Positions 1 through 64,000 of a stretch of 64,000 bases of DNA are shown here, piece after piece; the stretch's first letter is position 1; each line of letters opens with the position of its first letter. Made by a program: the position numbers and the translations under genes. The notes below the pieces were generated by a model, which saw only the letters and a list, made by a program, of their open reading frames with translations, was not told the origin of the DNA and ran no database searches. The stretch lies in the sequence record SRR22947727_2503. The stretch is one strand, 5' to 3'.

Positions 1-39
1 GAGTCTAGCGTCACGCAACACGAAGCCGCTTTAACGCTT

Positions 40-1932
40 GTGTCAGGTCAGATTACGGGGGCTTTGGGCTATACGCCTCTCTCGACAGAGACTGACGATC
101 AAACTCTAGACGAAGTTCTGGCTCAGGGTAACACTTCAAGTAGGAACATTACCGCTGGAGCTATTACAGGTTCCGCGCTCACCATTGATACTGATACACT
201 TTTTGTTGATTCGTCTAATGACAGAGTTGGCATAGGAACAGCAAGTCCAGACTATCTCTTAGATATAGGAGGTGATACAGCTAGCGCTAATAACACAATC
301 AGAATGGTTCAAGCTAATAATGGAACCGCTATAAGAATAGGCGCTGGAGGAGGTAGTAACGATGTAAACCTTTTGAGGGTCGATGGAGGCACTAGCGTTA
401 ACAAGGGGGAAAGCGACTCTGCTAATTTCGGATTCTCTCTAAGATACAAAGGTTCAGGATCAGGAGCTAATAATTCTCTAGCATTTTTTGCTGATAATTC
501 AACTGCTGGTTCTCAAATTGAAGCTCTTACTATTTTAAATGATGGTAAAGTAGGTATAGGGTCAACAAGTCCTTCTGAAAAACTGCATATTGGCTCAGGC
601 ACTGTACCAGCAGTTACGCTTGACGGAGTGCTTCTAACTCTTGGTACTGGTAATCAATACTATCAAGCGTCAGACGGTACTAAAACTGTCTTTATGGGTG
701 TTGATAGTAGTTCCACTGGTATTGTTGGCATGTATACTAATCATCCTTTAGGTTTTAGGACGAACAACCAAGAAAGGATGAGTATACTAGCCAATGGAAA
801 CATCGGAATCGGAAAAACTAGTCCAAATGAGAAGTTAGATGTTGCTGGTAACATAGCTGCAACTGGCTATTTAAACACTGACACCTCAAGCTCTCGTTCT
901 AAGTTAAGGCTTTATGGCTCTTCGGATGTCTACGCTATTGGTATGCAAAGTGGGCTTAGTTATGGTGGGCTGGGTGCTGATTGGGCAATGACGTTCCAAT
1001 TTAGTAATTCCTCTGGCCGTGGGTTCTGGTGGGGAGACTCTTCCCACACCAATGCTCAAGGAGCAATGGCTCTTACAACGGACGGACGTCTAACTGTAGC
1101 GAGTAAAATTAGAGTAGGTTATGGTGAGTCAGATACAACTAGTCCATCTGTACCTTTAGATGTTAGCGGTGATGCTAATATATCTGGTAACGTTGGTATA
1201 GGAACAAGTTCTCCAGCTTCTCTACTTCATTTAGCATCAACAGGTCCAGCGGTATTGACTATCGAAGCGGATACCGATAATGTAACTGAAACAGATAATG
1301 CTCGTATCGTCTTGAAACAAGATGGAGGTGCGGTGGTCGGCAGAATTGGTTACGAAAATAATACTAATGCATTAGAAATTATTAATGAATTCGCTGATAG
1401 TTTATCTCTAGGAACAAATGGCAACAAAAGATTCACTATTACTGGGTCTGGCAATGCATCTTTCACTGGTTCTGTTGGTATAAATACAAGCAGCCCCGCA
1501 CAGAAATTGCATGTATATCAAGGGACTGCACGATTTGAATCAACAAATGGTAGTGGTTTCTCATTACAGATTGGTCGCAGTGATCTTGCTAACTTGTGGG
1601 GTTTCAACCACGCTGGTGGTGACTTAAGAATATATAACACAGGAGGATCGGGTTACGATATCATGTTTGGAGTTGATGCGAGTGGTACGTCTCAATCCAA
1701 TAAAGTTGGTATAAATACAGCGAATCCAAGTACAGCTCTTCATGTAGAAGGAACCATCACACATAAAGTCTATACCGTAGCAGCATTACCATCTGCTTCT
1801 CCAGCAGGTCAAAGATCGTTTGTTTCTGACGCAAGTAGCGTATTAGATGTTAATCTTGGCGCTACTGTATCTGCGGGAGGTAGTAATTTAGTTCCCGTAT
1901 TCTCTGACGGAAGCAATTGGATAGTGGGTTAA
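40..1932 (+). CDS. Tail fibre / receptor-binding protein, C-terminal part (5' end probably upstream of the window)
   Basis: Repeated G-[NK]-VGI[GN]T-x-SP motifs typical of long phage tail fibres; Gly/Ser/Thr-rich; frame is open back to the window edge. Confidence 0.8.
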   Translation: MSGQITGALGYTPLSTETDDQTLDEVLAQGNTSSRNITAGAITGSALTIDTDTLFVDSSNDRVGIGTASPDYLLDIGGDTASANNTIRMVQANNGTAIRIGAGGGSNDVNLLRVDGGTSVNKGESDSANFGFSLRYKGSGSGANNSLAFFADNSTAGSQIEALTILNDGKVGIGSTSPSEKLHIGSGTVPAVTLDGVLLTLGTGNQYYQASDGTKTVFMGVDSSSTGIVGMYTNHPLGFRTNNQERMSILANGNIGIGKTSPNEKLDVAGNIAATGYLNTDTSSSRSKLRLYGSSDVYAIGMQSGLSYGGLGADWAMTFQFSNSSGRGFWWGDSSHTNAQGAMALTTDGRLTVASKIRVGYGESDTTSPSVPLDVSGDANISGNVGIGTSSPASLLHLASTGPAVLTIEADTDNVTETDNARIVLKQDGGAVVGRIGYENNTNALEIINEFADSLSLGTNGNKRFTITGSGNASFTGSVGINTSSPAQKLHVYQGTARFESTNGSGFSLQIGRSDLANLWGFNHAGGDLRIYNTGGSGYDIMFGVDASGTSQSNKVGINTANPSTALHVEGTITHKVYTVAALPSASPAGQRSFVSDASSVLDVNLGATVSAGGSNLVPVFSDGSNWIVG

Positions 1933-1960
1933 TAAATAAAAACAATTAAAAAACAAAAAA

Positions 1961-2311
1961 ATGGCTAACACATATAACTGGGAAATTAACGCAATGGATA
2001 GATATCCAACGCAAGACTCATTAACTGGAGTAGTTCACACAATTCATTGGCGCATGTATGCCACCTCAGATCAGACGGGTGAAGATAACGAACCTTACAC
2101 CGCTAATGTATTTGGAGCTTACAATTTGAGTGAACCTGAAGCTGAAAATTATATTGAATACGAAGATTTAACACAGTCAATTGTGGAAGGTTGGCTTGAG
2201 AATGGTAATTTAGATGTCGAGCAAATGAAGAGCGACCTTGATTATCAAATTAACCAATTAATAACCCCGTCAAATTTGACAGAAGCTCCCCCGTGGACGA
2301 ATTCTAACTAA
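1961..2311 (+). CDS. Small acidic protein following the tail fibre (putative fibre assembly/chaperone)
   Basis: 116 aa, W-rich, YIEYEDLT..VEGW motif, C-terminal PPW; directly downstream of the fibre gene. Confidence 0.5.
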   Translation: MANTYNWEINAMDRYPTQDSLTGVVHTIHWRMYATSDQTGEDNEPYTANVFGAYNLSEPEAENYIEYEDLTQSIVEGWLENGNLDVEQMKSDLDYQINQLITPSNLTEAPPWTNSN

Positions 2312-2356
2312 AATTTTAGTTGAAACAGGGTTAATGTTTGTTATTATCAAGTAGTA

Positions 2357-2533
2357 ATGAACGAAATTAAACTCTCTCTACAGGAAAACGAAACCAACGT
2401 ACTTCTGCAACTTATTGATGTCGCAATCAAGGCTCAAGGTCTTCAGGTCGCTGAAGCTGGGTCTTTCCTAGCGAATAAAATTACTGAACAGGTAAAAACT
2501 CAAATTGACCCACCCGAAAAAGGAGGGGAGTAG
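2357..2533 (+). CDS. Hypothetical protein, 58 aa (MNEIKLSLQENETNVLLQLIDVAIKAQGLQVAE...)
   Basis: Manually translated ORF below the track cutoff; amphipathic helix. Confidence 0.6.
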   Translation: MNEIKLSLQENETNVLLQLIDVAIKAQGLQVAEAGSFLANKITEQVKTQIDPPEKGGE

Positions 2534-2613
2534 AGAAATAAGCTTGGTAAATTTTTAAAAAAGACATTGACAGCCCAGCCATAGATCGTTATGGTTGGGC
2601 TGTTACGCTAAAT

Positions 2614-2916
2614 ATGAGTCAAGAAATCGTAAATATCTCAGTCAGCAAATCCGACATATTTAATTATGTTGTGGGTAAAGCTTCTTATGATCCAATTGAG
2701 AAGTGCATCGATCCAACTCTATACGAAACGTATTCAGATTTTATTCTGCGTAATGATGGAGACCAGCAGGAGTACATCTACCAAGATAGAGATTATGAAC
2801 TCTTCTATAAGGAGATGAGTAAACTAAAAAAATTATCCAAAGGTATGAGTGGGGGCGAAATCATTCGCATCTGTGAAGAACTGCAAGAGATGGCTCCAAA
2901 AACAATCAGCTTATGA
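2614..2916 (+). CDS. Hypothetical protein
   Basis: 100-aa ORF downstream of a TTGACA at 2567. Confidence 0.6.
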   Translation: MSQEIVNISVSKSDIFNYVVGKASYDPIEKCIDPTLYETYSDFILRNDGDQQEYIYQDRDYELFYKEMSKLKKLSKGMSGGEIIRICEELQEMAPKTISL

Positions 2917-3332
2917 GACCTTTTGAGAAAGCTGTATACGACATGCTAAAACGACAAGAATCTATGAAATACGAAGAACTAAGTGAATTAGTGATTGAGT
3001 GGGGAGAAAGTAAAGGGATTTTAGATTCTTCTACCCCACTTCGACAACTGGACAAGACGCAAGAAGAGCTTGATGAAACAAGAGCAGCTTTAAAAAAGCT
3101 AAATGATTTTGATTATCAGCGAGATTTAATGGAAGATCTTGGGATGCCTATTTCAAATAAAGAGGATATTCTTGCAGAAGTCAAAGATGGCATTGGTGAT
3201 ATGTTAGTTACTATTGTTTTACTTGCTAAGATGGTGGATCTGGATACTACAGACTGTTTAAATGCAGCTTATGATGTAATCAAGCAGCGCACTGGTAAGA
3301 TGGTAGATGGGCAATTTGTTAAAGATAATTAA
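2913..3332 (+). CDS. MazG-like nucleotide pyrophosphohydrolase
   Basis: KTQEELDE...DGIGDMLVT and AYDVIKQRTGKMVDGQFVK match the phage MazG-like pattern. Confidence 0.8.
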   Translation: MRPFEKAVYDMLKRQESMKYEELSELVIEWGESKGILDSSTPLRQLDKTQEELDETRAALKKLNDFDYQRDLMEDLGMPISNKEDILAEVKDGIGDMLVTIVLLAKMVDLDTTDCLNAAYDVIKQRTGKMVDGQFVKDN

Positions 3333-3506
3333 AAAACATTTAAAATGAGAAAAGCAGCAGTTTTTGAGAAAAAAAAGAAGATCAAGAGGAAGGGTATTCA
3401 CGCCAAAAGCAAAACATCCACCACTAAAACGTCTACAAATTACAAAAAACCCTATAGGGGTCAAGGAAAATAGTACAAATTTTTGATTTTAGGTGTAATA
3501 TAATAC

Positions 3507-3701
3507 ATGGACGCTATTATTTCTCTTGTTGAGGACGAAGCTTGGTTTAGTTGGGTTACTGCTATTATTGCAGCAGCATCAATCATTGCCGCCGCCTCCC
3601 CAACCCCACAAAAAGGTTCTTGGTTATCTAAGATCTACTCCGTTATTGATTTTCTGGCTGTAAATGTCGGAAAAGCTAAGGAAAAATCCGAAGATAAGTA
3701 A
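3507..3701 (+). CDS. Small membrane protein (holin-like)
   Basis: Hydrophobic helix, AASPTP motif, IDFLAVNVGKAK, charged C-terminus. Confidence 0.5.
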   Translation: MDAIISLVEDEAWFSWVTAIIAAASIIAAASPTPQKGSWLSKIYSVIDFLAVNVGKAKEKSEDK

Positions 3702-3730
3702 TACTTTTTAGTATATTATAAACCTTAAGC

Positions 3731-3766
3731 TCCCTCACTCTGAATATTCGGGGTGAGGGACTTTTT
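3731..3766 (+). terminator. Intrinsic terminator
   Basis: TCCCTCACTC/GGGTGAGGGA stem followed by a T tract. Confidence 0.6.
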
Positions 3767-3837
3767 GTATAAAAATCTTTTCACCAAGGGGAAATATTCT
3801 CTTGACAATCCGAGGGTAAATAGTGTAATACATACAC

Positions 3838-4089
3838 ATGAAGATTACAGGTAAGCAGGAAGTCGAAATTGAGATCTCCGAGGGTCAAAGACACTTGATT
3901 GCTCTTGATTACATTTCAGAGTTATTTGAATGGGACACCGACTATTTTATTGAAGATGGCTGGGTGATTAAAAGAGAGATTGCCCATACATCACATTCAT
4001 TTGAAATGAAGACTAAAGTAAGAAAAGCTGGCAAGCAGGATCAATACCTGTATGACATGTTTAAAACTTTGAAGAGGCAGTCTTTTTAA
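3838..4089 (+). CDS. Hypothetical protein
   Basis: 83-aa ORF with TTGACA and GTGTAA motifs upstream. Confidence 0.6.
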   Translation: MKITGKQEVEIEISEGQRHLIALDYISELFEWDTDYFIEDGWVIKREIAHTSHSFEMKTKVRKAGKQDQYLYDMFKTLKRQSF

Positions 4090-4328
4090 CCGTTAAAAAC
4101 GGAACCGTTCCCAGTGTAACGCAAGCCAGCATCAAAGGGGGATATATATAGAGACTCGTCTTGACCTAAGTCTCTGATCTTCTTATTGAATTCTCTAGTA
4201 ATGTGGTCATTAAGTTCGCTATCAGGATAGTCATTGTAAAACCCAGTGACTTCTGCTCTGTAGCCAGTCCAAGTTCCTGATACAAAAGAGAAGTCTGAAT
4301 GTATTTCTGATTGAGTTAATCGTGGCAT
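4086..4328 (-). CDS. Hypothetical protein
   Basis: 80-aa ORF in a minus-strand run. Confidence 0.55.
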   Translation of the reverse strand: MPRLTQSEIHSDFSFVSGTWTGYRAEVTGFYNDYPDSELNDHITREFNKKIRDLGQDESLYISPFDAGLRYTGNGSVFNG

Positions 4329-4331
4329 ATC

Positions 4332-4847
4332 TTATTCTCCTTTAGCTTTTTTGATTTGATCTGGGGTAGGCGCTCCTTTATCGCCTTTCTTCCTCATTTT
4401 CTCACCAGAGCCGCTCTTGATTCGATCCTTCTTCTTTTTGATGTTTTCCCACAGGCTGCTATCAGATTTTTCTTTTTCTTTTAGGATCTCGTCATGACGC
4501 TTCATGAACGTTTTGTGGTCTGGCCCAGCCATATATAAAGTCTTACCGTCTTTTGTTTTGTGAGGGTGGATGCCTTTAAGACCTAACTTCTTAGCATCCT
4601 TCAGAGCCTCTTCTTTTGTTTCGAAGTAGTGCTGCATTACATTAGGCGCTGCGCTAGAGAAAAACAAAATCTTATCCTCTTCTCCAAGAATTACGGAAGC
4701 TTTGCTCTCAGCATCTTCAAATTGAGAAGAACATACAGCGGCCCTTTGCTTGATATCTTTGAACTCATCCTTAGCTGCGAGATCAACCATGCAACGGCTC
4801 ATAAATTTAGACCTTTTTTCTGCGTTTCTGGGTGTTGGTAATGGCAT
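4332..4847 (-). CDS. Basic hypothetical protein (possibly head-associated)
   Basis: 171 aa; KFMSRC..AAVC..QF module; SLWENIKKK..GEKMRKKGDKGAPT module. Confidence 0.6.
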   Translation of the reverse strand: MPLPTPRNAEKRSKFMSRCMVDLAAKDEFKDIKQRAAVCSSQFEDAESKASVILGEEDKILFFSSAAPNVMQHYFETKEEALKDAKKLGLKGIHPHKTKDGKTLYMAGPDHKTFMKRHDEILKEKEKSDSSLWENIKKKKDRIKSGSGEKMRKKGDKGAPTPDQIKKAKGE

Positions 4848-4879
4848 ACTACTTATTACACCTAAAATGTTTTATTTTT

Positions 4880-5170
4880 TCACTTTTTTAAGTGCATATT
4901 TTCAAGAACCCAAGGAATCACAAGATTCTCAACACATCTCACATAAGCCTCTTCATCGTTTATTTCCATGAAGGCTAGACCTGTCATCTCAAAAATCATA
5001 TGAGTTGCTTCATGAACTAAGGTCCACCAGTGCTGTTCTGGATCTTCTAGGCATTTTTTATTCAATTTAATTACCTTATCATCCATCAAACATTCTCCCC
5101 AATCCTCCATTTCCTCGTAAATAATTTTAATCTTCTTGCTAAGGATATTTACGGAAGAGATTTTTTTCAT
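4880..5170 (-). CDS. Small HExxH metallopeptidase-like protein
   Basis: TLVHEATH motif with downstream EE. Confidence 0.6.
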   Translation of the reverse strand: MKKISSVNILSKKIKIIYEEMEDWGECLMDDKVIKLNKKCLEDPEQHWWTLVHEATHMIFEMTGLAFMEINDEEAYVRCVENLVIPWVLENMHLKK

Positions 5171-5174
5171 TATA

Positions 5175-6011
5175 TTAACGGTGAAGAGCTATAGTAAAAT
5201 CTGCATTAACAGACCCATTATTGCCATTTGCATTAACAACATTTACTAAAATATCTGTTTTTGGCTCAAGGGCAATAGGATTTTGTAATTCTTGTGTATG
5301 AGAATTTTCTGTAGTGATAGAAGTGACTTCTTGCACTCTAAAAACTTTGCCGTATTCTCTTGTTTTTAAATGTAATGTATATCCAATACTCGATGAACTC
5401 TGAGTATTTTGAGCGGAAGCTTCGTATTGAATTAAATAACCTGTTGTATTCTCTGGAACAGTATAAACTGCCATTAAAGTTTGGTTATTTGCATTAAGTA
5501 TTTTTGCATAAGAAGTGCTATCATCTCCACTTGCATGGATATTGATATCCCCCGCAAAATCAGTATTATCGTTATTGAAAGCCCTAAAGACCCTAGACCA
5601 AGCTCCATCTACATTCACTTCAGATAACCCATTTAAGTTGCCAGTCCAACTTGCAGTGTTAAAATCCTGATCTAAACCTTGAATGATGATTTCTTGATTA
5701 TCTCCACTATTATCAGATTTAACCTGAATACCTGTTCCAACATCAGGAGGAAATACATACCCTGTAGAGCCGTCCCAAACTGTTTCTGGAGAGGAAAGAC
5801 TGACATCATTTGATATATCTGGGTTTGATCCAAACTTTAAGATTCTGTCATTAGCATTTGCGCTGAGATTATCAGCATAAGACCCTAAATCTCCTAAACT
5901 CATTGGCTTCCAATAGGAATTAGATCTATCCCACACATAATTAAATGGAATATTAAAATTTCGGTTAGACTGTAGTTGCCAAGCGTTTGTTACTACTTGA
6001 TTCTCGCTCAT
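5175..6011 (-). CDS. Hypothetical, probably structural beta-rich protein
   Basis: 278 aa; KFGSNPD, QGLD, YTVP motifs; GTGTAA upstream motif. Confidence 0.55.
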   Translation of the reverse strand: MSENQVVTNAWQLQSNRNFNIPFNYVWDRSNSYWKPMSLGDLGSYADNLSANANDRILKFGSNPDISNDVSLSSPETVWDGSTGYVFPPDVGTGIQVKSDNSGDNQEIIIQGLDQDFNTASWTGNLNGLSEVNVDGAWSRVFRAFNNDNTDFAGDINIHASGDDSTSYAKILNANNQTLMAVYTVPENTTGYLIQYEASAQNTQSSSSIGYTLHLKTREYGKVFRVQEVTSITTENSHTQELQNPIALEPKTDILVNVVNANGNNGSVNADFTIALHR

Positions 6012-6067
6012 GCCTATAATTACACTTAATTCTTGACATTTTTGAGTATTTAATTAAAATAAAAAGA

Positions 6068-6292
6068 ATGAGCATACAAGAAGAATTAGATTTGATTAAG
6101 AAAGCTAAAGCGCGTGTATCAGAGCTAGACCTAGAAAAACGAAAGGTTTTTAATGATTTAGTCCAAGAAATCGAACCTTCTGGCAGATTAGAAAGCACAA
6201 TGTGGGATTATGTGGTGGCTGGAATCAACTGTTACGAATACGATCTAGAACCCCTCCTAAAAAATAGGCGAAAAACTCTTGACGTTAAGTAG
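6068..6292 (+). CDS. Hypothetical protein
   Basis: 74-aa ORF behind TTGACA-N16-TAAAAT. Confidence 0.6.
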   Translation: MSIQEELDLIKKAKARVSELDLEKRKVFNDLVQEIEPSGRLESTMWDYVVAGINCYEYDLEPLLKNRRKTLDVK

Positions 6293-6315
6293 CTGCCCGA
6301 TATACTCACGGAGTT

Positions 6316-6813
6316 ATGAATATATTTTGCCTCGACAAAGACCCTGAGATTGCAGCCCAAGAGCATTGCGACAAGCACTGCGTCAAGATGATCCTTGAAT
6401 GCAATCAACTCCTCTGCACCACATTCTGGATGCAAGATATTGAAGCTCCATACAAGAAGACTCACTACAACCACCCATCTGCGATTTGGGCTAGAGAATC
6501 CCGGGGCAACTTTGAGTGGCTCACTCAGCATACTGCGGCCCTTCTCAAAGAATACACCAGTCGATACAAGAAGATCCACAAAAGTACAGAGACTTTTATT
6601 TGGGTTTTAGAGAACAAGCATCGTTTACAATTTGACAAGCAAGAGCAGACAGAGTTTGCTGTAGCTATCGCTCAAGATCAAAGATGCAGACAACTACCAA
6701 ACTTCGAAACACTTTCTGTTGTAGAAAAGTATCGCGAGTATTATAATCACGACAAATCTTACATGGCAAAATGGCAATACAGCGAAACGCCAAAGTGGTA
6801 TACCGCAAAATAA
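6316..6813 (+). CDS. Pyrimidine-dimer DNA glycosylase / endonuclease V-like protein
   Basis: MNIFxLD..AA..HCDKHxVKMILE..QLL, YKKTHxNHPSAIW, YREYY..DK pattern. Confidence 0.8.
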   Translation: MNIFCLDKDPEIAAQEHCDKHCVKMILECNQLLCTTFWMQDIEAPYKKTHYNHPSAIWARESRGNFEWLTQHTAALLKEYTSRYKKIHKSTETFIWVLENKHRLQFDKQEQTEFAVAIAQDQRCRQLPNFETLSVVEKYREYYNHDKSYMAKWQYSETPKWYTAK

Positions 6814-6916
6814 AAAGAATAATATTTGGGACTACATTTTTTTGTTTAATCACGGGATATGCTATTGGAATTTGGGTTTCTATTGTGCTAACCTATATAA
6901 AAGAGTACTTTAATTT

Positions 6917-7687
6917 ATGAGATTATCCAAGAATGCTAAAGTAGCTTTTCTAAATCTCAGTTTAGACTCCTTCAATCATAAAAACATTTGGAAGAAGTTC
7001 TTTAATGGTGGGGACAAAGAAACCTTCAACCTTTATATCCACTCTAAAAATAAAAAGTGTTCTGTATTCAAAGACCACTTCATTAAGAATACCGTTCCTA
7101 CGAAGTGGGGACAGTTCTCTCTAGTCGAGGCTACCATAGAGCTAATGAAATCTGCGCTAGTGGACGAACAGAACGAATACTTTACACTGATTAGTGATTC
7201 CCACTTACCTCTATATAGCCTAAATGAGACTGTGGATTTGATAAAACAAAGATATAATATCTTAACATTCACAAAGCACTTTAGTTTTCATACCAAAGTA
7301 AAGAGCCAAAAGATTTTTAAAGAGGGGATCAAAGGGTATGATTTTGGTGAGTATAATGCTGTTTGCCAGTTTTTTGTCTGCCGAAGAAGAGATGTGGAAA
7401 CATTTATTGAGACTTTTGAACATTGGTCTCAGTTCTTTGTAAAAGAAAAAGTTGTATTCGCTGATGAGTTTTATTTTTGGGGGATAGCTGAACAGTTGGG
7501 GATGGACTTTAAGATGGGTCAAGCAACAACTTATTCTGATTGGAGCTTTAGAAAATTACCTGATGGTAAATTAGAGAGAAACCCAAGAGCGTTTAATACA
7601 TTCAACAAAGCTATGCTTGAAAGCTACAGAAATCAAGGCTTCTTGTATGCTAGGAAAGCAATGCCAAGCACTTTAATAACATTTTGA
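6917..7687 (+). CDS. Core-2/I-branching type glycosyltransferase (GT14-like)
   Basis: LYIH, TKWGxFSLVEA, LISDSHLPLY, ADEFYF, YSDW, YARK motifs. Confidence 0.8.
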   Translation: MRLSKNAKVAFLNLSLDSFNHKNIWKKFFNGGDKETFNLYIHSKNKKCSVFKDHFIKNTVPTKWGQFSLVEATIELMKSALVDEQNEYFTLISDSHLPLYSLNETVDLIKQRYNILTFTKHFSFHTKVKSQKIFKEGIKGYDFGEYNAVCQFFVCRRRDVETFIETFEHWSQFFVKEKVVFADEFYFWGIAEQLGMDFKMGQATTYSDWSFRKLPDGKLERNPRAFNTFNKAMLESYRNQGFLYARKAMPSTLITF

Positions 7688-7696
7688 TTTAAAAAC

Positions 7697-8314
7697 ATGA
7701 AAAATACAGTAGAATTACTTGGACACTATGGATCTGATGAGGTCATCGCTTGCAGCGCGTGGACTTCAACGAGTAGAGAGTTAGATGAAAAGAAAAGACA
7801 GAGAATTCCGAAGCTCATCGACATGCTTTGGAGTAACGGACACGAAACACCCTTTGAGAAGGGCAGCGTTCACTTTCTTGTTGACTGTGATATCGCTTCT
7901 CACATTCATTTACTCAAACATAGGATTAGTTCTCTCAACGCTGAGTCGGCTCGCTACAAAGAGCTTAAAGAAAATAAAATGTTTATTCCTGAAGATTGGC
8001 CAGCGTTTTGGCAGAGGATCTTAGAAGAGTATGCCGAAGATGGAAATAGGCTTTACCACAAATGTATTGCTGATCTTGAGCCAGAGTTAGGGCGCAAACG
8101 AGCAAAAGAATCCGCACGGTTCTTTAAGACTTACAATAGTCGCATCCAAGCAGACGTTCAATTCAACATGAGAAGCTTTGCTAACTTCCTCAAACTTAGG
8201 AATAGTGAACACGCTCAAAAAGAAATTAGAGAAATTGCTCAAAAAATGCTTGACTTAGTTGAGAATATCGAAGATAGTCCGTTTCAACACACCTTAAATA
8301 GTTGGGGTTATTAA
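7697..8314 (+). CDS. thyX: FAD-dependent thymidylate synthase
   Basis: GHETPFE, KHRxxSxNxESARY, NMRS..NFLKLR..HAQxEIR. Confidence 0.93.
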   Translation: MKNTVELLGHYGSDEVIACSAWTSTSRELDEKKRQRIPKLIDMLWSNGHETPFEKGSVHFLVDCDIASHIHLLKHRISSLNAESARYKELKENKMFIPEDWPAFWQRILEEYAEDGNRLYHKCIADLEPELGRKRAKESARFFKTYNSRIQADVQFNMRSFANFLKLRNSEHAQKEIREIAQKMLDLVENIEDSPFQHTLNSWGY

Positions 8315-8317
8315 ATT

Positions 8318-8554
8318 ATGCAAATTAAAAAAATTGAACTTAGCTCACTTCAGCAAGTTCGCACTTATGAGTTGGAGGACGGAGATATCATTGATAACTT
8401 TGGTTCTATAGAAAGATTTCAGAAGATTCTTGATGACTCTGAACAGCCTACAGAAGAAGAAGATGAAATGTTATCTAACATTCTGAGCGAATGCCCAGTA
8501 GAAGTAGATAATATTATGGGTGGCATTGAAGAGTCGTTTTTTGAATACGAATAA
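8318..8554 (+). CDS. Acidic hypothetical protein
   Basis: 78-aa ORF, strongly D/E-rich. Confidence 0.6.
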   Translation: MQIKKIELSSLQQVRTYELEDGDIIDNFGSIERFQKILDDSEQPTEEEDEMLSNILSECPVEVDNIMGGIEESFFEYE

Positions 8555-8642
8555 AAATGAATACTGAAGCAGTGTGGTTGTTTGTCGCACTGATTGCGAT
8601 GCTAATATTACTCATTAATTGTTTTAATCAATAAATAGAAGA

Positions 8643-8718
8643 GGGTGCATAGTCCAATGTAGAGACGGGGCGATATAAAGCTTGTCAACGTGTGAGTTCG
8701 AATCTCACTGCATCACCA
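8643..8718 (+). pseudogene. Degenerate tRNA-like sequence
   Basis: GGTGCA/TGCATC acceptor pairing, T-arm GTGAG-TTCGAAT-CTCAC, 3' ACCA; D-loop lacks GG and the anticodon arm is irregular. Confidence 0.55.
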
Positions 8719-8726
8719 ATAATATG

Positions 8727-9083
8727 ATGAATAGAGAAATTAAATTTAGAGCGTGGCACAATAACGCTAAAAGATACATGGAAGACCTTTGTTTGTATCT
8801 TGATAGCGGAGAACTTGGTGATGTTAGTGAATGTTTTCATAATCTTGAGAGCAGAGAAGATTATATTCTTGAACAATACACTGGTCTTAAAGATAAAAAC
8901 GGTAAGGAGATTTATGAGGGGGATATTTTACAAACCTCTGAATCAGATGGCGTTTGGTCAGATCAAAAAAATGGGGTTGTTGTAAGCGATATTAGACACC
9001 CTTTCGGAAACGCTCATTTATTTGAGGTTATTGGTAACGTTCACAAAGGAATTTTTAAGGATAAATCAACAACCAATGAATAA
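8727..9083 (+). CDS. YopX family protein
   Basis: REIKFRAW..., QYTGLKDKNGKEIYEGDIL, EVIGNVH. Confidence 0.9.
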   Translation: MNREIKFRAWHNNAKRYMEDLCLYLDSGELGDVSECFHNLESREDYILEQYTGLKDKNGKEIYEGDILQTSESDGVWSDQKNGVVVSDIRHPFGNAHLFEVIGNVHKGIFKDKSTTNE

Positions 9084-9321
9084 AAAATTAATAAAAATGG
9101 ATGGCTACGATGACTGTATTGTCGGGGTAGTAGAGAGGGCTGGTCAAGAACCGATTCTCTGTTACGACAAGGAGAAAGTTCTTTGTAAACTGGAATCCCA
9201 AGACATGAACAGATCCGAGGCAGAAGAGTTTTTTTATTATAATCAAATGGGAGCGTGGATGGGTGACTCTACTCCATGTTTTTTATCAAAGGAGCTTGAC
9301 AAGTATGAGCTTCTATCTTAG
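9076..9321 (+). CDS. Hypothetical phage protein
   Basis: DGYDDCIVG...YDxEKV...EAEEFFYYN..GAWMG..TP. Confidence 0.65.
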   Translation: MNKKLIKMDGYDDCIVGVVERAGQEPILCYDKEKVLCKLESQDMNRSEAEEFFYYNQMGAWMGDSTPCFLSKELDKYELLS

Positions 9322-9363
9322 AGTCCTGAAAAGAGCGAAGACTTCGCATTAAAACAAAAGAAA

Positions 9364-9783
9364 ATGAAAACGAAATTATTACTAGTTACATCTCTAACAC
9401 TTTGCGCGTTTGCAACTTGGAGTTGCTTTAGGAGTCCTGAAGTCAAAACAGTTACTCAAGAAAAGATTGTTTATCCAGAAAAGGTTGAGGCTTGTGTATC
9501 TCTCACTAAATTTCAACTGGAGAAGATGCTTGGGCATTTCAATGAGGACGATCATCCTTCTGAAATGAAGCGTTTTAAAAGTTTGGTTAAGAGAGAGGGG
9601 GATAGATGGAGGATCTCTTCGACTCACTTGGCGAAGGGTGCAGAAAAATATTCCCTTCCAGATGGCAACTTTTTTGTGGTCGATGCTTCTTTCATTGATT
9701 ATCATGGAGACTTCAAGGATTGCATTAACTACGCTCACAGTTATAAAGATAATCACGAATATATTGTAGTGTCAGCTAAGTAA
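9364..9783 (+). CDS. Hypothetical protein with N-terminal signal/anchor
   Basis: MKTK followed by a hydrophobic stretch. Confidence 0.6.
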   Translation: MKTKLLLVTSLTLCAFATWSCFRSPEVKTVTQEKIVYPEKVEACVSLTKFQLEKMLGHFNEDDHPSEMKRFKSLVKREGDRWRISSTHLAKGAEKYSLPDGNFFVVDASFIDYHGDFKDCINYAHSYKDNHEYIVVSAK

Positions 9784-9788
9784 ATTTA

Positions 9789-9874
9789 GGCTCTGTGGCG
9801 GAATTGGTAGACGCTGCGGATTTAAAATCCGTTGATCCTAGATCGTGAGGGTTCGATCCCCTCCAGAGCTACCA
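9789..9874 (+). tRNA. tRNA-Leu(TAA)
   Basis: GGCTCTG/CAGAGCT acceptor, GCGGA-TT-TAA-AA-TCCGT anticodon arm, long variable arm, TTCGATC loop, encoded CCA. Confidence 0.95.
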
Positions 9875-9879
9875 CTTAA

Positions 9880-9954
9880 GACCCGTTCGTCTAATGGTTA
9901 GGACTCCAGATTTTCATTCTGGCAATAGGGGTTCGATCCCCCTACGGGTTGCCA
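9880..9954 (+). tRNA. tRNA-Glu(TTC)
   Basis: GACCCGT/ACGGGTT acceptor, CCAGA-TT-TTC-AT-TCTGG, encoded CCA. Confidence 0.95.
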
Positions 9955-9977
9955 ACTTTAAAAAATACTAATAAAAA

Positions 9978-10322
9978 ATGAGACTAAGTAAAGCATTATT
10001 TACACTTGTAGCTTTAGTAGGCTTAACAACAGTAGTATTAGGAGAAACTAAATATACTTCAATAATGACTGGAGTATCAGTTGGCGAAGGTAGAATTCAT
10101 GTCTGGGAGGTATTGACAAAAACATTTAAAGCGTCTCAAATCCGTATTAAAAAAGGAGAAGAGCATAAGCCTATTAGATGGGCTACAATTCCGAGCTATG
10201 TGATTGTAACGTTTACATCTAAAAATGATAAGATCACAAGATCACAAGTAGAGAAAGCAGTTAAAGCTCCTCCTGAATCTAAAGAGCGCTATCTAGTGTG
10301 GAGGTTAGAGAAAGTGAAGTAA
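9978..10322 (+). CDS. Hypothetical exported protein
   Basis: Signal-peptide-like N-terminus. Confidence 0.6.
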   Translation: MRLSKALFTLVALVGLTTVVLGETKYTSIMTGVSVGEGRIHVWEVLTKTFKASQIRIKKGEEHKPIRWATIPSYVIVTFTSKNDKITRSQVEKAVKAPPESKERYLVWRLEKVK

Positions 10323-10340
10323 AAAGAATTTATATTTAAT

Positions 10341-10416
10341 GCGCTTGTAGCTCAGTGGTTAGAGCAGGGGTCTCATAAACCCTTGGTCGTGAGTTCGAAT
10401 CTCACCGGGCGCACCA
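10341..10416 (+). tRNA. tRNA with CAT anticodon (elongator Met or Ile2)
   Basis: GCGCTTG/CGGGCGC acceptor, GGGGT-CT-CAT-AA-ACCCT, TTCGAAT loop, CCA; G1-C72 is paired so not an initiator. Confidence 0.93.
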
Positions 10417-10457
10417 CTTTTAATTAGATAAATTTAAATACAAAGATATAATCAATT

Positions 10458-11483
10458 ATGAAACCCGTCTCCCTTCACTGCTCTAAACAAATTGATAACC
10501 TTCTAGATGAGTCTATGACTATGGAGGCTAACGGCAAGGTGTTCGCCTCTCAAGATCATGCAAACCCAGCTTATGTTAGAAACCCTGACTTATGGTGTAG
10601 AGACTTAGACATCACATGCATGTCTCCTTGGAATAGTAGTGGTGGTCATAAGAAAGCGGGAACGCTAGTAACCCCAAGGCATATTATAGGTGCAGCACAC
10701 TACGAGTATTCTGTGGGGACAGTCGTTAGGTTTGTAGAGAAAAACGGTATAGTCCATGACCGCACTGTGATAGGGAAAGCTAGACATCCCGAATGTAGAA
10801 ACTACAGTCCAGACTTAACAATCTATACTTTAGACAGTGACCTTCCCTCTACGATAAAGCCCTGCTCTGTAATGCCTAGCAATTTCAATGACTATTTAGA
10901 TACCTTCAGCAGGATACCTTGCCTTGGTCTCGACCAAGAAGAGAAGGCTCTCATCATAGACTGGCGAGCTGGAGGTAGGATGCAGACACCTACAGATTCC
11001 AAAAGACTTATTTTCCATGAGAATAAAATCAGTGGCGACAGCGGGAACCCTGCATTTTTAGTTTTCAAAGGCAAGCCTGTACTTGTGACTGTCTGGACAT
11101 TTGGTGGTGCAGGAGGTGGGACTCCAATAGCAGATTATATTTCAGATATTAACTCTATGATTGTGACCGCTGACACACGGGCAAGTGTATCAACAAATTA
11201 CACAATTACTGAAGCGGATTTTTCAACGTACAGAGTCTTCGATGCTAAAAAACTTAAGGCTCGATTCTTCGCTGCACTTCGTAAGTTACGGCCTCGTTGG
11301 TTTAAGAAAAGTCCCGAAACCAGTGCAGAAACCAGTGCCGAGACGAGCGCGGAGTACAGTAGCTCTGAGCCACCTTGGGATACCAGTGCCGAGACTAGCG
11401 CCGAGACTAGTGCCGAGACTAGCGCCGAATACAGTAGCTCTGAGTCAAGCTCTGAGCCACCTTGGGATACTAGCGCCGAATAA
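10458..11483 (+). CDS. Trypsin-like serine protease with Ser/Thr/Glu repeat tail
   Basis: GTLVTPRHIIGAAH (His), PDL (Asp), ISGDSG (Ser) triad motifs. Confidence 0.8.
   Translation: MKPVSLHCSKQIDNLLDESMTMEANGKVFASQDHANPAYVRNPDLWCRDLDITCMSPWNSSGGHKKAGTLVTPRHIIGAAHYEYSVGTVVRFVEKNGIVHDRTVIGKARHPECRNYSPDLTIYTLDSDLPSTIKPCSVMPSNFNDYLDTFSRIPCLGLDQEEKALIIDWRAGGRMQTPTDSKRLIFHENKISGDSGNPAFLVFKGKPVLVTVWTFGGAGGGTPIADYISDINSMIVTADTRASVSTNYTITEADFSTYRVFDAKKLKARFFAALRKLRPRWFKKSPETSAETSAETSAEYSSSEPPWDTSAETSAETSAETSAEYSSSESSSEPPWDTSAE
11316..11480 (+). repeat. In-frame tandem repeats (ETSA)n and YSSSE/PPWDTSAE
   Basis: 12-bp units such as GAGACTAGCGCC repeated; TCTGAGCCACCTTGGGATAC occurs twice. Confidence 0.85.
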
Positions 11484-11540
11484 AGGTGATATAAAATAAT
11501 TTTAAATAATAAAAAGAGTAATACTTAATTTTTTAACTAC

Positions 11541-12155
11541 ATGGGAAATAAAACCAACACTAATGCAGTTAATACATTTGCGATAATTCTGTCCTGTGAG
11601 AAATATAAAGACAAAAAACTCTCCCAAGATACCACTAGGCTTGGGGATTATATGTATTTCATTGGGAATCCTGAATTATCTTCCCCTATAATTGAGGGCG
11701 ATGTTGTCTATTTACCTTGCCCAGACAATTATGAAAGTTTACCTATTAAAACTTTACTGGCTGTTAAGTGGGCTTTTAAAAATAAAGATTTTGACTTATT
11801 GATAAAAACAGACGATGACGTTCGCTTCTTGGAGGGTTTTGATAAAATCGTTTGTGAAGCTTCTATCCATGATTATTCTGGTTATTTGATGAAAGGTGGT
11901 TACATGTCTGATTGCCACTTCAAAAAATGCGATGATGCAGAATTAAACAATTTACCACTTAAGGTTCCAGAAGTAACTTATTGTAATGGCCCATTATATT
12001 TCTTGTCTAAAAAATCTGTTTCATTTTTAGTAGATTATGAGCTTAGAGATGATTACTGTATTTATGAAGATGCGGAGGTCGGAGAGTTATTGAGGAGATC
12101 TGGGATTATTGCGAGGCAAATTCAAACATATGCGGGAGTTTTTTACCCAAAATGA
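11541..12155 (+). CDS. Galactosyltransferase-like glycosyltransferase (GT31-like)
   Basis: DNYESLPIKT, IKTDDD, YCNGPLYFLS, YEDAEVG. Confidence 0.8.
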   Translation: MGNKTNTNAVNTFAIILSCEKYKDKKLSQDTTRLGDYMYFIGNPELSSPIIEGDVVYLPCPDNYESLPIKTLLAVKWAFKNKDFDLLIKTDDDVRFLEGFDKIVCEASIHDYSGYLMKGGYMSDCHFKKCDDAELNNLPLKVPEVTYCNGPLYFLSKKSVSFLVDYELRDDYCIYEDAEVGELLRRSGIIARQIQTYAGVFYPK

Positions 12156-12235
12156 TTTTTGGAGCAGATAAAGCTAGAGTAACTAAAAGAGTTTTGAAAT
12201 AATCCATAAAGTATAGTAATATAAATTTAGATACA

Positions 12236-12868
12236 ATGAAATTTAAAGGTAAAAGCAACATTATTAAAGAGGTCCAAGCCAAACTTGGTCTTAAAGCTGA
12301 CGGGATTGATGGCCCCGCTACATGGAAAATGATTTGGGAGAATCTAGTTCATGAGGACAAAGGAGAGCCAGAAAAGCCAGAGCCGCCAGTTCAAAAACTT
12401 AAAGATGATTACCCTGAAGTTTACAAAGCGTCCCCAAACCAGTCTGGGCCGATTAAACCTAAGTATGTGATTCTGCATCATAGCAGTGGAAGTCATGATG
12501 GGACTCGTTCATGGATTTTAAATGCCGCATCCAAGGTTAGTTACCACTATCTTATTGCTGCTGATGGGTCTCGTACACAATTTGTCTATGATAAAAAGAG
12601 AGCTTGGCACGCTGGGAGATCTTCTTGGAAAGGTGTAAGCGGTCTAAATGGTCATAGCGTTGGTATTTCTTTTTATGGAGACACTAACAAACGTACGCCA
12701 AGTGCTGCTGAAATTGATTCCGCTGCCAAGAAATGCAAATACCTTATGGATAAATTTGATTTTGGTATCGACAATATTCTAACACATGAAATGATTGCCC
12801 CCAACAGAAAGAATGATACTTCTGCCGCTACCTACCAAATGGTTATTGATCGCATAAAAGAGCTTTAA
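12236..12868 (+). CDS. N-acetylmuramoyl-L-alanine amidase (Amidase_2) with N-terminal peptidoglycan-binding motif; endolysin
   Basis: VQ..LGL.ADGIDGP.TW; ILHHS, SYHYLI, RAWHAG, SVGI, THEMIAP.RK.D. Confidence 0.9.
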   Translation: MKFKGKSNIIKEVQAKLGLKADGIDGPATWKMIWENLVHEDKGEPEKPEPPVQKLKDDYPEVYKASPNQSGPIKPKYVILHHSSGSHDGTRSWILNAASKVSYHYLIAADGSRTQFVYDKKRAWHAGRSSWKGVSGLNGHSVGISFYGDTNKRTPSAAEIDSAAKKCKYLMDKFDFGIDNILTHEMIAPNRKNDTSAATYQMVIDRIKEL

Positions 12869-12869
12869 C

Positions 12870-13082
12870 ATGAAAAAACTAATTAAATTACTGTTCGGTT
12901 TGTTTCGGCATAAACCAGACACTCAAGAAGTGTTTGATGTGGACCCCAAAATGTCAAAGAAAATGAAAGAGATATTCGGAACAGACCACAAGTTTGCTGA
13001 ATTAGCTGTATACGATGAAGACAGCAGGAAAAAGGTGGAGAGGTTGCTGGAAACTATTGAAGAAGACCCAGATCGACTGTGA
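12870..13082 (+). CDS. Hypothetical protein
   Basis: 70-aa ORF coupled to the amidase stop. Confidence 0.55.
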   Translation: MKKLIKLLFGLFRHKPDTQEVFDVDPKMSKKMKEIFGTDHKFAELAVYDEDSRKKVERLLETIEEDPDRL

Positions 13083-13158
13083 TATTTCCAAATATGGGAT
13101 GTTATTTTTAATCGAAACAAAATTTTTAAACTTTCAGTAAAATAATAAATTAATTTTT

Positions 13159-13707
13159 GTGATTCCTAAAAAACTAAAATATTTTCCTTGGATGTCGAGG
13201 GAAGCAATAAAAAAATCTAAAGCTTTAGGTTCCATCAAGAATTCAATCACATCTGGAGGTGGGAATTTAGCTGGTTACCTTGGCGAAATAGCTCTAGCCA
13301 GACACCTAAAAGCAGATAATGTTTCTTGCGATGAGGGCAACGAGAAATACAATTATGATTTATTAAAGAGCGGAAAAAAAATTGAGGTTAAAACCAAGAG
13401 GAGAACGAGAGACGTTGAAGGTCATTACGAAGTCTCTATCGCTGCAACCAGCAAGCATCAAAAAACAGATGTTTATGCTTTTATTTCGATCACCTTTGAC
13501 AAGAAAGAGGGGAAAGGTAGAAACACTACTTATCACAAAGTTAAATCAATTTGGTTATGTGGTTACATGACTCAAGACGAATACTTCAAGAAAGCTAAGT
13601 ATATGCGTAAGGGGCAGATAGATATATCAAATGGTTTTAGAGTCCATGCAAACATGTATAACATGCCTATAAGTGAATTAAAAAGTGATATTAATTATGA
13701 TGTATAA
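13159..13707 (+). CDS. Hypothetical protein, possible PD-(D/E)xK nuclease
   Basis: GxLGE...YD...IEVKTK pattern. Confidence 0.5.
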   Translation: MIPKKLKYFPWMSREAIKKSKALGSIKNSITSGGGNLAGYLGEIALARHLKADNVSCDEGNEKYNYDLLKSGKKIEVKTKRRTRDVEGHYEVSIAATSKHQKTDVYAFISITFDKKEGKGRNTTYHKVKSIWLCGYMTQDEYFKKAKYMRKGQIDISNGFRVHANMYNMPISELKSDINYDV

Positions 13708-13957
13708 AATACAAGAACTTATTATTCTTTTGGGGGCTATTGTAATCGGCGTTCCACTGGGGCTAATCGTCGGATTAGTTTGTTGGTTTAAGTTTCCATT
13801 TCAAGTGTATTGGGAGGCTCGATCTAAGTTGGCTCAGAGCAGAATCGAGAAGGCAGAACAGCTAATAAAACAATATGAAAACGAAAATTCTTCTGATGCC
13901 ATGTGGGACAGACATATAGAAAGAATAAAATCTCAAGAAAATAATTATGACAACTGA
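13697..13957 (+). CDS. Membrane-anchored hypothetical protein
   Basis: Single long hydrophobic segment. Confidence 0.55.
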   Translation: MMYKIQELIILLGAIVIGVPLGLIVGLVCWFKFPFQVYWEARSKLAQSRIEKAEQLIKQYENENSSDAMWDRHIERIKSQENNYDN

Positions 13958-14270
13958 AGATCTATTGAAACTGCATAAAGATACCTGCGATACTTGCAGG
14001 GAGATTATGAAGCAAAAAAATAACGATTATACTGGAGGGAAAACTTCGAAAGATCCCTTCGCTAATTTTAACGCTGCATCTGTCCTTGGGATTGATCCAG
14101 TGCAAGGCTTACTGCTTAGAGTCATTGATAAGATTCAAAGGATTAGGTCTTTCACAAATGATAAGGAGTTGAAGGTCTCAAATGAGAGTGTCGAAGATGC
14201 TTGCGATGATATTGTTAATTATGCAATTTTAGCAAAGGCAATGCTTATGGAGCAGCGGGAATCATTTTAA
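13947..14270 (+). CDS. DUF1599 / nucleotide-modification-associated domain protein
   Basis: KNNDY...DPFANF...RVIDKIQRI...ESVED...DIVNYAIL. Confidence 0.75.
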   Translation: MTTEDLLKLHKDTCDTCREIMKQKNNDYTGGKTSKDPFANFNAASVLGIDPVQGLLLRVIDKIQRIRSFTNDKELKVSNESVEDACDDIVNYAILAKAMLMEQRESF

Positions 14271-14326
14271 ATTAAATTTAAAAAAGCCTTGCATTGGGGT
14301 GTTCGATAAACCATAATGGCCTCGTT

Positions 14327-14509
14327 ATGGAATTCGAACATCCCATTTTTGTTAGCCCGGAAGAGTATGAAGAGTATCACCAGATCATGAATGAACTGGC
14401 AGAGGAAGCAGAGAGAAACACTCTACATCCCCAACCTAAAGATCTTGGTCTGGAAAATAATTCATTTTTTAATCAAAAAAATATTGACTCACCCAGAGTC
14501 CGAGCTTAA
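14327..14509 (+). CDS. Hypothetical protein
   Basis: TTGCAT-N17-CATAAT then 9 nt to ATG at 14327. Confidence 0.5.
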   Translation: MEFEHPIFVSPEEYEEYHQIMNELAEEAERNTLHPQPKDLGLENNSFFNQKNIDSPRVRA

Positions 14510-14522
14510 TCTACATCCAGTT

Positions 14523-14759
14523 ATGAGTAATACAACAAAACGAGGTCGTGGTCGCCCCAAGGGTTCAACCAGTTTCATCAGCATCAAACTTGCTAATCTT
14601 ATCAACAATCTTGGTCCCAACGCCAACGTGTCAGTCAGTAAAAAGTGGCTTGATTCGGTTGGCATCGAGATTCAAGAGGCATCTGCTCCATCTATGGTTG
14701 TTTCTTCGACCACTGATGAGCTTGAAGCTACAGAGACTATCCAATTCCAAATCCACTAA
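14523..14759 (+). CDS. Small AT-hook DNA-binding protein
   Basis: KRGRGRPKGS at the N-terminus; TTGACT promoter upstream. Confidence 0.65.
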   Translation: MSNTTKRGRGRPKGSTSFISIKLANLINNLGPNANVSVSKKWLDSVGIEIQEASAPSMVVSSTTDELEATETIQFQIH

Positions 14760-14762
14760 GCT

Positions 14763-15665
14763 ATGTTTGAAAGACTTGTAGGTCAGAGTGAAGTCAAGGG
14801 TCGCCTTGATTTCTATGCTAAAGCTCACAAAGCTGGCTCTATCATTCCACCCATCATGCTCAACGGAGCTAAAGGTTTGGGTAAGACTGAGTTCGCTAAG
14901 GAGTTCGCCAAGGGAATCAAAAGAAAACTTCTTGAGATTAACTGCGGGACAATCCGCAATGCTCAACAGTTTTTTGAACAGGTCTTCATGCCAGCTATCG
15001 CTGGAGAGGAGATCACTGTCCTTTTGGATGAGTGTCACGCTCTCCCTAAAGATTTGGTTGAGGTATTCTTGACGGTGTTCAACACTGAGGGGAGTAAGAG
15101 CAAGCAAGTTTCCATTGGAGAAGGTTTCGCCACATTCGACTTTGAAAAGCAGAATTTCTTGTTTGCTACTACAGAACTCCACAAAATCTTCGATCCATTG
15201 AAGGATCGTATGACTATTGTAGATTTCAAGCCTTATGTTTCTAAGGAGCTTGCTCACATCATTCAGAAGAAAATTGATTGGGTTCAGTTCGATAAGGTTG
15301 TCCTTGATCAGATTGCTGACACCGTTCGTGGTAACGCCCGTAGCGCAATCAAAAGAGCTTTGGAGATCAAAGCATTCTGCGAGATCAACAACAATCCAAA
15401 CGTGGATGCAAAAGCTTGGCTTAAAATAAAACAAATCTTGGGGATCAAACCACAGGGTTTAACTAACCTTGAGGTCCAGATCCTTGACATTCTCAAATCC
15501 AACGGCCCTAGCTCTCTCCAGATGCTATCGGCTGTTACTGGGATGTCCCGCTCTGCCATCCAGCTTGAGGCAGAGAACAACCTCCTTCGAAGTGGATTCA
15601 TGGAGATCGATGGTAAGCGTAAGATCACAGTCAAGGGAACAAACATATTGAAGGAGTTAGCATGA
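14763..15665 (+). CDS. ruvB: RuvB-like AAA+ ATPase (Holliday junction branch migration)
   Basis: LVGQ, Walker A GAKGLGKT, LLDECH, ATTE...PLKDR, RGNARSA, C-terminal winged helix with ENNLLRSGFME. Confidence 0.8.
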   Translation: MFERLVGQSEVKGRLDFYAKAHKAGSIIPPIMLNGAKGLGKTEFAKEFAKGIKRKLLEINCGTIRNAQQFFEQVFMPAIAGEEITVLLDECHALPKDLVEVFLTVFNTEGSKSKQVSIGEGFATFDFEKQNFLFATTELHKIFDPLKDRMTIVDFKPYVSKELAHIIQKKIDWVQFDKVVLDQIADTVRGNARSAIKRALEIKAFCEINNNPNVDAKAWLKIKQILGIKPQGLTNLEVQILDILKSNGPSSLQMLSAVTGMSRSAIQLEAENNLLRSGFMEIDGKRKITVKGTNILKELA

Positions 15666-16033
15666 GGTATGTAGTATCACAATGGGGAACAGGTCTGTCA
15701 ATTGGAATGATTGGCAAGCCAGAGGAGGTGGAAGAAGATAAGAACTTGGCTCATAATATATTTGGGGCTAGATCATATGATGATGTGTTTAATGGGCGCA
15801 TCAATTTCAGTAGTATTTTTTATTTTTATAAATTCCTACTCTACAAACATGCCCTCCCATACATGTTCCAACATGGCGGCTCCCTTCGATCAGCGATCAA
15901 AGCCACCAAGCACAAGGTCAAGGGATACACCATAATCAAAGATAACTTCATGTTCCAGATAAGTAGATTGCCCGTGGCTTACAATGTAGGATTATATAAC
16001 GATGGGGACTTTGGGTATGATTATGAAGATTAA
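15662..16033 (+). CDS. Hypothetical protein
   Basis: 123-aa ORF overlapping the ruvB stop (ATGA-type coupling). Confidence 0.5.
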   Translation: MRYVVSQWGTGLSIGMIGKPEEVEEDKNLAHNIFGARSYDDVFNGRINFSSIFYFYKFLLYKHALPYMFQHGGSLRSAIKATKHKVKGYTIIKDNFMFQISRLPVAYNVGLYNDGDFGYDYED

Positions 16034-16688
16034 AATAAACAGAAGACCAGTAGTTTACCAAGGAGTTACTTATCCTAATTATGAAATGGATTTTTATACC
16101 TCAAATGTTTACAGTAAGTGCTTTAAAGATAAGGACAGAGCTTTGAAACCTATAAGAAAGAGAGGTGGTTATCCTAGTTTCAACTTTCGACATATGGAAA
16201 AAAGTTATACTGCCCGACAACATAAACTATTAGCAGAAACATTTCCTGATCTTTTGTCGAAATCTCCTCTAGTGTCTCATTATGGCTTACAAATAGGTAA
16301 GGATCAGCACGAATTAAAAACCCCAATGGGTTTTACTTTTATTTGCAATATGGTATGCCCTGATCATATTGATAATAATAAAGCCAACAATAGCTATAAG
16401 AATTTAATGATTACTACTCAATCTGAGAACAACCTTAAATGTGACCCTTTCGAGGGTAGAAAATACAAAGGTATAAATAAAACGCCTTATGGTAAATATA
16501 GAGTTTTAATTACATGGCGAAACATACTATATGAAAATGGTAAACCTTTTCATAACTCTAAAAGTTTTGAAACAGAAGAAGAAGCGGCATTAGCATACAA
16601 CACAATGTTAAAAGAATCTCTACTTACTGTTTGGGGGTCAGATTTGGGGCCAAAGATGTATGATCTTGCTTACAAGAATACAATTTAG
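16023..16688 (+). CDS. HNH endonuclease with AP2-like C-terminal domain
   Basis: HKLLAETF, DHIDNNKANN..KNL..SEN, YKGI...FETEEEAALAYN. Confidence 0.8.
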   Translation: MKIKINRRPVVYQGVTYPNYEMDFYTSNVYSKCFKDKDRALKPIRKRGGYPSFNFRHMEKSYTARQHKLLAETFPDLLSKSPLVSHYGLQIGKDQHELKTPMGFTFICNMVCPDHIDNNKANNSYKNLMITTQSENNLKCDPFEGRKYKGINKTPYGKYRVLITWRNILYENGKPFHNSKSFETEEEAALAYNTMLKESLLTVWGSDLGPKMYDLAYKNTI

Positions 16689-17199
16689 GATAAAGAAACT
16701 TAATTGGGATATATAATATTGCTCATTTGTAATTACAAAATTCTTTTGTTTGTTGCATATTGTAGTGTCGGACACTAAAACCACAACATGTAGTATGGTT
16801 TTACGTCCATATACCTACTGCACCAACCCCCTCCCATCGTCGCCTATCCCCCATACCTACAACATAAACTACATAATACACTAAGTAAATATATAAGGGA
16901 GAATAAGAGGGGAAAGACTGGGGGAATGAGTGTTCAAATACTGGATGTGGATTGCCCTATTTAATTAAATAAAAATAATAAAAATTCCACACACAATAGT
17001 TTTCCTTGATTTTAAAGGATTTACGGCCCTTTTGTTTGACGTAGCTGCCACAGTGAGGTTGGTCTTTTTACTTGGCTTCGGTAAACCCAAACAAAAAAAA
17101 TTATAAAAAAAGTCAATTTCTGCACGGGGGTAAATACAAAAAGTTTTTAAAACTTTTACCTCACTGCACCAGCCACGTTAAAAAATAATAAAAAAAGTG

Positions 17200-17400
17200 C
17201 AGGTCGGGTGACATTTCGCAAATAATAGGTAGGCCCAGATCGAATGAGATCGCCCAAATAATGCAGCGCCCCAAATAAACAAAAACAAAATCAAATAATG
17301 CCCAGATCTAATCAAACGGCGTAAATAATGTGATTGCCCAGATCGCACAAAACAAACTAAATAAACCCAGATCAAATAACAAGCCCCAAATAATGTGGTT
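17200..17400. repeat. Cluster of short direct repeats (CCCAGATC x4; AAATAA many) in non-coding DNA
   Basis: CCCAGATC at 17234, 17301, 17337, 17366, interleaved with (CCC)AAATAA. Confidence 0.7.
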
Positions 17401-17447
17401 AGCGGGGGCGACCACGTTCGACATCCGATTAAGTATCCAATTATATC

Positions 17448-17526
17448 TGTAAGTCATTGAGTAGTAGGGAGTTATGGCGCTCCGCGCCCCCGTCCTCCGT
17501 AACTCGCTGTCGGTCAACGAGTTGCG
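17448..17526. repeat. 79-bp double-palindrome element, copy 1 (C-rich core)
   Basis: TGTAAGTC-N13-GAGTTATG-N21-CGTAACTC-N13-GAGTTGCG. Confidence 0.85.
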
Positions 17527-17535
17527 GGGGTTTTA

Positions 17536-17868
17536 TTATAGATTGCTGTATTTTTCCATCAACTCAGGCTGAACATGCTTATTCCAGATGCTGTGCATAA
17601 GGTCGAACCAACTACCTCCACGTTCAGCTTCGCCTACAGAAGAAGGAAAGTGAGTTCTAAACTCTTCCATCATAGTATCGAGTAAAGATTCAAACCGAAC
17701 CTGCTCAGGGGTAGCCTCCTCTTTCAACCCATCGACGAACTTTACAGCTTCATCAACCGTTATTAGCTCGCTCCCGTCGCCATTGTAAATGTTCTTTAGG
17801 TCATTGGTATCCATGTAGGATCGGAGTAGAGTATCTAGGAGTTGCTTTGTGCTTACTTGTTTTTTCAT
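17536..17868 (-). CDS. Hypothetical protein
   Basis: Start MKKQVST inferred from the TTGACG..TATGTT promoter. Confidence 0.65.
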   Translation of the reverse strand: MKKQVSTKQLLDTLLRSYMDTNDLKNIYNGDGSELITVDEAVKFVDGLKEEATPEQVRFESLLDTMMEEFRTHFPSSVGEAERGGSWFDLMHSIWNKHVQPELMEKYSNL

Positions 17869-17931
17869 GTCTGAGAGAAACATACCATGAGGCTGAAGCA
17901 TCGTCAAATTTAAATTAATTAAAAATTCCGC

Positions 17932-18010
17932 CGTAAGTCACTGATTAGTAAGGAGTTACGACGAACGGCCCCGCCGCCGCCCGTAACTCGCTGTCAATCA
18001 ACGAGTTACG
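17932..18010. repeat. 79-bp double-palindrome element, copy 2 (C-rich core)
   Basis: CGTAAGTC-N13-GAGTTACG-N21-CGTAACTC-N13-GAGTTACG. Confidence 0.95.
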
Positions 18011-18018
18011 AGGGTTTT

Positions 18019-18201
18019 TTATTTGGCAGATTTCATTTCTTCTTTTCGATTTTTTTTATCCCCGAACCAGCCAAGGTCGGGAGTTTCCATGTTCCTACGC
18101 TTCCAAAAATTTTTGTAGGCTTTGTCGAATTCATCTCTAAACCCTCTATTTAAAACGGCGAACTTGTTCGCCTCTGAAAAGTCTGGTTTTATTGGTTCCA
18201 T
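18019..18201 (-). CDS. Hypothetical protein
   Basis: 60-aa ORF ending 8 bp from repeat copy 2. Confidence 0.55.
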   Translation of the reverse strand: MEPIKPDFSEANKFAVLNRGFRDEFDKAYKNFWKRRNMETPDLGWFGDKKNRKEEMKSAK

Positions 18202-18297
18202 GTTTTTATTCTTCTCTCTTTCTAATTAAAAGCATCAGTCCAGCCAAGATCGTAACCCAAAAACCCACACCTAGCCTTGCTAGTGATTCTATCAAAC

Positions 18298-19002
18298 TCA
18301 TTTTGGCTCAACAACAAAACCTGTTTCATCTTTCTTTGCAAGACCTTTCTCAACCAATCCAACGATCACGCCCTTTTCATCTTTGAAGCGGAGATCATTC
18401 TCATCACCATCGACGACGGGAAAGCCGAGATAGGTTTTGGGGAGTGAACCACGGAAGACAACCGCAACGTTCCCGCCTAGCGAAAGAATCTTTTTTATTC
18501 TGTCGTCGCTAGTCTCTTCACTGCGGGAAAAGGTGAGGTGATAGTTGTCAGGCATTTTACCATTTAGCCAAGCGATCATCCGAGTAAAGCCTTTGGTATA
18601 ATCATAAAAATTTACCTCTGGAAACTCTTCGATCACACTTGTCTTGCTCCCCTTCTTAATGTTCTCCCAAGGAATATCACTTGTAAGATTGAGACGGAAA
18701 CAAGGGGTGAGGCTTTTCCTTGCCGCACTTTTGATAGCCTTGCCGATTTCAATTCGAAGATCCGACATAAAACCGAAGTTATCTTTAAAGAACCTTTGAG
18801 TTTTAGCGATTCTAGAATTTTGCACGTTGGACATACAACCGCGCCCCGCTGTATCTAAACAAGCTGCACGGCATCCCGCGCTTGCCCATTGGCAGACGTT
18901 GAATCCTGATTTAGTAGCAGGGGAAAGATGGAGTCCGAACGTGCGGAATCCAACCTTTTCACCCTTTAGAGTTTTGGCGTTGCCTGAATTAAGTAATTTC
19001 AT
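18298..19002 (-). CDS. Phage Gp88-like protein (Cys cluster, radical-SAM-like)
   Basis: NAKTLK, CQWASAGCRAACL, RLNLTSDIPWE, FYDYTK, YHLTFS, DGDENDLRF. Confidence 0.75.
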   Translation of the reverse strand: MKLLNSGNAKTLKGEKVGFRTFGLHLSPATKSGFNVCQWASAGCRAACLDTAGRGCMSNVQNSRIAKTQRFFKDNFGFMSDLRIEIGKAIKSAARKSLTPCFRLNLTSDIPWENIKKGSKTSVIEEFPEVNFYDYTKGFTRMIAWLNGKMPDNYHLTFSRSEETSDDRIKKILSLGGNVAVVFRGSLPKTYLGFPVVDGDENDLRFKDEKGVIVGLVEKGLAKKDETGFVVEPK

Positions 19003-19024
19003 CGTGTTTTTTTGTATTAAAAAC

Positions 19025-26428: not shown

Positions 26429-26507
26429 CGTAAGTCGTTGATACTCAAGGAGTTACGGGCGGCGGCGGGGCGCTTCGCCGTAACTCGTTGATACTCAGTG
26501 AGTTACA
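26429..26507. repeat. 79-bp double-palindrome element, copy 9 (G-rich core)
   Basis: Same geometry. Confidence 0.95.
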
Positions 26508-26553
26508 GCGTTTTTTTCATAGCATAAAAACTCAACGTGTCAAGTATTTTTTT

Positions 26554-26619
26554 TGGTGGATGGCGGGGGGATCGAACCCCCATCCGAGACTCGCGTCTCG
26601 TCGAAACCATTAGCCACCC
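26554..26619 (-). ncRNA. Mini-tmRNA: isolated tRNA-like domain without mRNA-like domain (ssrA-like)
   Basis: GGGUGGC-UAAUGGUUUCGA-CGAGAC-GCGA-GUCUCG-GAU-GGGGG-UUCGAUC-CCCCC-GCCAUCC-A-CCA; G3.U70, A73, stemless D-loop ending UCGA. Confidence 0.85.
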
Positions 26620-26625
26620 AAACTT

Positions 26626-26850
26626 TCACTTGCCGTAAATCGAGCGTAGTTCCCAACTCGCTTCGTTCACGATTTCCGCAGTCACGCTCTGCGGATTCTT
26701 GCACGCTTCGGGAAGACCCTTGCGGATGATGCGCTTCAACTTACGCACACGCATGTATTCCCCAATGTGATGAGGGAATAGAATGGGATAAGTGAGAATC
26801 AAGATAGCTTTTCCCATCGGGGATTGATATTTAAAATTGTGGAGATTCAT
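26626..26850 (-). CDS. Hypothetical protein immediately upstream of the mini-tmRNA
   Basis: Start MNLHNF; stop 6 nt before the RNA 5' end. Confidence 0.6.
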   Translation of the reverse strand: MNLHNFKYQSPMGKAILILTYPILFPHHIGEYMRVRKLKRIIRKGLPEACKNPQSVTAEIVNEASWELRSIYGK

Positions 26851-26854
26851 GGTG

Positions 26855-27037
26855 TTAGTGTGAGAGATTGAGAGACTCAAGAGAAACTTCTTTTTCTTCT
26901 CCGTTATTGAATGATATCCAAGCGCTGTTGTCTTGTTGGAATGTCTCATGGACTAAGACGGTTTGGCCTTGGTAATTAGCGAAGAACTCTTCGCAAGAAA
27001 CATTAGCTAACTGGCTGATTGTGTTTTGGTCTGTCAT
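26855..27037 (-). CDS. Hypothetical protein
   Basis: 60-aa ORF. Confidence 0.6.
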   Translation of the reverse strand: MTDQNTISQLANVSCEEFFANYQGQTVLVHETFQQDNSAWISFNNGEEKEVSLESLNLSH

Positions 27038-27060
27038 GTGTATGTTCTACTTTATTTTTT

Positions 27061-27294
27061 TTAGCGAGGGCGGGAAGCATTAGCCGCTTTGCGGTTTTCA
27101 AACTTCTCAACACGAACGAACTTCCCTTTGGGGAAAGCCCAGTGTTCGCCATTCTTGATCCGCTCAACTCTTTGTGCGTTGTCGGTCTCGCCCCAAACAA
27201 ACTCGTTGCCTGTAGCGGATTTCGTGATGATGACGAAAAACGGGATTTCGTCTGCGTGTTTTACTTTTTCTCCGTTGGTGTATATCGTTGCCAT
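27061..27294 (-). CDS. Hypothetical protein
   Basis: TAAAAT-acacgc-ATG leaderless start. Confidence 0.65.
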   Translation of the reverse strand: MATIYTNGEKVKHADEIPFFVIITKSATGNEFVWGETDNAQRVERIKNGEHWAFPKGKFVRVEKFENRKAANASRPR

Positions 27295-27358
27295 GCGTGT
27301 ATTTTATCAGGTATTAGAATGAATTGAAAGCTTTTTTTGCCTATTAAATGATTTATTT

Positions 27359-27547
27359 TTAGGCGAGGAATCTGGGGTCTTGCTTCGGTTGCTCAGGCAC
27401 ATCCGCGAAAGCCTCTTGAAATTCTTTCTGGAGTTCTTGGCATTCTTTCTGGAACTGACCAGAAACCTGCACGGTTTCTTCTGCCATTTTGTTCCATGCT
27501 TCTTCTGCTTTGGCCATTGCTGCGAGGGCTTCTTCGGTCGCTGTCAT
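27359..27547 (-). CDS. Small helical protein, paralog of 24019-24162
   Basis: MTATEEALAAMAKAEEAWNKM...VSGQFQKECQELQ; TAAAAT-acacgc-ATG. Confidence 0.75.
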   Translation of the reverse strand: MTATEEALAAMAKAEEAWNKMAEETVQVSGQFQKECQELQKEFQEAFADVPEQPKQDPRFLA

Positions 27548-27865
27548 GCGTGTATTTTATCACAGATCCGCACGAATTAAAAGCTTTTTTTACGTCTAAA
27601 ATGCTTTTTTTTTGACCTGTCATACAGCATACCCACCCCATAGCACCCACCCCATTTTTTTAAAATTTTGATCCCTAATACACGCGCAAAGTCGGGGGGG
27701 GAGTCTTTTTTCAAAATCTAAACCATTAAATTATAACAGTTAGGCGTTGGATGGAAAAAAATGGCGGGGTTATTTTGGGGGAAAGTGCATGCCCAAGAAA
27801 AACCAGAATAAAAAAATAAACTAATATGCCGCGAATATAATACATAAAAACGTGTAGTATAAAGT

Positions 27866-28696
27866 ATGACATATCGGAATATGGCGGTGAAAGTTAATGG
27901 AGGTGATCCTATTATGGGGACGAGGGTTGGGGTGGATTTCTCCACTAAAAACCAAGTAAAAAGACAATTGGCCGCGAATATCGACGCTAATGATCAGTTG
28001 AGGTTTAATGGTGATGTTGACTGCAAGATTAGCGTGGATTTTCTTGTGAGGAGTAGTGATCTGAGTTACGATGGTTTGAATTTTTTATCTGATTTGTTTC
28101 ATGGGACTGGTAAAGATACGATGCTGGTGAGTGTTGGGGGTAATAATTACAGTGAGTGTTATATAGATAGCTTTAATGCTACCGTTAAACCGTTTGAGCC
28201 TGTGATGGGTAGTGTGACTTTTAGTAGTTACAATCCTAGTACTGCTGGCACGATAACTGGGGTGATAGATAATAATACTAATACACTTTTGGGTGGCAAT
28301 GATTTTATATATGGTCATGATTGCAGTTTGGTTGGAACTGGCAATGTGGTGAGGTCTAATATGCTTAGCGAATTAACTTATACAAAAACATATTCAAGAA
28401 CTCCCGTTTATACGATAGGTTCAAAACACGCTACTAGTCAGTTAGTGGATGGGGTAGAGGTTGACGTAAAGGTACAGTCTACAGGGCTGAATTCTTTTAT
28501 TGATTTTAGCGGTAGTAAATTAACGAGTACTTTTGGGGTATTGTTGGAGGATGTTCAGAATAGTGGGGTTCACTTTGATTCTGCTGATTTTGATTTAACA
28601 GTAAGTGCTGGGGCGCATGTGATCGATGAAGGTTATTCTGTTGATGGGGGCGGCACTTTAGTCACAAAAGCTACCATTAAAGAAGTCATTCTATAA
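27866..28696 (+). CDS. Structural protein, tail-tube-like paralog
   Basis: YIDSFN.TV.P..PV...VTF and SRTPVYTIGS resemble segments of 41008-42117. Confidence 0.55.
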   Translation: MTYRNMAVKVNGGDPIMGTRVGVDFSTKNQVKRQLAANIDANDQLRFNGDVDCKISVDFLVRSSDLSYDGLNFLSDLFHGTGKDTMLVSVGGNNYSECYIDSFNATVKPFEPVMGSVTFSSYNPSTAGTITGVIDNNTNTLLGGNDFIYGHDCSLVGTGNVVRSNMLSELTYTKTYSRTPVYTIGSKHATSQLVDGVEVDVKVQSTGLNSFIDFSGSKLTSTFGVLLEDVQNSGVHFDSADFDLTVSAGAHVIDEGYSVDGGGTLVTKATIKEVIL

Positions 28697-28720
28697 AAAT
28701 AAGTGTAATATAATATACAT

Positions 28721-29446
28721 ATGGCCCGAAGAAAGGTTGCTAAGGAAAAAGAGGTTCCGTTTGAGTTACTAGCGGATTTTGAGAGATCAATAAAGTTTAA
28801 TAAAAGAAATTTTAGATTCACCCCCAAACAAAAGAAGTTTTTAGACCTAATACTGGAAGAAGATTCTAAGATTATTTTTGTTTCTGGCCCTGCGGGAAGC
28901 TCAAAGACCTACATGTCCCTGTATGCGATGTTAAAATTATTGGAGGAGGACTTCTCTAAAGATATTTTATATGTTCGAAGTATTGCTGAAAGTGCTGATA
29001 CGGGGTTAGGGAGCTTGCCCGGGGATATTGCAGACAAGTTTGATCCTTTTTTGTGTCCACTTTATGACAAAATGGAAGAAATCGTCGCTTCTGGGGACGC
29101 GATCTACTTAAAACAACGCGAAAAAGTGTCAGCAGTGCCGATCAACTTCCTTCGCGGAGCGAGTTGGCAGAATAAATTGGTTTTCGCAGATGAAGCTCAG
29201 AATTTCACACTAAAAGAATTAACTACTTTGATCACCCGCATAGGTGAAGATAGTAAAATCATTATCGGGGGTGATTTTTTCCAGAGCGATATCAGAGGAA
29301 AAAGTGGATTCGGACCCATGTTCGACAAATTCGATGATGATGAATCTAAAGAAATGGGAATCCACACATTCAGCTTCAATGAAAGCGATATTGTCCGTAG
29401 TAAAATACTAAAATTTATTATTAAGAAGTTAGAAGGTGAAAAATAG
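28721..29446 (+). CDS. phoH: PhoH-like ATPase
   Basis: GPAGSSKT, LGSLPGD, FLRGAS, DEAQN, TRIGE.SK, GD..QSD, DIVRS. Confidence 0.92.
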   Translation: MARRKVAKEKEVPFELLADFERSIKFNKRNFRFTPKQKKFLDLILEEDSKIIFVSGPAGSSKTYMSLYAMLKLLEEDFSKDILYVRSIAESADTGLGSLPGDIADKFDPFLCPLYDKMEEIVASGDAIYLKQREKVSAVPINFLRGASWQNKLVFADEAQNFTLKELTTLITRIGEDSKIIIGGDFFQSDIRGKSGFGPMFDKFDDDESKEMGIHTFSFNESDIVRSKILKFIIKKLEGEK

Positions 29447-29480
29447 TGTAATTACTTACTAATTTTGATATAATTGTAAG

Positions 29481-29804
29481 ATGAGTCACATATTTTGTTA
29501 TAGTTGTGGGGTTAAGATTGAATATAATTTTGCTAAACCTAATTTTTGTTCTAAATGCGGGGCAAGTTTTGGAGGCGAGCAGCAATCTCAAGCTGCGGTG
29601 GAGCAAGTTCCCAATCAAACCAAAGCCTCTGTAGTTTCGGATGACGAAACTGATGCAGAGTTCGTTCCGCAACTAAGAGGGTTGCAGGTCGAAATTGAAA
29701 AACCTAAAACCTTCACCATTGGCTCTTTAGCGGGTCAAAATACACCTCCCAACTATAAAGGTCAGGGATCTTACGACTTGAATGATTTCACTTCTAAACC
29801 TTAA
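29481..29804 (+). CDS. Zinc-ribbon protein
   Basis: CYSCG...FCSKCG. Confidence 0.7.
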   Translation: MSHIFCYSCGVKIEYNFAKPNFCSKCGASFGGEQQSQAAVEQVPNQTKASVVSDDETDAEFVPQLRGLQVEIEKPKTFTIGSLAGQNTPPNYKGQGSYDLNDFTSKP

Positions 29805-30481
29805 TGCCTGAAAAGAAGAAGTATGAAGACTACCAAGATATCATAGATCGAGCTGTTAAAAAGCAGAGATCAAGGTGGCGCTTAGACGCTATCAAGTGGT
29901 TTGACTTTGAGGATGTCGAACAGGTGGTAAAATCGCACATCGCCCAAAAGTGGCACATGTGGGATCAGTCTCGGCCATTGGAGCCGTGGCTTAGTCGTGT
30001 AATCACCAATAGGATGTGGAACCTTATAAGAAACCATTATGGATCTTATATCAAACCTTGTTCGACATGCATACATGCGCGGGATGAATCATGTGCCAAG
30101 ACGATAAGTGGTAACCAAGATGTTTCGTGCAAAGATTATGCTAAGTGGTCAAAGAAGAAAAAATTTGGACTAGAATTGAAAACTGCATCTAGTCTGGATG
30201 ATACTGAGCATGTTATAAACGTTAAGTGTAATTCGTATTTTGATTATGATGCTGATACACAGAAGCTTAACGATAAAATGCGAAAAAAACTTGGAGAGAA
30301 ACAATACGGGGCATATCATATGTTATATTTCGAGGATTGTACAGAAGAAGATGTAGCAAAGTATATGGGGTATAAACTGTCTGATACTAATCGTAAGATT
30401 GGCTACAGACAAGTAAAGAATCTCAAGTGTAAATTTCATAAGATTGCAGTAAAAATTTTAAAAGATGGAAGGGGTTGGTAA
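29804..30481 (+). CDS. RNA polymerase sigma-70-like factor
   Basis: FEDVEQ...WDQSRPLEPWLSRVITNRMWNLIR (region 2); C-terminal HTH EDVAKYMGY. Confidence 0.7.
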   Translation: MPEKKKYEDYQDIIDRAVKKQRSRWRLDAIKWFDFEDVEQVVKSHIAQKWHMWDQSRPLEPWLSRVITNRMWNLIRNHYGSYIKPCSTCIHARDESCAKTISGNQDVSCKDYAKWSKKKKFGLELKTASSLDDTEHVINVKCNSYFDYDADTQKLNDKMRKKLGEKQYGAYHMLYFEDCTEEDVAKYMGYKLSDTNRKIGYRQVKNLKCKFHKIAVKILKDGRGW

Positions 30482-31530
30482 TGGATTTAACAGATGATCA
30501 AAAAGACTATATAAAAAACAATGTGAATAAAGTCACAAATTTAAATGAACTCACCCAAAAATGTTTTAGGGATGATGATTTAGATGGCCGCACAAAGGAG
30601 GGGCGAGCTGTTCGCAAATACTTAATAGAGAATAATATTGATTATAAAACAACCCGCCGCAAACCACAGGACAAAATCGAACTAAACGATTCCCAAAAAG
30701 AGTTCATTATCCAGCAAGCTCAGGAAGGGATGTCGTCGTTGGAGATTGCCAAGCTTATATTTCCAGAAAAGAGAGTAAAGCCACTAAGCAATGAGCAGAG
30801 AACGGTCCTCGCACACATCAACGAGGTCAATCCCGATTTCGTTCCATCGCAAGACTCCGCTGCCGTAAATGATTACGTCCCGCCCAAAAGCCCAAGTCGT
30901 GTAGTAAAGAAAATCAATGATGCTACAGGATTAGAGTTAAATGATGGCAAACTAAACAGGCAAAAGCAAATCTGTGTAGACAAGCTCCAAATCAATCTAT
31001 CCAATAGTAGATTTTTGAAAATCATCAATAATTATCTTAATAAGCCAGACAGAGAGTTATTCGAACAGGAATTCATCCGTTTGAGTTGGGACAAGCCTGA
31101 TTTAACCGCAGACGAACTCAACCTATACCTTAACGTCTGCAAAGAGGTTATTAATTTGGAGGTTGTGTCTGCTCACCTAAACAAGCTTAACGACATGTTT
31201 GACGTTGCTGATGACCAGACCGAAATGACCGTACGTCTCGCGGAGATCATCAAAGCTAAATCACAAGAGTATCATCAATGTGAAACCCGCATTGAGAATT
31301 TAACGAAGAAGCTGCAAGGTGACCGTGCTGAACGCATGAAGAAGTCCAGCAAGAACAATGCGTCATTTTTATCCATCGTTCAGATGTTTCAAGAAGAAGA
31401 AGAGCGGGAGAATATGGTTCGCATGGCAGAAATGCAAAAAAAGCTAATTAAAGAAGAGGCTGAGCGGATGGAAGGTATGGCAGAGTGGAAAGCGCGAATC
31501 TTAGGTATTAGTCAGGACGATGCAATTTGA
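30481..31530 (+). CDS. Hypothetical helical/coiled-coil protein (candidate terminase small subunit)
   Basis: HTH-like MSSLEIAKLIF plus coiled coil; lies near terL. Confidence 0.45.
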   Translation: MDLTDDQKDYIKNNVNKVTNLNELTQKCFRDDDLDGRTKEGRAVRKYLIENNIDYKTTRRKPQDKIELNDSQKEFIIQQAQEGMSSLEIAKLIFPEKRVKPLSNEQRTVLAHINEVNPDFVPSQDSAAVNDYVPPKSPSRVVKKINDATGLELNDGKLNRQKQICVDKLQINLSNSRFLKIINNYLNKPDRELFEQEFIRLSWDKPDLTADELNLYLNVCKEVINLEVVSAHLNKLNDMFDVADDQTEMTVRLAEIIKAKSQEYHQCETRIENLTKKLQGDRAERMKKSSKNNASFLSIVQMFQEEEERENMVRMAEMQKKLIKEEAERMEGMAEWKARILGISQDDAI

Positions 31531-32536
31531 ATGTAAAGAGTGTGGCCAGACGTTCGATACGCAACGTGGTCTACATATGCACATCAAGAAGCACGATATG
31601 CTTCTTGGTGATTACTATGTCAAACACTATCCACGTTTCGACAAGCTGACTGAAAAGCCTATCCAATTCAAAAACGCCAAACAGTACTTCTCTACAGATT
31701 TCAACACAACCAAGAACATGAACCTCTGGTTTGAGAAAGCGCCCAAAGATGAGGTAAAAAAATATATTTTGGAGAAATTTAAAAAAAGAATAGAAAACAA
31801 GAACCTCAAACACGCTCCATCGAGCCTGTATCTGAAGACGGGCGATTGGCCTACGCTGGACATCATAAAAAAGCTGTTCGGCGGTTACAACGCATTCTGT
31901 GAGCAAGTCGGGGTAAGTCCTGCGTATGGGAGTAATGTATGTAAAGAGTTTTTTGAAGATTATAGCAGTGAAGAGGTTTGGATCGATACAAGAGAGAATA
32001 AACCTCTAAACTTTAAACATTCTTATGTTTTTAAACTAGACTTTGGTGATTATACCTTACCACCGAAAAACTATACCCATACTCATGCAGAAAGAAAGTC
32101 ATTCCAAGATTTTGCCGCTACTGTAACAAATGGCTATGCTAGGTTTATTAGGGAGATAGAAAGATGCCAAAGTTTGGGGTGTTTCTTATTTATTGTTGTA
32201 GAGGCGGATTATAATCAAATTTATAAAACAAATAGTGCTGCTTACAAAAAATTCAATATGGGATTTGTGTTTAGCAGAATGAGATCTATCGAGGCGCAAT
32301 TTAGTGACTGTTGTCAATTTGTGTTTAGTGGTTCTAGAGAAGGCAGTGAGGAGTTAATACCCAAGATCCTCTGCTGTGGTAAGAAGCTGTGGAATGTTGA
32401 CTTACAATATTTTTGGGAAAAGGAATTAGAAAAAAATGGCTTGGATAGAAGGCAATCAAGACCTGTACAAGAAGTTCAAAGAAGTAAACGAAGAGATACT
32501 TTCCAAAAAAGGATACATCGAAGAAGGAGAGGCTAA
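31520..32536 (+). CDS. C2H2 zinc finger plus ERCC4-like nuclease domain protein
   Basis: CKECG..F...RGLHMHIKKH; IDTRENKPL, LDFGDY, ERKS..DF. Confidence 0.7.
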   Translation: MQFECKECGQTFDTQRGLHMHIKKHDMLLGDYYVKHYPRFDKLTEKPIQFKNAKQYFSTDFNTTKNMNLWFEKAPKDEVKKYILEKFKKRIENKNLKHAPSSLYLKTGDWPTLDIIKKLFGGYNAFCEQVGVSPAYGSNVCKEFFEDYSSEEVWIDTRENKPLNFKHSYVFKLDFGDYTLPPKNYTHTHAERKSFQDFAATVTNGYARFIREIERCQSLGCFLFIVVEADYNQIYKTNSAAYKKFNMGFVFSRMRSIEAQFSDCCQFVFSGSREGSEELIPKILCCGKKLWNVDLQYFWEKELEKNGLDRRQSRPVQEVQRSKRRDTFQKRIHRRRRG

Positions 32537-34301
32537 GCTTCTACTTTATAAGTTCTTAAGGGATAATCCATCTTTTACTTGTGAGTTATTCACTGGTGTG
32601 AAATTATTTCCGTTTCAACACATGGCTGTAAAGTCTATGATGGAGACGGATTACTTTTTGGGCATATGGAGTCGTGGTATGAGTAAATCCTTCTCTACTG
32701 CTGTATTTGCTATTCTAGACGCTATCATGAATCAAGGCGTACAGATAGGAATCATATCTAAATCATTTCGTCAGTCCAAGATGATCTTTAAAAAGATTGA
32801 GGATATTGCTAGAAGTCCGAAGGCTGAGTTTTTATCTCAATGCATAACTAGGACATCAAAAATGAATGATGAATGGGTTATGGAGATAGGCTCTAGTAGC
32901 ATCAGAGCTTTGCCTCTAGGTGATGGCGAAAAGCTCCGAGGTTTCCGCTTCCAGCGTATGATTATTGACGAACTACTCCTCATGCCTGAGAAGATCTTCA
33001 ATGAGGTTATCATGCCATTCCTTTCTGTTGTTGAGAACCCTACTGAACGTCAAGAGATTTATGATCTAGAAACCCAGATGATCGCGGAGGGTGAAATGAC
33101 TGAAGAGGAAAGAAAACGGTGGCCAAATAACAAAATTATTGGTTTATCCTCTGCATCGTATAAGTTTGAATATTTGTTTAAGCTTTATCAGCAATATGAA
33201 TCTCTAATCATCAATGAGAATAAACAAGATGGCGCTCATAGGGTAATTATGCATTTTAGCTATGATTGCGCCCCTGCACAGCTGTATGATCAAAATTTGA
33301 TTAATCAATCTAAATCAACAATGAGTCAGTCTCAGTTCGAACGAGAATTTGGCGCTGTATTCACAGATGATAGTTCTGGATATTTCAAAGTCAGTAAAAT
33401 GGCTTCATGTACTCTTCCTGATGGTGAAGGGCAGTGTGTCGAGGTGATTGGAGATCCCGCCTCCAAATACATCCTCGCATTTGACCCCTCTTGGTCCGAG
33501 AGTGAAAGCTCAGACGATTTCGCCATACTTTTGATAAAGATCCACCCAGAAACGAGAAAAGGCGTTGTAGTGCATAGCTACGCAGTTTCTGGCTCAAACC
33601 TACAGACTCACATTAGATACATGGCTTATCTACTGACTAATTTCAATATTGAAATGGTAGTTGGCGATTACAATGGAGGTGTTCAATTTTTGAGTGCGTG
33701 TAAGGAGAGTGGTATATTTAAAAAATTAAATTTAAAAATAGATACGGTAGACGCTGATTTAGATAATCCTAAAGGCTACGCTAAAGGTCTTAGGAAGCTC
33801 AAGAACGCAATAGACAAATCATCAAGAAAATTTGTGTTTTTAAGAAAACCTAGCTCTACATGGATTCGTTTCGCTAACGAAAGTTTACAATCAGCATTCG
33901 ATCACAAAAGATTATACTTCGCTGGTTCTGCTATGGATGACAACTACAACATGCAGAGAAAAGCTAATATCCCTATTGATAATTTGAAGTTCTTGAGGAA
34001 TCAAGATGCTGAAGAGAAAAACAAAGGAGCCAAGATGATTGATTTTGTAGAGCATCAAAGAGACATGATGGATCTTATAAAAGTCCAGTGTGCTTTAGTG
34101 CAAGTTACCACCTCGCCACAAGGAACACAAAGTTTTGATCTGCCTCCTAACCTTCGTAAGCAGAGAGGTGCTGACAAAGCCCGGAAAGACTCCTACTCCG
34201 CTTTAGTTCTAGGTAACTGGGGTATGAATGTCTACTTCGACATGTTAGATGATCAAGGGTCTGATGTTACAGAAACATTTACTCCAATGTTTATTTCTTA
34301 A
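32436..34301 (+). CDS. Terminase large subunit
   Basis: LFPFQ, SRGMSKS (Walker A variant), LRGFR, IIDE (Walker B), FEREF.A.F, AFDP, RKDSYSA nuclease domain. Confidence 0.9.
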   Translation: MAWIEGNQDLYKKFKEVNEEILSKKGYIEEGEAKLLLYKFLRDNPSFTCELFTGVKLFPFQHMAVKSMMETDYFLGIWSRGMSKSFSTAVFAILDAIMNQGVQIGIISKSFRQSKMIFKKIEDIARSPKAEFLSQCITRTSKMNDEWVMEIGSSSIRALPLGDGEKLRGFRFQRMIIDELLLMPEKIFNEVIMPFLSVVENPTERQEIYDLETQMIAEGEMTEEERKRWPNNKIIGLSSASYKFEYLFKLYQQYESLIINENKQDGAHRVIMHFSYDCAPAQLYDQNLINQSKSTMSQSQFEREFGAVFTDDSSGYFKVSKMASCTLPDGEGQCVEVIGDPASKYILAFDPSWSESESSDDFAILLIKIHPETRKGVVVHSYAVSGSNLQTHIRYMAYLLTNFNIEMVVGDYNGGVQFLSACKESGIFKKLNLKIDTVDADLDNPKGYAKGLRKLKNAIDKSSRKFVFLRKPSSTWIRFANESLQSAFDHKRLYFAGSAMDDNYNMQRKANIPIDNLKFLRNQDAEEKNKGAKMIDFVEHQRDMMDLIKVQCALVQVTTSPQGTQSFDLPPNLRKQRGADKARKDSYSALVLGNWGMNVYFDMLDDQGSDVTETFTPMFIS

Positions 34302-34346
34302 CTTTTAAAAGTTAGAAAGTTACTTTTCGTGTAATATAATATTGTA

Positions 34347-36323
34347 ATGGCTAGGAAGTATACGAAAAAATCAGATTATTGGAATAAATTCAATAAAAAC
34401 AATAACTTGGAAGATTTAGCTATGAGTCAAGCTTATGAAGAATCATACGCCCCAGAATTGTTGGGAGAATCATTTTATACATCAGATGCTTCGTATAAGA
34501 GTGTGTCTGTAGCGCGTACAAACACTAAAGCATCTAGCAAGTCTACAAGAATTAATCGTGCAGCAATAAGCAATACTATCGACAGATTTTCTAGCATTCG
34601 CAAGGGCATGCTACCTTATGAGTATGCCGCTGATGGTGTAAACGTTCGTGAAGGTATCGAGTTGTGTCAAAAGGCTTATGCTAACGTTGCTGTGTTCAGG
34701 AACGCTGTAGACGTTATGTCTGAGTTTGCAAACACTGAGGTTTACTTAGAGGGGGGGACAAAGAAGAGTCGTGAGTTCTTTTACCAGTTCTTCAAGCGTA
34801 TCAACCTTCAAAATCTAAAAGATCAATACTTCCGCGAGTATTATCGTAGTGGTAATATTTTTGTCTATAGATTTGATGGGGAATTCAACGTGGAGGATTA
34901 TGCTCGACTTATGAATCAAGTTGGAGCCATCAACCCTTCCGCCAATAAGATTCCAGTCAAGTATGTGCTACTAAACCCTTTCGATATTGTATCTAAGAGG
35001 GCTACCACATTTAATGTCGGGGCATATGAAAAAGTTTTATCTGAGTATGAGCTTTCTCGATTGCAGAACCCATCTACAGAGGAAGATCAGTTGATTTATG
35101 ATTCTCTTGACCCAGAGATGAAGAAGCTGATAAAGGATGGGTCATACTATACAGATGGAATTAAAATTGAATTAGACCCCAAACGTCTTAGCTTCTCCTT
35201 CTATAAGAAACAAGATTATGAGCCATTTGCAATACCATTTGGATACCCAGTATTAGAAGATATCAATGCTAAGCTTGAGCTTAAAAAAATGGATCAAGCA
35301 ATTACCCGAACTGTTGAGAATGTTATTCTTCTTATCACTATGGGTGCTGAACCTGAGAAGGGTGGAGTTAACGCCAATAACATTAACGCAATGCAGCATC
35401 TCTTTAAAAATGAGAGTGTCGGTCGCGTTCTAGTCTCAGACTATACCACTAAAGCTAATTTCGTTATTCCAGATCTGAATAAAGTTCTTGGGCCAGCAAA
35501 ATATCAAATCCTTAATGATGATATCAAACAAGGGTTGCAGAACATTGTTGTTGGGGATGAAAAATACAATTCAACACAAGTCAAGGCCCAAATATTCATT
35601 GATCGCCTTAAAGAAGCTAGAAGCTGTTTCTTAAATGATTTCTTACAAAGGGAGATTAAGAGGATTGCTAATAGCCTTGGATTCAAGTCTTACCCAACCG
35701 CAACGATGAAGGATATCGACATGCGTGATGAGACGCAGCTTATGCGTGTTTCCACCCGCCTGATGGAGCTTGGTATTCTTACCCCTCAACAAGGAATGGA
35801 GATGTTCCATAATGGCAAGTTCCCGAATGCAGAAGATATTGCTCCTGCTCAAAGCGCATTTATTGAACAGAGGAAAGAAGGTTTCTACAACCCTATTGTT
35901 GGCGGAGTGCCAATGATTGAAGACGAAACCTCTGAGAAATCTCAAACTCCTGAAGCTGCTGGTAGACCACATGGCACTACCACAGTAGATGAGCAGAAAC
36001 TATCTAATGCGGAATACTCTAGAACAAGCATTCAATCTACCATTTATGCTGTAGAAGCTTTTAATTCTATAGCTAGAGAGAGGGCTGAAGAGAAGTTTGG
36101 TGGGGAGTTAAATGAGCAACAGGAAGAGATGGTAACTAAACTTTGTGAGTCGATTGTTTGCGCTTCTGAGCGTGAACAGTGGAACCAAACCCTTGAAGCT
36201 TGTATTGATAATTTCGAACTTATCGAAGAATTAAATGTAATGAACGAGGTTTTAAGTGTAGCTAATAAGCATAACTTAGAAATTTATCCATCAGCAATTT
36301 TATACCATAGTCATGAAAATTAA
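34347..36323 (+). CDS. Portal protein
   Basis: 658 aa directly after terL; VFRNAVDVMSEF, REYYRSGN, PFAIPF. Confidence 0.75.
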   Translation: MARKYTKKSDYWNKFNKNNNLEDLAMSQAYEESYAPELLGESFYTSDASYKSVSVARTNTKASSKSTRINRAAISNTIDRFSSIRKGMLPYEYAADGVNVREGIELCQKAYANVAVFRNAVDVMSEFANTEVYLEGGTKKSREFFYQFFKRINLQNLKDQYFREYYRSGNIFVYRFDGEFNVEDYARLMNQVGAINPSANKIPVKYVLLNPFDIVSKRATTFNVGAYEKVLSEYELSRLQNPSTEEDQLIYDSLDPEMKKLIKDGSYYTDGIKIELDPKRLSFSFYKKQDYEPFAIPFGYPVLEDINAKLELKKMDQAITRTVENVILLITMGAEPEKGGVNANNINAMQHLFKNESVGRVLVSDYTTKANFVIPDLNKVLGPAKYQILNDDIKQGLQNIVVGDEKYNSTQVKAQIFIDRLKEARSCFLNDFLQREIKRIANSLGFKSYPTATMKDIDMRDETQLMRVSTRLMELGILTPQQGMEMFHNGKFPNAEDIAPAQSAFIEQRKEGFYNPIVGGVPMIEDETSEKSQTPEAAGRPHGTTTVDEQKLSNAEYSRTSIQSTIYAVEAFNSIARERAEEKFGGELNEQQEEMVTKLCESIVCASEREQWNQTLEACIDNFELIEELNVMNEVLSVANKHNLEIYPSAILYHSHEN

Positions 36324-36753
36324 TCCAGAAGACATTGAATTACCCCTTGAGAAAACTGTTAGTTTTAAAAATGGGGAAGCGGAAGTATCCATCGCTAGTA
36401 AGTATAGCGGTTCAGAAGCAGGTTTGTATAAATCTTATATGAGTGTGTGTGCATCTGACGATAAAGCCCTTACGGACACTGAAGGTATGGACAAAAAACA
36501 TACTTATGCAGCTTGCGCCATTCAGTACGATAAGATGCGAGCTATGATGATGGATGATAGCAAAGGAGAGCTTACTGATAAGCAAAAGCAACTTCCACCT
36601 GCACTACAAAAAGTCATCCTCGATAAGATGAAGAAGGATGGGAAGATTAGTAAAGAAGACTCTGAGGCCGCTGAAAAGAAACTTTTATCCAAAGACGATG
36701 AAAAAGAGTCTGATCCAAAAGGTGAAAAACTGGAGGTTAAGGAGAAAAAGTAA
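36313..36753 (+). CDS. Hypothetical head-region protein
   Basis: Between portal and protease; LTDKQKQLPPALQK motif. Confidence 0.6.
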   Translation: MKINPEDIELPLEKTVSFKNGEAEVSIASKYSGSEAGLYKSYMSVCASDDKALTDTEGMDKKHTYAACAIQYDKMRAMMMDDSKGELTDKQKQLPPALQKVILDKMKKDGKISKEDSEAAEKKLLSKDDEKESDPKGEKLEVKEKK

Positions 36754-36754
36754 A

Positions 36755-38215
36755 ATGCCTTACAAGTATACAACCACTTTCGAATCTGAAATTTTCGCTC
36801 ATCAAGTGGATGATGAGTTCGTATCTAAGGCTTCTCTAAGTGAGCTATCTTCTCTAGTCCCAAAAAATATTGACTTTGAGAAGAATGTAGACCTACTGGG
36901 TGTATCATTTAATGCTGCTGTTGTTAATGTATTTAATAGAAACGGTGACGGTATTGATACCGCCACCGCTTTACAGTATAACGATCAGTTTATACATAAG
37001 CCCACTAATATAGAGCATAATAAAGATAAGATTGTGGGACATATTGTTACTGCTGGGTTCAGTGATTATGGCTCTAATAAAATTTTATCTAATGAAGAAT
37101 TAGAAAATAAGAAAGACCCGTTTAATATAGCATTAGGCGCTGTGGTCTATAAGTCGGCAAATAAACAGTTTGCTCAACTTCTAGAAAGATCAACTGATCC
37201 AGAAGACGAATCTTATTATAAAAAAATATCTGCAAGTTGGGAGGTTGGTTTCTCTAATTATGTTTTGGCCGTAGGGAGTGATAAACTCAACGAGGCCACT
37301 ATTGTATCAGACCCTCATAAGATTAAAGAGATGAACGGTTTCTTAAAAGCTTATGGCGGTTCTGGTAAAACTGATAAGGGCGAACCGATCTATAGATTGA
37401 TTACTGGAAAGATATATCCATTGGGTATTGGTTTCACTTCTAATCCAGCCGCAGATGTAAAAGGTATCTACAAAGACCAAGAAGATAGTGATCAAGATAA
37501 ATTTTCACATAAAGATAAAAAAACTGTAACAAAAGAAAATAACATAGCTATGGAAAACATTGTTAACGAACTAAAGGATCTTCTTATCGAGAAAAAAATC
37601 GGTGAGGAGACTGTAGCTTCCATGACTCAGACTTTTTCAGAGGCGATTCGTGAAAAGAACGAAGAGTTTTTGAAGGAAGCAGAGGCTCTTAAGAGCGAAA
37701 AGGAAGCTGTCAAAAAGGAATACGAAGATCTTAAAGCATCTGTGGACGGGCTTGAAGCCAAGCTCACTGAAGCGAATGATCGGATTAACGTTTTTGAAAA
37801 TGAGAAAAAGGCTGAAGAAGCTGTTGCTCGTTTCAATGTGCGTATGGACGAACTTGATTCCAAGTTCGAACTATCTGATGAAGATCGCCAATTCCTTGCT
37901 GAAGAAGTGAAGTCTCTTGACGAGGCTGAAGAAGCGTTCGCTTCTTACTCTGATAAGCTTGAAGTGCTTTGGAAGCATAAGAGCAAAGCTAATAAAGAAG
38001 CTTTCGAGGCTGAAATTCAGGCTCGCATTGATGAGGAAGTTGCTAAGCGTGTTGCTAATACTTCGGAAGAAGTTGATGTTGAGCAAGCTCTCGACAATGC
38101 ACACCAAGTTGACGCTGATATCTCAAACAATAACGAGGCTCTCGCTTCTAAAGAAGAGAATCTTGTTGATAAATTTAAAAAAGCGTTCTCTCGCGAGAAC
38201 ATCGAAATTTCTTAA
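36755..38215 (+). CDS. Prohead protease / scaffold fusion
   Basis: NRNGD, KPTNIEH..IVGHI, SASWEVGF, GIGFT.NPAA, then a long acidic coiled coil. Confidence 0.7.
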   Translation: MPYKYTTTFESEIFAHQVDDEFVSKASLSELSSLVPKNIDFEKNVDLLGVSFNAAVVNVFNRNGDGIDTATALQYNDQFIHKPTNIEHNKDKIVGHIVTAGFSDYGSNKILSNEELENKKDPFNIALGAVVYKSANKQFAQLLERSTDPEDESYYKKISASWEVGFSNYVLAVGSDKLNEATIVSDPHKIKEMNGFLKAYGGSGKTDKGEPIYRLITGKIYPLGIGFTSNPAADVKGIYKDQEDSDQDKFSHKDKKTVTKENNIAMENIVNELKDLLIEKKIGEETVASMTQTFSEAIREKNEEFLKEAEALKSEKEAVKKEYEDLKASVDGLEAKLTEANDRINVFENEKKAEEAVARFNVRMDELDSKFELSDEDRQFLAEEVKSLDEAEEAFASYSDKLEVLWKHKSKANKEAFEAEIQARIDEEVAKRVANTSEEVDVEQALDNAHQVDADISNNNEALASKEENLVDKFKKAFSRENIEIS

Positions 38216-38235
38216 CTTAAACTAAAAATAATATT

Positions 38236-38856
38236 ATGGGACTAAAAATTCTTCCATTTAGACAATATGACGAACATGATGTCGTCAATCTCTTTCGAGC
38301 ATCCGATGGGATGGTACTCGATAGCACCACCGATGCTGGTTCTGGCGATGCTGGAACTTTTGTTAAGGTGAAGGCTGGAAACTTCAATGCTGAGCCAGTT
38401 TCTTACGTAACTGACGCTTACCTTGGTAAGACTGATTACCCTTTTGTTGGGCGTAATCAGTATCCTAAAGTTAATTTGGAGCTTGAGCCAGCTGGAGCAG
38501 GAGATATCCCTTTGGGTATCACCCTCTTGCAAACTGCAAAAAATGACGAAAACGGAGAGAAGCTTCTCTATAACCCTCAGAAAGCTGCTGAACTTCAGGC
38601 TGCTCTCCCCGGAGAAGCTGTTCCTGTTGCTACTAAAGGTATCTTCACTGTCTCTACCGCCGCTTTCCAAGGCGCTCTTGGTGGCGATCTTGTTATCGGA
38701 GGTGGAATTAAATCTTCTACTGCTGGAACCGTCACAGGTTGCAGTCTTTTTGATAGCGGATGTTTCGCACAGATTATCGGAACAGGAAGTCGTGCTACTC
38801 AAAACGGTGTTACTGATCAGTTCGATGGTGAGTATCTTGTCTTTAAATTCAAGTAA
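38236..38856 (+). CDS. Capsid decoration / cement protein
   Basis: Between scaffold and major capsid; biased codon usage. Confidence 0.6.
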   Translation: MGLKILPFRQYDEHDVVNLFRASDGMVLDSTTDAGSGDAGTFVKVKAGNFNAEPVSYVTDAYLGKTDYPFVGRNQYPKVNLELEPAGAGDIPLGITLLQTAKNDENGEKLLYNPQKAAELQAALPGEAVPVATKGIFTVSTAAFQGALGGDLVIGGGIKSSTAGTVTGCSLFDSGCFAQIIGTGSRATQNGVTDQFDGEYLVFKFK

Positions 38857-38875
38857 TATAGAAAGAATCTAAAAA

Positions 38876-40003
38876 ATGAAAATCACTTTAAAAAGAACTC
38901 CAGAACAAATTGAGTTGGTTAAAGCTATGGCTTCTCGTAACCGCACTGTCGCTTACGAAGCTCAAGTAGCTCTTGCTGAGTTTATTGGACCTGTGCTTGC
39001 AGAGGTTATCAATCAAGCTCCTACGCTTTCTAACCTTTTCACCACGCTTCAGTTTAACGCTGATGACAATCCTTCGATCCCTCTTGATCTCTATCATGAC
39101 ATCAATGACGAAGATTACATCAAGGTTTACAGCCAGTCTCATGCTGGTGGTCTTCCTACCAATCAGGTGCTTCCTACTGCGTCCGAGATGAAAATCGCTA
39201 CCTACGGTCTTGATACCGCTGTTAGCTTTGATCGTCGTTACGCAGCTAAGTCCCGCATGGATGTTGTCTCTAAGACCTTCACCCGTGCTGCTCAGGAAAT
39301 CCTTGCTAAGCAGGAGACTACCTCCGCTAGCTTGATTATGGGAGCGCTTTCTGAGGCTTCGACCAACAGTGTTGATCACGTTTTTGAAAACGGTCATGGC
39401 AGCTTGAACTTCGTCCTTGACGACATTAACAAGCTTATGACTAAGGCTAAGCGTATTCAGTCTTCTTTCCTTGGTGGATCACCTGCTGGTGGAACCGCTA
39501 AAGGAATTACTGACCTTATCGTTTCTCCAGAAGTTGTCGAAAAGCTTCGTGCTATGGCTTACAATCCAATCAACACCTCTAACGGTCCTGCTGGTAGTGG
39601 TGGAACTGGGTCTGATGGTGTTGCTGCTCCTGATGAGCTTCGCATGAGCGTTTATAACAGCGCTGGCCTTCCTGAGTTCTACGGCATTTCCATCATGGAG
39701 ATTCTTGAGCTTGGAGCTAATAAGAGGTTCACTAACGTGTTTGATGCCGCTCAGGCATCTGGCGCTTCTACTGGAGCTGCGTTGTTCACTACTGGCGACG
39801 ATCTTGTTGTTGGTATCGACCGCTCCCGTGAGTCCCTTATCCGTGCTGTTGCTGTTGATGAAGATTCTGGTGGTGAGTTTAGCCTCATCGCTGATGATCA
39901 GTACAGCATTCGCCAGCAGAAGATCGGATACTTCGGATCGCTTGAAGAGGGCCGCATGGTTCTTGACAATCGCGCTCTTGTCGGATGTGTCGTTTCTGCT
40001 TAA
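38876..40003 (+). CDS. Major capsid protein
   Basis: 375 aa at the end of the head operon, strong codon bias, followed by a strong terminator. Confidence 0.8.
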   Translation: MKITLKRTPEQIELVKAMASRNRTVAYEAQVALAEFIGPVLAEVINQAPTLSNLFTTLQFNADDNPSIPLDLYHDINDEDYIKVYSQSHAGGLPTNQVLPTASEMKIATYGLDTAVSFDRRYAAKSRMDVVSKTFTRAAQEILAKQETTSASLIMGALSEASTNSVDHVFENGHGSLNFVLDDINKLMTKAKRIQSSFLGGSPAGGTAKGITDLIVSPEVVEKLRAMAYNPINTSNGPAGSGGTGSDGVAAPDELRMSVYNSAGLPEFYGISIMEILELGANKRFTNVFDAAQASGASTGAALFTTGDDLVVGIDRSRESLIRAVAVDEDSGGEFSLIADDQYSIRQQKIGYFGSLEEGRMVLDNRALVGCVVSA

Positions 40004-40020
40004 TAGCAAATTCTACATTA

Positions 40021-40054
40021 AGAGTCGCTCCTTCGGGGGCGGCTCTTTTTTTTT
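40021..40054 (+). terminator. Intrinsic terminator after the capsid gene
   Basis: AGAGTCGCTCC-TTCG-GGGGCGGCTCT then T9. Confidence 0.9.
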
Positions 40055-40087
40055 GTTTATTTTTTAATATATCGTGTATAATAGTAT

Positions 40088-40465
40088 ATGGACAATTTTG
40101 AAAACGTGTCGTATGGTAACGGCCAAAACAATTATTTTGGCGCAGAAACTTCAGCTGAGCTTAAGAAGAAGCTCGCTTCTTATGGTAAATCAGAACTCAG
40201 GGGGCTAGCTTCTAAAGTAGGCTTGAACCCTAATTATGATAAATCTATTTTGCGTGATATCATCCTTAAAGAGTTTCAAAGCTATAAAGCTAAAAACTCT
40301 CCTATACCCGCCCCAAAGCCCATGTTCGCAGAAGCTTCTGAAGATATTCAAGACATGATTAAGTCCGTGGGCAAAGTGAATGCTGACGAACAAGCTAAGA
40401 AAAAATGGACCAGTAAAAAGAAATGGTCTAAAAAAAACAACTCAAGTGAAAAAGATTCTGAATAG
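40088..40465 (+). CDS. Hypothetical protein
   Basis: 125 aa; ELRGLASKVGL helix pair. Confidence 0.6.
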   Translation: MDNFENVSYGNGQNNYFGAETSAELKKKLASYGKSELRGLASKVGLNPNYDKSILRDIILKEFQSYKAKNSPIPAPKPMFAEASEDIQDMIKSVGKVNADEQAKKKWTSKKKWSKKNNSSEKDSE

Positions 40466-40478
40466 TGTAATATAAAGT

Positions 40479-40943
40479 ATGAGCGTAATTGGTAATTTGG
40501 CGACTGAAATTTTTTCAGATGAATTTGATAGTGATACTGGTGTCGTAGCATCAGGATCTATTGAGGCTTGGTTAGAGAATAACTTGGGTCAATTAAATAC
40601 TTTAATTTATCAGGATTTTAGTGGAGCTGATGCCTCTCTCGATACTGAAGCTCAATCTATTCATAAGGAGCTTTATTTATATAATTATTATACAAAACAA
40701 TCGCGAAATGCCTTGCGAGGCATAACTGCTGCGACAAGCGATAATAAAATATTGTCTTTAAAGGACGGAGAATCCACTGTAACGTTCGTTAACCGTAATG
40801 AGGTGTCTAAGGTCTATAGAGGGCTTGCGAGTGATTCTAAGGCCAAAGTGGACGATTTAGTGGCTAGATATAATATCTATCAGGCGACCCCACAGCAAGT
40901 TGGTGGAATTGATGGCGAGCTTTTTACAGGACAAGTTAGCTAA
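40479..40943 (+). CDS. Putative head-tail adaptor
   Basis: Size and position after the capsid gene. Confidence 0.45.
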   Translation: MSVIGNLATEIFSDEFDSDTGVVASGSIEAWLENNLGQLNTLIYQDFSGADASLDTEAQSIHKELYLYNYYTKQSRNALRGITAATSDNKILSLKDGESTVTFVNRNEVSKVYRGLASDSKAKVDDLVARYNIYQATPQQVGGIDGELFTGQVS

Positions 40944-40961
40944 TACACATAAAGTATACAT

Positions 40962-40993
40962 AAAAAAAGGGCGGTGTTTCCACCGCCCTTTTT
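40962..40993. terminator. Bidirectional intrinsic terminator
   Basis: A7-GGGCGGTG-TTTC-CACCGCCC-T5 between convergent genes. Confidence 0.9.
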
Positions 40994-41007
40994 GTTTGAA
41001 GGTTTTA

Positions 41008-42117
41008 TTAACCTTCTGGATGGAAGACTGTAGTAGTGTTAATTCCACTAGCAAAGACTCCATTAGTTGTATCGTCTGGACCTCCCACAGAAGTGGCAAA
41101 GGTGAGATCAACACTCTTGTTCGCTCCAATTGAAGAGGAGAACGACTCGCTTACAATCTGAGCGCCTTTCATCGTGTATAGCATTGCGGTAGCTCCAGCC
41201 TCATTCTTGAGGGTCAGAGTTACAGTTTTAGTAGACTCATCATTGATAACGTCAGCAAGGTTTCTTGCAGTAACCTCATTAACAATAGCATTTACAGAAA
41301 GTGTAGCTTGAACTGGGAAATCTACAGAACGGGCATATGCAAACTTAGTTCCAAGTCTTTCAAGAGGTGTACGAGAAAGTGGGATAGAAAGTGATGCAGA
41401 CTGAATGTGAGCGCCATCAGTATCCGCAGGGTCAATATCAACAATAGTTTGACCATCGAAGGTTGTAATATCAACTGTAACATCTCCCGGGCGAAGAGCA
41501 ATTTCTCCACCAGCGTTTCCACTTGTAGCAGTAGGCAATCCTACGATTCCGTCAAGCTTAGTTCCACTAGCTTGGCTAACTGCTGGGGTTTCGATTACAT
41601 TTCCAGCTGTAGAGTTGATGTTTGCAGCTTCGAAAGAAACAGAGACTGTTGGCAGAGATCCTACAGAAAGATCTAGTGAGTAATCAGTCAGGTAAGCGTT
41701 ACCAATACCAATAACATCATTAGCAGCTCCAGAAACAGTAACTCCATTAGCATCTTTACCTTCTGGGACGGTAGTTACATAAAAGTTTTTTCCATCTCCA
41801 TCAGCTAAGAAACCTGAGATAAATGATTTTTCATTTGCGTCTCCACCTTCTGTTTGAACGTAAAAACCTAAAGCTCTTTCGTTAAATCCATCAGTCACAA
41901 GATACGAAGTATCCATAGAAACTGTGGGGGCTTCAAGAACCATTGATCCAACTTTAGAAAGTTGTCCAAATTGATTAACATCCTGACGAGAAATGTTAAA
42001 ACTATAGTTTGCAGACTGAACACGATTAAGTTGTGCGTGATCGCCTGTACCTGTCGAGCTAGCATCTTTACTAACGTAAAGAGCCTCTGATTGATAAATT
42101 ACTCTATTTTTGGCCAT
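41008..42117 (-). CDS. Major tail tube protein
   Basis: RVQSANYSFNISRQDVNQFG; 369 aa, Thr/Ser/Gly-rich, followed by a terminator. Confidence 0.7.
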   Translation of the reverse strand: MAKNRVIYQSEALYVSKDASSTGTGDHAQLNRVQSANYSFNISRQDVNQFGQLSKVGSMVLEAPTVSMDTSYLVTDGFNERALGFYVQTEGGDANEKSFISGFLADGDGKNFYVTTVPEGKDANGVTVSGAANDVIGIGNAYLTDYSLDLSVGSLPTVSVSFEAANINSTAGNVIETPAVSQASGTKLDGIVGLPTATSGNAGGEIALRPGDVTVDITTFDGQTIVDIDPADTDGAHIQSASLSIPLSRTPLERLGTKFAYARSVDFPVQATLSVNAIVNEVTARNLADVINDESTKTVTLTLKNEAGATAMLYTMKGAQIVSESFSSSIGANKSVDLTFATSVGGPDDTTNGVFASGINTTTVFHPEG

Positions 42118-42164
42118 AATAAGTTATTTTTTAATGTTTACAATATTTTTGATGTTTTATGAAA

Positions 42165-42995
42165 TTAAGAAAATCTAAATCGGTGAACTTTTATGTCAAA
42201 ATCAATAAATCCGACATAAAGATCATTAGCTAAAGACTTCCTTGCTTTGTCTGTTAGTTTTGAAGTAGTTACAGTGTCTACTAAAAAAGGTTTGTTGCTG
42301 TCGTAGGTGTTAGATAGCGTGGTGTATGAATATGTACCGTTTTTTAGGTCTCCATATTCGTTGACGGGATGCCCACTCATGGGTATTGGACGGAATATCT
42401 CATTGTGAGAATCCCCAAAAATTGATAACACTCCATCCAATTTGTATGGATCATCTGAGAGAACTACGGCATTTACACGAACTTTGGTGCATTCTTCCCC
42501 TCCAAATGCTAAAGGTTCATTCTCCATTGTGGCTGTAGAAAGAAAAACCGCTGGTACAACTTGATCGTACGGAGCTATTCCAGATTCATTGTATGTTGGG
42601 ATTCTAGAATTAACTTCATATTTGTTTTCTACAACTAGATCTTCTTCTGTTTCGTTTGTGAAGTAGATATTAAAGTCTTTAACTGCGAAAGTCCCTGTGA
42701 CTGTAGAACTTGATGTATAGTTAGATCCTGTTTCCACAATTCGACCATTGTCGTAGTCAATATAGTGAGAGTCTCCTGCAATTGTTGTAGGTAAAACTGC
42801 TCCAGCAATTGATGAATCAGTGACGAATTGCTTGTAAGGGCTAGAAAACGGGACATAAGAATCATCCAAGAAATCATCTGGGGTGTGATAGAAAGTTCCT
42901 GTTTGATTTGAAAATGCTTCGCCTTTTTTCAACAAAAAGTTATCAAACCAAAGCATAAACGAATTGGTAAGCGTATGTACAAATTGCTCTTTCAT
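42165..42995 (-). CDS. Putative tail terminator / neck protein
   Basis: Position upstream of the tail tube; PAVFLS..E..PLAFGG. Confidence 0.45.
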   Translation of the reverse strand: MKEQFVHTLTNSFMLWFDNFLLKKGEAFSNQTGTFYHTPDDFLDDSYVPFSSPYKQFVTDSSIAGAVLPTTIAGDSHYIDYDNGRIVETGSNYTSSSTVTGTFAVKDFNIYFTNETEEDLVVENKYEVNSRIPTYNESGIAPYDQVVPAVFLSTATMENEPLAFGGEECTKVRVNAVVLSDDPYKLDGVLSIFGDSHNEIFRPIPMSGHPVNEYGDLKNGTYSYTTLSNTYDSNKPFLVDTVTTSKLTDKARKSLANDLYVGFIDFDIKVHRFRFS

Positions 42996-43564
42996 TTGAT
43001 GTTGTTAAATTGTTTTTTATATTTATTAATCAAAGCGGAAATGTATTGGGTGTTTTGGAATTTTCCAGATCTCACTATAGTTTTTGATTGTACAGCTCCG
43101 CCTGAGCGACCCTTATCTTTTCTGAGTAAGTAGCCAAGGCCAGATATGCCCGTCTCTATTCCCTGCGCCCAACTCCTTCCTGAAGCCCACGGCAATGGGG
43201 TTACTTTGAAAATGTCTGAGGCTTCAGGGATATTAACATTATGTATTACCCCGATTTTAGCTTCTCCTGAATAATTATAATCCATGTTTTCTAAGATTTG
43301 CAGTATAGGTTCTACTGGGCTATCAGAAGAATCAAATCCTATAAAAGCGAAAAGATTAGAGATGCCGCCTAAAGTTCCACTAATATTACTACTTCTAGGA
43401 CCAGCGATTAGTTCTACAGTCACTGGATGACTAAGGAACTCTTTGATCATCTCAGACTTAACTTTAAGAAATTGCTTCTTAAAGTGTTTTTCAAATGGTT
43501 TTCTTAAAGCTTTTGGAGCTTGTCTTTGTATAGCCATTTGGACATCTCTAGGTAAGCGAGCCAT
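42992..43564 (-). CDS. Putative neck / tail-completion protein
   Basis: Basic 190-aa protein in the neck operon. Confidence 0.45.
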   Translation of the reverse strand: MARLPRDVQMAIQRQAPKALRKPFEKHFKKQFLKVKSEMIKEFLSHPVTVELIAGPRSSNISGTLGGISNLFAFIGFDSSDSPVEPILQILENMDYNYSGEAKIGVIHNVNIPEASDIFKVTPLPWASGRSWAQGIETGISGLGYLLRKDKGRSGGAVQSKTIVRSGKFQNTQYISALINKYKKQFNNIK

Positions 43565-44028
43565 TATTCGTCAGTTGGGGTAAGTAAAAAAGTATAAAAT
43601 TTATTTGTGGTTAGTCCTCGGGGAGAGCCGTCACTTTTTATTGCGAACCTAATCCCATCTAGCTCGACCCTTCTAGCTTCTTGCAAAAACTCATAAGCAT
43701 CAATTTTTACCACGATTTTTACAGAACCATTTGGTAAGATAATTTTATTTTGAGTGCCTCGTTGATTTTCATTATTGGATAAATACTCTTCATCCATATT
43801 TACATAATAAACTCTAGCCTCAAAAGTCTGAGATTCTGTGTCGTATTGTATGTTAGATCTAGAACCTGTGTCGCTTCTACCATAGATATTGTTATATCTA
43901 GTATTTGTAGAAATTACGGTCCTTTTGGAGTTCTTGAAAACTGTGATAGTTCGCGCAAAAGTCTCATGCAATGTGTTATACATTGTATTGATTGCAGACT
44001 CCATATTAGAAGATAAAAAACCAGCCAT
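43564..44028 (-). CDS. Putative head-closure protein
   Basis: Start MAGFLSS 8 nt after GTGTAA; beta-rich. Confidence 0.45.
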   Translation of the reverse strand: MAGFLSSNMESAINTMYNTLHETFARTITVFKNSKRTVISTNTRYNNIYGRSDTGSRSNIQYDTESQTFEARVYYVNMDEEYLSNNENQRGTQNKIILPNGSVKIVVKIDAYEFLQEARRVELDGIRFAIKSDGSPRGLTTNKFYTFLLTPTDE

Positions 44029-44071
44029 GTAGATAATTACACATTTTTTCCTATAATAACTAGGATAAAGG

Positions 44072-44359
44072 ATGAATGCCAAAAAAAATTTAAACAAAAG
44101 GTCTGGAGACGAAGTGTCTTCACTGTTTAAAATGATGTTAATTATGGTGGAAGACATGAAGAAAGATCATGATTTTCACTATCAGAAGTTGTACGAAGGT
44201 GTCCCAGAAAAGTATCACCCAGTAATTAAGGCAGCTGATCATTTTACCCCAGATAAAGTTTTATGGATTAGAAAGAGGATTTTGGACTTTGGCAACGAAA
44301 GTTTGCGTAATGTACAAAATGAAATAGAAAATTACAAAGTTGAATTTATATTTAAATAG
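44072..44359 (+). CDS. Hypothetical protein
   Basis: 95-aa ORF. Confidence 0.6.
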   Translation: MNAKKNLNKRSGDEVSSLFKMMLIMVEDMKKDHDFHYQKLYEGVPEKYHPVIKAADHFTPDKVLWIRKRILDFGNESLRNVQNEIENYKVEFIFK

Positions 44360-44363
44360 GAAC

Positions 44364-45119
44364 ATGGAATTAAAATTACTATATCAATTCACAGTTGATG
44401 AAATCAAAGAGGTAGAAAAAGAATCCTCTAGAAAAAACAAAAAGACTGGTGAAATTACGATTACTAAGAAAAAGGTAAAGGAAAAAGTACCTCTTGAGGT
44501 AAAAATCAAGAAGCCTTCTCGTCGCGAGTTGGAAGATGCTGAGCTTCAATACACCGTCGAAATGAGTAAGTGTATTAAGCAGGGTATCCTCACAAAAGCA
44601 ATGCTTGCAAAAAAATATAGCGATACTGGAGGAGCTTTTACTGAAGAGGGGGAAAAAGAGTATGGCAAGCTATACAAGCAGATTTTAGAGTTTCAGAATG
44701 AATATATCAAACTTGACTCAGCCACCAAACTTGACGCAAAGCAGAAAAAAAGGCTTGAATTCCTAACGGAAGAGATCGCCAAAGTCAAAAGACAGTTGGT
44801 TGAAGTAGAAACAAATCTACAAGGTTTATTTGAACACACTGCTGATGTTAAAGCTCAAAACAAACTCTTACTGTGGTATGGTCTTCATTTAACTTACATA
44901 CAAGGGGAGGAAGATGAAGAGCCTATCCAGTATTTCAAAGGTTCTGATTATGATGAAAAGCTTGAGGATTATTATGAAAAGGAGGAAGAAAACTCCGATG
45001 TTTATCAACAGGTTATTAAACAGGTTTCTACCACACTAGCTTTTTGGTTTTACAACCAAGCTTCTACACAAAAGGAGTTTGAGGAAATCATGGACAAAGT
45101 AGATAAGGGTGAGTTATAG
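44364..45119 (+). CDS. Putative tail assembly chaperone
   Basis: Charged helical protein, KKPSRRELE; upstream of the tape measure gene. Confidence 0.5.
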   Translation: MELKLLYQFTVDEIKEVEKESSRKNKKTGEITITKKKVKEKVPLEVKIKKPSRRELEDAELQYTVEMSKCIKQGILTKAMLAKKYSDTGGAFTEEGEKEYGKLYKQILEFQNEYIKLDSATKLDAKQKKRLEFLTEEIAKVKRQLVEVETNLQGLFEHTADVKAQNKLLLWYGLHLTYIQGEEDEEPIQYFKGSDYDEKLEDYYEKEEENSDVYQQVIKQVSTTLAFWFYNQASTQKEFEEIMDKVDKGEL

Positions 45120-46098
45120 TGACGAATTTTATACCTCCCTTATAGGGGAGATATTTGACGGATACAGCGTCTCGGCCTTTGAGGGTCGGGACGTATTCGT
45201 TAAACACATAAACATAAGAGACCAGAAGTATATACATTCTTATTACGAAAAGTATAAGAATATTGCTTTATCTAAAGGTATCGACTCTCAAGAGGAAAGG
45301 GAGGCTTACATCAAGCAAGAGGACTTGTGGGAGGAGTCCGATGACAGAAAAATCATCTCCCTCGTTGAAGAAATAAAAAATCTTAAAAAAACCAAAGAGT
45401 CTGTATTCTTACCTTCTCAACAGAAGTCTTTTGAAAAGACTATCGAAGAAAAGTCTGTTGAGCTATACAATTTAAACAAAAATAAAGCTGAGATAGTTGG
45501 TTTGACCGCAGAAGGTTATGGCTCCAAAAGGTCTAATGACGAAATGCTTAGATTTTGTATTTTCAAAGATCCTGATTTTATTGAAAACTTACATACTGAA
45601 GATGAGTTTGCGGAACTTGAAGCTCGCGAAGTGTTCTTACTAAATGCTATCATGACAGACACTTCCAACAAGATGTCTGAGGATAATATTAAGCATGCTG
45701 TTTTAAGACCATTCTTTAGCATGTATATTTCAAGCTGTGAAAATCCTAGCGATTTTTATGGAAAACCTATAATCGATCTTTCTGCTTATCAAATGAAGGT
45801 TGCTATGTATAGTAGGGTATTTCATAGTATTTTCCAATACACCGAAGATATCCCAGATAACATCAGGCAAGATCCAGATAAATTATTAGCTTACTCTGAA
45901 AACCAAAGAAATAAAGACTCTAACAAAGGGGGAATAAGAGACGATGCGGATGCTTCAGCTGTGTTTGGGGCTACTAAAGAAGATATGAAGGAGGTAGCTA
46001 AGGATAGCGATTCGGTATCTCTTTCTGATGCTATGAAAGAATCTGGTGGTAAGCTAGACATGAAACAAATGATGAGATTAGCAGGTCATGATGTGTAA
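45109..46098 (+). CDS. Putative tail assembly chaperone (second gene before TMP)
   Basis: 329 aa; FYGKPIIDLS.YQ; adjacent to the TMP. Confidence 0.5.
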   Translation: MSYSDEFYTSLIGEIFDGYSVSAFEGRDVFVKHINIRDQKYIHSYYEKYKNIALSKGIDSQEEREAYIKQEDLWEESDDRKIISLVEEIKNLKKTKESVFLPSQQKSFEKTIEEKSVELYNLNKNKAEIVGLTAEGYGSKRSNDEMLRFCIFKDPDFIENLHTEDEFAELEAREVFLLNAIMTDTSNKMSEDNIKHAVLRPFFSMYISSCENPSDFYGKPIIDLSAYQMKVAMYSRVFHSIFQYTEDIPDNIRQDPDKLLAYSENQRNKDSNKGGIRDDADASAVFGATKEDMKEVAKDSDSVSLSDAMKESGGKLDMKQMMRLAGHDV

Positions 46099-46132
46099 TA
46101 TTAGTGTATATACACACTAAAGGAACAAGATT

Positions 46133-49100
46133 ATGCCCATCAAAGTACCAGTCACACAAACAGGTTTAGAGCAAAGTATTCAAAACGCAGCTAGTAAAGC
46201 TGGGAAGAATCTTAAAATCAATATGGGGCCGGGGGCCAAAAGTGTTGAAGGTTTAACAAGACCTTTGGGGCGATTAACTGGTAAGGCTGATGAGTTTACT
46301 AAATCTATGGAGGCGGCTAACGCCCGTGTTTTGGCGTTCGGTGCATCTGTTGGTGTGATCGCTGCTGTTTCAAATGGCTTAAAGCAGTTAGTTACAACGA
46401 GTATCGAAGTTGAGAAAAGTTTAACTAACATAAACTCTATTCTAAAGCAATCAGAATCTCAACTTAATGGTTTTAAAAACCAAATTTTTGATATTGCTAG
46501 AAATACAGGTCAAACTTTCGATACTGTAGCCGAAGCGGCTTTAGAACTGTCTCGTCAAGGTCTTAAAGCTGAAGAAGTTACCAAAAGGCTTAATGACGCT
46601 CTTGTCCTTTCTCGTCTTTCTGGTTTAAGCGCTGCGGAGTCTGTAGCGGGTTTGACAGCGGCAGTCAACTCATTCTCTTCTGCTGGTCTGACAACCTCTG
46701 ACGTACTTAATAAAATTTCTGCTGCCGCCGCAAGCGCGGCTGTTTCTGATAGGGATTTGATTGAAGGTCTTAAGAGATCGGGAGCAGTTGCTGTTGCGTC
46801 TGGCGTAAAGTTCGATGAATTAATTGGTATTATTTCTGCGCTTCAAGAAAGGACTGCGCGTGGTGGAGCTGTTATTGGTAACTCTTTAAAAACAATTTTT
46901 GTTAGAATACAAGATTTAGATAGGCTAAAAACTCTTCAAACTTTAGGTGTACAGGTTACAGATTTAGGAGGGCAGGTTTTATCCTCAAGTAAAATTATTG
47001 AAAATCTAGCTCCAGTATTTGGTAAGTTAGATCAAGCATCAAAAGTTAACTTGGCTGATAATCTTGTTGGTAAATTTCAAATTGCTCCTTTCCTCGCTTT
47101 GCTGGAGGATTTTAATCAAAAAATCTCTAGGAGTGGAGAAGTCGCCGCGACCTCTTTTAGTGCTACTAATGAAGCTTACGAACGTAATAAAACTCTAAAT
47201 ACGGCTTTAGCAGCCGCTATAAACGCAGCTACTGTAAGCGCTAAAGAGTTAGCTAACGCCTTGGGGGAAATAGGCGTAACTGAAAACTTAACAAAGATCA
47301 TTGGAGTCTTTAATAGTGTGGTATCTAGTATTACAGGTATTTTAGATGGTGATGGAATTGGGTCTAAGTTTGCTAAAGGGTTAATAAAAGGGATTAGTGC
47401 TGTCATCGCTGGACCCGGGTTAGCTTTAGCTTTGCTAGCTATTGGTAAATTGCTTTTAGATTTTGCTAAGTTTGGTTCAGGAGCATTAAAAACTTTCTTT
47501 GGTTTGAATAGAGCTGCTGAAGCTCAGAAAAATTTACAAGGCCAGATAGCGGCATCACTCCTAAACGATAAAGGTATCAGATCTGCCATCTTATCAATTG
47601 AAAAACAAAATATATCTGAGGGGGAAAAGAAAAAACTTCAAACCTCATTCTTCACCAAAGCTTTAAATGAGCAGTTGATGGTCATGCAAAAAATGCAAGG
47701 CATCGCTAGGACTATCGCCCCCGGGGTTATGGCGGGAACAGCCTCAACCCGTGGTGGAAGAAAGGGAAGGGCTGCTGGAGGATTCTTGCCTGTTGGCGCA
47801 GAAAGATCTGACATCTCTAGAGGTGTAGGTGGCGCACCCGCTTCTGCAAAACCCGTTGTTATCCCTAACTTTGCATTTGGTGGTGGTAAGCGTGGGACAA
47901 TGGTTGCTAATAGTAGTGAATATATTGTTCCTAATTATGCTAATGGTGGAGACGCTATCTTTAATCAGAACATGGCTTCTTCAATGGGTCTCCCTTCTAA
48001 TGCTAGGAAGGTGAGGGCGGCAAGTGGATATATACCAAACTTCGCTCAAACGCTTTTAGGTGGTTTTCGTACTGGATTCGGTGCTAAATTAGATAAAAAA
48101 CATAGTAGGTCCGATTTCTTTACAGGCGATAAACCTAAAACAAACGAAATTAGAGATGTTATGGCAAAACATCCTAATAGCCCTGAAGGTAAAAAGTTAC
48201 TGGCATTAAAAAACCGAGAAAAAGATAAAGGCAAAAGATCTTACATGGCTAACCAAAGGCCCAATAAAAGCATCATGCTTATCCCACAGGAAAAGGGGTT
48301 CGACATGAATGCTGCTGATCATAGATTTACAAGCCCATTTAAGTCTAAAAGGAACGGACTAATTGATTTCTTTGAAGGTCCAGCGGCTGGAATTTCTAGT
48401 AAATTAACAGCAAACAGTACAGAAGGTAAAAAATTTAAGAAATTAGTATCTTTAGATGAAGATATAGAGAACGCTATCGCTAAAGGAGTTAATAGCGTAT
48501 TTAGTGACTTTAAAAAAGACGCTAATCACCCAAATATTTTTAAGACTGAGCCTAACACGATTACAGCCGATAATATTAAAAATATAATGGAGAAGGGTGG
48601 CCCGGGCGCACTTGGAGCTGTTAAAGGCGCTACTTTTGAAGCTTTAATGGTAGCTATTACTGGAGGGATAAAGCAGAAGAAAGGTGAACTTGATATAGTT
48701 TTCTCAAAAGATAAAGGGAATATTCTTGATTTAATCTTTGGCATCGGAGGTCAAAACTTTAAATTTGGAGATTTTAAATCCAGCATGGATTCAAAAGATT
48801 CATATGTTAGACAAGTTGTTAATAACGTTAGAGGTAAGGTCATAACAGGTAAAAAAGCTAAAACAGTTAATGACAAAAATGCTGCTTCTGGTTACATACC
48901 TAACTTCGCTGAAGGGGCTTTAGAAAACGCTATTGGCAGAGAAAAAGCTGCTGGTTTACCAGTGAGCCAAATTAGAATCAATCAAAGCGGCAAACTCCGC
49001 AACTCGCAAAACCCAATGGGTCTTGCGGTGACTAACACCCGTGACGAACCTACTGGGGCGGTTCCTAATTTCGCTAAAGGCAAAGGCGGTGACGGTGACG

Positions 49101-52100
49101 GTGGCGGCTCATCAGATATGTTAGCAAAGCTTTTCGCTGTACAAATCGGGTTTACTGGTTTAAGCGCAATGCTTGGAGAAGTAACAGAGAAAAATAAATT
49201 AGTTGCTGGGTCTTTGACTGCTCTTAATACTGTTGTTATGACAATGATGACAGCTCAAGCTTTTGGCGGTTTTAAGAATATAGGTAGTTTTCTTATGGGG
49301 AAAGGCATGGTGCAGGGTGCGGCTGGGAAAGTAATGCCGACGGGAATGACGAAAGGGCTAAGCAGTTTAAAAGGGGGGCTGTTAAAAGCTGGAGCAGGAT
49401 TAGCGCGTTTCGCTGGACCTGTTGGCCTTGTTACTGTGGCAGTGGGCTCATTGACTAAAGCTTATATGTCGGGTTTTGATTCTCTTATGGGGATTAGTGA
49501 GGCAGCGGAACAAAATAATAAAATAGTTGCTAAAGGAGCAAAACATGCCGCTGAAGAATTATCAAAAATTAAAGCCCCAGAAGAATTTAAAGAAAAATTT
49601 GGAAAAAATGCGGAGGATGTTGCGAAAAGAATGGTGCAGCGTCACGCCGATGATATAGAGGGTTTTAGTGACGAAGAACACCTCAAATCAATAGAAACAT
49701 CTATTGCTAATTCTCTTAAAAAGGGGATAAGATTCAGCGTAATGGATTCTCTTACGAGGGAACTCTTTTCTGAAGACAATCGAGAAATATCTGGATCATC
49801 TGTATTTACAGGCGATATCCCCATAGAAGATATTAATGCATTTATACGAAATAATACAGCACGATCTGAAGAAAGAGGGACAACACAGAGCGTTATAGAC
49901 AAACTCGCTAGTCAGATAACTACAGAGGATGTTCAAAGACAAATGGACTTAAGGGAATCTCGTAAAGATATTAAAAGTTTCAATGAATTAAAAAAAATCC
50001 ACGGTAATAATGCTGGTCGTATACAAGACGAACAAGAATTGGCAGCAACGAAAAAATTTGGTGAGAAACATGTCGGCTCACGTATCCTAAACCAAACCAA
50101 AAGATTTACTTTTGACCTTGCGCGAAAGAATGAGACAACTACGCAGTTTGCCAATTTAGCTATGGATCAAAAAATTGCTGCTCAAAAAGAAAAGATGGTT
50201 GCTATAGATAAAACTAATCTAGAAGTAGCTAAGAAAAAGATAGATCACCAATTAAAATTACTAAAGTCCGAGTTTAAATTTGCTACGCAAGCGGAAAAAA
50301 CGCTCGAAAGAGATAAGGAATTTAATATTTTAAGTCGAGAAAAAACTCTAGAGCTTGAAAAGAGGATAGCTTTAAATAAAGTGGAATCAAAATTTCACGA
50401 TGATCAGGTTGAAGCTTTGAGGGCGCAAGCTAAAGAATTGAAGGGGTTAGATGCAGATAATCAAAAAGTTAAAAACCTTCAGCATCAAATCAAAGAACTT
50501 AGTAAAGATGGTATAATAGATCTTGGAGACAGAAAGTTTCTTGAAGCTTCTATACTTGATATAATGCTTACAGGTGGAACTGAGGCAAAAGCTCAATTTC
50601 AATTATTACTGCGAACTTTAGATCTTGAAGGCGATATACTGAAAAGACTTAAAGATCAAACAGAAGAGAAACACAAGCAGAAAAAATTAAACTCAGACGA
50701 TGCAGCAGCCCTCGAAAAGGTTAGAAATAATATACGTTTTGGCGCTCAAGGATTAACTGATGCAAATGCTATAGAATTCGCTAGACTACAAACAAATTTC
50801 AACATAAATACCAGAAGCGCAGGAGAAGAAAGCGAAAGGGCTGCTTTCCTTGGTGAGGACAGCCAGCAGCGAGCTGCTGACGCTAAAATAAGAGCGGAGA
50901 AAGCTGCTTTAGCAAGACAACAGCAAATGCTTATAACTCGGACTCAATTTGAGTCAAGAGCCAAAAATATAACAATACCTGCGTCTGCATCAGTCGCTCT
51001 TGCTAGAGAGAAAGCTCTAACATCACCGTTGTCAGGACAGAGCTTAGTTATGAGTGGGTTGACAGAAGATCAACTTATCCAAGATGGATCGAAATTAGCT
51101 ATACAAGATACTAAAGCTATAGCTGGTGCTAAAGACCCAGTTAATGCCGTACTAGAAATGGGCGCACAGTTTGATAGACTATTGGGCGGCGAGCTTTCAG
51201 AAAATAAAGAAATAGCTAAGTTTCAGGAAGAAACGCGCAAACTTCGAACTGACATGGCTGAAAACTCTCATGCACTGAGAGATAATACAGATGAGTTAAA
51301 ACGCGCACCTTTAACTCTTTCACAGCTTAGTGAATTAAATTTTCAAAGAGCAGATAATTTAGCTTCGTTTTCTAGTGCTGAAGCTGGAGAAGCTCGTCGT
51401 CTTGCTCAAGCTCAAAAAATGGGAGGCAATACTGGACTTAACTTTAGAAGGCTTACTATGGAGCGAGACGTTGGTACAAGGTTTTTTGAACTAATACCAA
51501 CAGATCTTGAAAATGCAGATAGATTAAGTCAAAGTTTAGCAGATTCATCTTTTCAGTTCGCTCACAACATTGGTGACGCAATGTTAGACGCAATTCAAAA
51601 AGGAGAGAATCTTGGAGATATATTACTTGGCACTGCTGCGGATTTCCTCGCCACAATGAGTCGTGCGTTTATGGATAGCGCCGTTAATGATTTCCTTGGT
51701 GGATTTGGTATTGGTAAACAGGCTGGTGGCCCCATCAGGGGTGGCTCAGGAACAAAAGATGACGTTCCAGCGATGCTTATGGGTGGTGAGTTCGTGATGA
51801 ACAAAAAGGCTGTTAAAAAATATGGATCAGGATTCATGGAAGCTTTAAACTCTGGGTCTGTTCGTGGTTTTTCCAAAGGGGGGGAAGCTATGACTGACTT
51901 TTTCAGACCATCTCTCGGAGGTCAATCTATGGATCGTGAAGGGATGTTTACGACCCCGGGCATGAATGGCGCTGGAAAAATTGTTGGAGCTAGAAACCTT
52001 CTTTCTTTCGCTACTCAAACCCCGATAGCTATGAATAGAGATACTATTGATAGTAGTGGAGCATTTCTTGACGCTGAGAGTGGTAGACTTAGTATGTTTG

Positions 52101-53071
52101 GTCGTAGAAACAGTCCTCAGTTCCAGAAGGTTCAAGATGCTAAGCGTCAAGCTTTTGGTCTGTTTCTTAGTGAAATGGACGCTCATAGGCAAGCCGCAGA
52201 GCAACAAAAAGCCAACAAAGAGGGTTTGATGGATTCTCTGAAGGCTGGCGCAATTAGTCTTGCTGCTGGCGCTGCTATGAAGTCTATGGGTTCTGGATTT
52301 AAGGCCGCGAGAGATGCTGGGGCGAGCATTCCTGAATCATTAAAGGCTTCGTTCACAGGGTTTGATGTTGCAGGAACTAGTTATGGAGGTTTAAAGAATA
52401 TATTCTCAGCAAGAGGGTTCCAAAGTGGCCCCCCTCAAGCTCAGATCGTTAATCCAAACGCAGGTTCGCCAGTAAACGCTCCCGCCAAACAGGGATTCTT
52501 CTCAGGTATAGGTTCGAAAATCACAGATTTCGGTTCAAAAATGTTTGAGCCATTTAGGAATTTTGGAGGTGGATCTGGAGGCGGCAACAATGGAGGCTAC
52601 ATTAAAGGAGGCGTACTGCCTCAACAGGGGTCTCAGGGGTCAGCTTTAGACGCAGAAGAATTGATTCGTCTTTTTGGCAGCGTGGGAGTAAACAGAGCTA
52701 CAGGAGGCTTAATCCCTGCTGCTGGAGGAGTTGATACGGTTCCCGCAATGCTTTCAGGTGGAGAGTTCGTCATGAACGCTGCCGCCACAAGGAACATTGG
52801 AGCAGGTAACTTACAAGCGTTGAACTCTGGGGCTGGAACTGGTGATAACACCGATCTCATCTCCAAACTTGATGAGTTAATTATCGCAACCGAGACATCT
52901 CAATCCACAGGAGATATCAACATAACAATCAATGGATCTAACGGAGCTGAAACCGAAACTCAAGGTCAAAACTCTACCGATCAACAGAAGATGCTGTCTG
53001 ACAAAATCAAGACTGCTGTTAAGCAAATAATTGCTGATGAAAAAAGATTAGGAGGACAACTTAGAAAATAA
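46133..53071 (+). CDS. Tail tape measure protein
   Basis: 2312 aa; TP901-like core (ELSRQG, RGGAVIGNSLKTIF); helical repeats; two AxGG..D.VPAML.GGEFVMN motifs. Confidence 0.92.
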   Translation: MPIKVPVTQTGLEQSIQNAASKAGKNLKINMGPGAKSVEGLTRPLGRLTGKADEFTKSMEAANARVLAFGASVGVIAAVSNGLKQLVTTSIEVEKSLTNINSILKQSESQLNGFKNQIFDIARNTGQTFDTVAEAALELSRQGLKAEEVTKRLNDALVLSRLSGLSAAESVAGLTAAVNSFSSAGLTTSDVLNKISAAAASAAVSDRDLIEGLKRSGAVAVASGVKFDELIGIISALQERTARGGAVIGNSLKTIFVRIQDLDRLKTLQTLGVQVTDLGGQVLSSSKIIENLAPVFGKLDQASKVNLADNLVGKFQIAPFLALLEDFNQKISRSGEVAATSFSATNEAYERNKTLNTALAAAINAATVSAKELANALGEIGVTENLTKIIGVFNSVVSSITGILDGDGIGSKFAKGLIKGISAVIAGPGLALALLAIGKLLLDFAKFGSGALKTFFGLNRAAEAQKNLQGQIAASLLNDKGIRSAILSIEKQNISEGEKKKLQTSFFTKALNEQLMVMQKMQGIARTIAPGVMAGTASTRGGRKGRAAGGFLPVGAERSDISRGVGGAPASAKPVVIPNFAFGGGKRGTMVANSSEYIVPNYANGGDAIFNQNMASSMGLPSNARKVRAASGYIPNFAQTLLGGFRTGFGAKLDKKHSRSDFFTGDKPKTNEIRDVMAKHPNSPEGKKLLALKNREKDKGKRSYMANQRPNKSIMLIPQEKGFDMNAADHRFTSPFKSKRNGLIDFFEGPAAGISSKLTANSTEGKKFKKLVSLDEDIENAIAKGVNSVFSDFKKDANHPNIFKTEPNTITADNIKNIMEKGGPGALGAVKGATFEALMVAITGGIKQKKGELDIVFSKDKGNILDLIFGIGGQNFKFGDFKSSMDSKDSYVRQVVNNVRGKVITGKKAKTVNDKNAASGYIPNFAEGALENAIGREKAAGLPVSQIRINQSGKLRNSQNPMGLAVTNTRDEPTGAVPNFAKGKGGDGDGGGSSDMLAKLFAVQIGFTGLSAMLGEVTEKNKLVAGSLTALNTVVMTMMTAQAFGGFKNIGSFLMGKGMVQGAAGKVMPTGMTKGLSSLKGGLLKAGAGLARFAGPVGLVTVAVGSLTKAYMSGFDSLMGISEAAEQNNKIVAKGAKHAAEELSKIKAPEEFKEKFGKNAEDVAKRMVQRHADDIEGFSDEEHLKSIETSIANSLKKGIRFSVMDSLTRELFSEDNREISGSSVFTGDIPIEDINAFIRNNTARSEERGTTQSVIDKLASQITTEDVQRQMDLRESRKDIKSFNELKKIHGNNAGRIQDEQELAATKKFGEKHVGSRILNQTKRFTFDLARKNETTTQFANLAMDQKIAAQKEKMVAIDKTNLEVAKKKIDHQLKLLKSEFKFATQAEKTLERDKEFNILSREKTLELEKRIALNKVESKFHDDQVEALRAQAKELKGLDADNQKVKNLQHQIKELSKDGIIDLGDRKFLEASILDIMLTGGTEAKAQFQLLLRTLDLEGDILKRLKDQTEEKHKQKKLNSDDAAALEKVRNNIRFGAQGLTDANAIEFARLQTNFNINTRSAGEESERAAFLGEDSQQRAADAKIRAEKAALARQQQMLITRTQFESRAKNITIPASASVALAREKALTSPLSGQSLVMSGLTEDQLIQDGSKLAIQDTKAIAGAKDPVNAVLEMGAQFDRLLGGELSENKEIAKFQEETRKLRTDMAENSHALRDNTDELKRAPLTLSQLSELNFQRADNLASFSSAEAGEARRLAQAQKMGGNTGLNFRRLTMERDVGTRFFELIPTDLENADRLSQSLADSSFQFAHNIGDAMLDAIQKGENLGDILLGTAADFLATMSRAFMDSAVNDFLGGFGIGKQAGGPIRGGSGTKDDVPAMLMGGEFVMNKKAVKKYGSGFMEALNSGSVRGFSKGGEAMTDFFRPSLGGQSMDREGMFTTPGMNGAGKIVGARNLLSFATQTPIAMNRDTIDSSGAFLDAESGRLSMFGRRNSPQFQKVQDAKRQAFGLFLSEMDAHRQAAEQQKANKEGLMDSLKAGAISLAAGAAMKSMGSGFKAARDAGASIPESLKASFTGFDVAGTSYGGLKNIFSARGFQSGPPQAQIVNPNAGSPVNAPAKQGFFSGIGSKITDFGSKMFEPFRNFGGGSGGGNNGGYIKGGVLPQQGSQGSALDAEELIRLFGSVGVNRATGGLIPAAGGVDTVPAMLSGGEFVMNAAATRNIGAGNLQALNSGAGTGDNTDLISKLDELIIATETSQSTGDINITINGSNGAETETQGQNSTDQQKMLSDKIKTAVKQIIADEKRLGGQLRK

Positions 53072-53868
53072 TGTTTGGATCAAGATTAAATGACGAAGTA
53101 GCTGTAAATATAAGCTCGTACCATATTTCTGGTATTAGCTCTGTAGACTTATCATACTCTAATAGCGCAAATACTATTAAGCCTCTGGGATCAAGTAGGG
53201 GCTTAACTACTGTTGGCGGGGCTACTCAGCAAAAACTTTCTATCGCTAGGCATCTCATATACGCTGATCCTATTTTAGGTTTTACTGGTTTTTCCAATGC
53301 TATGGATGGTCAAATTGTGTATGGAGGAGCTGCATATGGCTTTAGTAGTGGGTTCTTAGATTCGTATTCTGTCAATTGTGCGGTAGGATCTGTGCCAAAA
53401 GTTAACGCTTCTATTTCTATTTTTGATGAGATGGATTCATCCAATGAAACCATAGAAGACTTAAGTTCTAATGAGTTAACTATCCGCATTCCATCTCAAG
53501 GATCAATTAGCGCAACTTGTAAGGGTTCTACTACAGATAGGGTTATTGGTTTTGATTACGCGATTAAAATGAACAGAAAACCTCATTTCTCAATAGGTAG
53601 TAAAACTCCCGTTTCTGTCGAGCTTATCCCTCCAATAGAATATACAGCTCAGGTTCAAATTGAAGTTGATGAAACTATTCCTGATAATTCTTTTTCTTTT
53701 TTAACAAGCAGAGAGGGCGATACTATTTCTTTTGATATTGATAGTAGGGATGGGATAGATCTTCAAGCGTTAACGATTCCTAATGCCACAGTGGTAAGTG
53801 AATCTATATCAGCTTCTGATAATGGTTCCGCTATTTTAAATATAAATTATATTGGTCATGGGTTCTGA
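53071..53868 (+). CDS. Tail/baseplate protein, tube-fold paralog
   Basis: FLDSYSVNCAVGSVPKVNAS resembles the tail tube segment; follows the TMP. Confidence 0.55.
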   Translation: MFGSRLNDEVAVNISSYHISGISSVDLSYSNSANTIKPLGSSRGLTTVGGATQQKLSIARHLIYADPILGFTGFSNAMDGQIVYGGAAYGFSSGFLDSYSVNCAVGSVPKVNASISIFDEMDSSNETIEDLSSNELTIRIPSQGSISATCKGSTTDRVIGFDYAIKMNRKPHFSIGSKTPVSVELIPPIEYTAQVQIEVDETIPDNSFSFLTSREGDTISFDIDSRDGIDLQALTIPNATVVSESISASDNGSAILNINYIGHGF

Positions 53869-54811
53869 ATTATTCTATAATAGAGACGAAAATATTTCGG
53901 GTATAGTCGTTGAGTCGGCTTATGAAGATCTTAATCTTACGCCTGTATATGGGTCGAAGGTTTCATTTAAATCTAGGGCTTTTCTATATGAGGTGGACGA
54001 TTATCAAATTAATATGATACCATTCTCAATGAATAGCTTAGAGGCTAAGTATGAAGTTAGGTATGACCTTAATGAAACAAATTCTCGTAAGCTAGCAGCT
54101 TTTATTGAAAGCAAAAATGGCACTGAGATGTTTGAAGTTAATATTGACAATAGTGGCATATATAAAAATGTATCTGGAATATCAGATAATTATGCTATCA
54201 ATCATATTAATAATCAACATTATGAAGTAGCTGTATCTTATAGCATCGATCAAGCCCCTAACCTATTCAATTGGTCAGGTATGAATTTTGTCAATACAGG
54301 TTTTAGAAGCTGGGATTCTTCTTCGACTTACAATAAGTTTGATGTTGTATACACAGGGGTAAATAAGAATAAATTAAATAACTATTATTACTGTACTGGG
54401 GATCATGCGTCCAATATCCAAAACTCTCCTACTGGAGAAAATTCTTTTTGGTCGCAAAGATTTTTTTATCGGCCTGATGTTGGATTTCAAAATGATGTGA
54501 CTTTGAAGAATGAGCTTCTTGAGTTTAGGAATTCATTCAAGCAACGAGTGAAGACCAAAGACAACAACGCATCTTTCCTAATCAACTATGAGTTCACAGA
54601 TATATCCGACAGACAATTAAAATCTATGCTTCATTTCTTAGAAAACAAAGCTGGATATAGAAGATTTAGAGTTGATTTAGAATCTGTATATAATCAACCG
54701 AAAGCTGTGTATTGCCCAGAGTGGAATCATACTTGGAAGCATTTCAATTCTCATGATTTATCGGTAACTTTGGTCGAAGATGTTTTAGGTGTAATCCCAA
54801 CAGGAAGTTAA
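53858..54811 (+). CDS. Distal tail / minor tail protein
   Basis: Two repeats of a (L)xxF(I/L)ExKxG...F motif; follows the TMP. Confidence 0.5.
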   Translation: MGSELFYNRDENISGIVVESAYEDLNLTPVYGSKVSFKSRAFLYEVDDYQINMIPFSMNSLEAKYEVRYDLNETNSRKLAAFIESKNGTEMFEVNIDNSGIYKNVSGISDNYAINHINNQHYEVAVSYSIDQAPNLFNWSGMNFVNTGFRSWDSSSTYNKFDVVYTGVNKNKLNNYYYCTGDHASNIQNSPTGENSFWSQRFFYRPDVGFQNDVTLKNELLEFRNSFKQRVKTKDNNASFLINYEFTDISDRQLKSMLHFLENKAGYRRFRVDLESVYNQPKAVYCPEWNHTWKHFNSHDLSVTLVEDVLGVIPTGS

Positions 54812-54812
54812 A

Positions 54813-64000: not shown

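Follow-up and report, generated by a model that had tools for sequence, protein, structure and literature searches.

On the evidence of its sequence, the 66-nt element on the minus strand of a 64,000-nt stretch of DNA (record SRR22947727_2503; the whole stretch is called the window here) is a genuine phage gene for a tmRNA without coding sequence (CDS), the form described as 'TLD-only' because only the tRNA-like domain (TLD) is present. The gene belongs to a known kind, since a phage TLD-only RNA has already been published for the phage DS6A, and that of the window is a compact further member. The RNA probably interferes with the rescue-and-tag system of the host.

Origin of the window

The source of the window is an uncultured marine phage. 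The DNA carries a large terminase, a weak portal match, a 2312-aa tape measure protein and a tail fibre, along with both subunits of ribonucleotide reductase, ThyX, PhoH, lysozyme, amidase and three tRNA genes. The terminase matched cultured phages at 25% identity or less only. In the search for a cultured relative, neither the DNA of positions 26000-27200 nor the 375-aa ORF at 38876-40003 gave any match to cultured phages.

Some other features of the window were also recorded. The tRNA genes, for Leu(UAA), Glu(UUC) and Met(CAU), form a cluster at 9789-10416 on the plus strand, 16 kb from the mini-tmRNA. A weak match to sigma-70 region 2 was found at 29804-30481 (E = 0.001, below the cut-off), and 31520-32536 encodes an ERCC4-type nuclease with an N-terminal C2H2 zinc finger, just before the terminase.

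Sequence and fold of the element

The minus strand from 26619 to 26554 reads GGGUGGC UAAUGGUUUCGA CGAGAC GCGA GUCUCG GAU GGGGG UUCGAUC CCCCC GCCAUCC A CCA, which matches exactly the sequence quoted in a preliminary description of this DNA. The parts of the gene are as follows.

26554-26619, minus strand: whole mini-tmRNA gene (TLD-only, CDS-less), 66 nt, 5' end at 26619
26613-26619, minus strand: 5' strand of the acceptor stem, GGGUGGC, pairing 7/7 with 26558-26564; G3 at 26617
26601-26612, minus strand: stemless D-loop UAAUGGUUUCGA, 12 nt, ending in UCGA
26585-26600, minus strand: P2 hairpin CGAGAC-GCGA-GUCUCG, 6-bp helix with GCGA loop, in the place of the message and pseudoknots of tmRNA
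26582-26584, minus strand: GAU linker from P2 to the T arm (read from the sequence)
26565-26581, minus strand: T arm GGGGG-UUCGAUC-CCCCC, 5-bp stem with UUCGAUC loop (sequence and fold)
26558-26564, minus strand: 3' strand of the acceptor stem, GCCAUCC; U70 at 26560
26557, minus strand: discriminator A73 (read from the sequence)
26556-26554, minus strand: encoded CCA (read from the sequence)

Only 16 nt, a 6-bp hairpin with its 4-nt loop, stand between the D-loop and the linker, and the resume codon, the tag reading frame with its stop and the pseudoknots are all absent from the 66 nt. The fold that had been drawn earlier, with acceptor, stemless D-loop, P2, GAU, T arm and CCA, was recovered by RNAfold in the minimum-energy as well as the centroid structure, except that 26570 pairs with 26564 in place of the pair 26613-26564. 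The energy of this fold is -31.5 kcal/mol, against a mean of -23.7 +/- 2.9 kcal/mol for shuffled sequences (z = -2.7), and 1 of 200 shuffles was equally stable.

Comparison with tmRNA and with published tagless forms

The record of E. coli K-12 ssrA (L366) starts with GGGGCUG AUUCUGGAUUCGA CGGGAU and ends with UUUCG GAC GCGGG UUCAACU CCCGC CAGCUCC A CCA, and the E. coli ends given in the preliminary description agree with it. The 360-nt tmRNA of a bacterial genome (G001) starts with GGGGGCG UCAUGGUUUCGA CUGGAUA and ends with UAUCCAG GAC AGGGG UUCGACU CCCCU CGCCUCC A CCA; its D-loop UCAUGGUUUCGA has the same length of 12 nt as that of the phage element, with equal letters at 10 of the 12 positions. 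The phage element is collinear with both ends of the tmRNA of E. coli K-12 and of the 360-nt and 386-nt tmRNAs of two bacterial genomes. The order held in common with full-length tmRNA runs from a 7-bp acceptor stem with G3.U70 through a 12-nt D-loop ending in GGUUUCGA to the C-G pair that opens P2, and on the 3' side through a three-base GAY linker and the T arm to A73 and CCA. Full-length tmRNA (RF00023) has in addition about 300 nt of resume codon, tag ORF and pseudoknots, whereas the phage element has none of the three. The earlier reading of the element as the tRNA-like domain of tmRNA without a tag frame is borne out by this collinearity, and also by the family model described below, which finds the gene of DS6A.

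The truncated TLD constructs used for SmpB co-crystals have a shortened P2 with a tetraloop cap. These constructs are man-made, whereas the phage element is natural and under selection, with a likewise short P2 closed by a tetraloop.

The preliminary description had stated that no phage example of a natural tagless tmRNA was known, and this has to be corrected. Mycobacterium phage DS6A is listed with a '(TLD only)' tmRNA by Hudson, Lau & Williams 2014 (PMC4131195; tmRNA Website tmID 11587). The excerpts of the 2025 tmRNA database paper (PMC11915505) give 79 phage sequences and 9 'standard, no CDS', and DS6A is the only CDS-less phage case named in these excerpts. The element of the window is of the same type, being a complete one-piece TLD with a self-closed P2 and no coding part. 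Like the RNA of the window, that of DS6A is phage-encoded and has G3.U70, A73, a tmRNA-type D-loop, a P2 hairpin, a T arm and no tag frame, and it starts 10 nt after the annotated ORF gp33, as against 6 nt after an ORF stop in the window. It differs in being longer (about 82 nt, with a longer P2 hairpin, against 66 nt), in its D-loop (GGUCGA against UUCGA), in its linker (CAC against GAU) and in its end (CTA against CCA). DS6A itself is a temperate, actinobacterial phage unrelated to that of the window, and sequence descent linking the two is not detectable.

Tagless forms are also known from organelles. The CDS-less tmRNAs of Mallomonadaceae plastids, about 65 bp according to the excerpts of PMC11915505, have the size class and the loss of message in common with the phage element as far as can be compared by description only; they are organellar and came about by reductive evolution, unlike the phage element. 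The mitochondrial tmRNA of jakobids and oomycetes (RF02544) also has no tag frame, but it is usually permuted and organellar. A full-text literature search gave no paper besides PMC4131195 on mini, TLD-only or tagless tmRNA, and a wider search gave no marine phage forms.

Three other identities, namely a tRNA, a two-piece tmRNA and an att-site scar, are excluded by the features tested. The element is not a tRNA (RF00005), having no D stem, a middle hairpin loop of 4 nt instead of 7, and no tRNA call by ARAGORN or Rfam. It is also not a two-piece permuted tmRNA (RF04321), as one continuous hairpin closes P2 and the tmRNA_permuted model gives 12.6 bits against a cut-off of 47. The att-site scar is discussed below along with the flanking regions.

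Detection by standard programs and by family models

ARAGORN, including its tmRNA mode, called none of 29 family elements as tmRNA, that of the window included, and one of them was miscalled as tRNA-Arg. Rfam cmscan at gathering thresholds listed only the three tRNAs in the window and no tmRNA. The check with these two programs which had been proposed at the outset therefore did not call the element, and RF02544, proposed along with them, was not among the matches listed for the element region at E up to 10. In the E-value mode of Rfam (271 bases) the best match was beta_tmRNA with 16.9 bits (E = 0.0015, partial), and the tmRNA_permuted match mentioned above was also partial.

The curated cut-off of RF00023 is 47 bits. 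In a profile search of the relatives' sequences with this model, copies of the relatives, not the window's own copy, scored 53.8 and 49.5 bits (above the cut-off) and 43.5 bits (below it), with the whole model (1-374) aligned; the two copies above the cut-off each differ from that of the window by three letters. Mini forms in four bacterial assemblies scored 62.9-76.8 bits under RF00023.

Two covariance models of the family, R1 and R2, match the window once each, with 93.3 and 94.4 bits, the window's copy being in both seeds. The next matches of the two models in the window are the T arms of tRNAs with at most 16.5 bits. The TLD-only gene of DS6A, which is outside the seeds, was found by R1 with 30.4 bits (E = 7e-6) and by R2 with 43.1 bits (E = 7e-11; L228/JN698994, 28478-28560).

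A sequence comparison of the 66-nt element with cultured phages yielded a single weak match, of 28 nt, in a Corynebacterium phage (E = 0.5). With two other family members as queries, most matches were either att-like 3' halves or the 3' ends of full tmRNAs already annotated, and in many mycobacteriophages only residues 33-67 of a family member are matched. A match in an Alcaligenes phage was rejected as a mini form, being weak (22 bits) with a mispaired acceptor stem.

A separate observation was made in Vibrio virus vB_VspP_SBP1 (MK301608, 8662-8736; L367:1459-1533), where tRNA-Ser is closely followed by a tRNA-like gene of 75 nt that lacks annotation. Its acceptor stem contains G3.U70, and A73, CCA and a T arm are likewise present, but the tmRNA D-loop is replaced by a plain joint of 9 nt, and the hairpin has 9 bp and a loop of 13 nt. 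R2 gives the gene 40.2 bits, its fold has a z of -3.95, and there is no ARAGORN call. It may encode an alanine-type tRNA-like RNA of a different sort, in a phage that is culturable.

The family and its covariation

Viral contigs were searched with the pattern TTCGAC, 10-22 nt, GGAY, NN, GGGTTCRANNCCC. Pattern scans of this kind fix parts of the D-loop, linker and T arm and miss DS6A-like forms, so the counts given here are not frequencies. The pattern matched 60 loci with 36 different sequences. In 27 of the 36, a 7-nt stretch lying 11-13 nt upstream of P2 pairs 7/7 with the 3' acceptor strand, for which the chance is estimated at about 1% per match (ten offsets x (6/16)^7); the remaining nine either represent ssrA 3' ends or have no relation to the family. 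The 27 viral mini forms are 63-72 nt long, mostly 63-67 nt, and occur in many different genomic contexts. Their acceptor types include GGGUGGC (that of the window), GGGUAGC, GGGAGUG, GGGGGUG and GGGGAUG, plus single forms. P2 has 4-9 pairs in the family, its loop is not conserved (GCGA, GCAA, UUCG, GUUA and others), and the commonest family variant has a G-G mismatch in P2.

A scan of contigs of bacterial assemblies returned, among the matches listed, mostly true ssrA 3' ends and at least 3-4 mini-tmRNAs of 66-73 nt (L260/L352 in G002, L266/L355 in G001, L322/L354 in G003 and L250/L353 in G004). Two of these four assemblies, G001 and G003, also carry a normal tmRNA beside the mini form. The bins concerned are labelled Saccharibacteria and Akkermansiaceae, plus two others; their contigs are binned and may be prophage or mis-binned phage. 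The linker of the mini forms differs from that of bacterial tmRNA: under the same pattern, which allowed both GAU and GAC, the linker is GAU in 21 of the 27 viral mini forms, many of these being related to each other, against 2 of 80 bacterial tmRNA 3' ends among the matches listed (L230-L349), the other 78 of which have GAC.

Base pairs were counted in two ways. The anchored count used 31 unique sequences, namely the 27 viral forms, the window and three from bacterial assemblies; it selects 7/7 acceptor pairing by construction, hence its acceptor figures are not independent. G1-C72, G2-C71, G3.U70 and A73 are unchanged in 31/31 sequences, and none of them is fixed by the search pattern. G3.U70 is the identity element of alanyl-tRNA synthetase (AlaRS), and the alanine identity elements pointed out in the preliminary description are thus present in the window and invariant across the family. 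GGUUUCGA of the D-loop is present in 24/31 and CCA is encoded in 18/31. Acceptor pairs 4-7 show 13-18 double changes each, with 12 different stems. The two outer pairs of the T stem, which the pattern leaves free, are formed in 62/62 cells with 18 double changes, and the basal five pairs of P2 in 149/155 cells with many double changes. Altogether 366/372 cells are paired in register, against 157-194 of 372 when the partners are slid by 1-3 positions.

The second count was made on a structural alignment fitted with a model; its 35 rows include DS6A and two of tRNA-Met. Here 97.4% of the cells are paired, whereas shuffles average 70.8 +/- 1.3%, none of 500 attaining 97.4%, and controls with slid partners give 47-58%. 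Both sides are changed in 164 cells against 51 in shuffles, double changes occur in 12 of the 18 pairs, and pair 3 is G-U in 33/33 non-tRNA rows. The compensatory changes in the acceptor and P2 stems that the preliminary description proposed to look for with a covariance model were thereby found. The acceptor counts of the model-fitted alignments are conservative because these alignments shift four GGGGGUG-type rows by 1-2 nt; the MAFFT alignment misplaced the 5' ends in 8 of 28 rows. Members of one subfamily are related to one another, and the independent events are therefore fewer than the cell counts would indicate. Acceptor pairs 4-7, the T stem and P2 covary strongly, and the helices are kept by compensatory change.

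Genomic surroundings

The features that surround the RNA gene are given below.

26626-26949, minus strand: upstream 107-aa ORF, with its TGA stop at 26626-26628, 6 nt before the 5' end of the RNA
27730-27757, minus strand: candidate operon promoter TTTCCA-16-TATAAT with TG before it, a match to the consensus
26421-26517, strand not assigned: 97-nt double-hairpin intergenic cassette downstream of the RNA gene, with three copies in the window and more in relatives

The 107-aa ORF has no Pfam or PHROG match, and a homologous ORF ends 6-7 nt upstream of the element in five related loci (L086, L094, L105, L119 and L215). With 6 nt between this stop codon and its start, the RNA gene has no room for a promoter of its own, and the proposal that the RNA is processed from an upstream operon fits this start. 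Promoter-like sites of the candidate's kind number 4 in the window against 3.8 in shuffles. An oligo-dT marine RNA library (X17) has a 272-nt contig on 26351-26621 that spans the whole element and ends 2 nt past its 5' end, with 12 differences and one gap, all outside the element. Four marine RNA libraries cover small shares of the stretch, and nothing follows from the parts left uncovered. All four consist of contigs from which start, end, strand and level are not readable; such contigs do not prove transcription, and that of X17 is at most a weak hint of it.

On the 3' side of the element the A of CCA is followed by seven more A, then by a TTGACA hexamer and then by the 97-nt cassette. The copies of this cassette (24246-24342, 25139-25235 and 26421-26517) are 72-84% alike and consist of two hairpins (GTAAC...TTGATACTCA...GTTAC) round a G+C-rich spacer, flanked by T or A runs. 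Related contigs hold further copies in both orientations, and a terminator-like site lies at 26480-26506 on the plus strand. It is possible that the cassette is a bidirectional terminator or a recombination joint of the mosaic small-gene region. Repeats are likewise seen here at the starts of small minus-strand ORFs and in the regions upstream of them, as a 57-nt pair (25022-25078 and 26304-26360, 86% identity) and a 149-nt pair (24029-24177 and 27414-27562, 73% identity), and the region therefore holds paralogous small-gene cassettes.

The close spacing behind an ORF is general in the family. In 21 of 28 judged contexts a same-strand ORF, called mechanically like all upstream ORFs of the family, ends -1 to 16 nt before the element, and in 18 the gap is 7 nt or less. 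At least 14 different upstream ORFs, among them gp33 of DS6A (gap 10, L228), show the short gap, and downstream gaps to the next ORF are much longer. The gap is 0 at L095, L137 and L211 and -1 at L121 and L136; in the last two, by the mechanical calls, a TAG stop ends with the G1 of the RNA, so that RNase P cleavage would leave a message without a complete stop codon. This arrangement would agree with a mainly cis-acting role, in which the tRNA-like 3' fold serves as an RNase P signal or 3' stabiliser of the upstream mRNA and has no trans function. For such a role any tRNA-like fold would do, yet GGUUUCGA, G3.U70 and A73 are kept, and some members lie 88-220 nt from the previous ORF, one of them (L169) with promoter-like hexamers just upstream. 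A mainly cis-acting role is accordingly held to be improbable.

The element was also compared with its flanking regions. In 24 related loci of the window's type the element is 94-97% identical, while the 200-nt flanks range from about 53-55% identity (unrelated) to 98%, and in one subgroup the likeness stops right after CCA. The element being kept while the flanks change, it is a discrete unit that has moved between contexts. Of 80 loci gathered via the terminase, 16 extend 5.9 kb or more upstream and so include the syntenic place; the element is present in 3 of these 16 and absent from 13, and is therefore dispensable. It is also absent from the DNA stretch compared in L017 and L023 (94% terminase identity).

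These flank data bear on the view that the element is an att-site remnant or a decaying fragment of host ssrA without function. It is true that ssrA 3' ends occur in phages, that pieces lacking the 5' strand were picked up by the patterns used here (for example L092, L144 and L165), and that the mycobacteriophage matches to residues 33-67 are of this nature. In the element, however, the 5' acceptor strand and the D-loop are present with 7/7 pairing, the family covaries, the flanks change around a conserved unit, and a Pfam scan of 50 ORFs, which did not extend to about 38 small mechanically called ones, turned up no integrase family. The flank and covariation data thus contradict the att-site scar of a host ssrA gene against which the preliminary description had cautioned, and a remnant of this type seems extremely improbable.

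No protein neighbour common to all subfamilies was found, and the ten neighbouring ORFs belong to no Pfam or PHROG family except for the lysozyme 2.7 kb downstream. No SmpB gene was found in three partial relatives. It follows that no phage protein partner travels with the element and that its partners must be host factors.

Proposed function of the RNA

The function that appears most likely from these data is a decoy-type competition, and it is rather probable that the RNA is an alanine-charged ligand of SmpB that competes with host tmRNA and thereby lowers or diverts trans-translation and ssrA tagging. The 66-nt RNA would be transcribed together with the upstream small ORFs, RNase P would cut its 5' end, and host exonucleases would trim the 3' end to CCA; members without encoded CCA would need the CCA-adding enzyme of the host. 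Host AlaRS would then charge the RNA with alanine, and host SmpB (and EF-Tu) would bind it. The charged RNA would compete with host tmRNA for SmpB and for stalled ribosomes, and trans-translation and ssrA tagging of the proteins made during infection would be reduced or diverted. A TLD-only RNA inhibited host tmRNA through SmpB in E. coli, as cited in the parts of PMC4131195 and PMC11915505 on this form, and the inhibition so cited did not need charging.

Taken together, the charging-independent inhibition cited and the invariant alanine identity set make a pure sponge model incomplete. Since G3.U70 and A73 do not vary, there is reason to hold that charging matters as well, and hence that the ribosome is also a site of action of the RNA. 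Tag-free rescue thus stays beside competition as a candidate role. The charged RNA would enter the stalled ribosome with SmpB and accept the nascent chain, which would help rescue instead of blocking it; the chain would then be released by host routes (ArfA/RF2, ArfB or peptidyl-tRNA hydrolase), or several alanines would be added. The phage would gain more free ribosomes, and its proteins would not be marked for proteolysis. G1-G2-G3.U70 and A73 are constant in 31/31 while the rest of the stem is variable, which therefore suggests selection on charging, and this would be needless for a mere SmpB sponge. The complete tmRNA genes of phages (excerpts of PMC9004378 and PMC11915505) indicate that extra rescue capacity can pay, and in mitochondria tmRNAs that have no tag frame are conserved alongside SmpB (excerpts of PMC11915505). 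On the other side, no release factor, ArfB-like or Pth-like gene was found among the 50 ORFs of the window scanned with Pfam, the one experiment in print, as cited in the parts of PMC4131195 and PMC11915505 on this form, shows inhibition of tmRNA and not rescue, and in the lack of a stop codon release would hang on unproven host routes. Tag-free rescue is on balance considered unlikely.

A more specific proposal, put forward as possible though doubtful, is that the mini-tmRNA, far from being a passive sponge for SmpB, is an obligatorily alanine-charged device that enters stalled ribosomes and gives tag-free rescue or repeated addition of alanine, coupled in cis to the preceding gene. Obligatory charging is suggested by the constancy of G1-G2-G3.U70 and A73 in the face of free covariation at acceptor pairs 4-7. 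If this were true, RNase P would cut the upstream mRNA 0-7 nt after the stop codon, and at L121 and L136 the cut inside the stop codon would turn the upstream message into a near-non-stop substrate.

The RNA could also act as a decoy outside trans-translation, directed at some other host machinery that recognises tRNA or tmRNA, for example RNase R or a defence nuclease cutting anticodons or tmRNA. This is suggested by analogy, as phage proteins and defence systems that handle tRNA or tmRNA fragments are in print (excerpts of PMC11662646), and the gene lies in an accessory, mosaic region. The sequence contains no pointer to such a system, however, and the conserved features are those for AlaRS and the tmRNA elbow, so this role is regarded as very improbable.

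Significance of the element

Surveys of phage tmRNA that are based on ARAGORN cannot see the mini form of 63-72 nt. The natural variation of the family, with its fixed and covarying positions, provides a ready-made mutational map of a minimal ligand of AlaRS and SmpB. The 27 viral mini forms suggest that interference with ribosome rescue, or its diversion, by a minimal RNA is a recurrent strategy of phages and not a single oddity.
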